From positions 4,070 through 68,069 of the forward strand of contig CAWVFK010000025.1 of NCBI GenBank assembly GCA_963928595.1: a DNA stretch of 64,000 nt, in the 5' to 3' direction. A program made the position numbers and the translations under genes. Source of the DNA: Candidatus Coprosoma sp. (GTDB lineage: Bacteria > Bacillota_I > Bacilli_A > RF39 > UBA660). Shown here piece by piece: positions 1 to 64,000 of this stretch; the first letter of the stretch is position 1; every line of letters starts with the position of its first letter. The notes beneath the pieces are model-generated. The model ran no database searches. It saw only the letters and a program-made list of their open reading frames with translations, and was not told the origin of the DNA.

Positions 1-839
1 AATTCTTTATTTCGAGATTGTAATCTCTCAACTTCAGCACGATATTTAGTATTTTCTTCTTTTAAATTAGAAAGTTCATTATTAATATTTTCTCTTTCGG
101 TAGAAGATTCATTATTAATTTTATCTAATTTTTCAATTTCTAATTGTAGTTTTCTAATTTTGTTATCTTTAGCATCAAGTTCACTTTGCATGCCTTCATA
201 TTTATTAACAAAACTAGAAACAGCATTGGTAATATCATCAAATGATTCATCGTTTACTTCAGAATCATTTTCTTCAGTAGTTTCTTCATCGGTAGGCTCT
301 TCTGGCCTTAGTAATTCTGGTTTTTCCTCTTTAGGAGTATTATCTAAGTCCAAGTCTTCCATGACAGATGATAAGTTATCTATTTCATCTAATAAGCTTT
401 CAGCTTCTTTTGGAGAAATTTTAACCATCTCATCAACAAAAGTTGGCTCATCAAAAGTTTCTTCTGGTTCTTCATCCATATCATCAATATATTTTCCGTA
501 AATATTTAATTCTGTAATCTTACTCATAATATCTTCGATACTAACAGCGTATTTATTCATTAAATTACGAATATTTTTGTCCTCTGAATAGCTTTTAAAG
601 AACTCTTTATCATCAGGAATTAAGATATTTGCTCTAAACATCTGTTTTTCTTCTCTACCTTGTTCGCCATCACTAAATGCGATGTTCATGTTTTCGATAA
701 CAGAATCAATAAAATCATTTTTTCTTTCTACTGCTTCATCAAATGGTAGTTTTTTTAATGATTTAAATATCTTTCTATTGTCCTCTCTAATATCACGCGC
801 TAATTTTTTGATTGCTAAAAATCTTTCTTTTTCTAACAT
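1..839 (-). CDS. hypothetical acidic coiled-coil protein (3' end runs off the window)
   Basis: Absent from the ORF track because no stop lies inside the window. I checked the frame codon by codon from ATG 839..837 (SD GAGGTGG at 844..850) down to nt 3 and found no stop. Starts MLEKERFLAIKKLARDIRED, has a D/E-rich middle and a heptad-like tail (KIRKLQLEIEKLDKINNE). No family recognised. Confidence 0.55.
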   Translation of the reverse strand, partial: MLEKERFLAIKKLARDIREDNRKIFKSLKKLPFDEAVERKNDFIDSVIENMNIAFSDGEQGREEKQMFRANILIPDDKEFFKSYSEDKNIRNLMNKYAVSIEDIMSKITELNIYGKYIDDMDEEPEETFDEPTFVDEMVKISPKEAESLLDEIDNLSSVMEDLDLDNTPKEEKPELLRPEEPTDEETTEENDSEVNDESFDDITNAVSSFVNKYEGMQSELDAKDNKIRKLQLEIEKLDKINNESSTERENINNELSNLKEENTKYRAEVERLQSRNKE

Positions 840-872
840 ATTTCCACCTCTTTATTCTTTTATAACCATAAT

Positions 873-1430
873 TTATGCTCTTGAATCATATTTGCCATCT
901 TTGGTTGAAACGATTATATGTTCATGTTCGCTTATAAATAAAGGAACTTTAACTGTTAATCCATTTTCCAAAGTGGCTTCTTTAGTAGCATTTGTAGCAG
1001 TATTTCCTTTTACAGCTGGTTCAGTAGCTGTTACTTCATACTCTATTTTTTCAGGTAAATTAATACCTAAAACTTCACCTTTATAGAATGTTACTTCAAC
1101 TTCTAAACCTTCTTTTAAGAATTTAGCATCGTCCCCTAAACTATCTTTGGCTAAATCCATTTGTTCATAAGTTTCCATATTCATAAAATTATACATATCG
1201 CCACTACTATAAAGATATTGCATTGGTTGTTTTTCGATAATAGCTTTTTCAAGCTTTATATTAGTATTAAATGTCTGTTCAATTGTTGCACCAGTTCGCA
1301 AATTTTTAAGTTTAATGCGGACAAAGGCAGGACCTTTTCCTGGCTTAACGTGTAAGAATTCTAAAATTAAATAGATATTCCCGTCAATTACAACTGTCAT
1401 TCCATTTTTAATATCATTAATATTTATCAT
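873..1430 (-). CDS. efp: elongation factor P
   Basis: 185 aa with full-length EF-P-like sequence (VKPGKGPAFVRIKLKNLRTGA, KGNTATNATKEATLENG). GGAGG SD upstream of the ATG. Confidence 0.95.
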   Translation of the reverse strand: MININDIKNGMTVVIDGNIYLILEFLHVKPGKGPAFVRIKLKNLRTGATIEQTFNTNIKLEKAIIEKQPMQYLYSSGDMYNFMNMETYEQMDLAKDSLGDDAKFLKEGLEVEVTFYKGEVLGINLPEKIEYEVTATEPAVKGNTATNATKEATLENGLTVKVPLFISEHEHIIVSTKDGKYDSRA

Positions 1431-1446
1431 ACTTTACCTCCATGAA

Positions 1447-1614
1447 TTATTTTTTCTCATTGTGCTCTGTATGCTTATTACATTTAGGGCAATATTTGTT
1501 TAACTTTAATCTTTCAGGTGTGTTCCTTTTATTTTTTTCTACACGATAGTTTTCATTTTTACACACACTACAAACTAAAGTGATGTTATCTCTCGCTTCG
1601 CCTTTTTTTGCCAT
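1447..1614 (-). CDS. rpmG: 50S ribosomal protein L33
   Basis: Not in the ORF track (55 aa). Hand translation gives [55 protein letters not shown]. This has the CxxC...CxxC zinc-ribbon L33 pattern and a GGAGGG SD 5 nt upstream. Confidence 0.9.
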
Positions 1615-1655
1615 AATATCCCTCCTTTTTGCATTTCTTACACCATTATATCAAA

Positions 1656-3815
1656 TTATGGATAAATTTCAAAGTATTTTTGAGAAACTCTTTGGGCTAA
1701 ACGCTTATTTATAGAAGATTGATGGCTTGTTTTGCCGTCCGGTCTTGAAATATTTGGTGACACGATAGTGAATGTTACCTTCGGATCATCATATGGAGCA
1801 TAAGCAACAAAAGTGGTACTGATTGTTTCTTTATCAATTTTTCCATCACCGTTAGTGTCGACAAAACTCTGACTGGTTCCAGTTTTACCGGCTGGTTTAT
1901 AAGCCATATTTATGTATCCGGCACCAGTTCCATATTGTAAGACGGCTTTAAATCCTTCGTGGACTCTATCCATGTATTTTTGCTCAGTCTTTACTTTATT
2001 TAGTTCTTTCTTATTTTGATCATATGATGATTCGTCACCATATAAACCTTTATATAGATAGGGTTGCATTCTAGTACCATTATTAGCAATCGTACTTATA
2101 TATTGTGATAATTGAATTGGAGTATAGTTATCATACTGCCCAATTGAAAAGTCGAGTAATAGTCCTGGAGTAGTACTTGTACCTTTTAGACCAGTTATTT
2201 CATTTGGAAGATCAATACCAGTTTTTACACCTAAACCGAATTCAGCAAAGGTATCTCGATATATATTAAACGCATTAGTATCAATAACTAATGGTTGATT
2301 ATATTTATAGGTTCCCTTACCTACTTTAATGGCAGTATAGTACTGATAAGTATTCGAAGATTGGGCTAAAGCCGTAATATCATTTAGTCTTCCTAATCTT
2401 TTCCATGAACATTTTTCTGGAGTAGCAGCAATTTTAACACATGTGTCATATCTGATTTCACCAATTTTTAAAGCACCAGTATTATAACCGACTATATGGC
2501 TAGCCCCTTTAACGACTGACCCCATAACTGCGGTAGATTGAGTTATACCAGATGTGAAATCAATGACACTATATGAACCATCATCATTTTGTTTTAATTT
2601 CTTGCCAGCCATAGCTAATATTTCACCGGTTTTAGGGTTAGTTATTATAACAAATGAACCATCATAATAATCGGTATTAGCTTCTTTCTTGGCATTTAAA
2701 ACTTCCTCTGTCAATATTTCTTCCAAGGCTTTTTGAAGTTCGATATCAATCGTCAAAACAATATCATTGCCTCTTTTACCTTCTTCAAGTAATTTGTATG
2801 AGCCATCACTCATAACTTGATATTTGTTCTTTTTACCTTTTAAAATATCTTCATATTGGTACTCGAGGTTACTAGTTCCTACACGGTCATCTAGACTATA
2901 ACCCTTCTCTAAATAATAATCTTTTAATTCGGCAGGAATTCCACTTTTACTACTTGAAACATTGCCCAAGATACTTCTAAAGACATCACCATATGGATAA
3001 GTTCTTTCCCAATCGAGTTTCGTGTTGACACCTTTAAGTTCACTAAGGTTTTCGGAAACTAAGGCATACTCTTCATCGGTGACATTTTCACCTTTAATTA
3101 CCTTTTCATCATATGAATATCCTGTATTCATAAGAGTATATATGTAAGCCGCTTTTTTATCTAAGTCATTATAAACACTTAAATCTTCAGCAGTTATTCT
3201 TTCAATTTCAAGTTCATATATATCATCACTTGTAAGTTTTCTTTCTTCTAGCTTTTTCCATTCATCGTCAGTGATTTTGGCTTTGGCAGCTTCTTCATTA
3301 TTTTCAATCCAAAAGGCTTTAAAGTCATAATCATTTAACTTTGATGAATCTACATCAATCATGTTTGCTAGTTTATAAGCGGTGGCGATTTCTTTTTTAG
3401 AAGTAATGCCTGAAGGCTTTTTATAGTATATGACTTTAGATGGTTTGTTATCAACAATTAGTTTGCCATTACGGTCATATATTCTTCCGCGGGGTGCGGA
3501 TTCGCCATAAGTGATCGTTTTAGTAAGATTTTCAAGTTCATGACTATATCTTTCTTTTCCAACTACTTGAACGACAAAAAGACTAATGACTAAAATGAGT
3601 AAAGCTAAAATGATAATAAAGTTTAAGATATTATATCTTTTTTCAATTTCTACTTTAATATCTTTATTTTCTTTATATGTATTAAAGTTATAGGTCTGTT
3701 TACTTTGACGTTTAGAGATTTTTAAGGATGATTTTCTTTTATCTCTAATGTCTTTAATTTTATTTAATAAGGAAAATGATTTATTATTTTTAAGTTTTTT
3801 CTTATTTTTTTTCAC
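1656..3815 (-). CDS. class B penicillin-binding protein (PBP2B/SpoVD-like transpeptidase)
   Basis: 719 aa with an N-terminal TM anchor, a PBP dimerisation region and a C-terminal transpeptidase domain. GTG start with a GAGGTGAT SD. Confidence 0.85.
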   Translation of the reverse strand: MKKNKKKLKNNKSFSLLNKIKDIRDKRKSSLKISKRQSKQTYNFNTYKENKDIKVEIEKRYNILNFIIILALLILVISLFVVQVVGKERYSHELENLTKTITYGESAPRGRIYDRNGKLIVDNKPSKVIYYKKPSGITSKKEIATAYKLANMIDVDSSKLNDYDFKAFWIENNEEAAKAKITDDEWKKLEERKLTSDDIYELEIERITAEDLSVYNDLDKKAAYIYTLMNTGYSYDEKVIKGENVTDEEYALVSENLSELKGVNTKLDWERTYPYGDVFRSILGNVSSSKSGIPAELKDYYLEKGYSLDDRVGTSNLEYQYEDILKGKKNKYQVMSDGSYKLLEEGKRGNDIVLTIDIELQKALEEILTEEVLNAKKEANTDYYDGSFVIITNPKTGEILAMAGKKLKQNDDGSYSVIDFTSGITQSTAVMGSVVKGASHIVGYNTGALKIGEIRYDTCVKIAATPEKCSWKRLGRLNDITALAQSSNTYQYYTAIKVGKGTYKYNQPLVIDTNAFNIYRDTFAEFGLGVKTGIDLPNEITGLKGTSTTPGLLLDFSIGQYDNYTPIQLSQYISTIANNGTRMQPYLYKGLYGDESSYDQNKKELNKVKTEQKYMDRVHEGFKAVLQYGTGAGYINMAYKPAGKTGTSQSFVDTNGDGKIDKETISTTFVAYAPYDDPKVTFTIVSPNISRPDGKTSHQSSINKRLAQRVSQKYFEIYP

Positions 3816-3866
3816 TTTTTATCACCTCGCTTTTAAAATTAACATACCCTATTATAGGGGGAATGT

Positions 3867-4130
3867 ATGCATAGATTACTAATTGAAAACTATATCAAGC
3901 AGATTAGCAAACAAGATATTAAGAAGTTTGCAGATAAAAACAATATTCAGCTTTCAGAAAAAGATCAAGATATATTATATCACTATTTAAAAAATAATTG
4001 GCAAGATTTATTATATGGAAATAGTAGAAGTGTTTTTAAAGAATTAGAAGAAAAACTGGGAACTGAAAAATTTAATGTGTTAAAATCTTTATATGACTTT
4101 TATTTTGAACAATATCATGATTTTTTATAA
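3867..4130 (+). CDS. small DUF2624/YqfT-like protein
   Basis: 87 aa and convergent with nfo, as yqfT is with yqfS(nfo) in B. subtilis. The resemblance to that family is weak. GGGGGAA SD. Confidence 0.45.
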   Translation: MHRLLIENYIKQISKQDIKKFADKNNIQLSEKDQDILYHYLKNNWQDLLYGNSRSVFKELEEKLGTEKFNVLKSLYDFYFEQYHDFL

Positions 4131-5035
4131 TAGTTTCTAATGTCTTCTAATAATTTTGAATTATATGTTTTATTTTTAATCATCTCTATCTCAAATTTAT
4201 ATGGTGGATAAGTACGATCTTTACCACCATCTATACTAATGTAAGGAGTTTCTAAAATTTTAGGAACTTCTTTTAAGTTTTCATTATATATTATTTTTAT
4301 GAGGTTTTCAAAGCCAATTTTACCTAAACCGATATTTTCATGGCGGTCTTTATGAGTGCCTTTTTCATTTTTACTATCGTTTATATGAATGCAGCCGATT
4401 TTGTTTAAACCAATTACTTCATCAAATTCTTTTAACAAATTATCAAAATCAGTAACATCGTATCCGGCATCGTTTAAATGACAAGTGTCTAGACAAACTA
4501 GTAATCTTTGATTATTTTTAACACCATCAATAATCGTTTTAATTTCTTCGAAAGTTTTACCAAGTTCAGTGCCTTTGCCAGCCATTGTTTCAAGACAAAT
4601 GATTGGACCAGCTTCTTCATCTAAAACAAGGTTTAACCCATTAATGATGTTATTTAAACCAACCTCTACACCTAGTCCGACATGACTACCAGGGTGCAGA
4701 ACAACTTTTTTGATACCTAAAGTTTGTGCACGCTTTAATTCTTGTTTTAAGAAATTTACAGCAAAGTTAAATTTATCATCATCTTTATTATTAGCTAAAT
4801 TTACAATATAAGGGGCATGAATTATAACTTCATTTATGTCAATATTATTTTCCTTCATCAATTGTTTCGCTTCATTTGTTTTTTCTTCATCTATTTTACC
4901 TCTAATGGTATTTTGCGGAGCTCCTGTATAAAACATAAAAGTATTTTCCCCATAACTTAATGCTTCTTTGACACTACCAAGCATACCTTCATCTTTTGTG
5001 AAAGATACGTGGCTTCCAATAATTAATTTCTCCAT
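4115..5035 (-). CDS. nfo: endonuclease IV (deoxyribonuclease IV)
   Basis: Xylose-isomerase-like TIM barrel with endonuclease IV motifs (HAPYIVNLA, VLHPGSH, CLDTCH, HINDSK). I moved the start to ATG 5035 (MEKLIIGSH) behind an AGGTGA SD. Confidence 0.9.
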   Translation of the reverse strand: MEKLIIGSHVSFTKDEGMLGSVKEALSYGENTFMFYTGAPQNTIRGKIDEEKTNEAKQLMKENNIDINEVIIHAPYIVNLANNKDDDKFNFAVNFLKQELKRAQTLGIKKVVLHPGSHVGLGVEVGLNNIINGLNLVLDEEAGPIICLETMAGKGTELGKTFEEIKTIIDGVKNNQRLLVCLDTCHLNDAGYDVTDFDNLLKEFDEVIGLNKIGCIHINDSKNEKGTHKDRHENIGLGKIGFENLIKIIYNENLKEVPKILETPYISIDGGKDRTYPPYKFEIEMIKNKTYNSKLLEDIRNYYKKS

Positions 5036-5072
5036 AAAAATCACCTAGAAATATAATACCACATTTCTAGGT

Positions 5073-5405
5073 TTATTCGCCCACTAAATCACCTAAAACT
5101 TTAAAACTCCCACCAATTATTTTTTGAATGACTTTTTCAGTGGTGTTTGAAATGGAAAGTCCAGCTTTAGATATTGCATTTTGATAACTTTTATTATTGA
5201 CATCAATGTAATCTTCTAAATCGATGTTTTTCCCTTCTTTGACATCCTTTTCAAACTTTTCGATTTGTTTATTGGTTAAGGCAACTTTTTTACTATTTCG
5301 GTATTCAAAATAACCTGTACTTTGGGAAAGATATAGAGCAAAAAAGGTAACAAAACTAACTAAGATAGAATACCTAAAAATCTTATTTAACTTTTTATGT
5401 TTCAT
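5073..5405 (-). CDS. YqxA-like small membrane protein (DUF3679-like)
   Basis: 110 aa with one N-terminal TM. Lies immediately downstream of spoIIP, as in the B. subtilis gpr-spoIIP-yqxA order. The assignment rests mainly on synteny. Confidence 0.4.
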   Translation of the reverse strand: MKHKKLNKIFRYSILVSFVTFFALYLSQSTGYFEYRNSKKVALTNKQIEKFEKDVKEGKNIDLEDYIDVNNKSYQNAISKAGLSISNTTEKVIQKIIGGSFKVLGDLVGE

Positions 5406-6348
5406 TTATATACTCTCCTATGATTGGTGCAAGCAGTTCGATAGTATTTAGTACTTCATCTATAGTGTTTTCTTGAGCACCTATTTCGATTAAAATTATA
5501 TTAGGATTTAAATCTTGATTATAAACACCATTTGAGTATTCGCCACCTTTGGTTAATATACCTCTAGTTAAGGTTGGATATTTGACTTTTATTTTATCAT
5601 TGATGGTTGTAGCAACATTTAAGTTAGATTTATAGGTATCATAATCTTCACCTATGACAAAAGAGATTTTTGCACATGATTTATTATTAATAATAACGGT
5701 TGATTTTTCTTTTGGTAAAGCATCACGGTGCAAATCGATGATTAATTTATAGTTTTTATACTTATTTAATGCATCTTCTAAAAATTTGCGACTTGCAACA
5801 TAACTCTTATTATATTTCATATTGTTTAAATTTAAGTAATCAGTAATATTGTCTTCCATCACATCGGCTTTAATATTTTGTTTAGCTAGTTTATCTTGAA
5901 GAAGATAGGAGGCCATCATAACGCCAGGTTTGATATTATAACCTTCTAAAGACTCTCCAGCATACGACTCACTTTGATGAGAGTTATAAATGTAGACTGT
6001 AGGTTTGACATTTAGTTTTTCAACTTCTTCGGTTTTAGGGTTACTGACATAAGCCATAGCAGCTTCATTAGATTTAAAATGAAAGGTGTTTTCTAATATG
6101 GATACAGGTTCATTGACATCTAAGATTTTAGAAAACAATTTAGAAAGTAAATCGTCGGCTTTCTTTTCATAAAGAAGATGGTAGTTAGAGTCGACCATCA
6201 ACGCTTTGATAAAAGCTTCGTTAGAATTTACAAGTTTGAGATTCATAATGATATTAAATGATAATTCATAACCCAAAAACATAATGAAGGCATAAACTAT
6301 TAATCTAAATTTAAATTTACGTTTTTTCTTAAGTTTGATCTTTTTCAT
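5395..6348 (-). CDS. spoIIP: stage II sporulation protein P
   Basis: SpoIIP-type amidase region (IYNSHQSESY, IDLHRDA, NQDLNPNIILIEIG) after an N-terminal TM, downstream of gpr. Start set at MKKIKLKKK (ATG 6348) behind GGGGAA. Confidence 0.8.
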   Translation of the reverse strand: MKKIKLKKKRKFKFRLIVYAFIMFLGYELSFNIIMNLKLVNSNEAFIKALMVDSNYHLLYEKKADDLLSKLFSKILDVNEPVSILENTFHFKSNEAAMAYVSNPKTEEVEKLNVKPTVYIYNSHQSESYAGESLEGYNIKPGVMMASYLLQDKLAKQNIKADVMEDNITDYLNLNNMKYNKSYVASRKFLEDALNKYKNYKLIIDLHRDALPKEKSTVIINNKSCAKISFVIGEDYDTYKSNLNVATTINDKIKVKYPTLTRGILTKGGEYSNGVYNQDLNPNIILIEIGAQENTIDEVLNTIELLAPIIGEYINET

Positions 6349-6414
6349 AGAATTCCCCATTTCGATATAATTATATGAAATAGATGAGGAATAAAATGTA
6401 GAAAAAAACAAAGC

Positions 6415-7431
6415 TTAATCACTTTGTTTGATTTCTTTATGAAGGGCACTATTTAGACCAGAGCTGATAACTTCGGCTAGTTTGGCAATGACAAAATCTT
6501 CTTCTTTTGGAGTGACCATTAAATTATAGCCAATGGGGTTTAGAATTTCATAAATTAATTCTTTGGTTTCAGTTTCTGATAAAGTGCCAACCATACCTAA
6601 TATTTTTTCTTTTTCTTCTTTATTTATTTTGAATTTTTGACTGAGTTTTAAATAATTAACGTTAGCAGTTAATTTAGAAGCAGGATTATTGATGTTAGCT
6701 GTTTGATAAGCAAAATGGTCATAGAGATATTTAATGGTGTCACTGACAATAGAAGCGGCATCGACAACGGTTGGAACACCGATAGCAATTGTTGGGATAC
6801 CTAAAATATCCTTGGAGATTTCTTTTCTTTTATTGCCTACTCCACTACCTGGATTAATTCCAGAATCAGTCATTTGGATTGTTTTATTAACTCTTTCGAC
6901 TGATGAGGCAGCTAGTGCATCAATAGTAATTACAAAACCTGGTTTTATTTCTTTAACAACACTTTTTAATAAATCACTTGTTTCTATACCGGTTTCACCC
7001 ATAACTCCTGGAGCAATAGCACAGACTCTTCTAAAGCCTTCATCTAACGATCCATATAAATAAATATAATTAGTAACTAAAGTTTCAGATACCACTAAAG
7101 GTCCAAGAGCATCTGGCGTTGATTTTTCATTACCTAACCCTAAAACTAAACACATATCGTCATCTTTAATATTTTGAATTTTTAAGAGTTTTCTTAATTC
7201 TTCCGAAAATATTTTTTCTACCTTTTTTTGATTTTTAGAATCAGTTACATCTTCAAATTCGATAGTTGTATAGTTACCGGGCTTTTTGTTTATCTCTTTT
7301 GCTTCTTCTTCGTTTAAAGTAATATTTGTTATTTTAATATCATCTATTTGTTTAGTAGGAGTAGATTTTACAAGCTCAACAGCTAAGTCTGTTCTTAAAA
7401 TACTATTTTTGAAATCGACTTCATGACTCAC
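6415..7431 (-). CDS. gpr: spore germination protease GPR
   Basis: 338 aa with the N-terminal RTDLAVE signature and full-length GPR-like sequence. GTG start with a GAGGTGAT SD. Confidence 0.9.
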   Translation of the reverse strand: MSHEVDFKNSILRTDLAVELVKSTPTKQIDDIKITNITLNEEEAKEINKKPGNYTTIEFEDVTDSKNQKKVEKIFSEELRKLLKIQNIKDDDMCLVLGLGNEKSTPDALGPLVVSETLVTNYIYLYGSLDEGFRRVCAIAPGVMGETGIETSDLLKSVVKEIKPGFVITIDALAASSVERVNKTIQMTDSGINPGSGVGNKRKEISKDILGIPTIAIGVPTVVDAASIVSDTIKYLYDHFAYQTANINNPASKLTANVNYLKLSQKFKINKEEKEKILGMVGTLSETETKELIYEILNPIGYNLMVTPKEEDFVIAKLAEVISSGLNSALHKEIKQSD

Positions 7432-7593
7432 GATATCACCTCACTTTTATTCTTAGCAAAGTTATAAAAATCATACAAAAAATAAAAAATAGTTATAAAT
7501 TTATTTATTCGTAAAAGAAAAATAACGAAAAAATGTTGCTTTTTCATAATAATTTTGTTAAAATGGTTATACATGTGGCTTGGAGGTGAAATT

Positions 7594-7857
7594 ATGGCCA
7601 ACTTAAAGAATGCGAAAAAAAGAATTTCTGTAAATATTAAAAAAGAAGCAAGAAACAACGAATATTCTGCTAGTGCAAAAACAGCTGTTAAAAATACTCT
7701 AAGAGCTATTGCTAAAAAAGACAAAGCACAAGCTGAAGCTAATTTAAAAACTGCCATTAAAAGAATCGACAAGGCAGCTGGAGCTGGAGTAATCGCTAAA
7801 AATACTAGTGCTCGTAAAAAATCAAGATTAACAAAGAAAGTAAATGCGATGGAGTAA
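7594..7857 (+). CDS. rpsT: 30S ribosomal protein S20
   Basis: MANLKNAKKRISVNIKKEARN is a typical S20 N-terminus. GGAGGTGA SD. TTGCTT-N17-TGtTAAAAT promoter about 30 nt upstream. The longer track ORF (from 7555) is an unsupported extension. Confidence 0.92.
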   Translation: MANLKNAKKRISVNIKKEARNNEYSASAKTAVKNTLRAIAKKDKAQAEANLKTAIKRIDKAAGAGVIAKNTSARKKSRLTKKVNAME

Positions 7858-7887
7858 TTTACTTTTTTATTTTATAGGGGTGATTAG

Positions 7888-8823
7888 ATGAAAAAATTTT
7901 GGAACTTTTTTACAACAATTTTATTTTGTATCCTATTTGTAGTTGCTTTTACTTATCGCGAAGATATTGTCAATTTTGTTATGAGTTCAGTAGTTCAAAA
8001 TAAACAAGTAACTTTACCAAATGAAGAAGTGAATTTTAACAATTTTGATTTTGATTTTGTAAAGGAAACAAATGATTTTCATGTTAATAACAAGCAAGAT
8101 ATTTTGAATGTCATATATACTGTTTTAAATCATGGGTTAACTGATCTTACCTTTTATTGTGATAAGAATTATAAAAATTGCACAGATGATTTGAGTGATA
8201 TTTCGAATGATCAAGTATTACTTTCAACAATAAACAATTTCGTGTCACCTTATAATAGTTATGAGAAGATTTATTTTAAAATTACTTCATATGGTGAGGT
8301 AAATATGGCAATCGATAAATTATATTCAGATGGAGAAAAAAACAGTATCGAGATTAAAATTAAAGAATTTGAAGATGCCAATATTGAAGATAGTATGAGT
8401 ATTCGGGATAAAATTAAAGCTTTCCATGATTACTTAATTAATAGTAGTGTATATGATAAAGCACGAGCTGAAGCGATTGAAAATGGTAAAGATTATAGTG
8501 GTAATAATTCTCATAAAGCAAATGGCCCTTTAATTGATGGACTTGCTTTATGTAGTGGTTATAGTGATGCGATGAAAATATATTTAGATAAATTAGGAGT
8601 TCCAAATTATAAAATCTCTAATTCTAATCACATTTGGAATTTAGTTTATTTAGACGGTCAGTGGTTACATTTGGATTTGACTTGGGATGATCCGGTGACT
8701 ACTGATGGTTCTAACATTTTATTACATAAGTTCTTCCTTATTTCAACCAATGAATTACACAAGTTAGATGCGACAGGACATAATTTTAATACTGAATATT
8801 ATCCAGAAGCACAAAACAGTTAA
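7888..8823 (+). CDS. transglutaminase-like cysteine peptidase domain protein, membrane anchored
   Basis: N-terminal TM plus a C-terminal Cys-His-Asp core (CSGYSDAMKIYL ... NHIWNLVYLDGQWLHLDLTWDD). Confidence 0.7.
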   Translation: MKKFWNFFTTILFCILFVVAFTYREDIVNFVMSSVVQNKQVTLPNEEVNFNNFDFDFVKETNDFHVNNKQDILNVIYTVLNHGLTDLTFYCDKNYKNCTDDLSDISNDQVLLSTINNFVSPYNSYEKIYFKITSYGEVNMAIDKLYSDGEKNSIEIKIKEFEDANIEDSMSIRDKIKAFHDYLINSSVYDKARAEAIENGKDYSGNNSHKANGPLIDGLALCSGYSDAMKIYLDKLGVPNYKISNSNHIWNLVYLDGQWLHLDLTWDDPVTTDGSNILLHKFFLISTNELHKLDATGHNFNTEYYPEAQNS

Positions 8824-8845
8824 GAAAAACTCTTAACTGTTTTTA
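8815..8845. terminator. bidirectional rho-independent terminator between convergent genes
   Basis: Stem AACAGTTAAG (8815..8824) / CTTAACTGTT (8832..8841), flanked by an A-run on one side and a T-run on the other. It covers both stop codons. Confidence 0.6.
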
Positions 8846-9715
8846 ATTGACAATCGTATATGGATTCTCTTCAGTACCACTACCACATAGTTTAGTATCC
8901 TTTGAAATATATATAACTGGGTGTATATCCAACATTCCATCACTCAAGGCACCAGCTGGTCCCGAACCATCGCCAACTAATAGTGCCTTTATATCGGGAT
9001 CAAAATAATCTGTTGTATTGATTGTCCAAAAGAATGACTTTAGAAGCCATGTTGTAGTTTTACAAGTTGATGCGTTTGCTTGAGCTTTTTTTGCTGTTCC
9101 ACACATTCCTATGTTACTATTTAGCCTTAAATATTCCGACACGCTTATTAATCCAATTTTACCATTCCATATAGTTTGATTTTCTTCATATATTTGATTT
9201 GTTAAATCATCGTTAACTAATTCTTTTATAATACCAGTCTTAAAATCGTGACTTATTATTTTATCATAATTTGTACTTATAGAATTTAAATATTCTGTAT
9301 TCAAATAAGTGTTTATTTCTACTGGTTCACCCCAAACTGTATTATCAGGCCAAGCTCTTTGTCCTATACTTTCATCTTTTATTATTTTAAGAGAACCATC
9401 TTCTTCTAATGATATAATTCTCCACATTTCATTGTTAAATGTTATATAGTTTTTAGGACTAGCGCCTTTATAAAAATATCTAGTTGGTTCATAGGTATCT
9501 TTATATAAACCATCTCCACTATTTACCACTTCTTTTAAAAGTAATTCTTTAGCGATTGTCCCAATACATTTTATATTTCCTTTGGCCTTTAATGATATGT
9601 TTGTTTGGAATGCCGCATATCCTACTCCTAATATTAATAGTAAACAGGCAGTTGCTATTGTTATGATTTGTTTACCCTTTCTTCTTTTCTCTCTTCTTGT
9701 GAACCTTCTTCTCAT
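8843..9715 (-). CDS. hypothetical secreted/membrane-anchored protein
   Basis: 290 aa with a basic N-terminus and one TM (IITIATACLLLILGVGYAAF), followed by an extracytoplasmic domain. Divergent from the XRE regulator. No family confidently recognised. Confidence 0.5.
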   Translation of the reverse strand: MRRRFTRREKRRKGKQIITIATACLLLILGVGYAAFQTNISLKAKGNIKCIGTIAKELLLKEVVNSGDGLYKDTYEPTRYFYKGASPKNYITFNNEMWRIISLEEDGSLKIIKDESIGQRAWPDNTVWGEPVEINTYLNTEYLNSISTNYDKIISHDFKTGIIKELVNDDLTNQIYEENQTIWNGKIGLISVSEYLRLNSNIGMCGTAKKAQANASTCKTTTWLLKSFFWTINTTDYFDPDIKALLVGDGSGPAGALSDGMLDIHPVIYISKDTKLCGSGTEENPYTIVN

Positions 9716-9727
9716 CTTACCATCCCT

Positions 9728-9797
9728 AACTTATTTTAAGTTATATAGCTTTATTATAACCTATTTTAAGTTATCGTTCAATACCTTAAAACAAGTT
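9728..9797. promoter_or_regulatory. three operator-like repeats in the divergent XRE / secreted-protein promoter region
   Basis: AACTTATTTTAAGTT (9728..9742, 6-bp palindromic arms), AACCTATTTTAAGTT (9758..9772, exactly 30 bp later) and ACCTTAAAACAAGTT (9783..9797). All three are followed by AT. Confidence 0.35.
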
Positions 9798-9824
9798 ATT
9801 GTAAAATCAAGTCGGAGGTTAGTT

Positions 9825-10061
9825 ATGAATAGACTTAGAGATTTAAGAGAAGACCACGACTTATTACAAAAAGATATTGCAAAAATTTTAGGAATGTCCC
9901 AAACTGGATATTCTCAATATGAAACAGAGACTAATGATATTCCCACAGCTATTTTAAAAAAACTTGCAAGTTATTATAATACAAGTATTGATTATATTTT
10001 ATGTATAACTAATGAGAAGAAACCTTATCCAAAAATAAAAGATAAAAGAAGTCTTGATTGA
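9825..10061 (+). CDS. XRE-family helix-turn-helix transcriptional regulator
   Basis: 78 aa, MNRLRDLREDHDLLQKDIAKILGMSQTGYSQYETETNDIP, a canonical Cro/C1 HTH. GGAGG SD at 9814..9818. Confidence 0.85.
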   Translation: MNRLRDLREDHDLLQKDIAKILGMSQTGYSQYETETNDIPTAILKKLASYYNTSIDYILCITNEKKPYPKIKDKRSLD

Positions 10062-10099
10062 TGTTAGTCCTGTTTTATTGACATTATGTTTGACTTCTT

Positions 10100-11335
10100 T
10101 TAATATTCTTCTAGTGGTAATGTAATTGTTACTTTTGTATACTCCCCTTCTTTTGATTCATAACTTAAGGTGCCATTATGAGCTTTGATAATTTGATCTG
10201 AAAGTGATACTCCCAGACCCGTACCTCTTTGTTTAGTAGTATAAAAAGGTTCTTTAATTTTGTTTAATAATTCTTTACTCATACCTTTACCATTATCTTT
10301 AATAGTAATAATGATGTAATTTTCCTTTATCCTGTCGTGAACAATAATTTTACCATTTTTATCTTTTGGAATAGCTTCAATACTATTTTTCAAAAGATTT
10401 ATAAACACTTGGGTTAATCTATTGTAATCAGCATTTATGTATATATCGTCATCAATTATTTTAGAGGTTAATTGAATATTATTCTTCTGACACAACATAT
10501 CTATATTTTTGATAACTTCTTCAATTAATAAATTAATATCGATAATGTCTTTGTTTATTTTTACTTTATTCATAGCTAAAAAATCTTCTAGTAATAATAA
10601 AGCTCGATTTATTTCATCTTTTAAAATTGGAATATATTTTTTGAAATGTTTAGGTTTTTCTGGATCGAACATATCTAAATAACCTTTACACACTGCAATG
10701 GGATTTTTTATTTCATGAGTTATTTGAAATAACGAGGTATGGATTTGCTCATTATGTTTTATTTCTTTGATGTTCATATGAAGTTTTAATACTTCTTCAG
10801 TTTTATTTAAGAAATAAATGATAATGTTAGCAACAACATACATATAAATTCCTTCGATAAGAACTTCACTGACATATACTGGGAAAGCATAATTTAAATA
10901 GCTTAATAAAACTAAAGTTATAACTATTTTAATTGTAGTAAAGGTTAAAATAAAGTCATGAATCTTAAATTCTTTAAATAGTTTTAAATAGAACAAGTAA
11001 TAAAGAAGATATTCTAAAATAATAATCGGAAGATAATTTTGGTAAAAACTATAATAATAAGCGATCATAATTACTGATGTTACAAGTATCGAAATTTTAG
11101 ACTTTTTAATATATGCAATGATTAAAGAAATATTAATAATCATAAATGGCATATTCATGTATAACGGTTTTGTATATTTAAAAAGTAAATATAATACCGA
11201 AAAGATAATAACGACAATTAGTAGGTCGTTTTCTTTGTTATTAAATGTTTTGGTATATGCGAGATAAAGTAAGTAGACTGTTAATGGTAATGCAACTAAA
11301 ATAATATCTAAAATCATCGTATCAAATATTTCCAT
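10100..11335 (-). CDS. orphan membrane sensor histidine kinase
   Basis: About 5-6 N-terminal TM helices, H-box HEIKNPIAV, N box NLLKNSIEA, and G boxes DNGKGM / GTGLGVSL. No response regulator is adjacent. Start placed at MEIFDT (ATG 11335, GGTGAT SD), because the longest-ORF ATG (11365) sits 4 nt from the 0A-like boxes and has no SD. Confidence 0.85.
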   Translation of the reverse strand: MEIFDTMILDIILVALPLTVYLLYLAYTKTFNNKENDLLIVVIIFSVLYLLFKYTKPLYMNMPFMIINISLIIAYIKKSKISILVTSVIMIAYYYSFYQNYLPIIILEYLLYYLFYLKLFKEFKIHDFILTFTTIKIVITLVLLSYLNYAFPVYVSEVLIEGIYMYVVANIIIYFLNKTEEVLKLHMNIKEIKHNEQIHTSLFQITHEIKNPIAVCKGYLDMFDPEKPKHFKKYIPILKDEINRALLLLEDFLAMNKVKINKDIIDINLLIEEVIKNIDMLCQKNNIQLTSKIIDDDIYINADYNRLTQVFINLLKNSIEAIPKDKNGKIIVHDRIKENYIIITIKDNGKGMSKELLNKIKEPFYTTKQRGTGLGVSLSDQIIKAHNGTLSYESKEGEYTKVTITLPLEEY

Positions 11336-11369
11336 TTTTATCACCGACATTATTTTACAAAACATAACT

Positions 11370-11386
11370 TGTCGAAGTTTGTCGAA
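11370..11386 (+). promoter_or_regulatory. two tandem Spo0A-box-like heptamers (TGTCGAA) spaced 10 bp
   Basis: TGTCGAA at 11370..11376 and again at 11380..11386. Both are exact matches to the B. subtilis 0A-box consensus and lie just upstream of the kinase start. Confidence 0.5.
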
Positions 11387-11433
11387 AAATAGAAAAATAT
11401 AATATTTTTTAGCAAAAAAGAAAGATTTTTTTG

Positions 11434-11862
11434 TTAATCTTTCTTTTTAAAGACAATTATTTTAGCTAGGACATAATTCATAACTATGACTACGACTTGA
11501 GTAACTAGTTTACAAATGGCATCATTAATATGCATAATACTGAAAAGAATAAACATTAATGACATATCAATTAATAATGATGCTACTCTAGAGCCAAAAA
11601 AGTTGATAATTTCTTTAACTTGTTTTTGTCCTTTTACTTTACTCTTAAAAACATATTTACGGTTAGTAAAATAAGCAAAGATAACAGCGCAGATCCACGA
11701 TAAGACATTGGCTATTTGAATATCTAAATCTGATTTACCAGATAAAAAAGTATTAGTGAATAAGAAATAAGTAACTAAAGTAATTAAGGTAGTTAAAACT
11801 CCAACGATTAAATAATTAATTATTTCTTCATATTTAAAATACAATTCTTTTATTTTTTTCAT
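11434..11862 (-). CDS. GtrA-family membrane protein
   Basis: 142 aa with 4 TM helices and the motif YFTNRKYVFKS, typical of the GtrA-like family. Confidence 0.75.
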   Translation of the reverse strand: MKKIKELYFKYEEIINYLIVGVLTTLITLVTYFLFTNTFLSGKSDLDIQIANVLSWICAVIFAYFTNRKYVFKSKVKGQKQVKEIINFFGSRVASLLIDMSLMFILFSIMHINDAICKLVTQVVVIVMNYVLAKIIVFKKKD

Positions 11863-11872
11863 ACTTTATCCT

Positions 11873-12250
11873 CTATGCGCACCTGTTTGTACTACAAGAA
11901 TTTACATAACTATATTTATATTGATTATTAGAACTATCAAAAGTTATTCTAACACATCCTGTCATAGGCTTATCATTTGTTGGGTCTATTACTTCTTTTT
12001 CACTATCTAGATATCCTTCTTGCTTTAAGAAGTCAATACTAACATCGCATGAAGCATCAGGTAAGCTTCGAACATTATCTGTTCCCCATCTTTCAGCGGC
12101 ATCAATAATAGTGTTTTTTTGTTCATTCAAAGTGTTTTCTCTAGAGTCACTGATTATTCCAACTATGGTTGGAACAGCAATGGTGGCCAAAATACCCAAT
12201 ATTACAATTACGGCTAGTAATTCAATAAGTGTAAAGCCGTTTTTTTTCAT
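11873..12250 (-). CDS. prepilin-type N-terminal cleavage/methylation domain protein (type IV pilin / pseudopilin)
   Basis: MKKNGFTLIELLAVIVILGILATIAVP is a class III signal (G|FTLIE). Cys pairs in the C-terminal globular part. Consensus TTGACA-N17-TATAAT promoter at about 12266..12294. No pilus assembly genes lie in the window. Confidence 0.85.
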   Translation of the reverse strand: MKKNGFTLIELLAVIVILGILATIAVPTIVGIISDSRENTLNEQKNTIIDAAERWGTDNVRSLPDASCDVSIDFLKQEGYLDSEKEVIDPTNDKPMTGCVRITFDSSNNQYKYSYVNSCSTNRCA

Positions 12251-12310
12251 ACTATCACCTAGATTAAATTATACGTTCTTTAAGGTTAGGTGTCAATAAT
12301 GAAGGGTTAC

Positions 12311-12348
12311 ATTCTCCAAAGATTCCCATATTTTGTCAATGTGTAAAT
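12311..12348 (+). repeat. copy A of a ~38-nt intergenic repeat
   Basis: ATTCTCCAAAGATTCCCATATTTTGTCAATGTGTAAAT. Related copies lie at 23631..23670 (minus), 58660..58697 and 58783..58821. Confidence 0.7.
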
Positions 12349-12417
12349 GATATATTTTATTTTAACTTTTGCTCCCTGTGATTTGTCTTTATGTTAAAAC
12401 TATGTTATGATGTATAT

Positions 12418-12532
12418 AGATGAAGAAAACTTCATAAAATATTAAAGGAACATTCAATAATCCGATGTTGAGTGTTGCCACATATAATTGTGTATCACCT
12501 AAATCATTGGATGAGTTAGGTGATTTTCTTTT
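12418..12532 (+). ncRNA. putative antisense (antitoxin-like) small RNA, copy 1
   Basis: TTGTCT-N17-TGtTATGAT promoter (12383..12411). Hairpin ATGAAG/CTTCAT (12420..12435). Hairpin AACATTCAA/TTGAGTGTT. Terminator ATCACCTAA/TTAGGTGAT plus a T-run (12494..12532). No ORF. The ends are predicted, not mapped. Confidence 0.55.
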
Positions 12533-12615
12533 ATATTATTAATATAAATAGTAGAAATACAAGTAGGAAGGTAAGAATGACTAAAGAAAGAATTAAAATA
12601 ATTTTTCTTATTCAT
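12531..12615 (-). pseudogene. type I toxin-like small hydrophobic ORF, apparently disrupted by a 1-nt insertion in an A-run
   Basis: ATG 12615 behind AGAGAGG gives MNKKNYFNSFFSH, which is not hydrophobic. The +1 frame reads (I)RKIILILSLVILTFLLVFLLFILII* and ends at 12531. Removing one A from AAGAAAAAT (12601..12609) restores MNKKIILILSLVILTFLLVFLLFILII. Confidence 0.45.
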
Positions 12616-12742
12616 TATATTGCCTCTCTTCTAAATAGAGGTTTTGTCTCACTAAACTTACTGAATATTTCTTAATACAATTATAAAAAATAATTATATA
12701 AAATAATATATTATACTTTGTAAAAAATGGATGTGATAATTT

Positions 12743-13849
12743 ATGAAAAGTGTGGGAATAATATGCGAATATAATCCATTTCACAATGGGCATTTATATC
12801 ATATAAAAAAGGTCAAAGAATTATATCCTGATTATGTGGTTATTGCTGTTATTAACGGCGATTTTACCCAAAGAGGCGATGTTAGTTTAATAGATAAGTG
12901 GAAAAAAACTGACGTGGCATTGAATTTTGTTGATCTAGTAGTTGAACTTCCATTTTGTTTTGGAACGCAAGCAGCGGACATTTTTACTAAAGGTAGTACT
13001 GATATTTTAAAGGCTTTAAAAGTCGATGCTTTTGTATTCGGAAGTGAAAGTGCGGATATAGATAAATTAAGAAAAATTGTGGAAATTCAGGGAAGTGTAG
13101 AATATAGCAATAAAATTAAACAATATTTGGATGAAGGGTTAAGCTACCCTGCTAGTTTAGCTAGAGCTTTAAAGGATTTGGGAATTATTTTAGAAAATAA
13201 TCCAAATGATTTACTGGGAATTGGTTATATTAGAAATTTAAAAGGTTTAGAAATTAAGGCAATTAAAAGAACTAACGATTACCACAGCTTAGATTTAAAA
13301 AAAATTTCTAGTGCGACGAGTATTAGGGAGGCTTTAAAAAAAGGGATCAACGTTAAAGATTTTGTACCTAAGGAAAGTTATGAGAGCTTAAATGATCTAC
13401 ACTTTTTGGATAATTATTTCGATTTACTTAAGTATAAAATTATTAGTACTGACGATTTAAGTATTTATCAAACCGTTGATGAAGGAATTGAAAATAAGAT
13501 TAAAAAAAATATTTTAAAAGCTCATGATATTGATGAGTTAATAAATTTGGTTAAATCAAAAAGATATACATATAATAAAATCAAAAGAATGCTTTTACAT
13601 ATCTTATGTGGGTTTACCAAAGAAGAAGCGAAAAGATGCAAAGAAACACAATATATTCGTGTTTTAGGTTTTAATGATAAAGGTAGAAGATATTTAAACA
13701 GCATAAAAAAAGAGTGTGAACTGCCAATTATTACAAAGTATGATAATAGCTATGAAATGATGAGAATTGAAAATAGAGTTAGTAATATTTATAATATTAA
13801 AAAAGATGACTTTTTAGAGGAATATAAGCATAAGCCTATAATCCGTTAG
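12743..13849 (+). CDS. tmcAL: tRNA(Met) cytidine acetate ligase (YlbM/UPF0348 nucleotidyltransferase)
   Basis: N-terminus GIICEYNPFHNGHLYHIKK (HxGH nucleotidyltransferase motif). Length and overall sequence are typical of the TmcAL/YlbM family. Confidence 0.85.
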   Translation: MKSVGIICEYNPFHNGHLYHIKKVKELYPDYVVIAVINGDFTQRGDVSLIDKWKKTDVALNFVDLVVELPFCFGTQAADIFTKGSTDILKALKVDAFVFGSESADIDKLRKIVEIQGSVEYSNKIKQYLDEGLSYPASLARALKDLGIILENNPNDLLGIGYIRNLKGLEIKAIKRTNDYHSLDLKKISSATSIREALKKGINVKDFVPKESYESLNDLHFLDNYFDLLKYKIISTDDLSIYQTVDEGIENKIKKNILKAHDIDELINLVKSKRYTYNKIKRMLLHILCGFTKEEAKRCKETQYIRVLGFNDKGRRYLNSIKKECELPIITKYDNSYEMMRIENRVSNIYNIKKDDFLEEYKHKPIIR

Positions 13850-13860
13850 TCATCTTTTTA

Positions 13861-15270
13861 TTATATTGTATCAATTTTTAAGAAGTTAGTTGTTTTAACT
13901 TGATGCATTCTTGGGAATCCACCAGTTACGATAACAATATCACCCTTTTGTAAATCCATAAACTTAGTAGTTTCAGCTTTACAATTATCTATAAGTTCTT
14001 CAAGTGTATTATAATATTTAACAATTACTGGGAAAACTCCATAATTAAGAGCTAAAGCTTTAGCTACTTTGTCATCTGGACAAGCAGCAACAATTGATGA
14101 TTTTGGTTTTAATGTACCAATTAATTTAGCACTATAACCACTAGTAGTTGCAGCAATGATTACTTTAACATCTAATAGGTTAGCACTTTCAACAACATTA
14201 TGAGCAATAGCACTTGGAATGTTGTTTTCTTTAGCGTATGATTTTTGGTTAGCATAATCATAATAACTTTCGGCTTCTTCACAAGTTTCAGCCATGTATT
14301 TAACAGCATCTGCTGGATGTTTACCAATAGTTGTTTCACCTGATAACATAACTGCATCTGTTCCATCTAATACAGCATTAGCAACGTCTGAGATTTCAGC
14401 ACGTGTTGGACGAGCGCTTGTGTACATTGAAGCAAGCATTTCAGTAGCAACAATAACAGTACGTCCTTTTTGACGACATTTTTCAATAATCTCTTTTTGT
14501 AAAATAGGTAGTGTATTCATAGGCATTTCAACACCTAGATCTCCACGAGCAACCATAATACCATCACTAGCTTCAATGATGTCATCTATATTTTGAATAG
14601 CTGTATGACTTTCAATTTTAGAAATTATTTGCATGTCTTCTCTACCTTGTTCTTTTAAGATTTCTCTAGCCGCTAAAACATCTTCTTTACAACTAACGAA
14701 TGATAATGCTAAGAAATCTCCATCGTGCTGACAAGCGTAGATTATATCTTCTCTATCTTGATCACTGATAAAGTCCATATTTAATTGAACTCCTGGAACA
14801 TTGATACTCTTTCTACTACCTAATACTCCACCGTCAATAATTTTACAGTTAATTCCATTTGGTAATTTTTCAATTACTTCTAATTTCATTAATCCATCTT
14901 CTAATAAAATTTCATTACCAACTTCAATACTATCTAATGCATCTTTGTAGTTAACAGTTATAGCTTCTTCAGTTCCTAAGATATCATCTTTAACTAATTT
15001 AATAGTTTTTCCTTCAACTAAGTTGATTTTATCATCAGTCATATTTCCAGTACGGAAATCTGGTCCTTTAGTATCGAATAAGACAGCTACGTAAGATCCT
15101 AATTCTTCGTTTGCTTTTTTAACTAAACTTAAAACGTTACTTTTCTCTTCTTCTGTAGCATGTGAAAAATTAATTCTGGCTACATTCATACCATTTAATA
15201 CCATTTGTTTAAAGGTTTCATATTTGGCACTGCTTGGACCAATTGAACAAATTATTTTAGTTTTTTTCAT
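13861..15270 (-). CDS. pyk: pyruvate kinase
   Basis: MKKTKIICSIGPSS ... NFSHA ... MVARGDLGVE motifs, 469 aa. Start set at ATG 15270 behind AAAGGAGTGG. The upstream extension in the track overlaps mutM. Confidence 0.95.
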   Translation of the reverse strand: MKKTKIICSIGPSSAKYETFKQMVLNGMNVARINFSHATEEEKSNVLSLVKKANEELGSYVAVLFDTKGPDFRTGNMTDDKINLVEGKTIKLVKDDILGTEEAITVNYKDALDSIEVGNEILLEDGLMKLEVIEKLPNGINCKIIDGGVLGSRKSINVPGVQLNMDFISDQDREDIIYACQHDGDFLALSFVSCKEDVLAAREILKEQGREDMQIISKIESHTAIQNIDDIIEASDGIMVARGDLGVEMPMNTLPILQKEIIEKCRQKGRTVIVATEMLASMYTSARPTRAEISDVANAVLDGTDAVMLSGETTIGKHPADAVKYMAETCEEAESYYDYANQKSYAKENNIPSAIAHNVVESANLLDVKVIIAATTSGYSAKLIGTLKPKSSIVAACPDDKVAKALALNYGVFPVIVKYYNTLEELIDNCKAETTKFMDLQKGDIVIVTGGFPRMHQVKTTNFLKIDTI

Positions 15271-16088
15271 GAATACCACTCCTTTTGACAATTTTCGCAA
15301 TAATAAGTTCCGCGTCCGCCAACGGTTATTTTGTTTATCTTTGAATGGCAAATGGGACACTCTTCTTTGGTGTGAACGAGTAAATGCTGTTGGAATCTAC
15401 CATGAACTCCTTCACTTGATTCGTAACTTTTTACAGTTGTTCCACCATATTCTATGGCTTTTTCTAGAACCTGTTTTGTAAAATCTATGATATTTTGGCA
15501 ATCTTCGGCCATTAAATCGGTTGCTAAAGTTTTAGGATTTATTTTAGAGAGAAATAATATTTCATCAGCATAAATATTTCCAATACCGACAATTATAGTT
15601 TGGTCTAAAAGTTCTGTTTTAATCGGTTTTTTGTGAAATTTACTTTTTAAGTATTCTGGGGTTAATTTTTTATCCCATGGTTCTAGGCCTAATTCTGATA
15701 GTGGTTTTTCATTAAATGCTTCATCTTTTGGTAGTAAATACATCTTACCAAACTTTCTTGTATCATGGTATCTTAAATCAGTACCACCGGAAAAATGAAA
15801 GATGACATGTTGATGCTTTTCTATAGGATCATCACTTTGTCTAATGAAATATTTACCTTCCATTCTTAGATGACTTAATAAATAATAATCATCTAATTCG
15901 AACATTAACCACTTACCTCTTCTTAGAATGTCGTTTATTTTTTGATTCCTGATTTTTCTTTCAAACTCTTTAACACTTGGATAGGCAATTATATTTTCCC
16001 AATAAACTGATGCGGAAACTATAATTTTGTCTTTAACCTCTTTTATCAAAGTGTTTTTGACAGTTTCAACTTCAGGTAATTCAGGCAT
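15267..16088 (-). CDS. mutM: formamidopyrimidine-DNA glycosylase
   Basis: MPELPEVETV N-terminus and a C-terminal zinc finger CPICHSKI...YYCENCQ. The stop overlaps the pyk start (ATGA). Confidence 0.93.
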   Translation of the reverse strand: MPELPEVETVKNTLIKEVKDKIIVSASVYWENIIAYPSVKEFERKIRNQKINDILRRGKWLMFELDDYYLLSHLRMEGKYFIRQSDDPIEKHQHVIFHFSGGTDLRYHDTRKFGKMYLLPKDEAFNEKPLSELGLEPWDKKLTPEYLKSKFHKKPIKTELLDQTIIVGIGNIYADEILFLSKINPKTLATDLMAEDCQNIIDFTKQVLEKAIEYGGTTVKSYESSEGVHGRFQQHLLVHTKEECPICHSKINKITVGGRGTYYCENCQKEWYS

Positions 16089-16096
16089 AGTACCAC

Positions 16097-16324
16097 CTAC
16101 TTCTCTTTGTATTTAGCCTCAATAATTATTTTACCCTTTTTAGTTTTTTCTTTTTTAGTAACGCCTTTGATATATGGTCTTATAGCTGTATATATCATAT
16201 ATATTAGCCAGCACACTAAGGCAAATAATAAGATGTAAACAAAGATGTGTGCTAAAAAAATTAAAATAATTATTCCTAAAATAAATAGTAAAACTTTTTT
16301 TACATTAATGTTCAAAAAAATCAC
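16097..16324 (-). CDS. small hypothetical membrane protein
   Basis: About 72-75 aa with two hydrophobic helices and a lysine-rich tail. The start is uncertain: AGGTGA followed by TTG at about 16315 looks better than the GTG at 16324. Confidence 0.4.
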   Translation of the reverse strand: MIFLNINVKKVLLFILGIIILIFLAHIFVYILLFALVCWLIYMIYTAIRPYIKGVTKKEKTKKGKIIIEAKYKEK

Positions 16325-16429
16325 CTAATCAATTATAACATGCTTTCTAAGTCATTTCAATTGAATTTAGGTGTTTTTTACGTGTTTTTTCATATTGACG
16401 AAGTCATGGAAATTTGGTAGAATGTAGTT

Positions 16430-16632
16430 AGTAAATCGATGACAAAGATTAGTAGTATAATTATTATTTTATAGAGAGTTAGTGGTTTGGTGGAAACTAA
16501 CAAATAACTTTATATGAATCTACTTTGGAGAGAAGTTTAAAACACTTCCGGGATGACCGTTATCATAATTAAGACAGCCGTATAGGATGGTACCGTATTG
16601 CATATACTCCTAACACCAGGCTGTCTTTTGCT
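16430..16632 (+). promoter_or_regulatory. T-box riboswitch leader, serine specifier (UCU)
   Basis: TTGACG-N17-TAGAAT promoter (16395..16423). GATGA/AGTA K-turn and S-turn elements. Lower stem CAAAG (16443..16447) / CTTTG (16523..16527). Specifier loop GAA-TCT-A with the codon at 16519..16521. T-box sequence GGATGGTACCGTA (16585..16597). Terminator AAGACAGCC / GGCTGTCTT plus Ts (16571..16630). Confidence 0.85.
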
Positions 16633-16649
16633 TTAAGGAGGGATGGATT

Positions 16650-17162
16650 ATGGATAAATGGTTAAAATATTTTACTAAAGAAGAAGTGGCTGGATTTAAA
16701 AATGCAAGGAACCTTTATGGTAAAGCTTATTTGATTTGTGAAAAGGTTTTCGATGGTAAAACACACTCGTCCGGAGTTCCATATATGGATCATTTAGTAG
16801 CTGTAGCAAATCAATTTACTGATGATAAAGCAAAGGTTATTGCCCTACTTCACGACATTATCAAAGAAACGGGTCTTACAGCAATTGATCTAAACAATAT
16901 TGGTTTCCCTAGTGATATTGTGAAAACAGTATTACTTATGACTAGAGAAAATGGTGAGTCATATGATGAATTTATTAATCGAATGATTAATAGTAAGAAT
17001 AATATGGCTGTACAAGTTAAGAAAGCCGATTTGGAGCAAAATATGGATTTAAGTAACTACGATAGTGTTACCGATGAATATTTAAATAGAATCGATGTTA
17101 AATATAAACCACAATATGAAAAGATTGTAGGTTATTTAGGCGACTTAGAAAAGGAGAATTAA
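16650..17162 (+). CDS. HD-domain protein related to the RelA/SpoT (p)ppGpp hydrolase domain (small alarmone hydrolase-like)
   Basis: 170 aa. GVPYMDHLVAVANQ ... IALLHDIIKETG ... VKKADLEQNM parallels the SpoT/Mesh1 HD-domain blocks. First gene after the T-box, 1 nt from serS. Confidence 0.65.
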   Translation: MDKWLKYFTKEEVAGFKNARNLYGKAYLICEKVFDGKTHSSGVPYMDHLVAVANQFTDDKAKVIALLHDIIKETGLTAIDLNNIGFPSDIVKTVLLMTRENGESYDEFINRMINSKNNMAVQVKKADLEQNMDLSNYDSVTDEYLNRIDVKYKPQYEKIVGYLGDLEKEN

Positions 17163-17163
17163 A

Positions 17164-18450
17164 ATGATAGACATAAAACTAATTAGAGAAAACAGAGAGT
17201 TAGTTAAAGAAAATATTAAAAAGAAATTTCAAGATAAAAAATTGCCTTTAGTTGATGAGGTATATGAATTAGATATTAAGTGCCGCGAAGCCAAAGGTAA
17301 AGGTGATGAACTAAGAAAAGAGAAAAATGAGAAAAGCGCTTTAATTGGCGCTTTAATGCGCGACGGCAAAAAGGACGAAGCTGAAAAAGTTAAAGCGGAA
17401 GTTAGTAAATATGGTGATGAGATTGCAAGATTAGAAAAAGAAGAAGAAGAACTGAGAAAAAAAATTCATGAAGATATGATGGTAATTCCAAATATTATGG
17501 ATCCATCTGTACCTATTGGTGAAGACGATTCTAAAAATGTAGAATTAGAAAAATTTGGAGAACCAGTTATTCCTGACTTTGAAATACCTCACCATGCAGA
17601 TATATGTGAAAGATTAAACGGTTTAGATAAAGAAAGTGCAGGAAGAACAAGTGGTAATGGATTTTATTATTTAATGGGCGATGTAGCTAGACTACATTCT
17701 GCAATGCTTAGTTATGCTAGAGATTTTATGATCGATAAAGGTTTTACTTACTGCATTCCTCCATTTATGATCAGAAGTGACGTGGTAAATGGTGTTATGA
17801 GTTTTGAAGAAATGGATGCGATGATGTATAAAATTGAAGGTGAAGATTTATATTTAATTGGTACATCTGAACATTCTATGATTGGTAAATTCCAAGGACA
17901 AATTATTAAAGAAGATGAACTTCCTATTACTTTGACTTCTTATTCTCCTTGTTTTAGAAAAGAAGTTGGAGCTCATGGAATTGAAGAACGCGGTTTATAT
18001 AGAGTTCATCAATTTGAAAAACAAGAGATGGTTGTTTTATGTAAACCTGAAGATGGTATGAAGTTCTATGATAAAATGTGGAAATACACTGTAGAATTTT
18101 TTAGAAATTTAAATATTCCTGTTAGAACTTTGGAGTGCTGCAGTGGTGATTTAGCTGATTTGAAGGTTAAGTCATGTGATGTTGAAGCATTTAGTCCTAG
18201 ACAAAATAAGTATTTTGAAGTTGGTTCTTGCTCAATATTAGGTGATGCACAAGCTAGAAGACTTGGCATTAGAATGAAAACTAAAAATGGTAATGAGTAT
18301 GTAACTACTTTAAATAATACAGTGCTTGCTACTCCACGTGGTTTAATTGCTTTCTTAGAAAACAATGTAAATGCAGATGGCAGTGTTAATATTCCAGAGG
18401 TATTAAGACCTTATATGGGGGGTATAGAAAAATTAGTTCCTAAAAAATAA
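17164..18450 (+). CDS. serS: seryl-tRNA synthetase
   Basis: 428 aa with an N-terminal coiled-coil arm and a class II core (FRKEVGAHG, YRVHQFEKQEMV, ATPRGLIAFLENN). Downstream of the Ser T-box. Confidence 0.95.
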   Translation: MIDIKLIRENRELVKENIKKKFQDKKLPLVDEVYELDIKCREAKGKGDELRKEKNEKSALIGALMRDGKKDEAEKVKAEVSKYGDEIARLEKEEEELRKKIHEDMMVIPNIMDPSVPIGEDDSKNVELEKFGEPVIPDFEIPHHADICERLNGLDKESAGRTSGNGFYYLMGDVARLHSAMLSYARDFMIDKGFTYCIPPFMIRSDVVNGVMSFEEMDAMMYKIEGEDLYLIGTSEHSMIGKFQGQIIKEDELPITLTSYSPCFRKEVGAHGIEERGLYRVHQFEKQEMVVLCKPEDGMKFYDKMWKYTVEFFRNLNIPVRTLECCSGDLADLKVKSCDVEAFSPRQNKYFEVGSCSILGDAQARRLGIRMKTKNGNEYVTTLNNTVLATPRGLIAFLENNVNADGSVNIPEVLRPYMGGIEKLVPKK

Positions 18451-18478
18451 ATCAAAAGTTAATGGCTTTTGATTTTTA
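18450..18478 (+). terminator. rho-independent terminator after serS
   Basis: AATCAAAAG (18450..18458) / CTTTTGATT (18466..18474) followed by TTT. Confidence 0.6.
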
Positions 18479-18522
18479 ATTTATTTTGTTATATAATAAT
18501 TTACAAATTAAAGGAGAAATAT

Positions 18523-18891
18523 ATGGAAAAAGAAATTATTTTAAATGATGTACAAAGAGAATTTTATAATAAAGTTATTAATACTCCAATAGAAGAACTT
18601 GATTTATCTCCAAAGGTTTTTATTGCACTTTTACAAACTAATTTTTTTACTATTTATGATTTTATGGATAAACCTAACGATTATTTACTTAATATCAGAG
18701 GTTTTAATTTTGAAGAAATAAAAGAAGTTGAGGATAGGCTTAAAGCAAAATACTATTTCTTTAAACTCGGCATGACTAGTGAAGAATTAAAGAGTGTAAT
18801 ATTTAATATGCCTTTAGATGAAGTTATGAGCGAACTTGATCAGGATAAACATGGGAAAGGTAAACAATATACATTAGGAAATCTAAAATAG
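18523..18891 (+). CDS. hypothetical protein, possibly with an RNAP alpha-CTD-like helix-hairpin-helix
   Basis: 122 aa from ATG 18523 (AAAGGAG SD). LDLSPKVFIALLQTNFFTIYDFMDKPNDYLLNIRGFNFEEIKEVEDRL loosely resembles alpha-CTD HhH repeats. The assignment is weak. Confidence 0.4.
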   Translation: MEKEIILNDVQREFYNKVINTPIEELDLSPKVFIALLQTNFFTIYDFMDKPNDYLLNIRGFNFEEIKEVEDRLKAKYYFFKLGMTSEELKSVIFNMPLDEVMSELDQDKHGKGKQYTLGNLK

Positions 18892-18967
18892 ATTTTCTTT
18901 TTTTTCACAATAAAAAGGAATTCCCCACTTTCATGATGTATGTTAATCTATGAAAGGAGGAATTCTA

Positions 18968-19042
18968 ATGTTTTATTTAATTGAACAAGTTAGATTTTTA
19001 ATTTATGTTATTTGGGAATATTTTGACTATAAATCAAGATAG
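18968..19042 (+). CDS. candidate 24-codon ORF (MFYLIEQVRFLIYVIWEYFDYKSR)
   Basis: AAAGGAGG SD 7-8 nt upstream. The SD can pair with CTTTCAT...ATGAAAG (about 18927..18957). The 3' end overlaps the convergent nuclease stop codon. No homology evidence. Confidence 0.25.
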   Translation: MFYLIEQVRFLIYVIWEYFDYKSR

Positions 19043-19762
19043 ATGACTATCCCCATTTGTATAATCTATTGTTATACCATCTTGAACATTATAGATGTAG
19101 ACGTTGAAGCAAACTTTACCACATTTATCTTCAACAGAGCTAGCTTCTATCTCTACTCCACTAGCGAGTAAATTATTGCCTTCATAAATTGGAGTTACAC
19201 GGTATAGGACATGATTATTTGTTCCTTTTACATAGGTGGCAACTTCATTTTCAAAGTCTAACATCGCTCCGGTGTTCATTTGTCTAGTGCAAGTTATTAG
19301 GTTTTTTTCATTGGCATTTTCACCAGTTAATTGATAACCGATTAGATGGCAGCGGTTATACAAATACTTACCACTTACAATATCATATTTGATAGTATGC
19401 CAACCAGTTGGTTTAATCATACCGATTGAACCTCTTTCTTCGTTTGGCATGGTTTCTTTTCCGACTTTTGCAAAGGCTCTTCCAGCCCTATTTAGACTAT
19501 CCAAATTACTATAAGTCTCGAAGGTCCCTTTAGCATAATCCTCATCGGTGAAGTTTGGTTTATTTTCATTTATAGTAATATAAGCTTTCCCACTATACTC
19601 TGGGATATCATCTAACCCATAGGTTGGTTCCGGTTCAATTAAAGGCTCGGTCATAAAACTTTTTATTTCATTTTGATATGCGACACATAGGAAAACAAGT
19701 ATGGTTATAATAGTTATAAAGATATTTCTATTTTTATTTTTTAGTTTACTTCTTTTGGCCAT
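19034..19762 (-). CDS. membrane-anchored/secreted DNA/RNA non-specific endonuclease (Endonuclease_NS_2-like)
   Basis: N-terminal TM, then a nuclease core YNRCHLIGYQLTGENANEKNLITCTRQMN. Start ATG 19762 (GAGG SD) overlaps the polA stop by 1 nt. Confidence 0.7.
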   Translation of the reverse strand: MAKRSKLKNKNRNIFITIITILVFLCVAYQNEIKSFMTEPLIEPEPTYGLDDIPEYSGKAYITINENKPNFTDEDYAKGTFETYSNLDSLNRAGRAFAKVGKETMPNEERGSIGMIKPTGWHTIKYDIVSGKYLYNRCHLIGYQLTGENANEKNLITCTRQMNTGAMLDFENEVATYVKGTNNHVLYRVTPIYEGNNLLASGVEIEASSVEDKCGKVCFNVYIYNVQDGITIDYTNGDSHLS

Positions 19763-22350
19763 TATTTCGCCTCGGCCCAATTTTTACCGTAGTGAATATC
19801 GATAGAAAGTGGAACAGTGAGTTCACAGACATTGTCCATGACATCAGTTACTATTTGTTTGACTTTTTCTAATTCATCTTCGGCAGTATCAAATATTAAT
19901 TCATCGTGAACTTGAATAATCATTTTACTTTTTAGATTATTTTCTTTGAAGGCTTTATAAACTTTGACCATTGCTAATTTTATGATATCAGCAGCAGTAC
20001 CTTGAATTGGAGTATTTAAAGCAATCCGTTCTCCACTTTGTCTAATAGTATAAACCGTATTTTTTAATTCTGGAATATTACGTTTACGACCAAACATTGT
20101 AGTAACATAGCCTTTTTCTTTGGCGTGAGCAATAGATGAGTCCATATATTCTTTAATACCTGGATATGTTTCAAGGTAAGTATCAATAAATTTCTTGGCT
20201 TCTACTGCTCTTATACCAATGTTTTCTCCTAAGCCAAAACTACTAATACCATAGATTATTCCAAAGTTGACAGCTTTGGCAACTCTTCGCATTTCACTTG
20301 TAACTAATTCCATTGGTACATGAAAGATATCACTGGCGGTTTTGGCATGAATATCTAGTTTATTATTAAAAGCTTCTTTTAGAGCTGGAACATCGGCCAT
20401 ATGAGCTAGAACTCGAAGTTCAATTTGTGAGTAATCGGCCCCAAAAATATAATCATAAGTTGGTACAAAGGCTTTTCTGATAGATCTTCCAAAATCATCT
20501 CTAACTGGAATGTTTTGTAAATTAGGTTCAATTGATGAAAGTCTTCCGGTTCTAGTTAAGTTTTGAGTATATATCGTATGAATTTTTTCATCATCACTAA
20601 TAGTATTGATTAAACCTTCAACATAAGTACCATAAATTTTAGATAGTTTGCGATATTCAATAATTTGATTTATTATTGGATGTTTATCTTTTAATTTATT
20701 TAAAACATCAATAGCTGTGGAATAACCACTAGCTGTTTTCTTTTTGTGTGGAAGATTTAGTTTTTCAAATAATACTTCACTTAATTGACTTGGTGATGAG
20801 ATATTAAATTCGCATCCGGCATTATTATAAATATCTTTGGTTAAGAGTTCTAGTTTGATTTTGATATCTTCTCCCATATCTCTTAAAACATCTTTATCGA
20901 CTTTAACACCCGTAAATTCCATATCAGCCAAGACGGTAGCTAGAGGAAGTTCTATTTCATTAAACAAATATTCAACATTTTCTTCTTTAATTTTGTTTTG
21001 GAAAAATTCTCTAGTATCGTAAATAAATTTAGCTCTATCGACACATGCTTTAGCAATTTCTTCTTCACTAGGCATTTTTAAGTGAATGAATTTTCCATAT
21101 ATTTTTTCATAGAATTCTAGTTTATAATCTATTTGATTAGCTAGATAAGCCATATCTTCTTTCATGTTGTAATCAAGTAAGGCACCAGCGATCATTGTAT
21201 CAAATGTAACGTTGTTTATTTCGACACCTTGCCATTTTAATGCAACAATCATTTTCTTTAAGTCATATGTGTATTTAATGTTTTCTTTTAAGAATTTTGG
21301 ATTTTGTTTTAATATTTCTGGTGGAATAAAATAAGCGATGTTTTCGTTATAGACACCCATACCTAATATTGGTGATTTATGATAGTTTTGACCAAATATT
21401 TCTAGATAAACAGCAACCTCGCCATCTACTTTAAGTTCATCTATATTTTTTATGATTTGAACTTCTACTTCTTTTTTAGGTTTTTCTTTTTTATTTGCTT
21501 TTTTTAAGAAAGAGTAGAATTCTAAATCTTCATATATTTTATTTAACTCTTCTCTATTTTCACCTTTATATTTAGTGTCTTCAATAGTAATTTCCATTGG
21601 AACATCTTTGACAATGGTGGCCAAATGATATGATTTATAAGCGTTATCTTTATCATTTCTTATTTTTTCACCTAATTTTCCTTTGATGTTATCGGCGCTT
21701 TCATATATTCCATCTAATGTTTTATATTCGTGAAGAAGTTTTAAAGCGGTTTTCTCACCAACGCCTTTAACACCTGGAATATTATCTGAAGAATCACCCA
21801 TTAAAGCTTTTAGATCAATGACATTTATCGGCTTAATGCCGTAAGCTTCCTCAAAGGTTTTTTCATTATATCTGATATAATCTTTTTGTTTTAAAAGTTT
21901 GATATCAACATCGTTTGAGATTAACTGTAATAAATCTTTATCGCTACTAACAATAGTTCCAATAAATTCTGGATCATCATCACAGAATTTAGCGAATGTT
22001 CCAATAATATCATCAGCTTCATAGTTATCTATTTCATAATATTTAATCCCCATTGCAGTGAGCAATTGTTTAGCAACTGGGAATTGTTTTTTGAGTTCAT
22101 CGGGAGTTTCTACTCTACCACCTTTATAATCTTCGTATTCTTTATGTCTAAAGGTTTTTCCTTTATCAAAGGCAACTATGACATATTCAGGATTTTCTTC
22201 ATTAATTATTTTGTGAATCATATTTACAAAACCAAATAAGGCATTGGTTGGAAAACCTTTACTATTATTCATAAAATTGCCATTATAAGCAGTAGCATAA
22301 TAGCTTCTAAACATAAGGTTGTTTCCATCTATCATTATTATTTTTTTCAT
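19762..22350 (-). CDS. polA: DNA polymerase I
   Basis: 862 aa with a 5'-3' exonuclease N-terminus, an HhH (GVKGVGEKTALKLL) and Pol A motifs (DYSQIELRVLAH, RRVAKAVNFGIIYG, QVHDEL). Confidence 0.97.
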   Translation of the reverse strand: MKKIIMIDGNNLMFRSYYATAYNGNFMNNSKGFPTNALFGFVNMIHKIINEENPEYVIVAFDKGKTFRHKEYEDYKGGRVETPDELKKQFPVAKQLLTAMGIKYYEIDNYEADDIIGTFAKFCDDDPEFIGTIVSSDKDLLQLISNDVDIKLLKQKDYIRYNEKTFEEAYGIKPINVIDLKALMGDSSDNIPGVKGVGEKTALKLLHEYKTLDGIYESADNIKGKLGEKIRNDKDNAYKSYHLATIVKDVPMEITIEDTKYKGENREELNKIYEDLEFYSFLKKANKKEKPKKEVEVQIIKNIDELKVDGEVAVYLEIFGQNYHKSPILGMGVYNENIAYFIPPEILKQNPKFLKENIKYTYDLKKMIVALKWQGVEINNVTFDTMIAGALLDYNMKEDMAYLANQIDYKLEFYEKIYGKFIHLKMPSEEEIAKACVDRAKFIYDTREFFQNKIKEENVEYLFNEIELPLATVLADMEFTGVKVDKDVLRDMGEDIKIKLELLTKDIYNNAGCEFNISSPSQLSEVLFEKLNLPHKKKTASGYSTAIDVLNKLKDKHPIINQIIEYRKLSKIYGTYVEGLINTISDDEKIHTIYTQNLTRTGRLSSIEPNLQNIPVRDDFGRSIRKAFVPTYDYIFGADYSQIELRVLAHMADVPALKEAFNNKLDIHAKTASDIFHVPMELVTSEMRRVAKAVNFGIIYGISSFGLGENIGIRAVEAKKFIDTYLETYPGIKEYMDSSIAHAKEKGYVTTMFGRKRNIPELKNTVYTIRQSGERIALNTPIQGTAADIIKLAMVKVYKAFKENNLKSKMIIQVHDELIFDTAEDELEKVKQIVTDVMDNVCELTVPLSIDIHYGKNWAEAK

Positions 22351-22379
22351 ACTTTATCACCTAATAATATTTTAGCATT

Positions 22380-22405
22380 AAAAAACACTTTGTAACAAGT
22401 GTTTT
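22380..22405 (-). terminator. rho-independent terminator after the Fic gene
   Basis: AACACTT (22384..22390) / AAGTGTT (22397..22403) with an A6 run on the plus strand, which is a U-run on the minus strand. A TTGTTA-N17-TGcTAAAAT promoter for polA appears interleaved with it. Confidence 0.55.
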
Positions 22406-22413
22406 AATATATA

Positions 22414-23556
22414 TTAACGTTTTTTAATATACTTTCCTAGTTTTAGATATTTTAAGTTTTTTGGATTTACATCAATATATTCAGGATTTAAAATTAAATT
22501 ACTATTGTGCCTAGTTCCTGTAATAAATTTCTTAGTATCACCAATATTTATCAGAACGCCTTTTTCAATTAATGGGTCAATTCTATCAGTAGTAATATCT
22601 AAGATTCTTCTTTTAGAATTATAATTATTATACATGGTCGCTAAATCTTTGATAGTTAAATTGCCATTTAAAGAGATAAAATATTCAATCATTTGTGATT
22701 CTTCTTTAGATATTTTATAAGGAGCATTTTGTCTAATATTACCAATTACATATTCTTTTTCTAATTCCTTTAAAACTTGGATCATCATATATTTTAAAAA
22801 CAAAGTAATATCACCGCGCTCTCTAGCAGCAATTATCTTATTTTCATAAGATTGTTTATCGAATGCAATAGCTCTATTTAAAATAATATATGGATAAGTC
22901 TTTTGATTTAGTAAATACCACATTGATAAAGTACGGCTAGTACGGCCATTCATATCAAAATAAGGATGAATAAAGACAAAATAGAAATGCATCACTTGTG
23001 ATTTAATAAAATTATCAATTTCTAAAGTTGGATTTTCACTATTAATATAATCAAATAGTTCATTCATATAATAATCTATTTTATTAGCTTGGGCACCTAA
23101 ATATGGAGCGATATCAAGCCTGCCACCTTTTAGAATATAAACAGGTTTAGTTCGATAATATTTTCCCATATATGTTCGGTCGTGTTCATTCAATAAATCC
23201 TTACTGATAATGGCATATAATTTTCTGACACTTTCTTTATCAATTTGTCTATGAGATAAAATATAACGATATCCTTTATACAAATTAATAATTTGTGGTT
23301 TTACTCTTTCAGATGATTTTTTATTTTTCATAACATCGCCAATTACTGATATGTCATCAGTAATACCTTCAATATTATTATTAGCTTGAATTTCCTCTGG
23401 CATCATCATATTTTTAGCAAACTTAAAATCACGCATATAAGATTTATCATCTAAAAAAGATAACAAATCTTCTTCGAATGTTTGTAAATAATCACGGTGA
23501 TAAAAAATTGTATTGCCATAACCTGTTTCTAATGAGGTTTTTACAGTTCTTTCCAT
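22414..23556 (-). CDS. Fic-family protein with a C-terminal winged-helix region
   Basis: 380 aa with Fic motif HPYFDMNGRTSR, which differs from HPFx(D/E)GNGRxxR (Y for F, M for the first G). N-terminal NNNIEGI resembles the Fic_N (S/T)xxxEG inhibitory motif. Perfect TTGACA-N17-TATAAT promoter at 23584..23612. Confidence 0.85.
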   Translation of the reverse strand: MERTVKTSLETGYGNTIFYHRDYLQTFEEDLLSFLDDKSYMRDFKFAKNMMMPEEIQANNNIEGITDDISVIGDVMKNKKSSERVKPQIINLYKGYRYILSHRQIDKESVRKLYAIISKDLLNEHDRTYMGKYYRTKPVYILKGGRLDIAPYLGAQANKIDYYMNELFDYINSENPTLEIDNFIKSQVMHFYFVFIHPYFDMNGRTSRTLSMWYLLNQKTYPYIILNRAIAFDKQSYENKIIAARERGDITLFLKYMMIQVLKELEKEYVIGNIRQNAPYKISKEESQMIEYFISLNGNLTIKDLATMYNNYNSKRRILDITTDRIDPLIEKGVLINIGDTKKFITGTRHNSNLILNPEYIDVNPKNLKYLKLGKYIKKR

Positions 23557-23630
23557 AAGTTCACCTTCTTTTTGGTAATCTGTATTATAGTATTGAAAGA
23601 TATTTTTGTCAAAAAGATATTAATATTGTG

Positions 23631-23670
23631 TATTTACACTTTTCGCAAATTTTAGGAATCTTTGGAGAAT
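23631..23670 (-). repeat. copy C of the ~38-nt intergenic repeat
   Basis: The reverse complement reads ATTCTCCAAAGATTCCTAAAATTTGCGAAAAGTGTAAAT. Lies between the polC terminator and the Fic promoter. Confidence 0.65.
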
Positions 23671-23683
23671 CTTACTATTAATT

Positions 23684-23719
23684 AAAAAAAGATGACTTTC
23701 TTTAATGAAAATCATCTTT
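23684..23719 (-). terminator. rho-independent (bidirectional-looking) terminator after polC
   Basis: AAAGATGA (23688..23695) / TCATCTTT (23712..23719), flanked by an A-run and a T-run. Immediately downstream of the polC stop (23722..23724). Confidence 0.65.
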
Positions 23720-23721
23720 TT

Positions 23722-26700
23722 TTAAAATAAAGTTAATTGACTAGATTCATCCATGCCATCTAGAATACCCATTGAACGCATTTTTTCGATTAAAGTAGCT
23801 GATATTTTGGCTCTTTTTTGTAAGTCTTCAATACTGATATATGGTCTTTTTTCTCTTTCTTCAACGATGTTTTTAGCAACTACTTCCCCTAGTCCATCGA
23901 TGGCTCTAAATGGTGGAATTAAGTTTCCATCATCATCGATTACAAAATCGTGATAATGACTTTTATATAAATCAACTGGTTTAAATTTAATATTACGCGC
24001 TAAAGCTTCTAGAGCTACTTTTAAACATTCAAGAACTGATGATTCTTTATTAGTGGCATCAAATCCTTTTTCGTTAATTTCAACGATTCTCGCTCTAACG
24101 GCATCATAACCTTTGATCATAGCCTCAATATCAAAATCATCATATTCTGCCGAGAACTGAGCAGCATAATAGACAGATGGTTGATGGACTTTATAGTACG
24201 CGAGTCTAAAAGCGTTGATTACATAAGCTACAGCATGAGCTTTGGGGAACATGTATTTGATTTTACGACATGATTCTATATACCAATCGGCTATACCAGC
24301 AGCTTTTAATTCCTTAACATATTCAGCCCATTGTTCCGGTTCTTTACTAGCTTTACCTTTACGAACAAATTCCATGATTTTAAAGGCTTTTAATCTATCC
24401 ATTCCTTCTTTGATTAAATAAGTCATAATATCGTCACGACAACCGATAACTTCGCTGAATGGAACGACACCTTGTTCAATCAAATCTCTAGCATTACCAT
24501 TCCATACATCGGTGCCATGTGATAATCCTGATATTTTAACTAGTTCTGAGAATGTTTTTGGTTTTGTCTCTTTAACCATTTGAAGGGTGAAAGGAGTTCC
24601 AAATTCAGGAATACCTAGAGTTCCAGTATCGTTCATGATTTGCTCTTTAGTTACACCTAAAGGTTTTGGTGATAGGAATATACCCATTGTTTCTTTATCG
24701 TCTAATGGAACTTTGGTAACATCATCACCAGTTATATTTTGGATTAATCTTAATTTGGTAGGTCCTGAGTGCCCTAAAATATCTAGTTTTAAGACATCTT
24801 GATCGATAGCATGATAATCAAAGTGGGTTGTTCGCCAAGCCGAATTAACATCATCGGCAGGATACTGAAATGGAGTAAAATCAAAGACATCCATATATCC
24901 TGGAATAACGACAATTCCTCCTGGGTGCTGACCAGTAGTTCTTTTAACACCAGTACAACCCCCAGCTAATCTTTCGACTTCGGCAGTACGCATAGATATT
25001 CCTTTATCTTCACAGTAACCTTTAACATATCCAAAAGCAGTTTTTGTTGCGACCGTACCAATTGTTCCTGCCCTATAAACATTATCGACACCAAATAATA
25101 CTTTGGTATATTCATGAGCAGCAGCTTGGTTTAAATCTGAAAAGTTTAAATCGATATCTGGTACTTTATCGGCATGGAAACCTAAGAAGGTGGCGAATGG
25201 CATATCTTCACCATCTTTTTTCATTTTAGTTCCACATTTTGGACAATTCATATCTGGTAAGTCAAAACCGCAGTCATAATCTTGAGATAATGGTCTACCA
25301 TCTATTTCAAATATACTGTGTTTGCATTTTGGACAAACATAATGAGCTGGTAAGCCATTCGTTTCAGTTATACCCATAAATGTGGCAACTAATGATGAAC
25401 CAACCGAACCACGAGAACCGACTAAATAACCGTCATCATTTGATTTTTTAACAAGTTTTTGGGCAATTAAGTAGATAACGTCAAAATGTGCTCCAATTAT
25501 ACCGGTCAATTTATCTTCAGCTTGTTTATTTAATTCTTCTTCATTTAAATCTGGATTTGTTTCTTTGATATCTTCTTTGACAAAGTTTTTAACACCATCA
25601 TAATAACTACGCATTACTTTATTTAGTTCAGAATATATATATTTATTATATTCTTCGTCTTTTAAGCCTTGTTTTTCAGCGTGTTTTTTAATAATGTTCA
25701 TAGGTTCTTCACCATATAATTCTTGAGCTAATCTCTCTTCAATATTATAAGGTAATGGTTTGCCATAAACACTTTCGGCTTTATCATAAACCATATCAGT
25801 AGTTGTTTCCGTACAATTTGGAATTTTAGGAGCGAATGGAATGCCACCAGTATCAATAATAACTTCGATGATGTCAATCATATCAGCTATTTTATTCGGA
25901 TTATCAATAACAATTTCCTCGGCTAGTTCTTTAGGCAAGAATGAGAAATCTTCTAACATTTCTTCGGTTGTACGTAGGTGCTGAGACGGGATTTGTTTGA
26001 TATCTTTTTTAGCTAATGGATGTCTTCCACCACCAGGGACTTTTTGATTAACAATAATTTCCCTATAAATTCTATCTTCTGGTTCTATTTGATGAACATC
26101 ACCAGTAGCAACAATTATTTTTCCGGCTTCTTTAGTAACTCTGATGATTTTTTTGATGTGTTCTAGAAGTTCGGCTTTGTTAGCAAAATCACCCATTTGT
26201 AATAAGTGATCATAGACAGCAGGAGGTTGGACTTCGACGTAATCATAGAAATTAATTAAGTTTACTAATTCTTCATCATTTTTACTTCTAGCTAGTCTAA
26301 ATATTTCACTTTCGTAGCAGCCACTACCAATTAATAAGCCTTCCCTGTGTTTTTCAATTTCACTTCTTAAGATTCTTGGGGTTTTATATAAGTATTTAGT
26401 GTTAGCTAAAGAAATTATTTTGAATAAGTTTTTTAAACCTTTTTTGTTTTTAGCTAAAATGTTGACATGATAACTGGTACCATATTTATGAATTTCATCT
26501 TTTGACACTAGTTTATCTAAATCTTTGATTGTTTCGAAATTTCTAGATACTAGTTTTTTTAACATTTTATGGAAGACTAAAGCGGTTCCTTCAGCATCGT
26601 AATCTCCCCTGTGGTGAGCCGATTCATCCCAAGGAACATCATATCTTTTAACTAAGGCAGATAAGCTATGTCTAGCATAACCGGTATCTAAAGCTCTAGA

Positions 26701-28254
26701 TAATTCTAGAGTATCGATTACGGTGTTTGTAAATTCACTTAGATTATATTTACTATGAGCCATAACGATGAATGATACATCGAATTTAGCATTGTGGGCA
26801 ACCATAGGAAGGTCCCCTACCCACTCCATAAATCTTTTAACAGCGTTTTCTTCGGTGTCTTTATCCTGCAACATTTCATCGGTTATATTAGTAAGTTCAG
26901 TAATTTTGGCAGGTAATTTTCGTCCTGGATTAATTAATTCATCAAATCTATCAACTATTTCTCCATTGTCTATTTTAACAGCACCTATTTCGATAATTGA
27001 GTCAGCACCACCGGCATTAAATCCTGTTGTTTCTAGGTCAAAGACAACATAAGTTGTTTCTAATAATTTTTGATCGGTTGGTCTTAATACGATATTTACG
27101 GTGTCATCAATTAAGGTTAATTCTGTACCATATAAAGCTTTGAATTTATCTTTGTCCTCTTTACCTTTGTTGTACTTAGTAACTAAATTAAAGACATGTG
27201 GGAAAGCTTGACAGCCATTATGGTCAGTAATAGCAATGGCTTTATGTCCCCAGTTCATGGCTGTCCCTACTAGTTTTACTTCGTCCGCAACACCATCCAT
27301 TTGACTCATTTTAGTATGAGTATGGAGTTCAACTCTTTTTCTTGGGGCTTCGTCTTTTCTCTTTTTATCCTCTTTCATAGATACATTGATATCTCTAGCG
27401 TTTAAAACTATTTCACCTGAGTATTTGTCGTTTTTGGTGTAACCTCTGATGATATAATATTTTCCTTCTTTTAGAGATTTTTTATATTTATCAAATTCGT
27501 CATCTTCTCTACAGAATATTTTACAGTACATACTATCGGTATCATCAGTTATTTTTAGAGTGATGATTTTAAAATTGCTTTTAGATGATTCAAAAATATC
27601 AATACCAAAGATTTTTGCATCGACAGTGACATTATCCATTTCAAAAGTAACTAGGTTTATAGGTGTTGGTTCCTCAGTAATTTCTCTTCCCATGATAAAT
27701 GGACTTTCCTTTTTTTCGGTTACTTTAGGAATTACTTTAGTTTTCTCTTTTTCGATTTCTTCTCTTAATTCTTGAGCTTTAGTTTCATCAATTCTAGTGA
27801 TAACTTTGATATTAAAACCGGTGTTTTGTAAATCTTTTTCTAAAGGTGATTTGATACTGTTAAATTTCATTTCTTCGGCTTTATTAGTAAGATCAATTAA
27901 TAAGTTGTCATCATCTAGTTTTAAAGGAAGACTAACAAACATTTTTAAAAGCGGAGCTTCTTTACTGTAATTTTCTAAAAAATGACGATAATAATCAGTT
28001 AATGTTTCAAGATCAAAACTAGTTGTGGTGATTTGTGATTTAACAGATTTGACATTAAAAAAACGAGTTTTCAATTTTTGTGAAAAATCTAAATAGGTTT
28101 GCAGTGGTAGTGGGTTTGTTAAAGACAAGCAAAAAACATATTTGTCTTTAGCTTTGTTACAAACAATTTTATTTAATTTACCACCTTCAAAATGGTTTTT
28201 TTCGGCTGAATCTATCTTAATTTGATCTAATAATAACTGTAATTTATCATTCAT
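23722..28254 (-). CDS. polC: DNA polymerase III alpha subunit, PolC type
   Basis: 1510 aa with a PHP domain, an inserted DEDD 3'-5' exonuclease (VVFDLETTG ... AHNAKFD) and a zinc finger CPKCKH...CPKCG. Confidence 0.97.
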   Translation of the reverse strand: MNDKLQLLLDQIKIDSAEKNHFEGGKLNKIVCNKAKDKYVFCLSLTNPLPLQTYLDFSQKLKTRFFNVKSVKSQITTTSFDLETLTDYYRHFLENYSKEAPLLKMFVSLPLKLDDDNLLIDLTNKAEEMKFNSIKSPLEKDLQNTGFNIKVITRIDETKAQELREEIEKEKTKVIPKVTEKKESPFIMGREITEEPTPINLVTFEMDNVTVDAKIFGIDIFESSKSNFKIITLKITDDTDSMYCKIFCREDDEFDKYKKSLKEGKYYIIRGYTKNDKYSGEIVLNARDINVSMKEDKKRKDEAPRKRVELHTHTKMSQMDGVADEVKLVGTAMNWGHKAIAITDHNGCQAFPHVFNLVTKYNKGKEDKDKFKALYGTELTLIDDTVNIVLRPTDQKLLETTYVVFDLETTGFNAGGADSIIEIGAVKIDNGEIVDRFDELINPGRKLPAKITELTNITDEMLQDKDTEENAVKRFMEWVGDLPMVAHNAKFDVSFIVMAHSKYNLSEFTNTVIDTLELSRALDTGYARHSLSALVKRYDVPWDESAHHRGDYDAEGTALVFHKMLKKLVSRNFETIKDLDKLVSKDEIHKYGTSYHVNILAKNKKGLKNLFKIISLANTKYLYKTPRILRSEIEKHREGLLIGSGCYESEIFRLARSKNDEELVNLINFYDYVEVQPPAVYDHLLQMGDFANKAELLEHIKKIIRVTKEAGKIIVATGDVHQIEPEDRIYREIIVNQKVPGGGRHPLAKKDIKQIPSQHLRTTEEMLEDFSFLPKELAEEIVIDNPNKIADMIDIIEVIIDTGGIPFAPKIPNCTETTTDMVYDKAESVYGKPLPYNIEERLAQELYGEEPMNIIKKHAEKQGLKDEEYNKYIYSELNKVMRSYYDGVKNFVKEDIKETNPDLNEEELNKQAEDKLTGIIGAHFDVIYLIAQKLVKKSNDDGYLVGSRGSVGSSLVATFMGITETNGLPAHYVCPKCKHSIFEIDGRPLSQDYDCGFDLPDMNCPKCGTKMKKDGEDMPFATFLGFHADKVPDIDLNFSDLNQAAAHEYTKVLFGVDNVYRAGTIGTVATKTAFGYVKGYCEDKGISMRTAEVERLAGGCTGVKRTTGQHPGGIVVIPGYMDVFDFTPFQYPADDVNSAWRTTHFDYHAIDQDVLKLDILGHSGPTKLRLIQNITGDDVTKVPLDDKETMGIFLSPKPLGVTKEQIMNDTGTLGIPEFGTPFTLQMVKETKPKTFSELVKISGLSHGTDVWNGNARDLIEQGVVPFSEVIGCRDDIMTYLIKEGMDRLKAFKIMEFVRKGKASKEPEQWAEYVKELKAAGIADWYIESCRKIKYMFPKAHAVAYVINAFRLAYYKVHQPSVYYAAQFSAEYDDFDIEAMIKGYDAVRARIVEINEKGFDATNKESSVLECLKVALEALARNIKFKPVDLYKSHYHDFVIDDDGNLIPPFRAIDGLGEVVAKNIVEEREKRPYISIEDLQKRAKISATLIEKMRSMGILDGMDESSQLTLF

Positions 28255-28474
28255 TTTTAATCACCTTTTTTATTATAACACATAGAATTATCTTTTTATC
28301 ATTAAAAGCGTATAAAAGTTTGCTTTACATTTGCTTTAAATGTATTTTTTACGTTTTTAATATTTTTGTTTTTAAATGCTGTTGGTAATATTTTTGCGAG
28401 ATGTAGTAATAAAAATGAAAGATAATTATTTGAAGATTTTTAGAAAATGTAAAATAAAGGTAAAGAAAAAAGGC

Positions 28475-30649
28475 CTATTTTAAGACCTTCGTTTTCGGTT
28501 TTGATAATTCTTTGTAGTTTAGATTGAAGTAAACTATTCTATGAGGTATCGATACTTCTTTAATTAGGACATATACCCTTTCACCTAATCTTAATTTATT
28601 ATTGTGACCGATTGCTTTAGCGTGGGCAAGATCAGATGGCGTGACATGACCAATGACATTATTGTCTAGTCTAATTTCGGTATCATATGGTGTCATATTA
28701 ATAATTCGGCCGGCATAAATTTTGCCACTATCTGATTCATATTCTCTTTGCATGTATTCAGCCATTTTTAAATCTAATGTTTCTTTTTCGGCCTGATCAG
28801 CTTCTCTTTCCATAAATGAATCGTGTTCACATATTTCTGGAAGTGTTTGATAATAATTCAAAAGAGTTGGAATGTCATATTGTTGATATGGATTAGTTAA
28901 GCGATGAACCATTAAGTCAGGGTGTCTTCTAATTGGTGAAGTAAAATGAGTATAATAGGTTAATCCTAAACCATAATGTCCTTCGCATTCTGGAGCATAT
29001 TTAGCTTTACTCATACTTGTTAAAATCAAATGAGAGATAATTGGATAATTTTCATGACCTTTGAAATAATCTAAGAAGAAACTGAGGTCGTTAGAATTAT
29101 AATGACCATTTTTTATTTTATTAATCAAGATATCAATTGTTTCTTTAGAGCATATTTTTTCTTTTTTTAGTGTTTTTAAAGCTTCTATAAGGTGATCATC
29201 ATTTGGATTACCATGAACACGATATACCTGAGGAGTGTCTAACCACTTATGATATTCAGCGACACTAGTGTTGGCGGCAATCATAAAGTTTTCTATTAAT
29301 CTTTCAGCAGTATTTTGATGACGAGCTTCAAATTTTAATGCTTCACCAGTTGGTGAGGTAATAACTTTTACTTCATCAGAGGCAAAGTCTAACTTTCCTT
29401 CCTTTTTACGATTTCGTGTTAGAATTTCTGACAATTCTTCCATGATTTTTAAGGTTGGAACAAACTCTTCATAACCGCTTGGAATAATATTCTTTTCTAA
29501 TATTTGATTAACATCGTCATAATTCATTTTCTTTCTCGAATGAATAACACTATCATATATTTGGTAATCTAAGATTTCACCTGATTGAGAAATAAGCATA
29601 TCGACGGTTTTAGTTAAGCGATCGACTCCTTCATTTAGTGAACAAATACCATTAGATATTTGATGAGGGAACATTGGAATTACAGAATCAGCTAAATAAG
29701 CCGAAGTTCCTCTTTTTCTAGCTTCGATATCAAGAGGGCTATCCTCTTCAATATAATGACTGACATCGGCAATATGGACACTTAAAATATAATGTCCATC
29801 TAAGGTTTTCATAATACTTATAGCATCATCCATATCCTTGGTGTCTTTACCATCAATGGTGAAGATTTGTCTATCTCTTAAATCAACCCTACCTTCTAAG
29901 TCTTCTTTCATAACTCTATCTGGAATAGTTTTTAACTGCTCGATAACTGCTTCTGGAAATTCTTTGAAGAAACCGTGTTCTGCAGCTATTGTAGCTATTT
30001 CAATATCTGGATCATCTTTATGTCCAACAACTTTTTCAATGTGCCCTTCAAAAACCGATTTGTTTTCAATAACAGCAATGCGCTCTTTATCAACAGTAAC
30101 AAGTACTCTATTACCAGTGACTAACTGTCTTAATTCTTCTTTTGGACATATAACTGTGACATTGCCATGAATAGTATATGGAATGAATTCGCCGTCACCA
30201 ACATATTCAAAGATTGTTTTGCCATTAGCTCTTTTAACTATCTTTTCGACTTCAGCATCGGCATAATTGGTTTTTCCATGATGAATATTTCTTAAAACAA
30301 CTATATCGCCTTCTAAGGCTCCGTTTAAGTGTTCCTCGTTTATTAAATATTTAGTTTTACGACCTTTATATTCAACAAAAACAAAGCCACTACCCATACG
30401 GTTAATATGAATCTCACCTTGAACTTTACCTAATTGTTTTGCATCAAATTTTTTATAATAACCATCATCATCGAGATAAATTTCGCCTTTTTCTTCTAGC
30501 TCATTTAAGGCATTAATAAAAGAAGCTTGCATGGTTTCTCCTTTGACGTGCATAGCCTTTCGGAGTTCATCCACAGTAAGCTTCTTTAAATCTACATTAT
30601 TCATAATTTCTGTTTTGATATCTTCAATGTTTTGTATTTCTTTTGTCAT
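28475..30649 (-). CDS. rnr: ribonuclease R
   Basis: 724 aa with cold-shock-like OB folds, an RNB catalytic domain (FTIDGKDTKDMDDAIS, HFTSPIRRHPDLMVHR) and a C-terminal S1 domain. Confidence 0.93.
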   Translation of the reverse strand: MTKEIQNIEDIKTEIMNNVDLKKLTVDELRKAMHVKGETMQASFINALNELEEKGEIYLDDDGYYKKFDAKQLGKVQGEIHINRMGSGFVFVEYKGRKTKYLINEEHLNGALEGDIVVLRNIHHGKTNYADAEVEKIVKRANGKTIFEYVGDGEFIPYTIHGNVTVICPKEELRQLVTGNRVLVTVDKERIAVIENKSVFEGHIEKVVGHKDDPDIEIATIAAEHGFFKEFPEAVIEQLKTIPDRVMKEDLEGRVDLRDRQIFTIDGKDTKDMDDAISIMKTLDGHYILSVHIADVSHYIEEDSPLDIEARKRGTSAYLADSVIPMFPHQISNGICSLNEGVDRLTKTVDMLISQSGEILDYQIYDSVIHSRKKMNYDDVNQILEKNIIPSGYEEFVPTLKIMEELSEILTRNRKKEGKLDFASDEVKVITSPTGEALKFEARHQNTAERLIENFMIAANTSVAEYHKWLDTPQVYRVHGNPNDDHLIEALKTLKKEKICSKETIDILINKIKNGHYNSNDLSFFLDYFKGHENYPIISHLILTSMSKAKYAPECEGHYGLGLTYYTHFTSPIRRHPDLMVHRLTNPYQQYDIPTLLNYYQTLPEICEHDSFMEREADQAEKETLDLKMAEYMQREYESDSGKIYAGRIINMTPYDTEIRLDNNVIGHVTPSDLAHAKAIGHNNKLRLGERVYVLIKEVSIPHRIVYFNLNYKELSKPKTKVLK

Positions 30650-30717
30650 TATTTCCCCACCCTACATTTTCATTATAACGAGTTTTTAAACATTTAACAA
30701 TAGTTTATATTGAATTT

Positions 30718-31431
30718 CTAAAAATTGTTAAAAATGAAGATGTAACGGTCTTTTCCAGTTAAATCTTTTTCGGTAATGATTTTAGCGTGCGGTAAGTAGT
30801 TTTGAGCGAGTTTAGTAATGGCTGCACTTTGAGTCATACCAATTTCAAAGGCGATAAGACTTTTCTCTTTTAAGAATGGTTTGACATTTTCTAAAATATT
30901 TCGGTAAAAATATAAACCATCTTCTTCAGCATATAATGCGAGATGAGGCTCATTATCTTTGACTAAGTCATCAATAACTTCATCTTTGGCAATATATGGT
31001 GGATTACTAATAATGATATCGAATTTTCCTTGAACATTTTTTAAAATATCGCTTTGTTTAAAGTCTATTTGAACGTTATTGCGTTTTGAATTAATTTTAG
31101 CTATTTCTAAAGCTTCTTCGGAAATGTCGGTGGCCAAAACATGACAAGAAAGATGTTTTGCTAAAGTAATGGCAATAGCACCACTACCAGTACCTATATC
31201 TAATATGTCCAATGGTTCGGTTAGTTCTTTGGCATAATTTATGGTTTTTTCGACTAATGTTTCAGTTTCAAATCTTGGAATTAAAACATTTTCGTTTACT
31301 AAAAGATTAACATCATAGAAATCGACATTACCAACAATATATTGAACAGGCTTGCCTTTTTTTAACTCTTTTAAGCCGGCTTCTAATTTATCTTTAGGAA
31401 GATATCTTTTTAAATATTCTATATCGGTCAT
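30718..31431 (-). CDS. prmC: release factor glutamine N5-methyltransferase
   Basis: SAM-binding DIGTGSGAIAI and catalytic NPPY. Directly abuts the prfA stop. 237 aa, shorter at the N-terminus than the usual length of about 280 aa. Confidence 0.85.
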   Translation of the reverse strand: MTDIEYLKRYLPKDKLEAGLKELKKGKPVQYIVGNVDFYDVNLLVNENVLIPRFETETLVEKTINYAKELTEPLDILDIGTGSGAIAITLAKHLSCHVLATDISEEALEIAKINSKRNNVQIDFKQSDILKNVQGKFDIIISNPPYIAKDEVIDDLVKDNEPHLALYAEEDGLYFYRNILENVKPFLKEKSLIAFEIGMTQSAAITKLAQNYLPHAKIITEKDLTGKDRYIFIFNNF

Positions 31432-32487
31432 TTAAGCTTCTTTTAATTTTCTGTTTTGGTCTTCGGTAATTAGAGCTTCAATAATATCGTCCAAGTTGCC
31501 TTCCATAACTCTATCTAAGTTCTTAGTGGTATAGCCAATACGGTGATCAGTAACTCTATTTTGTGGATAGTTATATGTTCTGATTTTTTCTGATCTATCA
31601 CCAGTACCAATTTTACTTCTTCTTTCTGAACCTAATTTTTCTTCTTGTTCTCTTAGTTTTGCTTCATAAAGACGGGTTCTTAGCATCTGCATAGCTTTTT
31701 CTTTATTTTGAATTTGGCTTCTTTCATTTTGACAAGTAACAACAGTATTAGTTGGCAAATGAGTAATTCTAACGGCACTATCTGTGGTGTTGACGCATTG
31801 TCCACCAGCTCCAGTACTTCTATAAACATCGATTCTTAAGTCACCAGGATTGATTTCAACATCGACTTCTTCGGCTTCTGGCATAACTAGGACAGTCGCC
31901 GTTGAAGTATGGACTCTACCTTGGGTCTCGGTTACTGGAACTCTTTGAACTCTATGAGCACCTGATTCATATTTCAATTTTGAATAAACATTATCACCTT
32001 TAACCATGAATTCAACTAATGGATAGCCGCCAGCATCAGAATGTTCTTCAGATAATACTTCGATTTTCCAGCCTTGTTTTTCAGCATATTTGGTATACAT
32101 TCTATATAAGTCACCCGCAAAGATATTAGCTTCATCGCCACCAGCAGCTCCTCTGATTTCAACGATAACGTTTTTACCATCGTTTGGATCTTTTGGAAGT
32201 AAAAGAACTTCAATCTCACTTTCTAGCGTTTCTTTTTCTTTATTTAATCTGTTTATTTCCTCTTTGGCGAATTCTCCTAATTCGGAATCTTTAGTCATCT
32301 CTTTAGCTTCTTCTAAATCAGATTCTATTTTTTTATATTTTTGATATGCATCGTAGGCATCTTTTAGAGAAGCTTGTTCTTTAGATAATTCTAAAGTCTT
32401 TTTAATATCACTTAGAACTTCCGGTTTACTGAGTTCACTAGAGAGCTCATTATATTTTTCTTCAATCGCGATTAATCTTTCTATCAT
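31432..32487 (-). CDS. prfA: peptide chain release factor 1
   Basis: 351 aa with a PxT-type region and a GGQ motif ([23 protein letters not shown]). TTGCTT-N17-TATAAT promoter upstream. Confidence 0.97.
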
Positions 32488-32682
32488 TTCTCATCACCTT
32501 TTTCGCAATAAAATTATACTATATTTTATGGCTTTAAGCAAATGTGTATATCTGTTTCAATTATTTAACAACTTGGAATTTTCTTGTTGAAAACAATATA
32601 ACTATTTGTTATACTTATGTGTAAGGAATATTTAATAGTTGGGCGCGGCCTCTACTCTTTTACAAGAATGGAGGTGGTGTTT

Positions 32683-32760
32683 ATGACTAAAAGAGATAAC
32701 TATTTCTTTTTCATAATTCTACTTCTATTTATTTTAGTATTCACTTTACTATATAAATAG
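32683..32760 (+). CDS. type I toxin-like small hydrophobic peptide, copy 2 (MTKRDNYFFFIILLLFILVFTLLYK)
   Basis: Not in the ORF track (25 codons). TTGAAA-N17-TGtTATACT promoter (32587..32615), about 60-nt leader, GGAGGTGG SD (32670..32677). The N-terminus MTKR is shared with copy 3. Confidence 0.6.
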   Translation: MTKRDNYFFFIILLLFILVFTLLYK

Positions 32761-32872
32761 AAACCGACGCCTAACTCATCAACAGTGAATTAGGCGTCCA
32801 AACACTTTTTGGTCACGTTCAACATTTGCGTATTGAATGTTCCTTTTTTATATTATGAAGTTTCCTTCGTCT
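32755..32872 (-). ncRNA. putative antisense (antitoxin-like) small RNA, copy 2
   Basis: TTGCCG-N17-TAAAAT promoter (32879..32907, minus strand). Same block order as copies 1 and 3 (GTATATAGACGAAGGAAACTTCAT ... AAAGGAACATTCAA ...). Terminator GACGCCTAA/TTAGGCGTC (32766..32798), with a T-tract that overlaps the toxin stop. Confidence 0.55.
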
Positions 32873-32952
32873 ATATACATTTTATCATAAATTTAACTTT
32901 ACGGCAAATACAAATATTTAATGTATGTTTGCTTTTTTTTAATTGAATGTTT

Positions 32953-32978
32953 TAAAAAATGAACTTAATCAAGTTCAT
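32953..32978 (-). terminator. rho-independent terminator overlapping the rpoE stop
   Basis: ATGAACTT (32959..32966) / AAGTTCAT (32971..32978), with an A-run at 32954..32959 on the plus strand that gives a U-run on the minus strand. Confidence 0.55.
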
Positions 32979-33423
32979 CTTCGTCTAAAATAGTTAAATC
33001 ATCATCGTCAACGTCATCGACATCATCTAAATCAGGATCGTCGATTTCTGAATCGTCATCCATATCATGAATATCATCTGGTGCCATATCGTCTAGTTCA
33101 TCATCTAATTCATCTTCAGTTTCGGTTAAATCTTCTTCATCTTCAGTATCTTCTTCATTTAAAGTTACTTTAACTGAGTGACGATCTCTTAAATCCCATG
33201 TGGCATCGTCTAGTAAAATAAACGTTTTATCAGTGGTTAAGGTTGTATAAAAGTCTCCTATTTTATTCGCATAATCTTCATCTGATAGGCCTAATAAATC
33301 ACAAATTTTCTTAAAAATAGTTGGTGTGTTTAAGCTCTTTTTTTCTTCTTTTAAAATCATAGCAGCTAAATCTGTATATGAATATTGTTCCAATTCCTCT
33401 TTAGACATTTTTGATAGTTTCAT
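32965..33423 (-). CDS. rpoE: DNA-directed RNA polymerase delta subunit
   Basis: N-terminal HARE-HTH-like domain (YTDLAAMILKEEKKSLNTPTIFKKICDLLGLSD ... WDLRDRH) followed by a long D/E tail. Confidence 0.88.
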   Translation of the reverse strand: MKLSKMSKEELEQYSYTDLAAMILKEEKKSLNTPTIFKKICDLLGLSDEDYANKIGDFYTTLTTDKTFILLDDATWDLRDRHSVKVTLNEEDTEDEEDLTETEDELDDELDDMAPDDIHDMDDDSEIDDPDLDDVDDVDDDDLTILDEDELD

Positions 33424-33479
33424 AATATACCTCCTAAATCATTTTAGAATTAATCTTAGAACATTGTATCATATTCTAT

Positions 33480-33842
33480 CTATGTGTCAAGGGAAAATTT
33501 CAAATTATATGTAAAGGTGTCAACTACTATCCCATTCGACTTTATTTTATAAGTAATTTTTAATTCATTATTTTTTTGAATTAATTCACTTGTAATAGTT
33601 TCTAATTCTATTATTCCATAATTAGTTATGTATGTTCCATCTAATTTTATACCTTTTTTTAGATTTAATTTTAATTTATATTCGGCATTTCTTTCAATGG
33701 TTATTATATTATCGAATATTACTTTGGTCTGGACATTTCCATCATTATAGATAATTTGATTATCTTTTTTTATGCCTTTACCTTTGAAAATATGATTTTC
33801 TTCGCTATTTTTTAATGTTGCTTCTATTTTAACTTTACTCAT
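33480..33842 (-). CDS. DUF1934 (YwiB-like) beta-barrel protein
   Basis: 120 aa. The alternating beta-strand pattern and the position next to rpoE are consistent with the DUF1934 family. No motif is decisive. Confidence 0.5.
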   Translation of the reverse strand: MSKVKIEATLKNSEENHIFKGKGIKKDNQIIYNDGNVQTKVIFDNIITIERNAEYKLKLNLKKGIKLDGTYITNYGIIELETITSELIQKNNELKITYKIKSNGIVVDTFTYNLKFSLDT

Positions 33843-33942
33843 GTTTATTTACCTCGCACAAAGATTATAACATATATATGCTTTTTTTACTTATATTTTT
33901 GAAATTTTTTCCAATAATAATTTTAGAAAGCGGCGTGATTTT

Positions 33943-35925
33943 ATGGAAAGAAAAAAGATAAAAAAAAGCAAGAAGTCAAAAAAATGGTTATTTATTATTA
34001 TTGGAGTTATTCTCTTTTTTATTATTCTTTACTTCGGTATATATTTATATGCACGTATGCAGCCAAAATTACCAATAACTGGGGCGAACGGATATCATTT
34101 ATACGATATTAATGGTGATGTATATACTGCAAGTTCGGATAAAACGGTTAGTTTAGATGAGATTTCTGATGATTTAATTAATGCGACAATTTCGGTTGAA
34201 GATAAAAATTTTTACAAACATCAAGGATTTGACTTTTTAAGAATTATTAAAGCTATGATGGTCAATTTAACTTCTGGGGAAACTTTACAAGGCGCTTCAA
34301 CAATTACTCAGCAATATTCTAAAAATTTATTTTTAGATTTTGACAAAACTTGGGACAGAAAGATTAAGGAGGCATGGATTACAATTAGATTAGAAGCTCA
34401 TTACAGCAAAGATGAGATTTTGGAAGGTTATTTAAATACGATTAATTATGGCGGGATATTTGGGATTGAAAATGCTTCTAAATATTATTTTAACAAGAGT
34501 GCGAAAGATTTGAATTTAGCTGAGGCAAGCATGCTGGCGGGGATACCAAAAAATCCTAGTAAATATTCGCCTTTAGTTGATGAAGAAAGTGCGAAATCAA
34601 GGCAAAAGATTATTTTAAATTCAATGGTAAAAAATGGATATATAACACAAAACCAAGCAGATGCGGCTTATAAAACTAAACTTAATTATGAAAAGAGTGA
34701 AGATAGTGATAATTTGAAAATGATGATGTATTATCAAGATGCGGTGATGGAAGAGTTAAATTCAATTAAGACCATTCCCTCTTCCTTTTTAGAAACAGGT
34801 GGACTTAAAATTTATACTAATTTAGATATTGAGGCTCAAAAGGCTTTAGAAGACAGTGCGAATAAAAACATTACTAATCCCGATATTCAATTGGCGGGTG
34901 TGGTGATGGATCCACAAACCGGTAAAGTTTTAGCCCTTTCAGGCGGAAGAGATTATAACAAGAGTCAATATAACCGAGCAACCATGGCTAAAAGACAAGT
35001 TGGTTCAACAATTAAACCATTCTTATATTATTCGGCTTTAGAAAATGGTTTTACACCATCGACAACGTTTACTAGTGAAAAGACAACATTTAGTTTTTCA
35101 AATAATAAAACTTATACGCCGAAAAATTACAATGATGAATATGCGAATGGGCCGATAAGTTTAGCGGCAGCAATCAGTTATTCTGATAATATTTATGCGG
35201 TTAAAACACATCTATTTTTAGGTGATGATGCTTTGCCTGATATCTTAAAGAGAGTTGGTATTAATGAAGAGTTGAATACCTTGCCTTCTTTAGCGTTAGG
35301 AGCAGAAGAGATAAATATGATGGATATGATGGCAGCTTATAGTGCTTTAGCTAATGAAGGATATAAAATTGAGCCATATTTTATTAGTAAGGTTACCGAC
35401 ATGGAAGGAAATGTTTTATACGAATATAAACCTAATCCAGAAAATGTTTTAAATAAAAATACGGTATATATTTTAAATGAACTTTTAACGACTACTTATG
35501 CGAAAGAATTTAAAGATTATAATACACCAACATGTCTTAGTATTGAGCCCAAAATGACACACAAATATGCCTTAAAATCAGGAACAACAAATACCGATAA
35601 TTTGATTTTTGGTTATAATAAAGAGCTATTAGTTGGAATGTGGACAGGATATGACGATAACAAAGATGTTTCTAGTCAAGATAGTTCGAATTTAAAAAAT
35701 GCTTGGGTTGATATTATGGAAACATATTTAGAAGGTAAAACTGATGAGGAAACATGGTATGAAACACCAAGTAATGTTGTTGGGGTGGCGATTGATCCGA
35801 TTAGTGGTAAAGCGGCTACTGATAGTTCGAAAGCTAAAATTTTGTATTATATAAAAGGAACTGAACCAACTGAAAATAAAAGTTCCTTGGATGAAGCTAT
35901 TCCAACGGTAAAAGTAGAAGAATAA
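33943..35925 (+). CDS. class A penicillin-binding protein (glycosyltransferase + transpeptidase)
   Basis: TM anchor, GT51 motifs (ISVEDKNFYKHQGFD, GASTITQQYSKN, RKIKEAW) and a transpeptidase SxxK (GSTIKPF). Confidence 0.9.
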   Translation: MERKKIKKSKKSKKWLFIIIGVILFFIILYFGIYLYARMQPKLPITGANGYHLYDINGDVYTASSDKTVSLDEISDDLINATISVEDKNFYKHQGFDFLRIIKAMMVNLTSGETLQGASTITQQYSKNLFLDFDKTWDRKIKEAWITIRLEAHYSKDEILEGYLNTINYGGIFGIENASKYYFNKSAKDLNLAEASMLAGIPKNPSKYSPLVDEESAKSRQKIILNSMVKNGYITQNQADAAYKTKLNYEKSEDSDNLKMMMYYQDAVMEELNSIKTIPSSFLETGGLKIYTNLDIEAQKALEDSANKNITNPDIQLAGVVMDPQTGKVLALSGGRDYNKSQYNRATMAKRQVGSTIKPFLYYSALENGFTPSTTFTSEKTTFSFSNNKTYTPKNYNDEYANGPISLAAAISYSDNIYAVKTHLFLGDDALPDILKRVGINEELNTLPSLALGAEEINMMDMMAAYSALANEGYKIEPYFISKVTDMEGNVLYEYKPNPENVLNKNTVYILNELLTTTYAKEFKDYNTPTCLSIEPKMTHKYALKSGTTNTDNLIFGYNKELLVGMWTGYDDNKDVSSQDSSNLKNAWVDIMETYLEGKTDEETWYETPSNVVGVAIDPISGKAATDSSKAKILYYIKGTEPTENKSSLDEAIPTVKVEE

Positions 35926-35935
35926 AAAAACATTC

Positions 35936-37189
35936 CTATTTTTGGGAATGTTTTTCACTTTGTAATTTTTTTAAACTATTATTATAAAATATCAAAATAT
36001 ATTTGGTTATTTCATTTTGATTAGCAAATGTTACTCCATTATCTTTTAAATTTTCAAACATAGCCTCATTGCCTTTATTAGCTTTAATGTTGTTTTCAGT
36101 AACAAATGTTTCAAATAGAGGATCAATTAACAATTGATTTGTTTTATTAATATTGCCACTTTGATAACTAGCAATAACAAAAGCGTGTGGTTCTAATAAC
36201 TGTTCGAAGAAATAAACATTTAAAACTTGGGCAGTAATGTCTTTTTCATCCAAGTAATCTTTAATCATTGCAGCTATCTCTTCATCCAAACTATAGTGAT
36301 TTGGTATAGATGGTAATTCATTTTTAATCTTTTGAACTAATTTAATAATAGTCTTTGGTGACGATTTTTTCTGCGCTCCATAGATATAATCATTTTCTAA
36401 TTCAATTATAGAATCACATATTTTATAATAATAAAAGTTAATAATTGATGAATAATCTTGTTCCTCACCAATCGCTTTTTGCATAGCTTTTCGATATGTA
36501 TCATTCTCACTACTTGAAATATATATCGGTGGCAAGCCAACATCTATAAATAATTTGTTTATAAAGGCTCTAATGGTACGACCATTACCATCAAAAAATG
36601 GATGAATTTTAATTAAATGACATTTTAACATAATACATTTATCAATATATTCAAATAGATGACCCGGATTATGTTTAATTTCTTCGCCTAAAGCAATAAT
36701 ATTTTGGACATCACCATCTAATTCTTTGATTTCTTGCCAAATGCTTCGCCAATCTGATAAATTGATACCAGTGTTTGGTAAATATACATTATCGTTTCGA
36801 AAATGCCCACTATTTTCAGGGAATGGAGCTTTAGAAAATAGTTTTTTGTGTAAATCAAGTAAGGTATAAATATCAAAGTGTTCATTTATTTCATCTGATA
36901 ATAAATATTCATACATTTCTTTTAAGCCGTCTTTTTCATATTTTAGATGAGCATCTTCTAGTATTGACTCACAAGCTATGTAATGTCTTAAAAAATCTTC
37001 AGCAGTTTGATTTAAATGACGTCTATTTTCATCTAATTGATAGTAAAACATCAATAATCTTTTAGGAACTACTAATCCATTTTTACCATCCTGATATAAT
37101 TGTCTAGTCCTTCTTCTTTCAATATAATCAAAAAATAATCCTTTTAAAATTTCTACTAATTCATCTTGATTGGTTATAATTCCACCCAT
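35936..37189 (-). CDS. Fic-family protein with a ~170-aa C-terminal extension
   Basis: Canonical motif HPFFDGNGRTIRAF. Start set at MGGIITNQ (ATG 37189) behind AGGTGA. Confidence 0.85.
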   Translation of the reverse strand: MGGIITNQDELVEILKGLFFDYIERRRTRQLYQDGKNGLVVPKRLLMFYYQLDENRRHLNQTAEDFLRHYIACESILEDAHLKYEKDGLKEMYEYLLSDEINEHFDIYTLLDLHKKLFSKAPFPENSGHFRNDNVYLPNTGINLSDWRSIWQEIKELDGDVQNIIALGEEIKHNPGHLFEYIDKCIMLKCHLIKIHPFFDGNGRTIRAFINKLFIDVGLPPIYISSSENDTYRKAMQKAIGEEQDYSSIINFYYYKICDSIIELENDYIYGAQKKSSPKTIIKLVQKIKNELPSIPNHYSLDEEIAAMIKDYLDEKDITAQVLNVYFFEQLLEPHAFVIASYQSGNINKTNQLLIDPLFETFVTENNIKANKGNEAMFENLKDNGVTFANQNEITKYILIFYNNSLKKLQSEKHSQK

Positions 37190-37260
37190 TTTCATCACCT
37201 TGCGAGGTGTATTTTAACAGAATAATATATTTTCGTCAAGAAAAAAAGCTACATGTGTAG

Positions 37261-38049
37261 CTATACCCCCATTGTCATTGTTTCAGGTAATGTTGAACCG
37301 CCGTCTATGACTATACCTTGGGCAGTAATATAACTAGATTCATCTGAGGCAAGGAAAGCCGCTAGATTTCCTAATTCTTCGATGGTTCCTAATCTTTTCA
37401 TTGGAATCCCTTTAGCAATCCCTTCGACAACACTATCTGGATTTTCGGCATTTGATTCTTTAGCCATACCACTAACCATAGGAGTCATGATATATCCAGG
37501 CATGATAGCATTGACTCTAACATTTTTATCAACTAATTCTGCAGCTAAACCTTTAGTAAAGCCAATTAAAGCAGCTTTAGTAGTCGCATAGGCTACTTCT
37601 CCACTATCGGCAACCATTGGACCGGTTACACTTGATAAGTTAACAATCGAACCTTTTTCCATATATGGAAGGGTGGCCTTAGTAACATTCCAAGTTCCTT
37701 TAATATTAATATCAAAATGAAAATTTCTTAATTCATCTTCCATATCCATAAATGGTTTTAAACGGCATACCCCAGCATTATTTACTAATACGTCGATGTT
37801 ACCCCATTTACTGTGGATATCTTGAATAGCTAATTTAACTCTTTCTACATCTCTAATATCCACTTTATAACCTAAAACATCATAGTCTTGTGACTTTAAT
37901 TCGTTTATAGTATCAGTTAATTTTTCATCATAATCTAAAATGGCAACCTTAGCTCCTTCTTTTAAGAAGACCTTAGTAATACCTAACCCATTCCCCATGG
38001 CTCCGCCAGTAATTATGGCAACTTTATTTTGTAATTTCAAATTATTCAT
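37261..38049 (-). CDS. SDR-family oxidoreductase
   Basis: TGGAMGNGLG Rossmann motif, NNAG, and a catalytic S...YxxxK (YATTKAA). Its start overlaps the pduL stop. Confidence 0.85.
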   Translation of the reverse strand: MNNLKLQNKVAIITGGAMGNGLGITKVFLKEGAKVAILDYDEKLTDTINELKSQDYDVLGYKVDIRDVERVKLAIQDIHSKWGNIDVLVNNAGVCRLKPFMDMEDELRNFHFDINIKGTWNVTKATLPYMEKGSIVNLSSVTGPMVADSGEVAYATTKAALIGFTKGLAAELVDKNVRVNAIMPGYIMTPMVSGMAKESNAENPDSVVEGIAKGIPMKRLGTIEELGNLAAFLASDESSYITAQGIVIDGGSTLPETMTMGV

Positions 38050-38620
38050 CCCTTTCTAATTCAATGATTTCTAGTTCATCGCCTGTTTTGATACCAAAGG
38101 CATTACCTTCATCGGTATCAATGTGCATTTCTAATAATGATGGTTCGATAATTTTTAAATGAACATTGTTTAAAATTCCACCTTTTTCACCATTGACTTT
38201 TACTTTAACTTTTTTAACACCTTCTAGGCCATATTTTTTTACTTCTTCTGGACTGATATGAATGTGACGGTTAGCTAATATGCAGCCCTTGTCTAAATTT
38301 AATTCACCTTTAGGTCCAACAATAGTGATTGGACTTGAACCTTCTAAATCACCAGAAGTTCTAATCGGTGGATTTACTTTTAGAGTGAAAGAGTCTGTTT
38401 TAGAAATTTCTACTTGAGTATAATTTCTAATCGGTCCAAGAACCCTTACATGAGATATTTGTCGATCACCATTTTTAATGGTTACAAACTTATCAGAAGC
38501 AAATTGTCCTGGTTGACGTAAGTCTCTGACTTTATTCATTGGTTCATCACCAAATAAAGTATAATAATCGTCTTTGTTTAAATGTACGTGGCGATTAGAA
38601 ACGCCTAATATTACTTTCAT
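38042..38620 (-). CDS. pduL: phosphate propanoyltransferase / PduL-type phosphotransacylase
   Basis: Two PduL repeats (GVSNRHVHL, ANRHIHISPEE), 192 aa. Confidence 0.85.
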   Translation of the reverse strand: MKVILGVSNRHVHLNKDDYYTLFGDEPMNKVRDLRQPGQFASDKFVTIKNGDRQISHVRVLGPIRNYTQVEISKTDSFTLKVNPPIRTSGDLEGSSPITIVGPKGELNLDKGCILANRHIHISPEEVKKYGLEGVKKVKVKVNGEKGGILNNVHLKIIEPSLLEMHIDTDEGNAFGIKTGDELEIIELERDE

Positions 38621-38713
38621 ATATTCCTCCTTTTGTAGTTTTTATCCTACTTCTCTTTAAGTATAACATATTTTTGGTGTAGGCGAATATATTATTATGG
38701 AAAGGATGATTAA

Positions 38714-39073
38714 ATGAACAATAATTTTGTAAACCAAAACGGTTTTCCTGGAACGCCTATTTATAGTGGTAGTGGGAATGTTCCAAATCAACAAACACAA
38801 ATGAATTTTAATGTTCCAGCGGAACAATCTTATATTGAAAATATTTTAAGATTAAATCGTGGTAAAAAGGTTGAGATATATGCTTCTTATCCTGATTCAG
38901 ATGAATGGCGAAACAAGATATTTTCGGGTATAATTGAACAATCTGGACGTGATCATATTATTTTAAGTGATCCTAGTACTGGCAATTGGTATTTAATTTT
39001 GATTATTTATGTCAATTATATAAAATTTGATGAACGCATTATTTCTGATCCAGAATTCTATCCAAACAATTGA
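38714..39073 (+). CDS. gerQ: spore coat protein GerQ
   Basis: Q/N/P-rich N-terminus, then SYIENILRLNRGKKVEIY ... GIIEQSGRDHIILSDPSTGNWYL, characteristic of GerQ/YwdL. Confidence 0.75.
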   Translation: MNNNFVNQNGFPGTPIYSGSGNVPNQQTQMNFNVPAEQSYIENILRLNRGKKVEIYASYPDSDEWRNKIFSGIIEQSGRDHIILSDPSTGNWYLILIIYVNYIKFDERIISDPEFYPNN

Positions 39074-39115
39074 AATAGAAAATAATATTTGTTATAATGT
39101 TTTTAAGGTGATGAT

Positions 39116-39661
39116 ATGGGCGTATTTATTGTAGTGACATCGGTTTTGTTGGCTATTAGTTTACTTATTATTTGGGTAGCAAATAGCTATAATCAATTTC
39201 AAGTTTTAGTTATTAGAATTAACGAGGCAGAAGCCAATATCGATGCAGTATTAAGAAAAAGATTTGATTTACTTAATAAGTCAATTGATATTATCAAAGA
39301 AAATACAAAAACAGAAGACGATGTTTTAGGTCAAATTGTAAAAATTCGTTCAAGAAAGTTAAGTAATTTTGATTTAGACCGAAAATTATATGATGGAATA
39401 AAAGAGTTCGAAAAATATAAGGAAAAATATCCAAAGTTAAAAAACGTTGAATCCTTTATGAAGATCGATATTGGTTTAAATGAATCAGAAGCCGAAATTG
39501 TAGCTTTTAGAAAATATTATAACGATATTATTACTGATTATAACAAATTAGTTAAGTCTTTTCCAACTAATATAATTGCTTTATTTTTTAAATTTAAAAG
39601 TAAATTATATTTTGATGGTAAAGATATGAATGATGAAATTGTTGATGATTTTAAACTATAA
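39116..39661 (+). CDS. lemA: LemA-family protein
   Basis: N-terminal TM followed by YNQFQVLVIRINEAEANIDAVLRKRFDLL and a C-terminal FPTNIIALFFKFK motif. Confidence 0.8.
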   Translation: MGVFIVVTSVLLAISLLIIWVANSYNQFQVLVIRINEAEANIDAVLRKRFDLLNKSIDIIKENTKTEDDVLGQIVKIRSRKLSNFDLDRKLYDGIKEFEKYKEKYPKLKNVESFMKIDIGLNESEAEIVAFRKYYNDIITDYNKLVKSFPTNIIALFFKFKSKLYFDGKDMNDEIVDDFKL

Positions 39662-39667
39662 AAGTTC

Positions 39668-40102
39668 CTATTTGGAACTTTTCTTTTTTTTCTTTCTTTT
39701 ATAATGTTTGACAATGATAAATAATACAATAAATATGGCTATGGCTGCACATGCATAGATAATATATGTTTCATCTTGTTTGGTTGTTTTCTTTTCTTTC
39801 TCGTTTTTTTCTTCAGTTTTGATGACGTACTCACCATTTTTGGTATATAAATAATTTTCTCTAGCATATCTTGCGACATAGTCTTTATCTTGTAACTTAG
39901 TTATTTCAGTTTTTAAATCACTGGCATCACTTTTTAGAGTACTAAGTTTTTCTGTAAGTTCTTTCTCTTCTGATTTTAATTTATATAAATCCATGCCAGT
40001 GGTAACTAAGGTAAAAGCACAATAAACGATGATAAAAATAGCAATTGGTCCAAAGACTATTAGACGTCTTTTAGCTTTTTTAGAGACTTTTTTCTTAGCC
40101 AT
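39668..40102 (-). CDS. divIC: septum formation initiator (DivIC/FtsB family)
   Basis: Basic N-terminus, TM, then a coiled coil (LKSEEKELTEKLSTLKSDASDLKTEITKLQD) and YVARYARENY. Follows yabP-yabQ as in B. subtilis. Start at MAKKK behind AGGTGA. Confidence 0.7.
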   Translation of the reverse strand: MAKKKVSKKAKRRLIVFGPIAIFIIVYCAFTLVTTGMDLYKLKSEEKELTEKLSTLKSDASDLKTEITKLQDKDYVARYARENYLYTKNGEYVIKTEEKNEKEKKTTKQDETYIIYACAAIAIFIVLFIIVKHYKRKKKKKSSK

Positions 40103-40185
40103 TTTTATCACCTACTTTCTAGTAAAAGTATAGCATTTTTCACATTCTTTTACAATGAAGCTTTCATTGTTAGACAAATTATTGA

Positions 40186-40208
40186 CAAAAAAAGTACTAT
40201 TCAGTACT
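40186..40208 (-). terminator. rho-independent terminator after yabQ
   Basis: AGTACT (40193..40198) / AGTACT (40203..40208), with an A6 run on the plus strand that gives a U-run on the minus strand. It covers the yabQ TAG stop. Confidence 0.55.
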
Positions 40209-40497
40209 AAGAATTATGTTTCCTCTTTCTTTTGACTTTTTGATGAATGAGGTTTTCTATATAGAAACCTAAAACGATCATGATTAATTCATATGGGTGA
40301 AATGTTGCATTATTAATATTTAAAAGAATAATAAAGTATAGAAGAACACTTGAAAATACAACGAGAGCGGTACCAATAAATTTAATTACCTTTTTACTAC
40401 TATAAATTATCTTATGATTTATAGTTAAAAATAAAGAAAAAAATACACCAAAGGCAAAGGAAAATATTAATGAATTTATTTGAATATCTAATGGCAT
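40207..40497 (-). CDS. yabQ: spore cortex biosynthesis protein YabQ
   Basis: 96 aa with 3 TM helices. Translationally coupled to yabP (start and stop overlap). Position is as in B. subtilis. Confidence 0.65.
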   Translation of the reverse strand: MPLDIQINSLIFSFAFGVFFSLFLTINHKIIYSSKKVIKFIGTALVVFSSVLLYFIILLNINNATFHPYELIMIVLGFYIENLIHQKVKRKRKHNS

Positions 40498-40787
40498 TAT
40501 TTAAATAATTTATTAAATAGGCCGCCCTCTTTTTCTTTGCCTCCGTCTTCAGTATAAGCTATACTATCAACTTTACCTTTAATAGATACATTACCTTGAT
40601 ATGTATCTAGTTTAATTATTTCTAATTCTTCACCTTTCAAGGTTAAATTACCCATGCTGGTTTCCATAAAGAATTCATTTTCATCAAAGCTTTCAATCTT
40701 TTTAACACCAGTTATAATAATGTTTTTTCTTTCATTAATCGTAATACTATGATTTAGTGAAGTTATAACACTATCTATTTTATCCAT
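40497..40787 (-). CDS. yabP: sporulation protein YabP
   Basis: 96 aa. ITINERKNIIITGVKKIESFDENEF ... LTLKGEELEI ... VSIKGKVDSI matches the YabP/YqfC beta-repeat pattern. Confidence 0.8.
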   Translation of the reverse strand: MDKIDSVITSLNHSITINERKNIIITGVKKIESFDENEFFMETSMGNLTLKGEELEIIKLDTYQGNVSIKGKVDSIAYTEDGGKEKEGGLFNKLFK

Positions 40788-40828
40788 ATTTGTCCACCCT
40801 TTCTAAAAGAGTATATGTTTATAAAATG

Positions 40829-40850
40829 AAAAAAAGACGAATTATTCGCC
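40829..40850 (-). terminator. rho-independent terminator overlapping the spoVG stop
   Basis: On the minus strand, GGCGAA-TAA-TTCGTC (one G-U pair) is followed by T7 (plus-strand A-run at 40829..40835). Confidence 0.5.
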
Positions 40851-41111
40851 TTTTTCTTCTTTAACTTTTTTATATTCCTCAAGGATAGTGTCTTCAAACA
40901 TTTTACGGCACTCTGGAGTAATTGGATGTGCGACGTCATGATAAGTACCATCACTATTCTTACGACTTGGCATTGCGACAAACAAGCCGTTATCACCCTC
41001 GATAATTCTAATTCCGTGAATTGCGAAGCAGTCATCTACTACTACTGATACGATACCACGCATACGGTTTTCACTGTCGACTGTACGAACGTTGACTGAT
41101 GTGATTTTCAA
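40842..41111 (-). CDS. spoVG: septation protein SpoVG
   Basis: MKITSVNVRTV ... FAIHGIRIIEGDNGLFVAMPSRK ... HDVAHPIT is a strong SpoVG signature. TTG start behind GGAGAGG. Confidence 0.93.
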   Translation of the reverse strand: MKITSVNVRTVDSENRMRGIVSVVVDDCFAIHGIRIIEGDNGLFVAMPSRKNSDGTYHDVAHPITPECRKMFEDTILEEYKKVKEEKGE

Positions 41112-41187
41112 GCTAACCTCTCCCTTCTAGCATGATTCCATTTTCAGTATACAATATTTTAAGGCAAAAATCAAGTATGATATATGT

Positions 41188-41430
41188 TTATTCATATATT
41201 TTAATAGTTTTTGTGATGACATCGGCATAAGAAAAAGATTTGATACTTTTATTCTCGATAAGTTCAATTAAAAATACACAATTATACATTTTGATTATTT
41301 TAGCTTCATATGTTTCAAATTTGTTTCGTCCAAGATTGTATTTAATTTTGACTATTTTTCCAAGATGGGGTTTTAAGGCATTTTTAATACTTTCGGTATT
41401 ATAGAGATCTTTAGCGGGGATAACCAACAT
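41188..41430 (-). CDS. veg: Veg protein
   Basis: IKNALKPHLGKIVKIKYNLGRNKFETYEAKI ... SFSYADVITKTIKI matches Veg. The start is uncertain: ATG 41430 (overlaps the yabG end by 20 nt) is preferred over 41475. Confidence 0.78.
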   Translation of the reverse strand: MLVIPAKDLYNTESIKNALKPHLGKIVKIKYNLGRNKFETYEAKIIKMYNCVFLIELIENKSIKSFSYADVITKTIKIYE

Positions 41431-42193
41431 ACATGGTTCCTTTCGTAATAATGCCCCCCATTCCTTCTTTGCCATATTTAGTTTTATCTAAAATATCTTT
41501 GATATCAATATCTTTATTAATGTCTGATAAGCTCATTTTGGCTGCGACAATGGCGGGATCTAGTGCGTGAATATTGATGCGTTTTGGACTTGATGCGAAG
41601 TTAGCTCCGGCTCTGATTAATTCTTCATAGTATGATGAACAACCACCAGATATGATTATTAATTTTTCATGACTATTTTCGTATTCTCTTGCCTGTTTAA
41701 TGGATTCGGCAAAATATTTACTATTTTTATAAGCCTCTATATTATTGGTGTCACCTTTTCTTTTGTAGTAAGCATCATGGCCGGTTATAACTACGATATT
41801 GGGTTTATATTTGTTTAGCCATTCTTTCATATGAAGAGGCATGTTTTTTTCTTCTTCAATTATCCCCATAGCCCAAATATTAGTTTCTTTATAATAATCT
41901 AGACAGCGTCTTAGAAAATCTTTATCACTGTCAATGTGGAGAATCTTACCGGGAAGATAAAAAAAATCATTTCTATTTAATTCTTCAACGTTATGAATTC
42001 TTTCTAAAAATGTTTTTTCTCCTTCAATATCACCACCTTCATGTCTTTTTAAATCATCAAGTGTACTATCGACTAGCAGTCTAACGTTAATACCTTTTAA
42101 TTCACACATGTTGCCTTCTATTTTTAGAATTTTAAATACAATGTCATTATTATGTGAATTGCGGGTTACTAAATCACCTATTTTAAAATCCAT
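41411..42193 (-). CDS. yabG: sporulation-specific protease YabG
   Basis: About 260 aa. MDFKIGDLVTR ... ILHIDSD ... VVITGHDAY ... GGCSSYYE ... NIHALDPA is typical of peptidase U57/YabG. Start at ATG 42193 behind GGGTGA. Confidence 0.85.
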   Translation of the reverse strand: MDFKIGDLVTRNSHNNDIVFKILKIEGNMCELKGINVRLLVDSTLDDLKRHEGGDIEGEKTFLERIHNVEELNRNDFFYLPGKILHIDSDKDFLRRCLDYYKETNIWAMGIIEEEKNMPLHMKEWLNKYKPNIVVITGHDAYYKRKGDTNNIEAYKNSKYFAESIKQAREYENSHEKLIIISGGCSSYYEELIRAGANFASSPKRINIHALDPAIVAAKMSLSDINKDIDIKDILDKTKYGKEGMGGIITKGTMYVGYPR

Positions 42194-42247
42194 ATTATCA
42201 CCCAAGTAAGTATATGCGAGCAATTTTGTTTTATAACAAAAAAAGAC

Positions 42248-42709
42248 TTAAAGCGTCTTGGTTTTTGGTGAGTTAAATATCACTTCTTCACTATAATATT
42301 CATCGGTTCTAGAAGATTCTTGCCAGGCGTAAGCATCGATTATTTTATCAAACTCTTCTAATCTATTAGTAGGAATAGTAATAAGGGGTTTATCAGTACC
42401 TAAATAGGCAAATGAATCTTCTAAAATTTGTTTACTATAACCTCTTTTTTGATAATCTTCATTTACAAGTAAGGTACAGATTTTCTTTTCATCAGTGTTT
42501 TTTAAAGTAGATAAGCTTACGATTTCTAAGCCATCTAAATAAAAAATTATATCACCTTCACCTTTAAAGATTCTCGGTAAGTTGACGGTGTAAAACCACT
42601 TTAAATATTCTGGATACTGGTCATGATTGTATGCTGTTTGCATATATATGGCCGCAACTGCTTTAGAAAAATTTTTATCTGTCATTTTACTTAAAATATA
42701 TCTTTCCAT
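42248..42709 (-). CDS. GNAT-like acetyltransferase (tentative)
   Basis: 153 aa. LVNEDYQKRGYSKQILE resembles the acetyl-CoA binding Q/RxxGxG/A segment. The rest is not diagnostic. Confidence 0.5.
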   Translation of the reverse strand: MERYILSKMTDKNFSKAVAAIYMQTAYNHDQYPEYLKWFYTVNLPRIFKGEGDIIFYLDGLEIVSLSTLKNTDEKKICTLLVNEDYQKRGYSKQILEDSFAYLGTDKPLITIPTNRLEEFDKIIDAYAWQESSRTDEYYSEEVIFNSPKTKTL

Positions 42710-42762
42710 TATTACTCCTCCATTTAGTTTTTTATTGTATCATAAAAAGTTCCACTTGGGAA

Positions 42763-45267
42763 CTATTTATTTAATATAGCATCTATTGGTTTAATTCTAT
42801 TTACTCTACTAATTGAAATAAATGTTATTACCAAAGCTATTATAATTGTAAAGATAAACATGCCTAATGGGACTAGTGGACTTTTTATTATTCCGTTTAA
42901 GGTATAATACATGTTTCCAAACATACTTTTATTTAATAAATTGCAGGCATATATCCAACCTATAACTGATAATATCCATGATATGAAACCGATTATTAAT
43001 GATTCATAGGTAAATATTTTTAAGGTATCTTTATTTCTAGCTCCTAGGGCTCTTAATATTCCTATTTCTTTTTTGGCATATGATATTGATGTTCCTATGA
43101 AGTTTGAAAATAGTAAAATAGCAAATAATACAAAGATTAAACTTACTACTAATATGTATTTATATAGTGCTTTGTATGTGCCAATGACCATAGATATATC
43201 TGATTCATGAGGTATACTATAGGTATAATATGTTCCATTTTTAAAATCTCTTATTTGATTAAATTTATATGTGTTAAAAATTTCTTTTAGATTTTTAATG
43301 TTATCATCATAAATATATACTTCTTCTAATGTTTTTGTCTTTGGTGTATATTCTTCTACATATTCGTTACTGACATATGAATTATCTTCTATAGTTACTC
43401 CTATAGTATTTATAACAATATTATCGGTTTTACCGGTTTCTTGATTATATTTTTTTAGCTTTATTTTTAATGCTTTAAAACTATTACTGTTTAAATAATT
43501 TTGGGTATATGTTTCTACAATTTCGTTATATGATAGTGTGCTATTTTCTTTTGAATATTCTTCTAAACCTTGATTATAATTTGGATCTAGTTTTTTTAAA
43601 TCGTTTATGGATAATATTACTTCATTTTTGTTTAATTTGTTTACCTCTTTTAATCCTTCTTTGGTAATTATAGTTTTATTTTCGGTTAAACTATTTAAAT
43701 TATATGTGGATATTTCTTCGGGATTAATATTTTCATTATCTACTATATTAGTAATGGACATTTTAGTTAATATTTCTCTTTTATCGTTATTTAATTTTGC
43801 TACATTTGTAAAGCCTTTTACATAAACGGTATCTGATAAGCCTACATAATTATATTGTATGTAATTTCTTAGGTCATAATTATTAATCGGATTTCCATTT
43901 TTATATTCTTCAAACTGACTATTATCGTCATCTACTACTCCTGATATAGTAACTTTATTATCACCTAATTTTAATTCATGTTTTGAATTTACAAGCTCTT
44001 CAATACTTTTTGGTTTATATAAATTATTTTCACTATCAATAACACCATATTTAATTATGTATTCGGCAAAATATTTATGAATGACTAATTCTTGATTTGT
44101 CTCTGGAAGTTTACCTATTAATTTACCAACTACTTTATCATCTGTTATTTCAACGAATCTGATAATAGCTGGTTCATTCATATAATAATCTGGTTTTTCT
44201 ATTTCTGACGTACCTAATTCAAATGTTAAAATTGAGTTATTATCATATAACATATAGGCTTTGTTTAAAGTACTTTGGGTATCTTTTTCTATTTGTTTTA
44301 TATCTTCTTCTTTTAATTCATATGTTCTTTGATCATATAATCCATAATATTCTGTTTTATTTACGGTATAGACATATTGGTTATTTTCCTTCATAGTATT
44401 GGTCATTAAATCTACTTTATCAAATATTAAACAGTTTACGGTAAAGCCCATAAATATTAAAGCCATAGCGGTTAGTATACAAGTCATTAAAAGTTTTAAT
44501 GGTTTTATGGTAAGGGATTTTAAGGCTAATTTAATACTGTAGGAAAATGGTAGTTTTGCTTTTTTTAAATTTAACTTTTCTTCTTTTTCTTCTATTTCTG
44601 GGTTTGTATCTTTTATAATATTTCCGTCTTTTAGTTCGATTATTCTATCGGCATATTTATTTGCGGATTCTATATCATGTGAGACAACTATTACTAGTTT
44701 TTCTTTAGATATTTCTTTTAATAAATCAAATATTTGTTTTCCGTTTGTTTGATCTAAATTACCTGTGGGTTCATCAGCTAGAATTATTTTTGGATTTTTG
44801 ATTAAAGCTCTAGCAATGGCGACTCTTTGTTTTTGGCCTCCTGATAATTCGTTGGGCTTTCTTTGCTCTAAATCTTTTAATCCTAAACGATTTAATAAAT
44901 TTTTTACTTCATCTTTTTGGGGTTTTTGATTTTGAAGTCTTAAAGCTAGTTCTATATTTTCATAGACACTATACTCTTCTAAAATATTAAATTCTTGAAA
45001 AATAAAACCTATATACGCATTTCTATATGAATCATACTGTTTATTTTTAAATTTACTTATGTTTTGATTATTTATTAATAATTCGCCACTGGTTACATTA
45101 TCTAAGCCACCTAATATATTTAACATGGTAGATTTTCCACTGCCTGACTTTCCTACTATAAAGACTAAACCAGCATTTCCTATTTTCAAATTTATATTAT
45201 TTAAGGCTTTTGTCTCTACTCCTTTTTTTGTTTTATAAGTTTTACTGACATTTTTAAACTCTATCAT
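42763..45267 (-). CDS. fused ABC transporter ATP-binding protein / FtsX-type permease (MacB-like)
   Basis: Walker A GKSGSGKST, signature LSGGQKQR and Walker B ILADEP. These are followed by a TM, a ~420-aa extracytoplasmic region and a C-terminal three-helix FtsX domain. Confidence 0.85.
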   Translation of the reverse strand: MIEFKNVSKTYKTKKGVETKALNNINLKIGNAGLVFIVGKSGSGKSTMLNILGGLDNVTSGELLINNQNISKFKNKQYDSYRNAYIGFIFQEFNILEEYSVYENIELALRLQNQKPQKDEVKNLLNRLGLKDLEQRKPNELSGGQKQRVAIARALIKNPKIILADEPTGNLDQTNGKQIFDLLKEISKEKLVIVVSHDIESANKYADRIIELKDGNIIKDTNPEIEEKEEKLNLKKAKLPFSYSIKLALKSLTIKPLKLLMTCILTAMALIFMGFTVNCLIFDKVDLMTNTMKENNQYVYTVNKTEYYGLYDQRTYELKEEDIKQIEKDTQSTLNKAYMLYDNNSILTFELGTSEIEKPDYYMNEPAIIRFVEITDDKVVGKLIGKLPETNQELVIHKYFAEYIIKYGVIDSENNLYKPKSIEELVNSKHELKLGDNKVTISGVVDDDNSQFEEYKNGNPINNYDLRNYIQYNYVGLSDTVYVKGFTNVAKLNNDKREILTKMSITNIVDNENINPEEISTYNLNSLTENKTIITKEGLKEVNKLNKNEVILSINDLKKLDPNYNQGLEEYSKENSTLSYNEIVETYTQNYLNSNSFKALKIKLKKYNQETGKTDNIVINTIGVTIEDNSYVSNEYVEEYTPKTKTLEEVYIYDDNIKNLKEIFNTYKFNQIRDFKNGTYYTYSIPHESDISMVIGTYKALYKYILVVSLIFVLFAILLFSNFIGTSISYAKKEIGILRALGARNKDTLKIFTYESLIIGFISWILSVIGWIYACNLLNKSMFGNMYYTLNGIIKSPLVPLGMFIFTIIIALVITFISISRVNRIKPIDAILNK

Positions 45268-45321
45268 TTTAACCCCTACTTTCTAGTTTAATTTTATCAC
45301 ATTTTATTTACAAAATATATT

Positions 45322-45346
45322 AAAACTCTGAAATTAATCAGAGTTT
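45322..45346. repeat. 25-nt hairpin repeat, copy 1 (AAAACTCTGAAATTAATCAGAGTTT)
   Basis: 9-bp stem AAACTCTGA/TCAGAGTTT with a 6-nt loop. Identical to 45463..45487. Sits about 55 nt upstream of the ABC gene start. Confidence 0.7.
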
Positions 45347-45462
45347 GTTTTAATAATTACAGTTTTCCTTTATAAAAGTACACTTTAATAATTTGATTTA
45401 TACATATAAGATCAACATTTCTTATATTATCTAAAATGCCTAGTATTAATTTTTTGTTTTGA

Positions 45463-45487
45463 AAAACTCTGAAATTAATCAGAGTTT
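45463..45487. repeat. 25-nt hairpin repeat, copy 2, likely the ftsX terminator
   Basis: Perfect copy of 45322..45346. Starts 6 nt downstream of the ftsX stop. On the minus strand the stem is followed by TTTTCAAAACAAAAAA. Confidence 0.7.
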
Positions 45488-45492
45488 ACAAA

Positions 45493-46392
45493 TTAAATTT
45501 TTAAATACTTTCTAACTGCTCGCCATGAGCCAAACATACCAACTAAGATACCAATTCCTAAAAGAATTAAAGATGTGGTATAGACAAATGGAACTGGCTC
45601 AATCAATTTAATAAATTGTGAGAATAAATGTCCATCAAAATGTCTATACAAGGCATTATATCCATAAATAGTAGCTAAAATTGGAATTACAGATCCTAAA
45701 GCCCCTAGAAGTAAACCTTCGATGATAAATGGAATTCTAATATTTAAGTTTGAAGCACCAATTAAACGCATAATACCAATTTCTCTTTGGCGAGAATTAA
45801 TAGTAATTTTAATGGTATTAGAGATTAAGAAGGCTGTAACTAAGATTAGGGCAATAACGGCTCCAATACAGATTTTATGCACAAAGTCAAAGGTAGAGAT
45901 TAATTGTTCAACCATACCTTCACCATATTTAACTAAAGTTATGCCATCAATATCTTCTATTTCTTTAGCTACATTATCAATTTTTTCAATGTCTTTGACT
46001 TTAACTTGGAAAGTATTTTGAATTGGGTTTTCTTCATCGGTCCAGTTTTTCATAATACTATCAAAGACTTCTGATGAATCTCGCATTTCAGTGGTGATGT
46101 CTTGTTTTGAGCGGAATTCATAAGAATCAACATTATTAATTACGCTAATTTTATCTTTAATTTCATCGATTTGTTCATCGTTATATTCATTATCGATGAA
46201 GGCGACAATCGTAACGTCTCTTTCAACTAGTTTGGTAAAGTTATCAACATTATTAGATAAAACCATAGAAACAGCAACAACAATTAGGGTTATAGTTATA
46301 CAAGAGATAGAGGCAAATGATAATGAAAAGTTTCTAAAGACACCTTTAAAGGCATCACGAAAGTTTCTTCCAATAATTCTAAATGTTTTCAT
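45493..46392 (-). CDS. ftsX: cell division permease FtsX
   Basis: TM, a ~100-aa extracellular loop, and a C-terminal FtsX domain (REIGIMRLIGASN). Start at MKTFRIIGRN behind GAAAGGAA. Confidence 0.88.
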   Translation of the reverse strand: MKTFRIIGRNFRDAFKGVFRNFSLSFASISCITITLIVVAVSMVLSNNVDNFTKLVERDVTIVAFIDNEYNDEQIDEIKDKISVINNVDSYEFRSKQDITTEMRDSSEVFDSIMKNWTDEENPIQNTFQVKVKDIEKIDNVAKEIEDIDGITLVKYGEGMVEQLISTFDFVHKICIGAVIALILVTAFLISNTIKITINSRQREIGIMRLIGASNLNIRIPFIIEGLLLGALGSVIPILATIYGYNALYRHFDGHLFSQFIKLIEPVPFVYTTSLILLGIGILVGMFGSWRAVRKYLKI

Positions 46393-47083
46393 TGCTATAA
46401 GTTCCTTTCTCATAATCTTTTAGGACTCTGCCTGAATCTAATAAAATAACTCTTTTGTTCATTCTTTTTACAATGTTTATATCATGAGTAACCATGATAA
46501 TGGTTGTACCTAATTTATTGATTTCTTCTAATACTTCCATAATTTCCATACCAGTAGAAGGGTCTAAGTTACCCGTTGGTTCGTCACATATTAATAATTT
46601 TGGGCCATTGACAATAGCCCTAGCAATGGCCACACGTTGCTGTTCTCCACCAGATAGTTGTGATGGATAATTTTTAATTTTATTTTTAAGTCCAACTAGT
46701 TCTAAAACTTTGAGAACTTTAGCATGAATTTCATCTTTTGGTAGGCCAAATATTTCGAGAGCAAAAGCAACATTTTCATAAACTGTTGATTTAGGTAACA
46801 ATTTATAGTCTTGGAAAACGACACCTATTTTTCTTCTAATTTTATAAACTTTGCCATTTCTTAGTTTTCCAACATCTATTCCACCGACAATTATTTGTCC
46901 TGATGTTGGTTTTTCTTCACGATAAAGCATTTTTATTAAAGTGCTTTTACCACAACCAGTAGAACCGATTATAAAGACAAAATCACCCTTTTTAATGGTT
47001 AAATTTAAATCTTGAATAGCGGTAACACCAGTTTTATAGGTTTTTTTCACATTTGTCATTCTTATTAAATCCACTACAATCAC
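46379..47083 (-). CDS. ftsE: cell division ATP-binding protein FtsE
   Basis: Walker A GSTGCGKST, signature LSGGEQQR and Walker B LICDEPTGNLD. Precedes ftsX. The exact start (M1 or M9) is uncertain. Confidence 0.92.
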   Translation of the reverse strand: MIVVDLIRMTNVKKTYKTGVTAIQDLNLTIKKGDFVFIIGSTGCGKSTLIKMLYREEKPTSGQIIVGGIDVGKLRNGKVYKIRRKIGVVFQDYKLLPKSTVYENVAFALEIFGLPKDEIHAKVLKVLELVGLKNKIKNYPSQLSGGEQQRVAIARAIVNGPKLLICDEPTGNLDPSTGMEIMEVLEEINKLGTTIIMVTHDINIVKRMNKRVILLDSGRVLKDYEKGTYSNENI

Positions 47084-47096
47084 TTCTTTCTATTAA

Positions 47097-47984
47097 TTAA
47101 GCTTTATGTCCTTGTATTTCATAAGTATCTATAACAATAACGAAGGCTTCTGGGTCCAGTTTTTTTATAGCTTCAGTAGCCACAAAGTATTCTCTAGTTG
47201 GGATGGCACATAATAAAACTTTTTTTCTTTTATTTGTATAACCACCTTGGGCATCTATTTCAGTAACACCATGATTTAATGTTTCCATGATAAAGTTCTT
47301 AACGGCATTTTCTTCAGTTGTAATTATTTCTAATGTTTTGTATTCAGAAATGCCTAATATTACTCTATCACTAATTATTCCTGAAGAATATAAGGTTATT
47401 ATTGAATATATAAATGATTGCCAACCAAAGAAGATTCCACCAGCGGCCATAATTAAACCTTCAGAATATATATTAGCTTTACTATATGGCATTTTTCCAT
47501 ATTGAGATAATATTTGTTTTAAGACATCAGTACCACCAGTTGTAAAGTTATTTTTAAAAACTAATCCAGTACCAATACCACTTATAAGGGCACCACATAA
47601 AGCAATAACTATAGTTTCCGTATTACCTAGATTAATGTATTTTGGGAAAAATTCAGTAAGTTTAATTAAAACTGGGTATAAAATAGATCCTAAAACTGTC
47701 GATTTGGTTTTTTCTTTTCCTAAAAAAACATAGCTAGCAATTAATAAAAGAACATTCCCAATTAAAATTACTAGTGATGGATCGATGTTAAAAAATTTTT
47801 CGGTAATGATTGAAAGACCACTTAAACCAAAAATTAAATTACAAGGTTTTAGAAAAACATTAAAGGCAAAGGCTGATAAAAAAACACCGATGAAAAACAT
47901 AACATAACGTTTTACTTTTTTACTGCTTGTAATCTCTTTTAAAAGATTATTATTATCTATTTGCTTTTTTTTAGCAAATATCAT
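47097..47984 (-). CDS. YitT-family membrane protein (DUF2179 C-terminal domain)
   Basis: 295 aa with about 5 TM helices and a C-terminal soluble domain (TTEENAVKNFIMETLNHGVTEIDAQGGY). The start overlaps the prfB stop. Confidence 0.8.
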   Translation of the reverse strand: MIFAKKKQIDNNNLLKEITSSKKVKRYVMFFIGVFLSAFAFNVFLKPCNLIFGLSGLSIITEKFFNIDPSLVILIGNVLLLIASYVFLGKEKTKSTVLGSILYPVLIKLTEFFPKYINLGNTETIVIALCGALISGIGTGLVFKNNFTTGGTDVLKQILSQYGKMPYSKANIYSEGLIMAAGGIFFGWQSFIYSIITLYSSGIISDRVILGISEYKTLEIITTEENAVKNFIMETLNHGVTEIDAQGGYTNKRKKVLLCAIPTREYFVATEAIKKLDPEAFVIVIDTYEIQGHKA

Positions 47985-49079
47985 CCGGCATTCCTCCTTA
48001 AATTAGCATTGATAAATTTATCTAAATCACCATCCATTACTTTATTTACATTAGTTTCTTCACAATTTGTTCGATGATCTTTAACTAATGAATATGGATG
48101 CATAACATAACTTCTAATTTGAGAGCCAAAATTAATATCTCTTTGTTCACCCTTTAACTGCTGTAATTCTTTTTTCTTGTTTTCTTCTTCTATTTCATAT
48201 AGCTTACTTTTTAAAATCTGCATGGCTTTGGCTTTATTTTGAACTTGGCTTCTTTCGTTTTGACAAGTTACAACAATACCGGTAGGCAAATGGGTTATTC
48301 TAACGGCACTATCAGTGGTGTTTACGCTTTGACCGCCGGCTCCACTACTGTGAAAAACATCGATCTTTAAATCTTTTTCGTTGATATCTACTTTAACTGT
48401 ATCATCGATGACTGGAGTAACACTAACCGAAGCAAATGAGGTATGTCTTCGAGCTCCTGAATCAAATGGAGAAATTCGAACTAAACGATGAATTCCTTTT
48501 TCATTTTTTAAATATCCATAAGCATATAATCCTTTAACAATAATAGTGATGCTCTTTATACCGGTTTCTAGACCTGGTTGTTCATCGACAACTTCTAGTT
48601 TGTAATTTTTCTTTTCAGCATATCTTGTATACATTCTATAAAGCATATTAGCCCAATCGCAAGCTTCAGTGCCACCGGCACCAGAATGTATTTCTAAGAC
48701 AGCATCATTTTTATCATACTCACCACTTAGAAGGACCATAGTTTCAACTTCATCGATTTTAGGTTTAAGAGTTTTACTTTCTTCTTCAATCCAGGCTATA
48801 CTTTCTTCATCATTAAGTTCTAATGCTTTAGCCATTTCTAAATAATCTGCCACTTCATCTAATAGGTTTTTAACATCGTTTAGAACTTTTTTTTCACTAT
48901 TTAATAAAGCAATAACTTCTTCGCTGTGTCTTGTGTCATCCCAGAAATTTGGAGCTGACATTTCATTTTCTAGTTCTTTTATCTTTGATTGTTTACTTTC
49001 GGGGTCAAAGTGACCTCCATAGATCTTGCAGTTTATCTAAATATTTTTCATATAAATTTATAGCTTCTTTTAGTTCCAT
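47981..49079 (-). CDS. prfB: peptide chain release factor 2, requires a programmed +1 frameshift
   Basis: Frame 0 is ATG 49079, encoding MELKEAINLYEKYLDKLQDLWRSL, then TGA at 49007..49005. The +1 frame continues DPESKQSKIKELENEMSAPNFWDD into the 326-aa track ORF with SPF and GGQ ([24 protein letters not shown]). Confidence 0.93.
49004..49019 (-). promoter_or_regulatory. prfB +1 frameshift site (GGAGG ... CUU UGA C)
   Basis: The minus strand reads TGGAGGTCACTTTGAC. An internal SD-like GGAGG (49018..49014) lies 3 nt before the CTT (49010..49008) TGA (49007..49005) C. Confidence 0.9.
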
Positions 49080-49160
49080 AGATGTACCTCCCTATCATTA
49101 ATTCATTATATCAGATTATTAGCTTTTTTACTAGATGATTTGGATGGAAAAAAAATACAA

Positions 49161-49442
49161 TTATTTGCATGTTTTTTTTAAGATAAAATATTTACAATCG
49201 TATGCGCCATTACTTTTAATATATTCTTCGGCTTTTTTAATATCGTTTATAGGTTTAAATTTTGGATTGCTTTTTTCACAAAAACCTTTTAAACGAAGTT
49301 TACCATATGACCAATCACCTAAAATATAGTCATAATCATTAAAGTATTCAGTGTATCTTTCTTTTACGGCATCATAATCAAAGCCATTTTTATAATCTTT
49401 AATTAGTTCGTAATTATTATTTTCTATTTCATATGTTTTCAT
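49161..49442 (-). CDS. YutD-like protein (DUF1027)
   Basis: 93 aa. YDYILGDWSYGKLRLKGF is the conserved core of the YutD family. Confidence 0.6.
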   Translation of the reverse strand: MKTYEIENNNYELIKDYKNGFDYDAVKERYTEYFNDYDYILGDWSYGKLRLKGFCEKSNPKFKPINDIKKAEEYIKSNGAYDCKYFILKKTCK

Positions 49443-49472
49443 TTATATCACCTATGTTTATTATAACATAAT

Positions 49473-50234
49473 TTAGCTATTTGGCAGAGTTAAAGATGGA
49501 GTCGCGGTGTTTAGATTGCCATAGTAGCTTGGAACGGTTCCGGTTACTAATTTCATAGCTATGGGTACTTGATTTTCAATTTTTATTTGTTCATCATAAT
49601 ATGGAAGCATAACTTGTTCGGTAATTTCAATATTAACATAGACTTTAATTAAAGCATTATTGATTCCATAATTGGTAACTTCAGTTGATATATTTGTAAT
49701 AACATCACCGGTTAGTGATATTTTTATAGGAATTTGCATCCCAAAATTAGAAAAGATTGGGTTATCAAAAATAAACCCACTATTTAGATAAAAGATCACA
49801 CCATTTTTCAAGGCTTCTTCATCATAGTTTTCTAGTAAATCTGCTTGATATTCAACTTTTTGAATATCACCATTTTCTATATATTTTAAGTTTTTTTGAA
49901 TGCTTTTCGTTACATTAGTTAGATATTGATTTATTAAAGCTGTATTAAAGTCAATGGAGGTTATTTCACCTTCAGAGTTGTTTGAAACTATAAAAAGATT
50001 ATCAATTTCAACTTTTTTAGTTATATATTTATCGATAGCATCATTAATAATGATACTAGAAAACTTTTTGGCTTCTAAGGAACCATATCTAAAAATTGTC
50101 GGCATGATTCTCCCTTTTATATATCCAAAGATGAAATATATTCCGACTAAAATAGCCACTATAAAAATGGTGATTAAATTAATTGGCTTTATTTTAGACA
50201 ATTTAAATTTTCTTTTTAAGTGAATTCTATTCAT
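49473..50234 (-). CDS. yunB: sporulation protein YunB
   Basis: 253 aa with an N-terminal TM. Overall pattern (AKKFSSIIINDAIDKYI ... VTNYGINNALIKVYVNIEI ... IPIAMK) is consistent with YunB. No good SD at the ATG. Confidence 0.6.
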   Translation of the reverse strand: MNRIHLKRKFKLSKIKPINLITIFIVAILVGIYFIFGYIKGRIMPTIFRYGSLEAKKFSSIIINDAIDKYITKKVEIDNLFIVSNNSEGEITSIDFNTALINQYLTNVTKSIQKNLKYIENGDIQKVEYQADLLENYDEEALKNGVIFYLNSGFIFDNPIFSNFGMQIPIKISLTGDVITNISTEVTNYGINNALIKVYVNIEITEQVMLPYYDEQIKIENQVPIAMKLVTGTVPSYYGNLNTATPSLTLPNS

Positions 50235-50288
50235 ATTTAAATATATTCAAAATAAATAATTAATAATTACAAAAGCTAGAGATTAACT

Positions 50289-51611
50289 CTAGCTTTTTCG
50301 ATATTTAAATTTATAAGTTACTTCTAATTTGTAATTTTTGTTAGTGGCGAATTCTGGAATAGTCATTTTTACTTTCTTTTCAAAATCAGAATGATTTAGT
50401 GGCTGTTTTAATACTTTTAAAGATAAAATTTCGTATTCAACTCTAAATCTAGTCATAAGCTTTCTTTCTTCAACTCGGTATTCTTGGTTGCTTTCATTAA
50501 CATGACTTTCAGCAGACCAGGATGTTGGATTTCCTAGATTTTCGGTATCTCTATCTTTATAGGGCATTTGACTAGGTTGATTAGAAGAATATGAACTGTA
50601 TTTACGTTTTGTGCCATTGTACCAACGCCACTTTTTATCCCGATAACGATATAAGGTGGTGGTATCTTCATCAGTTCTATCATATTTTGTAGTATCGACA
50701 TCGTCTCTAGCACTATATTTTCCACTATTATAGTAAATTTTATCTCCTTTATCATTTTGATAATAAAATTTATAGCCTACAGTGTTTTCAATAGTACGAT
50801 AATCTTTTTCTTCTGGATAATTCAAAGACCATTCAGTCCATTCAGTATATATTTCACTATTATCATCTCTATTGGCATATCCGGAAGGTTGTTCTGATGA
50901 GAATTCTGAATAATCACCTTGAATATCATACCATTTCCAACTACGATCGCGATAACGATAATAATATGTAGTTTGATTTTCAATGTTAATAATATTTCCT
51001 TCTGATGGAACTTCTGGAAGTTTCTCCTCATCTAGTGGCAATCTAATACCGTATTCTGAGGTTTCATCTTGTAACTCTGAGTCATCGAAATAATCAGTCC
51101 ATTCAGTAGTACTCACTTCTCTATCATAATAATTATAATAAGGAACAACATCAATAATAGCTTTGCCAGTTGGATAAGCTGTTTGTTCAGCACTCCATCC
51201 ACTATATTTAGTATTTACGGAACATTTTCCACAATTTCTAGCATCTATAGTATAAACATAATCATTTTTATATTTAGTTATTTTAACAGTACCTGAACAA
51301 AGAATGTTATCAGTATTAGCACTTCTTAAATATTCATTATTATATAAATCATCTAGTCTAACACTAGTACTTTCCCCTTCGAGGGTTGGTATACTACCTT
51401 GATCTTGGGCATATTTTAAACTAGCGCTTTTTAAAGTATCATAGATTTTTAAACAATTATTATTTTGAATTACAGCAACAATAATAAAAATTATGATTAT
51501 AATTGGTAAAATCGTTCCAAATACAAAGAAAAAACGTAGTAATGGTTTTTTATTTTCAAAACTTTGATCGATTGTATTGCCCTCTTCATCAACGTATGTT
51601 TTTCTTCTCAT
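50289..51611 (-). CDS. hypothetical membrane-anchored protein with Trp/Tyr/Arg-rich repeats
   Basis: 440 aa with a TM at about residues 27-48, then a Cys-containing domain and repeats YYYRYRDRSWKWYD and LYRYRDKKWRWYNG. No family recognised. Confidence 0.6.
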   Translation of the reverse strand: MRRKTYVDEEGNTIDQSFENKKPLLRFFFVFGTILPIIIIIFIIVAVIQNNNCLKIYDTLKSASLKYAQDQGSIPTLEGESTSVRLDDLYNNEYLRSANTDNILCSGTVKITKYKNDYVYTIDARNCGKCSVNTKYSGWSAEQTAYPTGKAIIDVVPYYNYYDREVSTTEWTDYFDDSELQDETSEYGIRLPLDEEKLPEVPSEGNIINIENQTTYYYRYRDRSWKWYDIQGDYSEFSSEQPSGYANRDDNSEIYTEWTEWSLNYPEEKDYRTIENTVGYKFYYQNDKGDKIYYNSGKYSARDDVDTTKYDRTDEDTTTLYRYRDKKWRWYNGTKRKYSSYSSNQPSQMPYKDRDTENLGNPTSWSAESHVNESNQEYRVEERKLMTRFRVEYEILSLKVLKQPLNHSDFEKKVKMTIPEFATNKNYKLEVTYKFKYRKS

Positions 51612-51673
51612 GAAATCACCCCTTTATATTATCATTTTAGCACATCTATTTTTTTTTTCAAAGATATTAATAA

Positions 51674-51698
51674 GAAAAAAAGTCTAATTATAGACTTT
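51674..51698 (-). terminator. rho-independent terminator after the lipoprotein gene
   Basis: AAGTCTA (51680..51686) / TAGACTT (51691..51697), with a plus-strand A6 run that gives a U-run on the minus strand. Confidence 0.55.
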
Positions 51699-51713
51699 TC
51701 AGTTTATCTTATA

Positions 51714-52892
51714 TTATTTATTTTTGTCGTTTGGCAATGAATTAAATATATCAGTAGTGACTTGATTAGTAGGATTTGCTGGTTTTTGAGTTTCAGAATT
51801 AACAGTTACTGTAGGTCCAGTGTTAATATCAAGATTTTCCACAGTATTTTGATTTTTCTGTAATGGTTTTGGAGTGCTAGGTTGTGGATTTGGTATTACT
51901 GGTTTTATTGGTGTTGTCTCTTGAACTGGAGCAACTGGAGTTGCTGGTTTTGGTGTCGGAACGACTGATGTTTCTTCTGGAGTTGAAATAAATGGAGTAG
52001 TAGTTGAATTCTCATTATTTAAATTTAAAATTGTGTTTGTTGGATTTATTGTTTCAGTTGTTGGAATTGTAGATGTTACTACAGTTTCATTATTTAAAGT
52101 TGGTTCATTTTTTTGTACGCTTAATGAATCTTTATTAGATTTTGTTTTTTTGTGATGTTTAACAATTAAAACAATAATGATCACAATAATTAGAATGGCA
52201 ATTCCAGCTATTAAATAAATGTTAGTCATATTGTAAAGTTCAAAAGAAAATTCAATATCACTAGAAAAATTGCTGACTGATGTTGGTTGCCATACTAAAG
52301 TTTTTCCTTCGTTTTCTGTATTAGTAGCATTACTGCTTATAGCTTTATACGGTAAATTAATTGTGAAATTTATATCCATACTATTTAAAAGCATTGATAA
52401 ATCTGCATCATCTGCAGCTAATAATGAGTCATCAGAATATGTTGAGCTTAAATCATCTTCAATTTCACTTGTCATATCTTCTGATTCTTCTTCACCAATT
52501 TTAACTGTATAAGTATTTTTGAAAAGGCCTTTTTTTACGGTAAAGATATCAGATAGTTTTTCGCCATTGAAAATGTCATTTAAATTAAACATGGTGTCTT
52601 TTTCAGTACTAACATCATCAATATTATTTATTTTTGTAGAAATGGTATATCCTGTCATGGTATCATCATAATATTCTTCGACATTAAATCCATTATCTTT
52701 AAGTTTTTGGATTTCACTATTATCCATATTAGTTTCATTAGAACTTCTCATCATTTCGTTTGCAAATGCAACTATAAGCTCTAAATTCATACTCTTGTCA
52801 CTATTGATATCCATATTCATGTTAAATTTCATACATCCAGACATCATAAAAGCAACTAACATAAGACATAAAACTTTAAAACTTTTTTTCAT
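51714..52892 (-). CDS. lipoprotein with a C-terminal TM and a Pro/Thr-rich tail
   Basis: Lipobox LVAFMMSGC after MKKSFKVLCLM (start ATG 52892, GGGGAGAG SD). A second TM (IYLIAGIAILIIVIIIVLIV) is followed by a low-complexity T/P/N-rich tail. Confidence 0.6.
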   Translation of the reverse strand: MKKSFKVLCLMLVAFMMSGCMKFNMNMDINSDKSMNLELIVAFANEMMRSSNETNMDNSEIQKLKDNGFNVEEYYDDTMTGYTISTKINNIDDVSTEKDTMFNLNDIFNGEKLSDIFTVKKGLFKNTYTVKIGEEESEDMTSEIEDDLSSTYSDDSLLAADDADLSMLLNSMDINFTINLPYKAISSNATNTENEGKTLVWQPTSVSNFSSDIEFSFELYNMTNIYLIAGIAILIIVIIIVLIVKHHKKTKSNKDSLSVQKNEPTLNNETVVTSTIPTTETINPTNTILNLNNENSTTTPFISTPEETSVVPTPKPATPVAPVQETTPIKPVIPNPQPSTPKPLQKNQNTVENLDINTGPTVTVNSETQKPANPTNQVTTDIFNSLPNDKNK

Positions 52893-52967
52893 TCTCTCCC
52901 CTACTTTCTTTTTTAGCATATCAGAGGAATTTTACTTTGTCAATAAATGTCGAAAAAAGAAAATAGA

Positions 52968-53570
52968 TTAATCTATTTTCTCAAATATACTAGCAGGAGC
53001 TCCACAAATTGGACACACGAAATCATCTGGCAAAGTATCACCTTCATAAATATATCCACAGATTGGGCAGCGATAGCCTTTTTTAGGTTTTTCATATGTT
53101 GGAGCTTTTGGTGGTGTTACGCCATTTTTTACTTTATGGTAATAATCGTATGTCATGACTTCTTCATCTGATAAGTTTTGTGTATTCATAACTTTAGCAA
53201 TAAATATGGTATGTGTATCTAAATCTACTTCTTTTTTCACTTCACATTCAATTAAAGATGCCATATGATCTTTTAAATATTTAATACCATTACTATCAAC
53301 TTCAGTATTAAAGTTTTCATATTTATCAGTATCTTTACTACTTGTAAAACCAAAGGTTTGAATGACTTTCATATCGGTATTTTGAGTAAGTACTGTAGCG
53401 TTAAATTTTTGGTGTTTTTTTAACATCTGATTAGTGTAATTTTCTTTATTAATGGCAACTATTACTCTATCATTAGTGACTTGGGTTAAAGTATTTACAA
53501 CACAACCACTATTTTTTGTATTAATAATATAGACACCATAGGTTAATTTTCTTAATCCTTCTTTATTCAT
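52968..53570 (-). CDS. flavin reductase-like domain fused to rubredoxin
   Basis: N-terminal FMN-binding split-barrel-like region plus a C-terminal rubredoxin CPICGYIYEGD...FVCPICGAP. Confidence 0.8.
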   Translation of the reverse strand: MNKEGLRKLTYGVYIINTKNSGCVVNTLTQVTNDRVIVAINKENYTNQMLKKHQKFNATVLTQNTDMKVIQTFGFTSSKDTDKYENFNTEVDSNGIKYLKDHMASLIECEVKKEVDLDTHTIFIAKVMNTQNLSDEEVMTYDYYHKVKNGVTPPKAPTYEKPKKGYRCPICGYIYEGDTLPDDFVCPICGAPASIFEKID

Positions 53571-53578
53571 ATTTCTCC

Positions 53579-54130
53579 TTATATATATATATGTTTCTTT
53601 CGTGGAATTTCAATTTTATGAGTACGTTCATGCATATACTTGTCAATTAAAATCACTTTATTTTCTCTTAAGCTTTGTGGGACATCAATGATTCTTTGAT
53701 TCCTAGAACCTCTAAAATCGAGGTTTAAGCTAAATTCTTTGATATCAAATTTGCCATCAACTAAAACATCAACATATTTTAAAAGTTCCATCATATCTTT
53801 ACTTTTAAGAGTTTCTTCATAAGTAAAACCAGTATAGCACCAGACATTTAAGCCAATCTCTTTGGCATGTTTAGCTATTTCGGCACAAGCTTTAGCTTGA
53901 AACATCGGATCACCACCTGATAAAGTAATGCCTTGTTGACCTAAAAGAGTATCTAACTCTTGATTTACTTCATCAGTACTGACAGAAAAGCCGCCTTTAA
54001 AATCATGGGTAGTTGGATTGTGACATCCTTCACAATTATGGCTACACCCCTGAGTCCAAACGACGGTTCTAATTCCTGGGCCATCGACTATACTATCTGG
54101 TTGTAAGTCGCTGGCTAAACGTATTTTCAT
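53579..54130 (-). CDS. nrdG: anaerobic ribonucleoside-triphosphate reductase activating protein (radical SAM)
   Basis: GCSHNCEGCHN cluster motif and GITLSGGDP. The start ATG overlaps the stop of the upstream glycyl-radical ORF (TAATG). Confidence 0.92.
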   Translation of the reverse strand: MKIRLASDLQPDSIVDGPGIRTVVWTQGCSHNCEGCHNPTTHDFKGGFSVSTDEVNQELDTLLGQQGITLSGGDPMFQAKACAEIAKHAKEIGLNVWCYTGFTYEETLKSKDMMELLKYVDVLVDGKFDIKEFSLNLDFRGSRNQRIIDVPQSLRENKVILIDKYMHERTHKIEIPRKKHIYI

Positions 54131-54297
54131 TATTTAGCTTCTTTCATAAGTCCAGCAGTACTGTGTTTTACACGGTCATGTTCTTCAGCTCTTTTAGCAT
54201 TGTTAAATCTATCTGTAGTACCTACTAAATAACCGGTAATTCTTCTAATTCTTTCGAATTTTACTCCTTCTCCTACTTTTTTTTCGTCTGCTTTCAT
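54130..54297 (-). CDS. stand-alone NrdD C-terminal glycyl-radical segment (55 aa)
   Basis: Not in the ORF track. AGGAGG SD, 8-nt spacer, ATG 54297. Encodes MKADEKKVGEGVKFERIRRITGYLVGTTDRFNNAKRAEEHDRVKHSTAGLMKEAK, which carries the class III RNR radical motif R-I-x-G-Y-L. It is in frame with nrdD, separated only by TAG (54312..54310) and four codons. Confidence 0.75.
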   Translation of the reverse strand: MKADEKKVGEGVKFERIRRITGYLVGTTDRFNNAKRAEEHDRVKHSTAGLMKEAK

Positions 54298-54309
54298 TTT
54301 ATTTTCCTC

Positions 54310-56610
54310 CTATCTTCCTCCGCAAGAGTTTAGACTTGCGTTTTTTATTCTTTCCATTGGAACGCCTTCGCCTTCCTTACGTCCACATCCTGGACAGAAA
54401 TCACCAATTACACCTGTATATCCACAAACTGGGTCGCGGTCTACTGGGTGATTGATAGCACCATAACCGATACCATTATCATGCATAACTCTGATAATCT
54501 TTTCAAAGGCATCAACATTCATAGCAGTATCGCCATCTAATTCAACATAACTAATATGTCCTCCATTAGTTAGAGCATGGTATGGAGCTTCTAATTGAAT
54601 CTTTTTAACAGCTGAGATATTGTAATAAACTGGTACATGGAATGAATTTGTATAGTAATCTCTATCAGTTACACCTTTTATTTTTCCATAAACAGCTTTA
54701 TCAATGTTAGTAAATCTTCCTGATAAACCTTCAGCTGGAGTGGCAATTAATGAGAAATTTAATTTATATTCTTCAGCATATTTATCGATTCTTTCTCTCA
54801 TAAAGCCAATGATTTTTAATCCTAAATCTTGAGCTTCTTCGCTTTCACCATGATGCTTACCAATTAAGGCTTTTAAACATTCAGCTAAGCCAATGAAACC
54901 AATAGTTAAAGTTCCATGTTTTAATACTTTTCTTAATCTATCAGTTGGTTTTAGTTTTTCACTATCTATCCAAATCCCCTGACCTAATAAGAATGGAAAA
55001 TTATAAATTCTTTTAGAACATTGTATTTCGAATCTTTCAAGTAATTGGTCTTTTACTAAATCCATTAATTCTCCTAGTTCTTTAAAGAAACCATCTAAAT
55101 CAGTTTCCCCACTAACGATTCCATGTTTAATACCTAATCTTGGTAAGTTAATAGAAGTGAATGATAGATTTCCTCTACCTGGAGTAATAGATTTGTTTGG
55201 ATCAACTGAGTTACCTAGGACTCTTGTTCGGCAGCCCATATAACCAACTTCTGTTTCAAAATTATTTGGATCATAATACTCTAAATTAAATGGGGCATCA
55301 ATGAATGAGAAGTTTGGAAATAACCTTTTTGCAGAAACTTCACAAGCTAATCTGAATAAATCATAGTTTGGATCTCCTGGATTATAATTAATTCCTTCTT
55401 TTACTTTGAAAATTGAAATTGGAAAAATTGGAGTTTCGTGATTTCCCAAACCAGCATCGGTAGCAAGTAAATAATTTCTCATTGCCATTCTACCTTCTGG
55501 TGAAGTATCTGTTCCAAAGTTAATTGATGAGAATGGTACTTGAGCACCAGCTCTTGAATGCATAGTATTTAAATTATGAATAAATGCTTCCATAGCTTGA
55601 TATGTTTGTCTATCTGTTTTTTCATAAGCTTTGTCATAAGCTTTTTTAAATAATCTTTTTAGTTGTTCTGAATCTTTAGTAAATGGATCAAACATGTTTA
55701 AATCAATATCAATTGTTTTAATTTTATCTATTTCTTTAGCTACTCTATCCATATTTATGAAATATTCAAAATCAGTTAAATCTAAATAATCATAAATTGC
55801 TTGTTTTAATTGCTTTTTGAACGTACATAAAACACCTGGAGCCATATAGTAATCAAAAGCTGGAATAGCTTGCCCACCGTGTTGATCATTTTGGTTGGCT
55901 TGGATAGCAATGGCAGCTAAAGCTGTATAACTGATAATATCTTTTGGTTCTCTTAGATAACCATGACCAGTTGAAAAACCATTTTTGAACAATTTGCGCA
56001 AATCTATTTGGCAACAAGTTGTTGTACCCATTGGTAAGAAATCCATATCGTGAATATGAATATCACCATTGTCATGTGCTTCAGCAAATTTGGGCTTCAT
56101 TAAATAGGCTTTGGCAAATTCTTTAGAAACAGTTGAACCATATTGAAGCATTGTTCCCATGGCGGTATCACCATCAACATTAGCATTTTCTCTTTTGGCA
56201 TTTTCTTCATAAGAAGATTTTAAGCCTAAACTTTCTAAAGCTTTTAAGAATTTATGTTGTTTCTTTTCACCAAAGAAGACTTGTCTTGAAACATTTCTTC
56301 TTTCACGGTAATCAGCAAATGCTTTATAAACATCTGGATAACCTTGTTTTTGAAGTTCAGCTTCGATTAAATCTTGAATAGCCTCGATTTTGATTTTTTC
56401 TTCATTTTGATATTCTTTTTCAATACGTTTGATAACGGCATTGTAAACTTTATTTACGTCTTTTTCTGAATAACTTTTTTCTTCACCTTTTTCTAAACTG
56501 TCAAAAGCTTTTTTGATGGCAATGGCAATTTTAGTACCATTCCATTCTACCTTCTTACCACTACGTTTGATGACTGTTAAGTAGTCTAATTTTTCTTCTT
56601 CAATTGTCAT
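54310..56610 (-). CDS. nrdD: anaerobic ribonucleoside-triphosphate reductase, large part, lacking the glycyl-radical motif
   Basis: 766 aa with an ATP-cone N-terminus, the class III RNR core and a CPGCG zinc ribbon near the end. It terminates at TAG before any RxxGY motif. TTGACT-N17-TATAAT promoter at 56637..56665. Confidence 0.93.
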   Translation of the reverse strand: MTIEEEKLDYLTVIKRSGKKVEWNGTKIAIAIKKAFDSLEKGEEKSYSEKDVNKVYNAVIKRIEKEYQNEEKIKIEAIQDLIEAELQKQGYPDVYKAFADYRERRNVSRQVFFGEKKQHKFLKALESLGLKSSYEENAKRENANVDGDTAMGTMLQYGSTVSKEFAKAYLMKPKFAEAHDNGDIHIHDMDFLPMGTTTCCQIDLRKLFKNGFSTGHGYLREPKDIISYTALAAIAIQANQNDQHGGQAIPAFDYYMAPGVLCTFKKQLKQAIYDYLDLTDFEYFINMDRVAKEIDKIKTIDIDLNMFDPFTKDSEQLKRLFKKAYDKAYEKTDRQTYQAMEAFIHNLNTMHSRAGAQVPFSSINFGTDTSPEGRMAMRNYLLATDAGLGNHETPIFPISIFKVKEGINYNPGDPNYDLFRLACEVSAKRLFPNFSFIDAPFNLEYYDPNNFETEVGYMGCRTRVLGNSVDPNKSITPGRGNLSFTSINLPRLGIKHGIVSGETDLDGFFKELGELMDLVKDQLLERFEIQCSKRIYNFPFLLGQGIWIDSEKLKPTDRLRKVLKHGTLTIGFIGLAECLKALIGKHHGESEEAQDLGLKIIGFMRERIDKYAEEYKLNFSLIATPAEGLSGRFTNIDKAVYGKIKGVTDRDYYTNSFHVPVYYNISAVKKIQLEAPYHALTNGGHISYVELDGDTAMNVDAFEKIIRVMHDNGIGYGAINHPVDRDPVCGYTGVIGDFCPGCGRKEGEGVPMERIKNASLNSCGGR

Positions 56611-57056
56611 AAGTACCTCCCATATTTTCTAAACTGATTATATACCGCGTTATGATGAGAGTCAATAGTAAATGTTCGTTTTTTTTGAACTTTTTTTCAT
56701 GGTGTTTTACGAGCCTTTATTTTTCAATGATTTTTGCAAAAAAATAAATTTTTGTAAAATTTTACATTTTTGATTTTTTATGTTTTTTAATTTTTTCTAA
56801 CTTTATTTTGTGTGTTTTAATACACGTTTTCCCCTTATTTTTCTTTACTTTATTGTCTTTTTCTTTTGCTTTTTGACATTTTTATTTTTTGTCAAAAATA
56901 CGTTTTTTGATTTTTTTGTATTTTGTAATTTTCTATTTTTTTGATTTTTTTCTTTTTAGAAAATATACAAATGTTTTTAAATATGAAAGGTAAAATGTTC
57001 GCTTTTTAGGTATATAAAATACAAACAAAACATATACTTGTTTAAGGGTGATGTAG

Positions 57057-58274
57057 ATGAAGAAAGTGGCTACTTTAGCAATGACTATTTTACTACTTTG
57101 CGGTTGTGAAAAAGGAAAAAGCGTAGAAAGTTACATAAGTTCGAATGAAGAGTTGGTATCAATTAATTATCCGGTAACTAATATCAATGTTTTGGATGAT
57201 GTGATTAGTAGTTATGTGAATCAAACATATTATAATTTTAAAAATATGGATTCTTCCGTTATACCCGAGCTTAATATTTCCTATACGTATAAGGAGGTCA
57301 ATGACGACATTATAAACGTCAGTTTAAAGACAGAAATAGTAACTGATAAAACTATTAATAAAATAAAGACATTTACTTACAATAAAACTAATAATAAATT
57401 TTTAATGATGGAAGATTTGGTCGATGATTTAACTGGTTTAGATTATGAAATAAAAAAAGAACTCTTAGAAAAATATCAAGATGCGGATATGGATTATCTC
57501 AGCAATGTCAGTTATGACTATTTTACGATTGACGATGAAAATCTGACCCTTTATTTTAATCCAGCAGAAATCAAAAGTAAACACGATGAGTTAATATATA
57601 TCGATGTTCCTTTGGATAGTTTAAAGATGCTGGTGGATATAAATATAAATGAAGGTAAAGACACTTATTTATCTATTAAAAAGAAGAATGTATCAATTGA
57701 TGATAAGGTGGTCGCTTTAACTTTTGATGATGGACCTAGTAAATATACAAATAAAATTTTAGATGTGCTAAAGAAATATAATGCTTGCGGTACTTTCTTT
57801 TTAATTGGCAATAAAGTGGAATTTTATAGTGATACACTTAGGCGAATGCTGGAGGAAGGAAGTGAGATAGGAAATCATTCTTACGATCATAAATTACTAA
57901 CAAGGTTATCCAAAGAAGAATTTCAAGAAGAACTAAATAAAACACAGGAAGCAATTAAAAAGGTTACTGGTTTTACTCCAACGCTATTTAGACCAACTTA
58001 TGGTGGATATACAAATACTTTAAAGAGTTATACTGATTTAAAATTTGTTTTATGGGATGTTGATTCTAGAGATTGGCAAGTTAAAACTAAAGATAAAATC
58101 TTGAAAAATGTTTTACCTAATGTAAAAAGTGGCAGCATTATTTTAATGCATGACAATCATGATTATTCACTTAATGCTTTGGAAGATATGATTGAAAGTT
58201 TAAAAAAACAAGGATATAAATTTGTAACAGTAACAGAACTTTTAGAACTTAAAACTTTAAGGGAAAGTGAATGA
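57057..58274 (+). CDS. polysaccharide deacetylase lipoprotein (PdaC-like)
   Basis: Lipobox LLLCGCE, an N-terminal accessory domain and a C-terminal NodB domain (LTFDDGPS, GNHSYDH, LFRPTYG, ILMHD). Confidence 0.85.
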   Translation: MKKVATLAMTILLLCGCEKGKSVESYISSNEELVSINYPVTNINVLDDVISSYVNQTYYNFKNMDSSVIPELNISYTYKEVNDDIINVSLKTEIVTDKTINKIKTFTYNKTNNKFLMMEDLVDDLTGLDYEIKKELLEKYQDADMDYLSNVSYDYFTIDDENLTLYFNPAEIKSKHDELIYIDVPLDSLKMLVDININEGKDTYLSIKKKNVSIDDKVVALTFDDGPSKYTNKILDVLKKYNACGTFFLIGNKVEFYSDTLRRMLEEGSEIGNHSYDHKLLTRLSKEEFQEELNKTQEAIKKVTGFTPTLFRPTYGGYTNTLKSYTDLKFVLWDVDSRDWQVKTKDKILKNVLPNVKSGSIILMHDNHDYSLNALEDMIESLKKQGYKFVTVTELLELKTLRESE

Positions 58275-58654
58275 CAAATTACGATTTAGAAGAGTCAGAA
58301 CTTATAAAACTACAAATACTTTTATCTTTTGTCTTACTTTTTACCACGATTATATCAATTACTCTATCTTATGACTTTTTACTAAAACTTGAAAAAAAGC
58401 CACCAATATATAGTGAGAAAGAAAGTCTTGATATTTTAATTTTTAACAGAACTATTATGTTTATCGTTGCAGCGCTTTTTATTTATATTAATATTCGCGA
58501 TAAAAATGTCAAAGAAAAATACAACTCTGAAGATGAGTTTGCCGATTTACAAATAGATGCGAGCTTATTTAATTTTATTGCAGCTGCGATTGTCCTTTAT
58601 GTAGGGGTAAAATCTGGAAGTAATATTACATCAGAGGAAAACCCTACAATTTAG
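58271..58654 (+). CDS. hypothetical membrane protein
   Basis: 127 aa with 3 predicted TM helices. Translationally coupled to the deacetylase gene (ATGA overlap). Confidence 0.5.
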   Translation: MTNYDLEESELIKLQILLSFVLLFTTIISITLSYDFLLKLEKKPPIYSEKESLDILIFNRTIMFIVAALFIYINIRDKNVKEKYNSEDEFADLQIDASLFNFIAAAIVLYVGVKSGSNITSEENPTI

Positions 58655-58659
58655 GTATT

Positions 58660-58697
58660 ATTCTTCAAAGATTTCTATATTTTGACAATATGTAAAG
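58660..58697 (+). repeat. copy D of the ~38-nt intergenic repeat
   Basis: ATTCTTCAAAGATTTCTATATTTTGACAATATGTAAAG. Confidence 0.65.
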
Positions 58698-58782
58698 CTA
58701 AAGCTTTTTGTTTATATTAGTGGCTTTTTACTTTATCTTAATAAGATTATTTTATAGTTTATTTTGTTTATTTAATTACCAC

Positions 58783-58821
58783 ATTCTCCAAAGACTCCCA
58801 TATTTTGCGAAAAATGTAAAG
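58783..58821 (+). repeat. copy B of the ~38-nt intergenic repeat
   Basis: ATTCTCCAAAGACTCCCATATTTTGCGAAAAATGTAAAG. Lies next to the rny terminator hairpin GAAGC/GCTTC. Confidence 0.7.
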
Positions 58822-58834
58822 AAAAAAGAAGCCG

Positions 58835-60388
58835 TTATTTAGCTTCTTCGGTTACTCTAGTTTCTCTTACAACAACAACTTTAATTGTACCTGGATATTG
58901 TAAGCTTTCTTCAATTTTGTTTTTAATTTCTCGAGCTACTTTATGACTTTCTAAGTCATCGATTTCTTCTGGTTTAACGATAATCCTAAGTTCTCTACCA
59001 GCTTGTACAGCATAAGCTTTTTCAACACCCTCAACTTCATTACCAATTTGTTCTAGTTCGGTTAATCTCTTAATGTAATTTTCTAATGAATCATTACGAG
59101 CTCCTGGACGAGATGCTGAAATAGTATCAGCAATGGCAACAATACTACTAATAATACTAGTTGGCTCGGTATCACCATGGTGTGATTCAATAGCATTAAT
59201 AACAATTTCGTTTTCACCATATTTTCGAACTAGGTTAGCACCTAATTCGACATGGCTACCTTCAACTTCATGGTCGATGGCTTTACCAATGTCATGTAAT
59301 AATCCAGCTCTTTTAGCGAGAGTTATATTTTCTCCTAATTCACCAGCTAAAAGTCCAGCTAAATTAGCTACTTCTAGTGAGTGTTTTAAAGCATTTTGTC
59401 CATAACTTGTTCTGAACTGTAATTTACCAATTGTTTCTACAAGTTCAGGTTCCATTTTAGTTATACCTAATTCAAACAAGGCATTATTACCGATTTCAAT
59501 CAACTCTGCTTTCATTTCTTTAACCGTTTTGTCATAAACTTCTTCAATACGACTAGGATGAATTCTACCATCTTTAATTAATGTTTCTAGAGTAAGTCTA
59601 GCGATTTCTCTTCGGTAAGGATCAAAACTTGATAGAACTAAGGCTTCTGGGGTATCATCAATGATTAGATCGACACCAGTAACCGCTTCAATAGTTCTAA
59701 TATTTCTACCTTCTCTTCCGATAATACGGCCTTTCATTTCATCATTTGGCAAAGTTACAACTGTAACTGTTTGCTCGCCAGCAATGTCAGCAGCATATCT
59801 TTGCATAGTACTAACTAACATTTCTTTAGAACTTTTATCAGCTTGTAATTTAGCTTCGGCTTCACGGTCTTTGATATATGAAGTTATTTCTAAATTCATC
59901 ATTTCTTCGACTTTTTTCATAATTAGTTCTCTAGCTTGTTTTTTAGTATAGCCGGCTATTTTTTCAAGTTGTTTTAATTGTTCTTCTTTTGTTTCTTCTA
60001 ACTCCAATTGCTTTTCTTGAATCTCTTTTTGCTTAAGTATCAAATTGTTTTCTTTGTCTTCTAACATTTGTTCTCTATTTTGAAGAGTTTGGTCACGACG
60101 ATCCATACTCTCTTCACGTGCTAAAAGACGTTCTTCGGAGTCTTTAATTTCTTGTTTCTTTTCTTTTGTTTCTTTATCTAATTCAACTTTTAATCTATGA
60201 TTTTCTTCTTTAGCTTCTAAAATGCTATCGCGTTTTAATTTATCGGCTTCCTTTTTTGCATTATCAATTAAACTTTGTACTTTTTTGGAAGCGTTCATTA
60301 ATTTAATAGAATTTAAAATTATCATAAAGATAATACCAACAAAAAGACCAATTAAGATCAGCAATATGGAGAAAACAATATTGTTCAT
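58835..60388 (-). CDS. rny: ribonuclease Y
   Basis: N-terminal TM, a long coiled coil, a KH domain ([12 protein letters not shown]) and an HD domain (LLHDIGKA). TTGACT-N17-TACAAT promoter upstream. Confidence 0.96.
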
Positions 60389-60518
60389 ATTTTACCTCCA
60401 TACGGGAACTCTCTCCCTAATTCTATTGTAAAGGTAATATAGTGAGAAGTCAAGAAAAAATATTTTGACGATTTGGGCATTCCTTGAAAAAAAGTTAATT
60501 TTGTGTTATGATGTATAT

Positions 60519-60637
60519 AGATGAGAGAAATCTCATAAAATAAGAAAGGGAACATTCAGTTTTGTCTTGCCTGAATGTCTACCCAATTACATTTGTATAG
60601 ACATTTAATTCGTCATGAATTAAGTGTCATTTTTTTA
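60519..60637 (+). ncRNA. putative antisense (antitoxin-like) small RNA, copy 3
   Basis: TTGAAA-N17-TGtTATGAT promoter (60484..60512). Hairpins ATGAGA/TCTCAT (60521..60536) and ACATTCAG/CTGAATGT (60552..60578). Terminator GACATTTAATTC/GAATTAAGTGTC plus T7 (60600..60636). No ORF. Confidence 0.55.
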
Positions 60638-60719
60638 TGGCGATTACCAATAAGGTAAGGAGCAATAAAATGATAGTAACATACCTTAGAACCCTTAGTA
60701 CAAAAGTTCTTTTAGTCAT
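60627..60719 (-). CDS. type I toxin-like small hydrophobic peptide, copy 3 (MTKRTFVLRVLRYVTIILLLLTLLVIAIKK)
   Basis: Not in the ORF track (30 codons). TTGTAT-N17-TATAAT promoter (60785..60813), about 65-nt leader, GAGAGGAGG SD. The stop TGA (60629..60627) lies under the terminator of the convergent RNA. Confidence 0.6.
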   Translation of the reverse strand: MTKRTFVLRVLRYVTIILLLLTLLVIAIKK

Positions 60720-60865
60720 TATTATCAAACCTCCTCTCTATAAGAGATTCGGTAGACACTCAACAACTGATATTCCCTATATAAATTATACTATATAACT
60801 ATTCGTTATACAAGCGGATTTTAACAATTTGTTTTTTTCACAAATTAAAAAGGACATTTATGTCC

Positions 60866-61336
60866 TTAACTTATAGCTACAATTTTAACTTGATATTCAC
60901 CGTTTGGACTAGCAACAGTAGCGACATCCCCAACTTTAGCACCCATGATTGCTTTAGCAATTGGTGATTCATTAGAGATTTTGTTAGCAAATGGATCTGC
61001 TTCTTTAACACCAACGATAGTATAAGTATCAGTGTCGTCGTCGCCAACATATTCTAATTCAACAGTGTTACCAACTGAAACTTTATCGGTTTTAACGTTT
61101 TTAATAACGATTGCTTTTTCAATTTGTTTTTCAAGGATTGCTATACGATTTTCAGTTTCTGATTGTTCATTTCTAGCAGCATCGTATTCGGCATTCTCAC
61201 TTAGATCGCCTAAGGCTCTAGCTTCTTTTAAAGCTTCAATAACTGCCGGTCTTTTTTCCATTTTAAGATATTCTAATTCTTTTTTCATATCTTCTAAACC
61301 TTGTTCAGTTACGTAAACTTCATCTGTATTTGTCAT
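60866..61336 (-). CDS. greA: transcription elongation factor GreA
   Basis: 156 aa with an N-terminal coiled coil (RALGDLSENAEYDAARNEQ) and a C-terminal FKBP-like domain. Confidence 0.95.
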   Translation of the reverse strand: MTNTDEVYVTEQGLEDMKKELEYLKMEKRPAVIEALKEARALGDLSENAEYDAARNEQSETENRIAILEKQIEKAIVIKNVKTDKVSVGNTVELEYVGDDDTDTYTIVGVKEADPFANKISNESPIAKAIMGAKVGDVATVASPNGEYQVKIVAIS

Positions 61337-61396
61337 TGTTTTTCACCTCAGTTTTCTATTTACTCCATAAAATATTACTACATATTTTATGCTTTG

Positions 61397-62578
61397 TCAA
61401 CATATTTTCATCATGTCATTTACACTTACTTTTTTAGGTACTTTTAGGTAAACTATTTGTTTAGGATGACGGACAATATCGATAGGATTTTTATCTTCGT
61501 CATATATGTCTTCGATGGTAAATTCAAAGTCCTTATCAGGTCCAAATATTTCCACTTTATCACCTTTTTTAAAGTAATTTCTTTGCTGTAATTTAGCTAA
61601 ATTTGTTTTTTCATCATACTCTAGTACTAGGCCCAAAAAGTCTTGATTAGTTATTTCTTGTCTACCATTATAGTACTGAACATCTTTTCCAAAATTGCCA
61701 TCGAAAAATTGAGTAATTGAATCGCGGTTAGCTACCCTTCTTAATGTTCCCTCATACTTTAAATTATATTCATATTTTTTGGGATTGTGACAATAATCAT
61801 CAATTAACGTTCTATATACTTTGACAACTGTGGCAATATAGTATATTGAACGCATACGTCCTTCAATTTTTAAACTGTCTACATACATGTTTATAAGTTC
61901 CGGAATATGTTTAGCCATAGATAAGTCTTTAGTACAAAAAGTAAATGGTTTTTCTCCTTGTAGGTGTTGATTTTCATCATATAAATCAAAATCCCAACGG
62001 CAGATTTGACTACATCCGCCTCTATTTGAATCTCTGTTTGTTAAAAAGTTGGATAAAACACATCTTCCACTATAAGAGGCACACATGGCACCATGGATGA
62101 AAACTTCTAATTCAATATTGATACTTTTTTTGATATCAATAATATCTTCTTTAGTACATTCTCTAGCTAAAACAATTCGCGTTACACCTTCATTTTTCCA
62201 GAATTCTATGGCTTCTTTGTTTAAAGTAGAAGCTTGGGTTGATAAGTGAATTTCTAGATTTGTTTGTTTTGCTAATTCAATGACGGCTGGGTCACTGACA
62301 ATAATAGCATCGACACCTATTTTATCTAGATTAATTAAATAGTCTTTTACTTTTTCTAATTCTTTATTGTGCATAGCAATATTGACGGTAACATAAACTT
62401 TTTTGTTTAATTTATGGGCATAATCGACGCCTTCTTTAATTTCATCTAATTTGAAATTATCAGCATTAGCTCTAAGATTAAAAGCGCCGCCAATATAAAC
62501 CGCATCTGCGCCGTATAATAAAGCTATTTTTAATCTTTCTAAATCGCCGGCTGGGGCTAATAACTCTGGTTTTTTCAT
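61397..62578 (-). CDS. peptidase U32 family protein (YrrO/TrhP2-like)
   Basis: 393 aa. LLAPAG ... GADAVYIGG ... HGAMC ... CRW motifs of the U32 family. The order yrrN-like, yrrO-like, greA mirrors B. subtilis. Confidence 0.85.
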   Translation of the reverse strand: MKKPELLAPAGDLERLKIALLYGADAVYIGGAFNLRANADNFKLDEIKEGVDYAHKLNKKVYVTVNIAMHNKELEKVKDYLINLDKIGVDAIIVSDPAVIELAKQTNLEIHLSTQASTLNKEAIEFWKNEGVTRIVLARECTKEDIIDIKKSINIELEVFIHGAMCASYSGRCVLSNFLTNRDSNRGGCSQICRWDFDLYDENQHLQGEKPFTFCTKDLSMAKHIPELINMYVDSLKIEGRMRSIYYIATVVKVYRTLIDDYCHNPKKYEYNLKYEGTLRRVANRDSITQFFDGNFGKDVQYYNGRQEITNQDFLGLVLEYDEKTNLAKLQQRNYFKKGDKVEIFGPDKDFEFTIEDIYDEDKNPIDIVRHPKQIVYLKVPKKVSVNDMMKIC

Positions 62579-62579
62579 A

Positions 62580-63383
62580 TTACTTCACCTTATATATTGT
62601 TTCTCTATAAAGAAATCCTGTTTCCTTCGGAAAATTATTGTCTTTATGATTTCGATAATCTTTTAAAACATTTTGAAAATCATTTTCATCGATAAGATTA
62701 CTATTAAAGACTAAATAATCAATATTACCAAAATCGGTATCTATTGCATTTAAAATATAATCAGAATAAACTGTGGTCCCTAAATTAGTGTCGCTAATTG
62801 GATATATTTTGCCCTCTTTTCTAATAGTATTTTGATTTTTACTTTTTAAATTAAAGGTATCTAAATAGTTTTTAACAAGATGTCTTCTAGAAGTAAACAT
62901 AGGAATATAACCAAAAACATTTACAAATAATTTGGCCTCTGTGTTGTTTTTAATTTCATCGATTTCTCTTTTAGTTAGTTCTGATGAAAGATAAGTATAT
63001 TCGATGCCTTTTTGATACCAATAATTAACTGTTCCATAATTAGTGGAAAGGTGTTCTTGATTCCAAACTAAAGGGGTTTGTAAATTAAGTTTATTTTTTA
63101 TGTTTACTATGGCAATATCGTAAAAAACAATACCATTTACTTTTAATTTATCTACCTCTTTTAAAGTTTGTTCTAATAATGATAGCTCATTATTATGAAT
63201 ATTTTTATTGATAATCACAAAAACTTCTTTATCAAATTTTGTTATTGTTTCAATTTCTTTTAAAGAAAAAGTATTAACATAATTTATACTTAAATCTTTT
63301 AAAGGTACAAGATAGGCGTCAATATAGTCTATTATATTTTGGGCCTCATCTAAATTATTTATTATTGCGGCAATTTTACTCAT
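62580..63383 (-). CDS. peptidase U32 family protein (YrrN/TrhP1-like, shorter paralog)
   Basis: 267 aa, immediately upstream of and coupled to the larger U32 gene. The sequence is more divergent, so the assignment is partly by synteny. Confidence 0.6.
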   Translation of the reverse strand: MSKIAAIINNLDEAQNIIDYIDAYLVPLKDLSINYVNTFSLKEIETITKFDKEVFVIINKNIHNNELSLLEQTLKEVDKLKVNGIVFYDIAIVNIKNKLNLQTPLVWNQEHLSTNYGTVNYWYQKGIEYTYLSSELTKREIDEIKNNTEAKLFVNVFGYIPMFTSRRHLVKNYLDTFNLKSKNQNTIRKEGKIYPISDTNLGTTVYSDYILNAIDTDFGNIDYLVFNSNLIDENDFQNVLKDYRNHKDNNFPKETGFLYRETIYKVK

Positions 63384-63476
63384 ATTACGCCTCCAATCAA
63401 TAAAAGATTATATCAAAAAAAGAGATTTTTTTCCACTTAGGTTTGAACAAATAAAAAAAGTCATAAAATATGACTT

Positions 63477-63995
63477 TTAGGCATCTAGTATTTTAACATC
63501 TTTTTTAATCTTATCATAGAAATTAGCCATACTGACAAAGATATAGGGAATTAACCATAGATATAAAATTCCAATGGTAAACAAACCTAAGAAAATCCAA
63601 CCAAAGAAACTTAGACATAATAATAAATAATCTGTTTTGTGCCCGTCCATCATATCCATACTGTTTCTGAAAATATCACCAAGTGGCATATCTTCATTAT
63701 CATATAAAATGAAATAGCTTTGAGATAAACATAACATTAATATAATCCAGAATACAGCAATAGCAGCGCTTAATATTATACCAATAACAATCATAAATGA
63801 AGACAATGCAATATTTAAATCAGTTTGATAAGAAATAAAGACAATTAAAGAATTAACTGCTGTATATTCTAGTAAGGCACAAATGGTATTAATGGCCAAA
63901 AATACAATTGTTATTGCTGCACATCTAAAAAAGGTATCTGTTCTTTGAAACAATTCATTAAATGATGTTTTTTTATTACGAGCTATTTTGATCAT
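63477..63995 (-). CDS. DUF975-family membrane protein (start at or beyond the window edge)
   Basis: C-terminal half SYFILYDNEDMPLGDIFRNSMDMMDGHKTDYLLLCLSFFGWIFLG...LWLIPY is typical of DUF975. Only 5 nt lie upstream of the ATG, so the true start cannot be judged. Confidence 0.6.
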   Translation of the reverse strand: MIKIARNKKTSFNELFQRTDTFFRCAAITIVFLAINTICALLEYTAVNSLIVFISYQTDLNIALSSFMIVIGIILSAAIAVFWIILMLCLSQSYFILYDNEDMPLGDIFRNSMDMMDGHKTDYLLLCLSFFGWIFLGLFTIGILYLWLIPYIFVSMANFYDKIKKDVKILDA

Positions 63996-64000
63996 TATTT

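Follow-up and report, generated by a model that had tools for sequence, protein, structure and literature searches.

Does the short minus-strand reading frame at positions 12383-12700 of our window (by which we mean the whole 64,000-nt stretch of DNA that was analyzed) encode a third active toxin, is it a site of recoding, or is it the remnant of a toxin gene that has decayed next to its antitoxin? At this locus, an intact small RNA (sRNA) gene on the plus strand lies opposite a short open reading frame (ORF) on the minus strand whose hydrophobic frame is shifted by one base. An earlier note, made from the DNA letters, had proposed a decayed toxin beside a retained antitoxin-like RNA, and this proposal is supported by our observations that the lesion is real, that the expression signals of the toxin are eroded, and that the sRNA is intact. 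We conclude with high confidence that this is one member of a chromosomal, multi-copy set of type I toxin-antitoxin-like cassettes and that its toxin has become a pseudogene beside a retained and apparently constrained antitoxin RNA. The family to which the module belongs is unannotated, and the host is an uncultured, RF39-like member of the chicken gut Bacilli represented by a fragmented, MAG-like assembly (50 contigs, 89% complete). All sequence features listed in the earlier note were present where it had placed them, including the promoter, both hairpins, and the terminator of the sRNA as well as the Shine-Dalgarno (SD) sequence, the start codon, the frame-0 ORF, and the end of the +1 frame on the toxin strand (Table 1).

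Table 1. Features of the locus, with positions counted from the first letter of the window
Feature	Position	Strand	Description
sRNA promoter	12383..12411	+	-35 TTGTCT, 17-nt spacer, extended -10 TGtTATGAT; direct reading and promoter scan
Antitoxin-like sRNA, ~115 nt	12418..12534	+	Ends predicted
sRNA hairpin 1	12420-12435	+	Predicted fold; followed by A-rich linker
sRNA hairpin 2	12447-12479	+	Predicted fold; followed by small hairpin 3
sRNA terminator stem	12494-12524	+	Followed by T-tract to 12532
Predicted toxin-mRNA terminator	12436..12479	-	Complement of sRNA hairpin 2, then U-rich tract (complement of A-rich linker)
Frame-0 ORF, 38 aa	12499..12615	-	MNKKNYFNSFFSHSYLPTCISTIYINNIKENHLTHPMI (MNKKNYFNSFF...HPMI); created by the frameshift; stop at 12499
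Toxin pseudogene	12531..12615	-	ATG 12615-12613; ancestral frame displaced by one base, TAA 12533-12531; three-frame translation
Inserted base	12599..12599	-	T on the + strand, that is, an A splitting a T6 run in toxin sense
Weakened SD, AGAGAGG	12623..12629	-	GGGAGG or GGAGG in intact copies
Degenerate toxin-mRNA 5' box, TAAGAAATATTCAGTAAGTTTAGTGAGAC	12646..12674	-	Family consensus TAAGGAAYRTTCARTAGTTGGGTGnnnCC
Decayed toxin promoter	12680..12708	-	-10 TATAAT (12685-12680) kept; alignment with L040, L041, and L044

Homologous modules occur in about 11 copies in this genome and are present in 28 of 41 related genomes, and the expected count of the 21-nt core TGTTATGATGTATATAGATGA in shuffled sequences is 0.00, which places the module far above chance. 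Intact copies account for 9 of the 11 in the genome, 35 of the 38 that could be assessed in genus relatives, and 59 of the 70 in the wider clade, these being three samples that overlap. They encode peptides of 24 to 30 aa that start with M-[TNSK]-K-[KR] and continue with one hydrophobic run of 18 to 22 residues. The small (<60 aa), hydrophobic, membrane-type peptide expected of a type I system is thus found in the intact paralogs and in the allele of a sister strain, while its frame is broken at our locus. Likewise, an mRNA structure that would limit translation is present as a closing helix with compensatory changes in 43 intact copies and is degraded here, and a predicted gene for an antisense sRNA with its own promoter and terminator is in place, the predicted transcript being, by position, perfectly complementary to the toxin 3' untranslated region (UTR). 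Copy number in the family is high, tandem arrays are present, and the many cassettes are located between core genes, not in prophages.

The rival explanation that survives best is that these cassettes have nothing to do with toxin-antitoxin systems and pair a harmless small membrane protein with its cis-antisense regulator, in which case what we call toxin decay would be the ordinary loss of a dispensable gene. This would be in line with the failure to match any known type I family in Rfam, Pfam, or NCBIfam: the whole window gave no Rfam match at the gathering threshold, and only two spurious snoRNA matches were obtained at E <= 10 for positions 12300-12760, while nothing meaningful came back when four family peptides and the 38-aa frame-0 product were scanned against Pfam and NCBIfam. 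A literature search found no paper that pairs "type I toxin" with RF39. The peptides also do not carry the Fst/Ldr signature, which combines a transmembrane helix containing PXXXG with a conserved Trp and a highly charged C-terminal tail (PMC7472228); P...G, Trp, and a charged tail were all absent from roughly 60 distinct family peptides, which end 0 to 2 residues past the transmembrane segment. Against this explanation, the architecture agrees point for point with type I systems (PMC8594479, PMC9841398), in that the peptide is very short and strongly hydrophobic, a structured sRNA converges on the mRNA and overlaps its 3' end, a 5'-3' closing helix covaries, and the SD is sequestered. Both the high copy number and the tandem arrays weigh on the same side. 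So does the asymmetry of decay, since the loss of the peptide gene with retention of the sRNA in 11 of the 70 wider-clade copies fits counter-selection, although the copies were retrieved by similarity to the sRNA half and constant retention of the sRNA is therefore partly an ascertainment effect. Taken together, we consider a harmless membrane protein to be quite improbable.

In our preferred reading, the sRNA is the surviving half of the cassette, and it is conserved in both structure and sequence. Its promoter was recovered by the promoter scan with 9 of 12 matches and the TG extension, and the -10 element together with the downstream GTATATAGATGA core recurs unchanged in the copy at 60504 and hardly varies across the family. 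The sRNA body folds with a minimum free energy of -35.1 kcal/mol (z = -5.2), which none of 200 shuffled sequences equaled. When the structure was laid over an alignment of 28 copies, 92.8% of the cells were paired, compared to 36 to 43% in slid controls, and 10 pairs showed compensatory changes; 0 of 500 shuffles came up to this.

On the opposite strand, a frameshift after codon 5 takes the transmembrane frame out of register. The displaced frame can still be read in +1 as RKIILILSLVILTFLLVFLLFILII, and its stop codon falls under the T-tract of the sRNA. We place the lesion differently from the earlier note, which had described an extra A in the A-run AAGAAAAAT (12601-12609). MAFFT alignments with paralogs and syntenic alleles, supplemented by the loose-end sequence of sister-strain contigs (AATCTTTCTTGTTCAT...), put the insertion at the plus-strand T12599. 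Insertion of an A into a T6 run (TTTTTT -> TTATTTT) together with a G-to-A substitution (D5N) is the most parsimonious solution, requiring two events as opposed to four for a change in the A-run. The same note had suggested looking at sister strains, and the allele found there is intact (ATGAACAAGAAAGATTTTTTAATT... -> MNKKDFLILSLVILTFLLVFLLFIVLI, 27 aa); it is carried at the same locus by X15, X17, X23-26, and L041. The paralogs and this sister allele encode intact 27-aa peptides that agree in length and stop at the same position, and the hydrophobic +1 frame is indeed the ancestral one.

The damage to the toxin is not limited to its reading frame. Retention of both promoters had been part of the original description, and this turned out to be wrong for the toxin, whose promoter has lost the -35 element (TTGTAT -> TATTAT, 12708-12703) and the TG extension of the -10 element (TTTGT -> TTTTT) and was not reported by the promoter scan of the locus. 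The SD and the 5' box are mutated as well. Assuming a canonical anti-SD (a search of the assembly found no 16S 3' end), the SD/anti-SD duplex amounts to -9.3 kcal/mol, compared to -19.3 in the sister allele and -18.7 +/- 1.9 in 43 intact copies, the weakest of which reaches -14.8. Derived substitutions in the 5' box (GGAAC -> GAAAT and GGG -> TAG) accompany an interruption of the helix that the box forms with the region after the stop codon, which retains 4 contiguous base pairs compared to 9 to 11 in intact copies, and the duplex that closes the 5' end onto the 3' end drops to -15.3 kcal/mol from -36.3 +/- 4.5 in intact copies (n = 43) and -36.7 in the sister allele. In a relative-rate test of the toxin promoter and 5' UTR, 18 derived changes fell on our allele and 1 on L041 (p = 7.6e-5). 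The toxin is therefore damaged at the level of the frame, the promoter, the SD, and the fold of the mRNA. Downstream of the insertion, 5 derived changes were counted in 75 positions compared to 18 in 130 in the 5' region, a difference that is not significant (p = 0.17), but the smaller number of coding changes would also be compatible with function having been lost more recently or only in part.

These observations also bear on the possibility that the cell still produces the hydrophobic peptide in attenuated but functional amounts, whether by a +1 slip on AAG-AAA-AAU, by transcriptional slippage in the A5 run, or by AUA/AUU initiation in the +1 frame shortly past the AUG. Such leaky expression might be suspected because the +1 frame remains hydrophobic over 25 uninterrupted codons before it reaches the stop that is usual for the family, because tRNA-Lys could re-pair on A-AAA-A, because an AUA codon in the +1 frame follows the AUG by 4 nt, and because the coding sequence has accumulated somewhat fewer derived changes than the 5' region. 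However, the insertion is absent from the sister allele and from every intact copy (9 in the genome, 35 in the genus, and 59 in the wider clade, in overlapping samples), and two other frameshifted copies, L091 and L122, are broken at different positions, so that the +1 slip, which had been offered as a less likely alternative, is left without support at a site unique to this lineage. Frame 0 contains no in-frame stop, no rare-codon pause site before the shift window, and no stimulatory element of the kind that accompanies +1 frameshifting of the prfB type. A -1 slip would lead into the wrong frame, and a run of five A residues is too short for efficient transcriptional slippage. Moreover, promoter, SD, and mRNA fold have been degraded together, whereas a recoding signal under maintenance would predict the reverse. 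We therefore regard programmed frameshifting, and leaky expression of the peptide in general, as very unlikely.

The chance that the third toxin is truly intact and that the extra base is an artifact of sequencing or assembly is negligible. A fragmented, MAG-like assembly and a lesion within a low-complexity A/T stretch would invite this suspicion, which the earlier note had left standing, but the frameshifted sequence recurs with 0 gaps across 12590-12615 in Logan contigs from five independent studies (X1; X2 and X4; X5; X6; X12). It is also found in more than 15 further ENA or Logan contigs built with different assemblers, including one of 1.02 Mb, which are 100% identical over 701 nt. When the flanking genes were looked up by exact protein sequence, only the same strain was returned, at 100% identity, and at least three haplotypes carry the insertion, as X6 and X12 differ elsewhere by SNPs or indels. 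The inserted base interrupts a homopolymer and does not lengthen it, unlike the usual homopolymer-length error, and it co-occurs with the 18 further derived changes in the expression signals of the toxin. Just as improbable is that the 38-aa frame-0 product has replaced the toxin as a new functional small protein, which does open with an ATG behind a residual SD and close with a stop codon but is not hydrophobic, matches no family, crosses the complement of the sRNA terminator so that its C-terminal half is the plain translation of it, sits behind the weakest SD and promoter in the family, and is conserved in no relative, there being no paralog or ortholog that uses the same frame.

Pseudogenization of the toxin with retention of the sRNA is mirrored in more diverged strains, which were reached through homologs of the neighboring NTase gene at 85 to 95% identity. 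In L042 and L043, an internal deletion at the same syntenic site has taken out the SD, the start codon, and the N terminus but left the sRNA in place, and a larger deletion in L039 extends from the toxin through the start of the NTase gene and also takes away sRNA hairpin 1, so that the sRNA is only partly kept. The toxin thus appears to have been lost independently in these strains, with the sRNA kept, if only partly in L039. The sRNA is 96.1% identical to that of L042, compared to 80 to 83% for adjacent noncoding DNA and 86 to 87% for flanking genes (p = 2.5e-4). Toward the sister strain, it shows ~97 to 98% identity (2 to 4 differences in 129 nt), with flanking genes at about 86 to 88% and 118 differences in the 960 nt of the NTase gene. 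Judging from these comparisons, the sRNA is apparently constrained, and in three lineages, among them two whose toxins are dead, it seems to evolve more slowly than adjacent protein genes. Strain-to-strain identity forms a mosaic across the region, and the similarity of the sRNA could reflect recent recombination of the cassette rather than purifying selection. Metatranscriptome contigs at this locus (X23-X26) represent the sister allele only and carry no direction.

What follows on peptide toxicity, transcript ends, the way the sRNA acts, and why it is retained is inferred. In intact copies, an mRNA of ~230 nt would encode a 24- to 30-aa peptide with one transmembrane helix and would be kept closed by a long helix between its extreme 5' end and the 3' UTR, by partial sequestration of its SD, and by the sRNA. 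Read on the toxin strand, the hairpin that follows the stop codon lacks a U-tract, while nearly every copy has T5-6 behind the complement of hairpin 2. If the toxin mRNA terminates at the latter, as predicted, it would overlap the sRNA by ~95 nt at the 3' end, and the convergent sRNA of ~115 nt would be perfectly complementary to this last portion of the mRNA, from stop codon to terminator. If it works like the 3'-overlap systems of Bacillus, the sRNA would presumably trigger degradation of the duplex or block activation of the mRNA. The inverted repeats that flank the toxin ORF (the 5' box versus sRNA hairpin 2 and terminator) were also considered as the terminal repeats of a MITE, but RNA pairing was preferred because the repeats are bounded by the predicted mRNA ends and covary.

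Within this scheme, decay would begin with the toxin and spare the antitoxin, an order that is expected because prior loss of the antitoxin would be lethal. The sRNA may also have been retained because it protects against the toxin mRNAs of paralogs, which are similar. The sRNA shares a perfect stretch of 24 nt with the paralog C32:18148, and its duplex with the toxin 3' UTR of C46:17643 has an energy of -104 kcal/mol; cross-pairing with toxin mRNAs of paralogs is thus possible as far as complementarity goes. One may speculate further that selection has maintained the orphan sRNA beyond the loss of its own toxin as a trans-acting "immunity" RNA that buffers the similar toxin mRNAs of other subfamily-1 cassettes in the genome or of incoming cassettes or, in a weaker variant, that the frameshifted gene is an attenuated toxin from which traces of peptide arise via AUA/AUU initiation or a +1 slip. 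We put this forward tentatively and find it rather doubtful.

While gene decay itself is ordinary, this locus offers a clean natural example of it and should be annotated as a toxin pseudogene with an intact sRNA gene, neither as a third active toxin nor as a recoding site. The direction of decay can be followed here in an undescribed type I-like family that is present in many copies in uncultured gut Bacilli, the toxin going first by frameshift, deletion, or erosion of promoter and SD. In every case seen, the toxin appears to have gone first and the antisense RNA to have been kept, partly so in L039 and in a sample whose ascertainment is biased toward the sRNA. Toxicity and neutralization in this family could first be tested on the intact and broken alleles, which occur at a single syntenic site and make a natural pair, and the damaged 5' box provides a natural mutant of the covarying 5'-3' closing helix. 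If the sRNA does act as an immunity RNA, the allelic series (intact, frameshifted, internally deleted, and largely deleted) would lend itself to studying the domestication of type I modules.

Several known systems share parts of this architecture. The hok mRNA is closed by the tac/fbi stem, a long-distance 5'-3' interaction (PMC9841398). The mRNA of our family would similarly be closed between its 5' end and 3' UTR, as in hok/Sok and AapA1/IsoA1, a prediction that is accompanied by compensatory changes between copies. In both of those systems, however, the antisense RNA lies within the 5' part of the mRNA, whereas here it is at the 3' end, and our family has no mok-like leader ORF and is unrelated to them in phylum and sequence. 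Chromosomal hok copies are often found inactivated.

At the par locus of pAD1 (Fst with RNA I and RNA II), the promoters converge, the two RNAs meet at a terminator hairpin that they share, and the 5' end and SD of the mRNA are sequestered by intramolecular structures (PMC7472228). Our family has counterparts to each of these, including the convergent promoters and the shared hairpin, but because this hairpin has no U-tract on the toxin strand, the toxin mRNA probably ends further on, and the sRNA of about 115 nt would overlap about 95 nt and not only the terminator. A second complementarity over the start, as in DRa/DRb, was not seen by inspection, which found only nonconserved A/U matches of 6 to 8 nt between sRNA hairpin 1 and the start region that are absent in subfamily 2.

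In the Gram-positive families of T1TAdb, the toxin mRNA and antisense RNA are convergent, with overlapping 3' ends (PMC8594479). The geometry of TxpA/RatA, with the antisense RNA on the 3' side and partial overlap with the mRNA (PMC8594479), holds in all copies of our family, given the predicted ends. Compared to the 3'-overlap systems of B. subtilis, with which there is no similarity in sequence or by covariance model, our peptides are shorter (24 to 30 aa), the cassettes are located between core genes and not in prophages, the sRNA reaches into the ORF only as far as its last 1 to 2 codons and the stop, and the mRNA has a long 5'-3' closing helix; an RNase III-dependent mechanism is assumed. 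Nevertheless, our family resembles BsrG/SR4, TxpA/RatA, BsrE/SR5, and YonT/SR6 in its convergent 3' overlap, predicted here to span ~95 nt, in its small hydrophobic toxin, and in its multi-hairpin sRNA, which in the B. subtilis systems measures about 100 to 200 nt.

The copy of the module at 12383-12700, in which an sRNA gene converges on a short hydrophobic-peptide (toxin) ORF, carries the features that an earlier note had described (sRNA promoter, two hairpins, terminator, AGAGAGG, ATG 12615 and the +1 frame), and the note's reading of a decayed toxin beside a retained antitoxin RNA is right in essence, with an intact sister allele, eroded toxin signals and an intact sRNA. A sister strain, a kind of comparison that the note had suggested, was seen in public runs X15 and X17, metatranscriptomes X23-26 and locus L041. 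Its allele of this locus, likewise flanked by the pilin-like gene and the HIGH-NTase gene, lacks the lesion and continues past 12598 as AATCTTTCTTGTTCATTATATCGCC..., in toxin sense ATGAACAAGAAAGATTTTTTAATT...; with the strain's listed SNPs combined, its ORF reads MNKKDFLILSLVILTFLLVFLLFIVLI and, at 27 aa, has the length usual in the family and ends at the same stop. When the four closest paralogs are aligned with this copy (MAFFT), the gap falls inside a T-run (AAAAATT[A]TTTTAATTC in this copy versus AAAGATT-TTTTAATTC in paralogs). The most parsimonious history has two events, a G -> A change (D5N) and the insertion of one A into TTTTTT (plus-strand T12599), against the four needed by an extra base in the A-run, where the note had put it. 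With paralog C46:12265 as reference, this copy holds the derived state at each of the six CDS differences between it and the sister allele.

Features of the locus, derived changes in the toxin signals, and identities to L042, a related strain's allele in which the toxin is deleted
Feature	Position	Strand	Observation
sRNA promoter	12383-12411	+	TTGTCT-N17-TGtTATGAT, read in sequence and found by promoter scan; 82.8% identity
GTATATAG	12412-12418		sRNA -10 box to first hairpin
sRNA body (127 nt)			96.1% identity
sRNA terminator stem	12494-12524		followed by T-tract
Toxin -35			TTGTAT -> TATTAT
Toxin extended -10 TG			TTTGTTATAAT -> TTTTTTATAAT
Conserved 5' box			GGAAC -> GAAAT; GTTGGGTG -> GTTTAGTG
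Toxin SD			GGGAGG -> AGAGAGG
Toxin 5' region			73% identity
SD AGAGAGG and 38-aa ORF	ATG 12615	-	non-hydrophobic
+1 frame RKIILILSLVILTFLLVFLLFILII	stop 12533-12531	-	stop inside complement of sRNA T-tract
Non-coding DNA left of sRNA			79.8% identity
Left intergenic stretch	12306-12348		matched by several unrelated contigs in every metagenome compared
Perfect consensus promoter	12268-12296	-	TTGACA-17-TATAAT (12/12), 18 nt upstream of ATG 12250 of the pilin-like gene
Pilin-like gene	11873-12250		85.7% identity
GtrA-like membrane protein gene	11434-11862	-	absent in sister strain (runs X17, X25), in whose contigs 23 other letters link 11447 to 11874
NTase gene			86.7% identity

Judged from an alignment of the toxin promoter and 5' UTR (130 nt) of this copy, sister allele L041 and outgroups L040 and L044 (toxins intact), damage to the toxin gene goes beyond the frameshift. 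This lineage has 18 derived changes and its sister only one (binomial p = 7.6e-5), and the toxin promoter, previously taken to be retained, is altered at both its -35 and its extended -10 TG. Predicted SD/anti-SD pairing, a canonical anti-SD being assumed, is -9.3 kcal/mol in this copy versus -19.3 in the sister allele and -18.7 +/- 1.9 in 43 intact copies; the duplex that the first 34 nt of the predicted mRNA form with its last 62 nt is -15.3 kcal/mol versus -36.7 and -36.3 +/- 4.5 (weakest intact copy, -18.8), and the whole-mRNA MFE is -46.2 kcal/mol versus -76.6 in the sister allele. The 5' box forms a helix of 9-11 bp with the sequence just after the stop codon, with compensatory changes between copies (GGGTGG/CCACC, GGGCGC/GCGCC, GAGTGC/GCACTC); two mismatches break it in this copy.

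Toxin decay with a retained sRNA is a known kind of event, well documented here in a putative toxin-antitoxin family; a formal alternative is that the family is not toxic at all. Trace peptide might arise from spontaneous slips or from initiation at the near-cognate codons AUA or AUU, but this would be noise. Programmed recoding would yield the hydrophobic peptide, but ahead of the shift window frame 0 contains neither a pause codon nor a stop, a -1 slip leads to the wrong frame, A5 is short for transcriptional slippage, and the lesion is confined to this lineage, where every expression signal is eroded as well; the note had already called a +1 slip less likely. As for the 38-aa frame-0 product as a functional protein, conservation in relatives would have spoken against decay, but the product shows none and has no family match, and half of it is translated terminator complement. 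Sequencing error, which the note had entertained, is excluded for practical purposes, as the extra base recurs in contigs of five studies and of other assemblies and breaks a homopolymer instead of lengthening one. Contigs from the five studies (X1, probably the source sample; X2 and X4; X5, feces, 2020; X6, chicken gut, 2022; X12, air, 2025) span 12590-12615 without indel, as checked in contigs, where minor within-sample alleles stay invisible. Those of X6 and X12 differ from the window elsewhere (SNPs or indels), and the lesion is therefore common to at least three haplotypes. More than 15 contigs of other assemblies, including one of 1,017,201 bp, found by exact-protein look-ups of both flanking genes, match the 701 nt around the locus at 100% identity.

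The sRNA stretch folds into two 5' hairpins followed by the terminator stem and T-tract (MFE -35.1 kcal/mol; z = -5.2 versus shuffles). In a 28-copy alignment, 92.8% of cells in the three specified helices are paired versus 36-43% with partners slid, a pairing reached by 0/500 shuffles, and 10 pairs show compensatory changes. Identity of the sRNA body to L042 gives p = 2.5e-4 in a binomial test, the few differences being wobble-compatible or in loops. Over 129 nt, 2-4 differences separate it from the sister strain, versus 118/960 for the NTase gene (p from 3e-5 to 9e-4). Identity along the region is mosaic (the left intergenic part, for example, is ~98% identical in the sister strain), so cassette recombination could be an alternative source of the high identity and mimic sRNA constraint. 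Judged from fold and identity together, the sRNA half of this copy is intact and conserved. The near-invariance of GTATATAG across subfamilies, beyond the hairpins themselves, could reflect an initial transcribed sequence or a protein-binding site. In another genome's copy (L063, G012:C1:848716-849156), the situation is reversed at the sRNA 5' end: the toxin is intact (MNKKDFLILSLIIIIFFLLSLLLITLI), while unrelated DNA stands in place of hairpin 1 and the usual sRNA promoter and supplies a new TGGTACAAT extended -10. The sRNA would then begin directly ahead of the A-rich linker, suggesting that hairpin 1 is dispensable.

At the same site in related strains, reached upstream of NTase homologues at 85-95% identity, the toxin is intact in L041 (subfamily 1), L040 (subfamily 2, GTG start, MTKREKALYAIISLLFILIFVILFK), and L044 and L045 (MSKREKALHTIIILLFILVFIILFK). 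An internal deletion in L042 and L043 removed the SD, start and N-terminal half, with the -10 mutated and the sRNA kept, and L039 is largely deleted; as read from these alleles, toxin loss in other strains is independent. Broken copies elsewhere in the clade are mostly 5' truncations; two are frameshifted (L091, L122), at positions that differ from this copy's, and no slippery site recurs. Between the pilin-like and HIGH-NTase genes (12251-12742 versus L039-L045) the toxin subfamily varies by strain, with MNKKDFL... in this strain, L041 and L042 and MTKRE... or MSKRE... in L040 and L044, which suggests that cassettes were replaced by recombination, in which the toxin 5' box and the conserved sRNA 5' core perhaps served as homology arms.

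The 21-nt module core occurs twice in the window versus 0.00 expected. By BLAST, this genome (1.13 Mb, 29% GC, 50 contigs) has about 11 copies, and the module is in 28/41 related genomes, with up to 14 copies per genome; a pattern scan of species-representative genomes found it in uncultured gut Bacilli MAGs, in records named CAG:822, CAG:605, CAG:451 and 'uncultured Mycoplasma/Tenericutes'. Peptides are intact in 9/11 copies here (for example, MNKKDFLILSLVLLIFLLVFLLFIVLI, MTKRDNYFFFIILLLFILVFTLLYK and MTKRTFVLRVLRYVTIILLLLTLLVIAIKK), in 35/38 assessable copies in genus relatives and in 59/70 in the wider clade, these samples overlapping and having been recruited via the sRNA half. The module matches no Rfam, Pfam or NCBIfam model. 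We found no literature combining 'type I toxin' with RF39, and the family appears undescribed. Tandem arrays, a known hallmark of type I loci, occur (C46:11917-12685 and 17643-18063 in this genome; G009:C1:753136-754240 in another), with two neighbouring copies of different subfamilies ~350 nt apart and, in a complete genome, three or four in a row. The same sRNA 5' core also accompanies a different peptide, longer and amphipathic (MNSKEIILLYFLKILDKILDFIKLVFLLAFLRG), in L141, L152 and L163 (Coprobacillus sp. CAG:605 and related MAGs), so that the sRNA scaffold is joined to more than one toxin type. A second decayed copy in this genome (C45:1234-1654, outside the window) has its toxin stop mutated from TAG to TGG, lengthening the ORF to MKKKRKISLCHNIPFILVFILLFKWKTAPISSPMI, and its upstream SD and promoter region swapped for unrelated sequence; the sRNA half is kept, with some substitutions in hairpin 1.

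The hairpin downstream of the toxin stop codon lacks a U-tract on the toxin strand. The complement of sRNA hairpin 2 has one (T5-6, opposite the conserved A-rich linker of the sRNA), which makes it the probable end of the toxin mRNA and would give a ~95-nt 3' overlap with the sRNA. Intact toxin mRNAs are predicted to pair their first ~30 nt with the 3' region and to hold the SD partly in a local stem, and sRNA pairing with the toxin 3' UTR would lead to duplex cleavage or a block on activation. The orphan sRNA shares a 24-nt perfect stretch with paralog C32:18148 and has a predicted pairing energy of -104 kcal/mol with C46:17643 versus -159 with its own target. Toxin mRNAs of paralogous copies could thus remain targets of the sRNA, and this might explain why it is kept. 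A simpler explanation is that loss of the antitoxin before the toxin would be lethal, so that the antitoxin would always be the last part to go. The value of the locus lies in its allelic series and in the evidence that an orphan sRNA stays conserved.

Membership in an Rfam-curated antitoxin family was rejected for want of an Rfam match. Fst/Ldr systems feature PXXXG, Trp, a charged tail and DRa/DRb (PMC7472228); the module's peptides lack the first three and the module lacks DRa/DRb, which places it outside Fst/Ldr, and that assignment was rejected too. The position of the sRNA resembles that in Gram-positive families with a 3'-overlap antisense RNA (PMC8594479), and the predicted pairing of the intact toxin mRNA 5' end with the 3' region resembles the full-length hok mRNA, closed by tac/fbi (PMC9841398). 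By analogy, the module would be a type I toxin-antitoxin-like system of the 3'-overlap kind, with a hok-like closing helix in addition.

Follow-up and report, generated by a model that had tools for sequence, protein, structure and literature searches.

The interval between prfA and rpoE in the 64,000-nt stretch of Candidatus Coprosoma sp. DNA analysed here (the window) contains the second of three copies of a small two-gene unit, which probably represents an undescribed family of chromosomal modules of the type I toxin-antitoxin-like kind. Copy 2 combines a putative small hydrophobic ORF, equipped with its own SD and promoter, with a convergent gene for a complementary antisense RNA, two of the features that characterize type I systems. 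It appears to be a new family of a known kind, as its organization is closest to those of BsrG/SR4 and par/Fst, and it belongs to no Rfam, Pfam, or NCBIfam family. The location between prfA (TIGR00019, 532 bits) and rpoE, the RNA polymerase delta subunit gene (TIGR04567, 67 bits), agrees with the first-pass annotation of this DNA, which had also proposed a small plus-strand ORF at 32683..32760, a toxin promoter at 32587..32615, an sRNA promoter at 32879..32907, and an upstream CCTC(T) that may sequester the SD. These proposals hold: the ORF lies at the stated coordinates and its start is conserved in relatives, both promoters were recovered in the promoter scan, and CCTCTA (32649-32654) pairs with the SD in the MFE fold. 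The anatomy of the module, its conservation, the covariation of its helices, and the predicted pairings were established from the sequence and its comparison with relatives and are described below; the features are listed in Table 1.

Table 1. Features of module copy 2 and its two paralogues in the window.
Feature	Position	Strand	Basis or remark
Paralogous copy 1	12381..12700		sRNA + (12412-12554), toxin remnant -; family A
Toxin promoter, TTGAAA-N17-(TGt)TATACT	32587..32615	+	promoter scan; relatives share placement
Predicted toxin mRNA, ~229 nt	32622..32850	+	TSS from -10 box, 3' end from H2' and U-tract
5' UTR lock element, GGAATATTTAATAG/TTGGGCGCGGCC	32625..32650	+	sense-identical to sRNA hairpin 2; complements 32811-32843
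Anti-SD/SD hairpin, CCTCTA (32649-32654) with GGAGGTGG (32670-32677)	32649..32677	+	MFE fold
Putative toxin ORF, MTKRDNYFFFIILLLFILVFTLLYK, 25 codons	32683..32760	+	peptide family C; stop TAG 32758-32760
Predicted antisense sRNA, ~125 nt	32752..32876	-	hairpin 1, hairpin 2, small spacer stem, terminator; ends predicted
U-tract of sRNA terminator, GGTTTCTATTT	32765-32755	-	directly 3' of hairpin
sRNA intrinsic terminator hairpin, GACGCCTAA...TTAGGCGTC + GGTTTCTATT	32766..32798	-	terminator scan
H2' hairpin (32811-32843) and U-tract (32844-32854), inferred toxin-mRNA terminator	32811..32854	+	3' arm of 5'-3' lock
sRNA 5' hairpin 1 (GAAG-GAAA-CUUC)	32855..32871	-	beyond overlap with toxin mRNA
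sRNA promoter, TTGCCG-N17-(TGa)TAAAAT	32879..32907	-	promoter scan; relatives
Paralogous copy 3	60491..60810		sRNA + (60513-60658), toxin ORF - (60627-60719); family B, MTKRTFVLRVLRYVTIILLLLTLLVIAIKK

A longer frame starting at 32617 was listed by the ORF tool, but relatives conserve the SD-proximal ATG at 32683 instead. Promoter-like hexamers occur at chance level in this DNA of 29.6% GC (4 found and 3.2 expected), and the real evidence for the promoters is therefore their positional conservation in relatives: about 50 related modules have an equivalent of the toxin -10 box 5-7 nt upstream of a GGAAC element that is conserved in the UTR, and the extended -10 box of the sRNA promoter is found at a constant distance from GTATATAGATGA in nearly all relatives. 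The terminator scan yielded one site (0.2 expected), i.e. the sRNA terminator at 32798-32766, which overlaps the end of the toxin ORF and the 3' UTR. The U-tract of this hairpin is present on the sRNA strand only, and the toxin strand seems to continue to H2' and its U6 (32811-32854), the minus-strand complement of which consists of sRNA hairpin 2 and an A-rich linker. Because H2' and its U-tract contain only two G-C pairs and fail the simple terminator scan, the 3' end given here for the toxin mRNA is a prediction, and so is the extent of its overlap with the sRNA. The nhmmer profiles of the toxin mRNA and the sRNA match 32625-32850 (E=6e-39) and 32878-32745 (E=1e-24), respectively. Firmicutes bacterium CAG:822 shares 93% identity with the window.

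Exactly three copies of the module were found in the window by nhmmer (E-values 1e-24 to 1e-42). A 100-nt arm of copy 2 shows 78% complementarity to 12381-12480 in copy 1, and an arm of 59 nt shows 80% to 60491-60549 in copy 3, which corroborates the block-for-block alignment of the three copies proposed in the first pass, and a 24-mer has 2 matches, whereas 0.00 were expected. The copies have diverged, sharing about 50-80% identity within one genome. The toxin of copy 1 is frameshifted by a 1-nt insertion and its UTR lock is degraded, with the sRNA intact. Substantial cross-pairing is predicted between copies 1 and 2 (-73 to -81 kcal/mol, compared with -168 to -179 kcal/mol for cognate pairs), and the earlier suggestion that each RNA neutralizes only its own toxin is therefore doubtful.

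Relatives were collected from one-genome-per-species contigs with a pattern derived from the sRNA, which fixes parts of hairpins 1 and 2 and reaches only modules that contain an sRNA. Ninety stretches were obtained, 77 of which are true modules, and 96 sRNA copies are present across these 77 loci. The RF39-like hosts are uncultured gut Bacilli, represented by MAGs of 'Tenericutes' or 'Erysipelotrichaceae', with CAG:822 and CAG:433 among them. The small ORF with its SD-ATG, the sRNA, and the two promoters are found together in the 77 loci, and head-to-tail arrays of two or three modules with a period of 320-420 nt were identified in 17 of them. Together with the covarying helices and the coding pattern described below, this recurrence supports the earlier proposal of a two-transcript unit with a convergent antisense RNA.

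The modules reside in core chromosomal contexts (prfA/rpoE and rny/greA). The flanking genes vary from copy to copy, and no partner gene is conserved beside the module. A blastn search of plasmid and phage collections with the module as query gave no match, and a pattern scan of IMG/VR gave a single chance match within a coding region; as far as could be tested, the modules do not appear to be prophage-borne. At the rpoE-prfA locus, cassettes of peptide family C, B, or A are found among conspecific strains that are 94-98% identical. The toxin is frameshifted or deleted while the sRNA is intact in copy 1 of the window, in loci L004 and L061, and in about 10 further modules, and the fact that the ORF has repeatedly been inactivated while the sRNA was kept may be taken as an indirect hint of toxicity.

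The copy 2 peptide has a basic N-terminus (MTKRD) and one hydrophobic helix, contains no P or G, and ends with ...LLYK. Presumably, the peptide inserts into the membrane and does harm if overproduced, but it might also be an ordinary non-toxic small membrane protein, e.g. an accessory subunit or regulator, tuned by a cis-antisense RNA and forming no addiction module. Many small membrane proteins of Gram-positive bacteria are not toxins (reviewed in PMC10730256), and both the core chromosomal contexts of the modules and their absence from the plasmid, phage, and IMG/VR collections would suit such a protein. What makes this alternative rather unlikely is that the modules are multi-copy, tandem, and variable in copy number, that one and the same locus is filled in conspecific strains by any of three interchangeable peptide families, that the ORF often decays while the RNA is kept, that the SD is doubly sequestered and the mRNA closed in the predicted folds, and that the module lacks a conserved partner gene. 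These traits are hallmarks of type I toxin loci and not of housekeeping micro-proteins.

On the strand opposite to the sRNA, an SD and ATG followed by a hydrophobic ORF of 25-32 aa were identified in 54 of the 73 assessable modules. The peptide ORFs split into three families (A, B, and C) on one common RNA scaffold, in line with the earlier observation that the RNA blocks are better conserved than the peptide; the blocks outlast the peptide because they are structural, comprising the sRNA hairpins, the toxin terminator, and the 5'-3' lock described below. The variabilities of codon positions 1/2/3 are 0.30/0.11/0.40 in family A and 0.32/0.20/0.44 in family B, i.e. the substitution pattern in these two large families is of the coding type. 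The pattern of family C is flat (0.20/0.21/0.20), and the coding constraint on this family, which comprises 7 distinct ORFs from other genomes and metagenomes, all of 25 codons with the same SD and the same stop, is therefore seen only in the preserved frame and length, the SD, and the hydrophobicity. The metagenome scan for family C also returned 20 unrelated matches. Searches of Pfam and NCBIfam with five peptides gave nothing meaningful, even at E<=10, and none of eight peptides was present in a collection of 15 billion proteins by exact look-up.

The predicted sRNA of copy 2 has a folding z-score of -4.5. Across the relatives, 96% of the sRNA helix cells are paired, compared with 24-43% when the partners are slid, and compensatory changes are present in nine sRNA pairs; the observed values were reached by 0 of 500 shuffles. 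In the terminator helix, 6 of 7 pairs show compensatory changes across 79 sequences, and the two inner pairs of hairpin 1 covary (AU/GC/GU and GC/AU). The A-rich linker is conserved also where the search pattern left positions free. At the gathering thresholds of Rfam, the only match in the whole window is a T-box at 16430, and searches with the individual copies at E<=10 gave only sub-threshold BsrG matches and noise, with no antitoxin model. The motif is absent from the first 200 of the 408 supplementary files of a structured-RNA catalogue of the human microbiome (PMC8040213). The hairpin-hairpin-terminator architecture, and a possible alternative pairing of the hairpin 2 3' arm with the terminator 5' arm (seen by eye and consistent with RNAalifold), might suggest a cis-regulatory leader, i.e. 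a riboswitch or attenuator for a downstream gene. However, in every module the sRNA extends into the convergent small ORF from the 3' side, the neighbours beyond the module differ between copies, and the RNA matches no Rfam family at the gathering threshold and none at E<=10 apart from the sub-threshold BsrG matches and noise. A leader function is thus very improbable, and it was rejected because there is no same-strand gene downstream.

In the MFE fold of the copy 2 toxin mRNA (-75 to -77 kcal/mol), the two ends of the molecule are brought together. In this predicted lock, the outermost 5' segment (GGAAUAUUUAAUAGUUGGGCG.CGGCC) is base-paired to the hairpin region at the 3' terminus; since the 5' end has the sequence of sRNA hairpin 2, it pairs with the 3' end of its own mRNA. 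In the MFE folds of 49 of 50 predicted mRNAs, 12-32 bp link the first 35 nt with the last 75 nt. The mean energies of the 5'/3' duplexes are -33.3, -23.7, and -10.8 kcal/mol for cognate, cross-family, and shuffled 5' segments, respectively. The inverted repeat on the opposite strand yields -25.0 kcal/mol, the toxin strand being better in 50 of 52 modules, and in this strand bias G.U pairs of the toxin strand turn into A.C on the other strand. Compensatory variants of the lock were found in L100 and L111 (GGAATGTTCAAT/ATTGAACATTCC) and in L117 (GGATATATTTAATT/AATTAGATATATCC). The predicted 5'-3' pairing covaries across families and is strand-specific. For the second half of the UTR element, RNAalifold favours a partner that differs in part, namely the 5' arm of the terminator hairpin, and the lock geometry described here is provisional.

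The strand specificity of the lock also bears on whether the unit may be a non-coding repeat, either a MITE-like element with inverted repeats or the back-to-back terminators of neighbouring genes, in which the ORF would be fortuitous. The unit is about 320 nt in length, multi-copy, and provided with a ~26-nt inverted repeat (the UTR element and hairpin 2), all of which would fit such a repeat, as would the lack of a third-position excess in family C, but the better pairing of the inverted repeat on the toxin strand, achieved through G.U pairs, points to selection on RNA rather than on DNA. Moreover, the ORF, SD, and start are positionally conserved over the three families, in families A and B the variability of position 2 is far below that of the other two codon positions, and both promoters are conserved outside the repeat. 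The copies in one genome, at about 50-80% identity, are unlike recently transposed MITEs, and the hairpins are not terminators of particular neighbours because the flanking genes differ between copies. A non-coding repeat is therefore improbable, and its MITE version was rejected on the strand-specific G.U pairing and the coding signals.

The unpaired probability of the SD is 0.03 in copy 2, and its median is 0.13 across modules, compared with 0.38 in 14 control genes (p=0.015). A role of the lock as a hok-like translational switch was examined and found no support: the SD and AUG are predicted to be equally sequestered in the full-length, 3'-truncated, and sRNA-masked mRNA, and since SD accessibility is unchanged between these states, the lock is unlikely to be such a switch. 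By analogy, a stabilizing role of the lock is proposed.

The following scheme for the toxin-antitoxin-like module is inferred, both in its transcription and translation and in the toxicity of the peptide, the direction of regulation, and the RNases that take part. The sigma-70-type promoter at 32587-32615 would drive an mRNA of ~230 nt, in which the 25-residue peptide is the only conserved ORF, and the convergent promoter at 32907-32879 would drive a structured RNA of ~125 nt. The toxin mRNA would be kept inert in two ways, with the local anti-SD hairpin burying the SD and the 5'-3' lock closing the molecule. The predicted 3' overlap of the two RNAs spans 32752-32850 (about 99 nt), and the last ~100 nt of the mRNA, including the final codons, the 3' UTR, and the terminator of the mRNA itself, have a perfect complement in the sRNA; the energy predicted for the cognate duplex is -179 kcal/mol. 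Binding of the sRNA to this 3' region would probably start from loop-loop contacts at the complementary terminator hairpins, and the resulting long duplex would be a substrate for RNase III, as in the 3'-overlap systems of B. subtilis. Because hairpin 2 has the sequence of the mRNA 5' end, sRNA binding should evict the 5' end from its 3' partner, and the displaced 5' end would lose its protection. The net outcome would be that the toxin mRNA is degraded and no toxin is synthesized while the sRNA is made. SprA1as- or par-like action, i.e. pairing of the sRNA 5' domain with the toxin RBS, is not supported (-7.1 kcal/mol on average over 49 modules, compared with -5.1 kcal/mol for shuffles).

A more specific version of this scheme, in which the sRNA acts as an antitoxin by mimicry and strand displacement and in which the conserved RNA ends also serve in recombination, is, as a joint proposal, possible but tentative. 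In this proposal, the lock would stabilize the mRNA, and sRNA binding would provide RNase III with a substrate and at the same time expose the 5' end to 5'-dependent decay. The conserved ends, formed by the toxin promoter/UTR and the 5' domain of the sRNA, would be recombination handles that allow the toxin cassettes of the three families to be swapped between paralogous loci and between strains, and orphan sRNAs would persist and cross-neutralize incoming or paralogous toxins.

In Gram-positive type I systems, the antisense RNA lies 3' of the mRNA, with 100-140 bp of overlap and cleavage by RNase III (PMC8594479; PMC6562991). The convergent RNAs of copy 2 resemble those of BsrG/SR4, TxpA/RatA, BsrE/SR5, and YonT/SR6, which form 3'-3' duplexes of roughly 100-140 bp, and the likeness to these B. 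subtilis systems extends to the multi-stem-loop antitoxin with a terminator, the overlap reaching the end of the ORF, the partly sequestered SD, and the small hydrophobic toxin (PMC6562991, PMC8594479). The sole Rfam signal on the toxin strand is BsrG (RF01412), with 17.7 and 11.9 bits in copies 2 and 3, respectively, against a gathering threshold of 55, and no Pfam or NCBIfam toxin family that would indicate homology to the B. subtilis toxins was found at E<=10. Unlike BsrG, which has 38 aa and a polar C-terminus, the peptides described here have 25-30 aa and a basic N-terminus. Further differences from the B. subtilis systems are that three peptide families have the 5' domain of the sRNA and the 5' UTR of the toxin in common, that the toxin 5' end copies sRNA hairpin 2, and that the host belongs to an uncultured RF39-type lineage.

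The par locus (Fst/RNA II) of E. faecalis pAD1 likewise has convergent promoters and a hairpin common to both RNAs just 3' of the toxin ORF. Its intramolecular stem-loop (5'-SL), which hides the SD, and its intramolecular helix (5'-UH), which ties up the 5' terminus of the toxin RNA and contributes to RNA stability (PMC7472228), are analogous to the elements predicted here in function but not homologous in sequence. Chromosomal paralogues also occur, as with par/Fst/Ldr. On the other hand, the module has neither the hydrophobic PXXXG(C) motif nor the charged C-terminal tail of Fst, and its sRNA of ~125 nt exceeds RNA II of about 40 nt (PMC7472228). It also lacks DRa/DRb-type repeats giving the sRNA complementarity to the translation initiation region, its overlap is about 100 nt instead of the terminator only, and the partner of its 5' end is the very region targeted by the antitoxin. 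Nor does the non-overlapping 5' domain of the sRNA have conserved complementarity to the toxin RBS, as it does in SprA1/SprA1as.

The full-length hok mRNA is closed by a 5'-3' interaction with the SD sequestered, and mRNA folding is central to its control. The same has been described for AapA1 of Helicobacter pylori (PMC5416894), and the long-distance 5'-3' closure and SD sequestration predicted here resemble those of both hok/sok and AapA1/IsoA1. In those systems, however, the antisense RNA targets the 5' region/TIR and 3' trimming activates the mRNA, whereas here the sRNA overlaps the 3' end and its gene lies 3' of the ORF, and 3' truncation is predicted to leave SD accessibility unaltered. 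Their hosts are Gram-negative and their peptides unrelated.

[quoted passage not shown] These bacteria have reduced genomes and, although prevalent in the gut, are uncultured (PMC6784871). If the interpretation is true, they possess a lineage-wide, multi-copy type I toxin-antitoxin family that was discovered from sequence alone and that exemplifies the genes of 25-30 aa systematically missed by gene callers. About 100 natural variants are available, and their covariation already defines the sRNA fold and the 5'-3' lock of the toxin mRNA, which would make the family a convenient system for studying how mRNA folding and a 3'-overlapping antisense RNA cooperate. The cassette polymorphism at a single locus may also provide a strain marker for these organisms in metagenomes.

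The interval 32587-32907 between prfA and rpoE (RNA polymerase delta subunit) contains a gene for a small hydrophobic peptide, a putative toxin, facing a convergent gene for a predicted antisense sRNA of ~125 nt. Sequence inspection and a promoter/terminator scan located every element that the first-pass annotation had listed for this module (copy 2), each in its reported place. Promoter-like hexamers are by themselves weak evidence because the DNA has a GC content of 29.6%, and the scan found 4 in the interval versus 3.2 expected; the sRNA terminator was the sole terminator (1 versus 0.2 expected).

Features of copy 2, its paralogues, and their surroundings in the window
Feature	Position	Strand	Remarks
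Toxin promoter	32587-32615	+	TTGAAA-N17-TATACT; TG precedes -10
Toxin 5' UTR element	32625-32650	+	pairs with 32811-32843 (predicted)
Toxin SD	32670-32677	+	GGAGGTGG
Toxin ORF	32683 (ATG) to 32760 (TAG)	+	MTKRDNYFFFIILLLFILVFTLLYK, 25 codons
Predicted RNA overlap	32752-32850		~99 nt, including last few codons; ends inferred
sRNA terminator hairpin	32766-32798	-	GACGCCTAA...TTAGGCGTC, then GGTTTCTATTT
sRNA promoter	32907-32879	-	TTGCCG-N17-TAAAAT; TG precedes -10 here too
prfA			flanks copy 2; TIGR00019, 532 bits
rpoE			flanks copy 2; TIGR04567, 67 bits
Copy 1	12381-12700
Copy 1 toxin region	12499-12690	-
Copy 1 sRNA	12412-12554
Copy 3	60491-60810
Four-copy element	12297-12335, 23646-23690, 58658-58684, 58781-58827		~45 nt; ATTCTCCAAAGATTCCCATATTTTG..AA..TGTAAA
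T-box leader	16430-16614	+	RF00230, 93.6 bits
RNB-domain protein	28475-30649	-	RNase R-like
210-nt direct repeat	31633-31842, 48164-48373		76% identity
PBP1A-type gene	33943-35925
Fic-domain protein	35936-37198	-	420 aa; PF02661 in orthologues
RNase Y	58835-60388	-	RNase_Y_N, KH, HD domains

The RNB-domain gene lies two genes away from copy 2, and the RNase Y gene directly adjoins copy 3; RNase R-like and RNase Y enzymes act on type I toxin and antitoxin RNAs in B. subtilis, and this proximity is probably coincidental. The direct repeat links prfA to a second release-factor-like gene, presumably prfB, the Fic-domain gene adjoins the PBP1A-type gene, and the T-box leader is the only Rfam match at the gathering threshold in the window.

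Exactly three copies of the module are present within the 64 kb, as found with the sRNA and toxin-mRNA profiles alike, and the block-for-block similarity of copy 2 to copies 1 and 3 described in the first-pass annotation is far above chance: copy 2 has inverted matches of 100 nt to 12381-12480 and of 59 nt to 60491-60549, and the 24-mer GTATATAGACGAAGGAAACTTCAT has two matches versus 0.00 expected. Relative to its CAG:822 orthologue (MNKKDFLILSLVILIFLLVFLLFIVLI), the copy 1 toxin region carries a 1-nt insertion after codon 5, which shifts the frame and leaves a 38-aa ORF that is not hydrophobic. By its sequence, the copy 1 toxin is a pseudogene; its 5' UTR element has also decayed, and its partner sRNA appears intact. 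Predicted duplex energies are -168 to -179 kcal/mol for cognate sRNA/toxin-mRNA pairs, -81 kcal/mol for sRNA 1 with toxin mRNA 2, -73 kcal/mol for sRNA 2 with toxin mRNA 1, and about -50 kcal/mol for pairs involving copy 3; the RNAs of the paralogues are predicted to cross-pair. The four-copy element is unrelated to the module and may be a shared promoter or regulator site because its opposite strand contains TTGACA-N17-GAGAAT; its first copy lies upstream of a minus-strand gene starting MKKNGFTLIELLAVIVI (pseudopilin/ComGC-like by eye).

Over 4.5 kb, the window shares 93% identity with Firmicutes bacterium CAG:822 (HF990868.1), and six gut-metagenome contigs with an identical RpoE protein are 94-98% identical to the window. 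CAG-822 is a GTDB genus in the family CAG-822 of the order RF39 (PMC8035907); this order of Bacilli is uncultured, has reduced genomes, and is often met in gut metagenomes (PMC6784871). A pattern based on conserved sequence of the minus-strand RNA (TCATAANATAN{5,6}GGAACATTCA) matched 90 stretches in a one-genome-per-species collection. Thirteen were chance matches within coding regions of Bacteroidota and other organisms. The remaining 77 all came from MAGs that carry the label uncultured Bacilli, Tenericutes, Erysipelotrichaceae, or Firmicutes and derive from the guts of humans, goats, roe deer, rabbits, mice, and cattle. In these 77 loci, the spacing between an extended -10 box and the GTATATAGATGA downstream of it is constant, and next come hairpin 1, the A-rich linker, hairpin 2, a spacer that varies, and the terminator; the loci contain 96 sRNA copies by profile search, and 17 loci carry two or three head-to-tail modules with a period of 320-420 nt. 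In a 79-sequence alignment, the three sRNA helices are 96% paired, versus 24-43% with partners slid, and compensatory changes occur in nine pairs, values that no shuffle reached. Because the search pattern itself specified one arm of each of two hairpins (3' in hairpin 1, 5' in hairpin 2), most of the independent covariation comes from the terminator and from the inner pairs of hairpin 1. In two MAGs (L024:4320-4464 and L049:3741-3885), the sRNA is interrupted within the terminator by an identical foreign sequence (..ATTGTACCCyATAAAATGGACACGATAGTGG..) that looks like an insertion-sequence end and is followed in L024 by the 3' end of an ORF, possibly a transposase (by eye only).

An SD, an ATG, and a hydrophobic ORF of 25-32 residues were found on the strand opposite the sRNA in 54 of 73 assessable modules. 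The peptides form family A (27-29 aa, M[NS]KKDFLILSLVIIIFLLLFLLFIVLI, the type of copy 1), family B (30 aa, MKKRxFxIKxLRYISIILLLLxxxVIVIKK, copy 3), and family C (25 aa, MT[KQ]R[DE]..., copy 2). Scanning metagenomes with the SD/start pattern of family C added MTKRDNYFFCIILLLFILVFTLLFK, MTKREKALYAIISLLFILIFIILFK, and MTQRETFLSFIIILLFTLVFILLFR, and each of the seven distinct family C ORFs has exactly 25 codons and an identical stop. Variability at codon positions 1/2/3 is 0.30/0.11/0.40 in family A and 0.32/0.20/0.44 in family B, as expected of a translated hydrophobic peptide, and is flat (0.20/0.21/0.20) in family C, whose seven ORFs are too few and too alike for the test. Judged from these alignments, the small ORF is a real gene family, and families A, B, and C may be diverged homologues because they share a basic N-terminus and a single hydrophobic span. 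Their peptides matched no Pfam or NCBIfam family, and none of eight representatives was found in a collection of ~15 billion predicted proteins; gene callers overlook these small genes. In one family B module (L093:1415-1559 and downstream), ATT replaces the ATG start (GGAGGTGGTATTATTAAAAAACGA...); either this codon serves as a non-canonical start or the mutation inactivates the gene. On environmental metagenome contigs (L098, L101, L104-L106, L108, L109, L114, L116, L118, L119, L121, and L124-L126), the family C SD/start pattern further picked up an unrelated 13-codon ORF (MEQSSVKGHHKEP and variants). This ORF is well conserved, its upstream region is conserved too, and it may encode a leader peptide.

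In the rpoE-prfA spacer of conspecific strains, the two promoter regions and the sRNA 5' domain hardly vary, but the cassettes differ: family C in the window and locus L006, family B (MAKRTFIIKVFRYITIILFLLTTLVIVIKK) in L001, L002, and L005, family A (MGKKDFLIFALIIIIFFLLSLLLITLI) in L003, and in L004 the family A unit of L003 with promoter, UTR, SD, and first codons deleted. In L003, moreover, rpoE is separated from the module by two inserted genes, one DUF285 and one HTH_3. The toxin ORF is deleted in locus L061, and roughly a dozen of the 73 assessable modules keep the sRNA intact although the toxin is clearly broken, a count limited to sRNA-bearing modules, the relatives having been retrieved via the sRNA. 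Chromosomal type I loci typically show tandem arrays, cassette turnover, and orphan antitoxins.

The RNA blocks are indeed better conserved than the peptide, as originally proposed, and the structural explanation is a UTR element that copies hairpin 2, together with 5'-3' pairing. Throughout families A, B, and C, the toxin 5' UTR is conserved in the order -10 box, 5-7 nt, (A)GGAACATTTAATAGTTGGGTG(N)TGCC, anti-SD stem, GGAGG, and ATG. The sense sequence of the UTR element is that of hairpin 2 (GGAACATTCAAT...GTTGAGTGTTGCC) minus the loop; thus, an inverted repeat lies on both sides of the ORF in the DNA, and the 5' end of the toxin mRNA is complementary to its own 3' end, a predicted pairing here called the lock. 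In the MFE fold of the copy 2 mRNA (32621-32852; -76.8 kcal/mol), a 5'-3' helix closes the molecule, and the same closure, with 12-32 long-range pairs, was predicted for 49 of 50 distinct mRNAs. In an alignment-free test, the cognate 5'/3' duplex has -33.3 kcal/mol, versus -23.7 between families and -10.8 with shuffled 5' segments. The opposite-strand reading of the repeat gives -25.0 kcal/mol, the toxin strand being better in 50 of 52; this asymmetry is due to G.U pairs (one column is U.G in 39 of 49 sequences) and points to the toxin RNA, not a DNA repeat, as the target of selection. Multiple compensatory changes keep the lock pairing in the divergent members L100 and L111 (GGAATGTTCAAT/ATTGAACATTCC) and in L117 (GGATATATTTAATT/AATTAGATATATCC). 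RNAalifold gives the second half of the UTR element a different partner, the 5' arm of the terminator hairpin, and alternative conformers of the lock are likely because this pairing covaries as well (GC 30, AU 12, GU 5). On the toxin strand, the hairpin 2 complement is followed by UUUUUUAUUUUAU, a tract conserved even where the search pattern left positions free; we infer that the two form the toxin mRNA terminator, which the scan did not call, as it has two G-C pairs only. The sRNA A-rich linker may be conserved because its complement would be part of this terminator.

The suggestion that an upstream CCTC(T) sequesters the SD agrees with the predicted MFE fold of copy 2, in which CCUCUA pairs with UGGAGG. 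The unpaired probability of the copy 2 SD is 0.03, and the median is 0.13 among the modules versus 0.38 in 14 ordinary window genes (Mann-Whitney p=0.015). The 5'-3' helix is probably not a hok-type translational switch because predicted SD accessibility did not change when the mRNA 3' end was removed or masked.

Anatomy, conservation, covariation, and predicted pairings are what the data on the module establish, and the mode of action is proposed from related systems. In B. subtilis 3'-overlap systems, duplexes of 100-140 bp are cut by RNase III and then degraded further (PMC6562991), and pairing of the sRNA with the 3' part of the toxin mRNA would likewise lead to mRNA decay. Binding would also evict the mRNA 5' end from its 3' partner because sRNA hairpin 2 copies that end. 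In par RNA I, the outermost 5' end is sequestered by an upstream helix that adds to the stability of the RNA (PMC7472228), and by analogy the 5'-3' helix may protect the toxin mRNA. A second contact of the SprA1as or par type is unsupported, as no conserved complementarity links the sRNA 5' hairpin, which lies outside the overlap, to the toxin translation initiation region (-7.1 versus -5.1 kcal/mol for shuffles); a role as 5' stabiliser is more likely for this hairpin.

The module is organised like the Gram-positive type I families whose antisense RNA is located 3' of the mRNA and in part overlaps it (PMC8594479). BsrG/SR4 is the architecturally closest known system, and the BsrG model is the only Rfam model with any signal on the module (17.7 bits versus a threshold of 55). 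The module resembles par/Fst in its SD-hiding stem-loop and 5'-end helix but lacks the toxin motif and direct repeats of that system, and it resembles hok and AapA1 in the 5'-3' fold-back of the toxin mRNA, whereas their antisense RNAs act at the 5' end. Because the module matched no Rfam, Pfam, or NCBIfam family and nothing among plasmids, phages, or IMG/VR, and no description was found in the literature searched, we class it as a new family of the type I toxin-antitoxin kind, with toxicity and regulation predicted. Two features stand out, the first being a single RNA scaffold that bears three peptide families and the second a toxin 5' end that mimics the antitoxin.

What the first reader, a model, noticed from the sequence alone, without database searches (positions are those of the whole stretch)
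54130..54360. nrdD split by an in-frame TAG: the glycyl-radical segment is a separate SD-led 55-codon ORF, preceded by a decayed duplicate of its first residues
The 766-aa NrdD ORF ends ...CPGCGRKEGEGVPMERIKNASLNSCGGR-TAG (stop at 54312..54310) without the radical-bearing RxxGY motif that class III RNRs need. Four in-frame codons later, TAGGAGGAAAATAAAATG provides a perfect AGGAGG SD and an ATG (54297). This opens MKADEKKVGEGVKFERIRRITGYLVGTTDRFNNAKRAEEHDRVKH..., which carries that motif, and its stop overlaps the nrdG start (TAATG). The tail of the large ORF (KEGEGVPMERIKN...) parallels the start of the small ORF (KVGEGVKFERIRR...), with 8 of 13 residues identical. This looks like a tandem duplication whose first copy lost ITGY. 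There are three possibilities. It could be a genuine two-piece NrdD with a detachable, replaceable radical domain, conceptually like GrcA/YfiD for pyruvate formate-lyase. It could rely on TAG read-through. Or it could be a recent nonsense mutation or a sequencing error. A hairpin CGCAAG/CTTGCG (about 54321..54340) lies just before the stop.
Basis: partly seen in the sequence, partly recalled or inferred. Interest (0 to 1): 0.65.

Follow-up and report, generated by a model that had tools for sequence, protein, structure and literature searches.

The report
Two-piece anaerobic ribonucleotide reductase (split NrdD)
This small-genome gut bacterium and most of its family encode the oxygen-sensitive enzyme that makes DNA building blocks as two proteins, with the radical-carrying loop on a separate 55-residue peptide, and I found no paper describing this layout.

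Summary
The 766-aa NrdD ORF (56610..54310, minus strand) ends at TAG without the glycyl-radical loop. After 12 nt, AGGAGG and an ATG open a 55-codon ORF that carries RRITGY, and its stop overlaps the nrdG start.

It is neither an error, a recent pseudogene nor read-through.
- **Conservation:** the split is present in all 21 nrdD loci read from the genus and in 63 of 84 loci read across the family and its outgroups.
- **Separate translation:** all 63 split loci have an ATG start. In 38 of them the small ORF is out of frame with the large one, and the gap is 2-52 nt.
- **Selection:** the small ORF core evolves at dN/dS 0.05, the same as the catalytic core.
- **Sole RNR:** no class I/II RNR was found in this genome or in 15 congeners, two of them single-contig assemblies.
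- **Read support:** the TAG stands in contigs from four other metagenomes. RNA-library contigs from close relatives run through the junction.

The "decayed duplicate" is a real duplication of about 11 residues. It is not decaying: the large-chain tail is under purifying selection (dN/dS 0.14) and is conserved family-wide. The hairpin is not conserved.

Best reading: an obligate two-chain class III RNR. A GrcA-like consumable role is untested. Lone copies of the small gene lie in phage contigs.

The parts
56637..56665 (-). Best sigma-70-like promoter match (TTGACT-17-TATAAT, 11 of 12) upstream of nrdD. This is the likely operon promoter.
   Evidence: No comparably strong match lies before the small ORF, and the number of promoter-like sites in the region is not above shuffles.
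54310..56610 (-). nrdD large chain, 766 aa plus TAG: ATP-cone (residues 12-106), catalytic barrel and zinc ribbon (DPVC...CPGC). It has no glycyl-radical loop.
   Evidence: PF13597 8.8e-191, PF03477, and NF005497 at 1036 bits against a cut-off of 764, covering model positions 3-714 of 746; residues 12-744 align to P. copri NrdD 8P23 residues 8-704. C199, C460 and N481 are invariant in the alignment; dN/dS 0.054 over the last 175 core codons.
54313..54378 (-). C-terminal tail of the large chain (residues 745-766, KEGEGVPMERIKNASLNSCGGR), which follows the last zinc-ribbon knuckle.
   Evidence: conserved in 20 genus loci; dN/dS 0.137; the AF2 fusion model gives mean pLDDT 84 for residues 741-750 and 65 for 751-760, with a short helix at 752-756.
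54340..54372 (-). Copy 1 of the duplicated segment (large-chain residues 747-757, GEGVPMERIKN), colinear with the ancestral ...DGVKFERIRR of unsplit relatives.
   Evidence: In the 63 split loci the tail has E in 61, G in 49, V in 54, E in 55 and I/V/L in all 63 at the ancestral register.
54310..54312 (-). TAG stop of the large chain. Its AG is part of the Shine-Dalgarno sequence.
   Evidence: unchanged in contigs of four other metagenomes. TAG ends 115 of 464 long open frames in the genome, and no CUA-anticodon tRNA was found.
54306..54311 (-). Shine-Dalgarno AGGAGG for the small ORF, 8 nt before the ATG.
   Evidence: TAGGAGG is conserved in 17 of 20 genus loci; a purine-rich SD-like run precedes the ATG in the 63 split loci listed.
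54130..54297 (-). Small chain, 55 aa plus TAA: the glycyl-radical loop and C-terminal part of the NrdD glycyl-radical domain. It has its own ATG.
   Evidence: PF13597 positions 532-562 of 562 and NF005497 positions 710-744 of 746; fusion residues 785-816 align to 8P23 residues 707-738; dN/dS 0.05 over the 37 core codons, 0.49 over the 8-codon leader and 1.07 after RVKH; one copy in the genome.
54241..54273 (-). Copy 2 of the duplicated segment (small-chain residues 9-19, GEGVKFERIRR), which leads into the radical loop.
   Evidence: G, G, F, I, R and R are nearly invariant in 63 loci; the segment ERIRRI (fusion residues 786-791) is a strand in the AF2 model.
54232..54234 (-). Codon of the presumed radical glycine (G22 of the small chain, in RRITGY).
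   Evidence: aligns with the RITGY motif of P. copri NrdD, whose radical glycine is Gly711 (PMC11226230). It is invariant in alignment A1 (G793 of the fusion).
53579..54130 (-). nrdG, the radical-SAM activase. Its ATG overlaps the small ORF's TAA by one base.
   Evidence: TIGR02491 at 160 bits against a cut-off of 126..
52968..53570 (-). Flavin-reductase/rubredoxin fusion gene, 9 nt after nrdG on the same strand. Probably the last gene of the operon; its role was not tested.
   Evidence: PF01613 1.1e-20 and PF21349 9.7e-13.
54321..54340 (.). Hairpin CGCAAG-N8-CTTGCG inside the tail codons. Probably incidental.
   Evidence: a 5-6 bp stem in about 10 of 20 genus loci, broken in the rest, with no compensatory change; it scores as terminator-like only on the antisense (+) strand.

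Best explanation
The locus encodes an obligate two-chain class III (anaerobic) ribonucleotide reductase. The 766-aa chain carries the ATP-cone, the catalytic barrel with its conserved cysteines, and the zinc ribbon. The 55-aa chain carries the glycyl-radical loop (RRITG*Y) and the C-terminal segment that, in one-chain NrdD, lies across the top of the barrel.

Both chains are made from one operon mRNA: nrdD-large, small ORF, nrdG, then a flavin-reductase/rubredoxin gene. The small ORF is started independently at its own AGGAGG-N8-ATG, which sits 15 nt after the first base of the large chain's stop. nrdG is translationally coupled to the small ORF (TAATG).

Inferred steps: the peptide binds the large chain non-covalently and puts its loop into the barrel next to the radical cysteine (C460). 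NrdG abstracts the hydrogen atom from G22 of the peptide. Catalysis then runs as in one-chain NrdD.

The split arose from a one-chain ancestor inside this family. The break lies inside the glycyl-radical domain, between the zinc ribbon and the radical loop. An approximately 11-residue junction segment (x-E-G-V-x-x-E-R/K-I) was duplicated, and both chains still keep it under selection. This segment may contribute to how the two chains hold together (inference).
For: **Two ORFs that together equal one NrdD.** The large and small ORFs cover HMM positions 3-714 and 710-744 of 746. They align to 8P23 residues 8-704 and 707-738, with a 40-residue insert between them.

**Conserved split.** All 21 genus loci read are split, as are 63 of the 84 loci read across the family and its outgroups. 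In an even sample of the order, about four fifths of the 101 genomes with a hit have the radical segment in an open frame of fewer than 80 aa.

**Independent initiation, not read-through.** All 63 split loci start with ATG after an SD-like run. The frames relative to the large ORF are 25/23/15, the gap is 2-52 nt, and the stop is TAA in 32 and TAG in 31. No suppressor tRNA was found and TAG is a normal stop in this genome.

**Purifying selection.** dN/dS is 0.05 for the small-chain core, 0.054 for the large-chain core and 0.137 for the large-chain tail.

**Sole RNR found.** PF02867 was not found in this genome or in 15 congeners, including two single-contig genomes, while the control genomes gave hits. 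There is one small-ORF copy per genome.

**Sequence is real.** Contigs from four other metagenomes are identical at the junction. Contigs from RNA libraries of chicken gut, from close relatives (about 93% identical, plus a second congener), run colinearly from the nrdD 3' end through the small ORF into nrdG without indels. One of these contigs has depth of about 250.

**Canonical fold.** The AF2 model of the artificial fusion (pLDDT 83.6) matches P. copri NrdD (TM 0.80-0.90). The linker 761-775 is disordered and the small chain's ERIRRI forms a strand.

**Derived state.** Outgroups and the basal grade of the large-chain tree are unsplit.

**The peptide may act in trans.** Lone copies with the same N-terminal boundary lie in phage contigs, with no large chain within 4 kb.
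Against: There is no protein-level or activity evidence. Nobody has shown the 6-kDa peptide, the complex or a glycyl radical on it.

The genomes are metagenome-assembled. This one is 89% complete, so the absence of other RNRs rests mainly on two single-contig congeners rated 90-91% complete. Two congeners (G002, G005) show no NrdD at all, so deoxynucleoside salvage cannot be excluded as a backup.

I could not read the coordinates of the AF2 model. How the tail and the peptide touch is therefore unknown, and a fused model cannot prove non-covalent assembly.

RNA-library contigs can contain DNA carry-over, and those laid here come from close relatives rather than this strain.

The tree needs at least 2-3 changes of state. 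The history (one origin with re-fusions, or several origins) is not settled.
Confidence: 0.85

Rival explanations
1. Consumable-cartridge (GrcA-like) reading. The split persists because the radical peptide is a disposable part. Oxygen cleaves the chain at the radical glycine, so only a 55-aa peptide is lost and the 766-aa body is reloaded with a fresh peptide, which could also be phage-encoded. This refines the two-chain model and does not replace it.
For: Oxygen cleavage at the radical glycine, and rescue by the small GrcA/YfiD protein, are established for pyruvate formate-lyase (review PMC13450708). The P. copri NrdD glycyl-radical domain is a mobile body that leaves the barrel (PMC11226230). 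Lone small genes sit among phage genes in 73 of the best 80 viral loci. A flavin-reductase/rubredoxin gene of the kind linked to oxygen defence follows nrdG.
Against: Nothing here tests exchange or turnover. The genome has one copy of the small gene and no extra or separately regulated copy. No strong internal promoter was found. The gene order and translational coupling suggest the two chains are made together rather than the peptide in excess (inference).
Confidence: 0.15
2. One fused chain is made after all, by TAG read-through, frameshifting or ribosome bypass, and the ATG/SD is incidental.
For: In this genome the two ORFs are in frame and only four codons apart. The same holds in 25 of 63 family loci.
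Against: Thirty-eight of 63 loci are out of frame, spread over both other frames. Gaps vary from 2 to 52 nt, with no conserved slippery or bypass signal. ATG and an SD-like run are present in the 63 split loci. No CUA-anticodon tRNA was found and TAG is used as an ordinary stop. The spacer takes 1-5 nt indels within the genus.
Confidence: 0.03
3. Sequencing or assembly error, or a strain-specific nonsense mutation in a decaying gene.
For: None beyond the bare presence of a stop inside a normally continuous gene.
Against: The same architecture is found in all 21 genus loci read and in 63 family loci. dN/dS is 0.05 on the small ORF. Contigs from four other metagenomes are identical at the junction. 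No other RNR was found in the genus.
Confidence: 0.01
4. The two chains are joined after translation, by a split intein or another ligation.
For: Split inteins and fractured genes are known in RNR genes (PMC2677866 and PMC3653736, listed and read).
Against: The extra sequence is only about 22 aa on the large chain and 8 aa on the small chain, far too short for intein halves. Pfam finds no intein, Hint or endonuclease domain. The extra segments are homologous to NrdD itself, as a duplicated junction.
Confidence: 0.01

Closest known systems
One-chain class III RNR NrdD with activase NrdG (Prevotella copri NrdD, PDB 8P23; phage T4 NrdD, 1H7A/1HK8; NCBIfam NF005497/TIGR02487)
   Same: It has the same domains in the same order: ATP-cone, barrel, zinc ribbon, RxxGY loop and C-terminal RVKH segment. 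The fold match is TM 0.80-0.90 with 41-43% identity. The conserved cysteines and asparagine are present. nrdG is adjacent.
   Different: The polypeptide is broken inside the glycyl-radical domain, between the zinc ribbon and the radical loop. There is a 40-residue insert relative to 8P23. The insert consists of a conserved new C-terminal tail, a stop, an SD, an ATG and a short K/E-rich leader, and about 11 junction residues are present twice.
GrcA/YfiD of E. coli and Y06I of phage T4 (autonomous glycyl-radical cofactors, spare parts for pyruvate formate-lyase)
   Same: It is a small free-standing protein that carries a glycyl-radical loop and has a short charged N-terminal leader. Phage-borne lone copies exist (PMC13450708).
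   Different: It belongs to a different sequence family: it hits the NRDD model PF13597 and not Gly_radical PF01228. Its partner has no glycine loop of its own, so here the peptide is the only radical carrier and not a back-up. It is encoded inside the enzyme's operon, directly after the large chain. The 2026 review states that spare parts are known only for formate lyases.
Genes-in-pieces RNRs: NrdA-a/NrdA-b of Aeromonas phage Aeh1 (mobE insertion), NrdJa/NrdJb (for example Thermus phage phiYS40, 12-nt gap), and split phage nrdD genes (introns, inteins, phiAS4)
   Same: A catalytic RNR chain is encoded as two adjacent ORFs that must assemble (PMC3653736; PMC3045599, listed).
   Different: No mobile element, intron or intein lies between the pieces here (15 nt). 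The break isolates the radical-bearing loop as a 55-aa peptide instead of cutting the barrel. It is fixed and under selection across a bacterial family. The phage survey (PMC3653736) never mentions the glycyl radical.
Class I RNR (NrdA with the separate radical-storing subunit NrdB)
   Same: In concept, the stable radical is kept on a polypeptide separate from the catalytic chain.
   Different: There is no homology. NrdB is a roughly 40-kDa metalloprotein that transfers the radical over a long path. Here the peptide is the enzyme's own loop and presumably sits in the active site.

Membership tests
Class III RNR catalytic protein NrdD (NF005497 / TIGR02487 / PF13597) | Sequence match above the curated cut-off | tested here: met
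   the large chain scores 1036 bits against a cut-off of 764, and 579 bits on TIGR02487 against 326; read through the stop, the locus covers model positions 3-744 of 746.
Class III RNR catalytic protein NrdD (NF005497 / TIGR02487 / PF13597) | Active-site residues of the barrel: the radical cysteine (P. copri C416), the second cysteine and the asparagine of formate-type enzymes | tested here: met
   C460 in MGCRTRV aligns with the P. copri MGCRTRV. C199 and N481 are invariant in the 39-row alignment.
Class III RNR catalytic protein NrdD (NF005497 / TIGR02487 / PF13597) | Glycyl-radical motif RxxGY on the same polypeptide as the barrel | tested here: not met
   the motif lies on a separate 55-codon ORF. 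This is true in all 63 split family loci.
Class III RNR catalytic protein NrdD (NF005497 / TIGR02487 / PF13597) | Dedicated radical-SAM activase NrdG next to it | tested here: met
   TIGR02491 at 160 bits against a cut-off of 126. The gene overlaps the small ORF's stop.
Class III RNR catalytic protein NrdD (NF005497 / TIGR02487 / PF13597) | Forms a glycyl radical and reduces ribonucleoside triphosphates | not testable with these tools
   Needs anaerobic reconstitution, EPR and an activity assay.
GrcA/YfiD-type spare-part glycyl-radical proteins | Homology to the PFL-type glycyl-radical domain (Pfam PF01228) | tested here: not met
   the small chain hits only PF13597 (NRDD) at an E-value of 0.01 or better.
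GrcA/YfiD-type spare-part glycyl-radical proteins | Coexists with a full-length parent enzyme that has its own radical domain, which the small protein replaces after damage | tested here: not met
   there is one NrdD locus and one small ORF in the genome, and the large chain lacks the loop.
GrcA/YfiD-type spare-part glycyl-radical proteins | Restores activity to the oxygen-cleaved enzyme | not testable with these tools
   Biochemical test only.
Genes-in-pieces / fractured RNR genes (homing endonuclease, intron or intein in the gap) | Two adjacent ORFs that together equal the one-chain homologue | tested here: met
Genes-in-pieces / fractured RNR genes (homing endonuclease, intron or intein in the gap) | Mobile element or its remnant between or at the ends of the pieces | tested here: not met
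   The gap is 15 nt here and 2-52 nt across the family. Pfam finds no intein or endonuclease domain. The added residues are a duplicate of NrdD's own junction.

The most novel reading that the evidence does not exclude
The 55-residue peptide may be an exchangeable radical cartridge and not a fixed subunit. In this reading NrdG loads the radical onto the peptide, which docks into a loop-less barrel. After oxygen cleavage or turnover it is discarded and replaced, and phages supply their own copies to run the host's large chain. The duplicated junction segment kept on the large chain would then act as the docking or placeholder strand for the peptide's identical segment. That would give class III RNR a class-I-like separation of catalytic and radical-bearing subunits. 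It would also answer the open question of whether spare-part proteins exist outside pyruvate formate-lyase.
Probability: 0.12. Interest if true: 0.85.

Novelty: new variant of a known kind. Interest (0 to 1): 0.62.

Why it matters
Glycyl-radical enzymes are described as single chains that carry their own radical loop. The one known exception is the GrcA spare part of pyruvate formate-lyase. [quoted passage not shown]

Here an apparently essential glycyl-radical enzyme, the only RNR found in these genomes, is naturally built from a body and a detachable 6-kDa radical peptide. This holds across a whole family of gut bacteria.

Three things follow.
- It is a ready-made system for asking how the activase reaches the glycine, how the loop enters the barrel, and whether oxygen damage can be repaired by swapping a peptide.
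- It shows one route by which a gene can split: a junction duplication followed by a stop, an SD and an ATG.
- Annotation pipelines should pair the orphan 50-60-aa "NrdD" fragments with an apparently truncated NrdD rather than treating either as a pseudogene.

Tried and rejected
- **Hairpin at 54321..54340 as a regulatory element.** I folded 20 genus junctions. The stem is present in about half, broken in the rest, and shows no compensatory changes. It scores as a terminator only on the antisense strand. Rejected.
- **Internal promoter for the small ORF.** Only 9-of-12 matches were found, and the count is no higher than in shuffles. Not supported.
- **Altered genetic code or suppressor.** aragorn on the whole assembly found no CUA, UUA or UCA anticodon, and TAG ends 25% of long open frames. 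Rejected.
- **Contacts between the tail and the peptide in the AF2 model.** Only pLDDT and secondary structure could be used.
- **A diverse alignment from the large protein database.** The 120 hits listed for the fusion query were all split large chains of at least 90% identity. I built the AF2 alignment from family loci instead.
- **Single origin of the split.** The quick tree needs 3 changes, with at least 2 forced by well-supported branches. The tails of the separate 4-locus clade closely resemble those of the main clade. I could not decide between re-fusion, recombination and repeated origin.
- **Literature.** Three full-text searches and four papers checked found split RNR genes in phages and the GrcA work. 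None described an NrdD whose radical loop is a separate peptide.


Full report
**What is in the sequence**

On the minus strand, a 766-aa ORF (56610..54310) is a class III ribonucleotide reductase catalytic protein. It has an ATP-cone and the NRDD barrel. It scores 1036 bits on NF005497 against a cut-off of 764, but it matches only model positions 3-714 of 746.

- The ORF ends ...CPGCGRKEGEGVPMERIKNASLNSCGGR-TAG, with the stop at 54312..54310.
- The TAG overlaps AGGAGG (54311..54306). Eight nt further on, an ATG (54297) opens a 55-codon ORF, MKADEKKVGEGVKFERIRRITGYLVGTTDRFNNAKRAEEHDRVKH..., which matches model positions 710-744.
- The small ORF's TAA shares a base with the ATG of nrdG (TIGR02491, 160 bits).
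- A flavin-reductase/rubredoxin gene follows 9 nt after nrdG.

**Not an error and not a recent lesion**

- A search of 40 relatives found the same interruption in the genus. Eleven congeners have one in-frame stop, and the others have the radical segment in another frame about 100 nt downstream. Genomes from the same order and class outside the family have an uninterrupted gene.
- Reading the junctions shows that all 21 genus loci, this one included, have the same layout: a conserved tail, a stop, GGAGG, an ATG and a conserved small ORF.
- In an even sample of 201 genomes of the order, 101 have the radical segment. In about four fifths of those it lies in an open frame of only 54-78 aa.
- Contigs from four other faecal or gut metagenomes cover the junction. 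None has a variant at 54310..54312 or an indel.
- Contigs from chicken-gut RNA libraries come from close relatives: one about 93% identical, and a second congener at contig depth of about 250. They run colinearly from the nrdD 3' end through the small ORF into nrdG. The usual caveat applies that such libraries can hold DNA.

**Two proteins, not read-through**

I read 63 split loci from the family.

- The small ORF always starts with ATG after an SD-like purine run.
- The distance from the large ORF's stop to that ATG is 2-52 nt (median 18).
- The small ORF is in frame 0, +1 or +2 relative to the large ORF in 25, 23 and 15 loci.
- The stop is TAA in 32 loci and TAG in 31.
- Within the genus the spacer differs by 1-5 nt between species.
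- The assembly has no tRNA with a CUA anticodon, and TAG ends 115 of 464 long open frames.

Being in frame in this genome is therefore incidental. TAG is probably kept in this genus because its AG belongs to the Shine-Dalgarno sequence.

**Selection and dispensability**

Pairwise dN/dS over 20 genus sequences:

| Region | Codons | dN/dS |
|---|---|---|
| Large-chain core (last part) | 175 | 0.054 |
| Small-chain core (GEGV...RVKH) | 37 | 0.05 |
| Small-chain leader | 8 | 0.49 (low dS, as expected near a start site) |
| Small-chain residues after RVKH | 11 | 1.07 |

No class I or II RNR domain (PF02867) was found in this genome or in 15 congeners, two of them single-contig assemblies. Twelve control genomes gave hits. 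The genome has one NrdD locus and one small ORF. The split enzyme is thus the only RNR found. Completeness of the assemblies (this one 89%) limits this statement.

**The "decayed duplicate"**

The duplication is real.

- Unsplit relatives read CPGCxRxExDGVKFERIRRITGY.
- In split loci the large chain continues colinearly as CPGCGRKEGEGVPMERIKN..., and the small chain re-starts the same segment as ...VGEGVKFERIRRITGY.
- Over 63 loci the two copies share 4.8 of 11 residues in that register. Shuffled tails give 1.0, and every other register gives 1.9 or less.

The first copy is not decaying. The tail has dN/dS 0.137 (0.118 for the duplicated part and 0.157 for the rest). Its E-G-V-x-x-E-x-(I/L/V) pattern is kept in 49-63 of the 63 loci, depending on the position.

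Both chains therefore keep the junction segment under selection. I infer, but cannot show, that it matters for folding of the zinc ribbon on one side and for docking of the peptide on the other.

**Structure context**

The nearest solved structure is P. copri NrdD (8P23). Residues 12-744 of the artificial fusion align to its residues 8-704, and residues 785-816 align to 707-738. About 40 residues are therefore inserted inside the glycyl-radical domain, between the zinc site and the Gly711 loop.

In that enzyme the domain (residues 676-739) is a mobile body that becomes disordered in the inhibited state (PMC11226230).

I built an AF2 model of the TAG=Q fusion from a 39-row family alignment. It has mean pLDDT 83.6 and matches 8P23/8P2S at TM 0.80-0.90. 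The linker 761-775 is below pLDDT 50. The tail forms a short helix at 752-756 (pLDDT about 65), and the small chain's ERIRRI is a strand.

**History**

I built a tree of 84 large chains cut before the junction.

- The outgroups and a basal grade of family members are unsplit.
- The split loci form one clade of 59, a second clade of 4 and a single locus.
- At least 2-3 changes of state are needed.

The tails of the 4-locus clade closely resemble those of the main clade. Re-fusion or recombination is therefore as plausible as repeated origin, and this remains open.

**Comparison with what is known**

- The small chain is not a GrcA family member. It hits only the NRDD model, and its partner has no loop of its own, so it is the regular radical subunit and not a spare.
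- Split RNR genes are known in phages and some bacteria through introns, inteins, homing endonucleases and NrdJa/b. No mobile element is present here, and the phage survey never mentions the glycyl radical.
- I found no paper describing an NrdD with its radical loop on a separate peptide.
- Databases already hold the pieces under generic NrdD names, for example "large subunit [Firmicutes bacterium CAG:822]" and Candidatus Ventrenecus avicola.
- Earlier notes of this scan report the same layout in many other genomes and the same lack of literature. I treat these as leads. My own tests here agree with them on the split and on the phage copies.

**Side observation bearing on mechanism**

A scan of viral contigs found 556 stretches encoding relatives of the small chain.

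- Of the best 80 loci, 73 are lone small ORFs with no NrdD large chain within 4 kb.
- All of them have the same N-terminal boundary.
- Three that I checked sit beside an endolysin, a large terminase, an exonuclease and a DNA methyltransferase.

This suggests that the peptide can work in trans with a large chain encoded elsewhere. It keeps a "replaceable cartridge" reading alive, but exchange or repair was not tested. I give that reading low odds.

**Verdict**

The locus is an obligate two-chain class III RNR (confidence 0.85). It is a new variant of a known enzyme kind, unreported in the literature I could search and directly testable.

Noticed in passing
L085-L164 (IMG/VR viral contigs): Of the best 80 viral loci encoding relatives of the 55-aa chain, 73 hold a lone small ORF with no NrdD large chain within 4 kb. 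There were 556 confirmed stretches in all. The lone ORFs are 65-92% identical to the window's peptide and all keep the G-x-G-V-x-F-E-R-I-R-R-I-T-G-Y boundary. Neighbours include an endolysin (L092), a large terminase and an exonuclease (L112), and a DNA methyltransferase and a PAPS-reductase-like gene (L105).
   Followed up: partly
window 54313-54339 and the large-chain tails of L042-L084: The new C-terminus of the large chain is cysteine-rich in most family members. There are at least 2 Cys in the last 9 residues (CxC, CC or CxxC) in 34 of 63 loci, one Cys in 18 (including this window, C763) and none in 11. Eleven small chains also carry Cys in their otherwise unconstrained C-tails. Purpose unknown; a metal or disulphide tether between the chains, or a redox tail, are possibilities.
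   Followed up: partly
window 52968-53570 (minus strand): A 200-aa fusion of a flavin-reductase-like domain and a rubredoxin starts 9 nt after nrdG on the same strand. It may be an electron donor or an oxygen-defence partner of the operon. Its conservation next to nrdG in relatives was not examined.
   Followed up: no
G001:C10, G004:C53, G015:C14, G021:C23 (same genus): Some congeners carry a second, distant and unsplit NrdD type (about 757-aa frame, only about 275 bits on NF005497). Three of them show no split-type NrdD. G002 and G005 show no NrdD and no class I/II RNR at all; these assemblies are incomplete.
   Followed up: no
L014 (G021), L043 (G102), L044 (G193): The nrdD of one congener (G021) groups with those of two other genera and not with its own genus. 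States are also mixed inside genera g22, g65 and g79. This suggests transfer or recombination of the nrdD operon within the family.
   Followed up: partly
window 54321-54340, plus strand: The hairpin plus T-run scores as an intrinsic-terminator-like site only on the strand antisense to the operon. No gene would use it there, so it is probably a by-product of the AAAAAA (Lys-Asn) codons next to the stem.
   Followed up: yes
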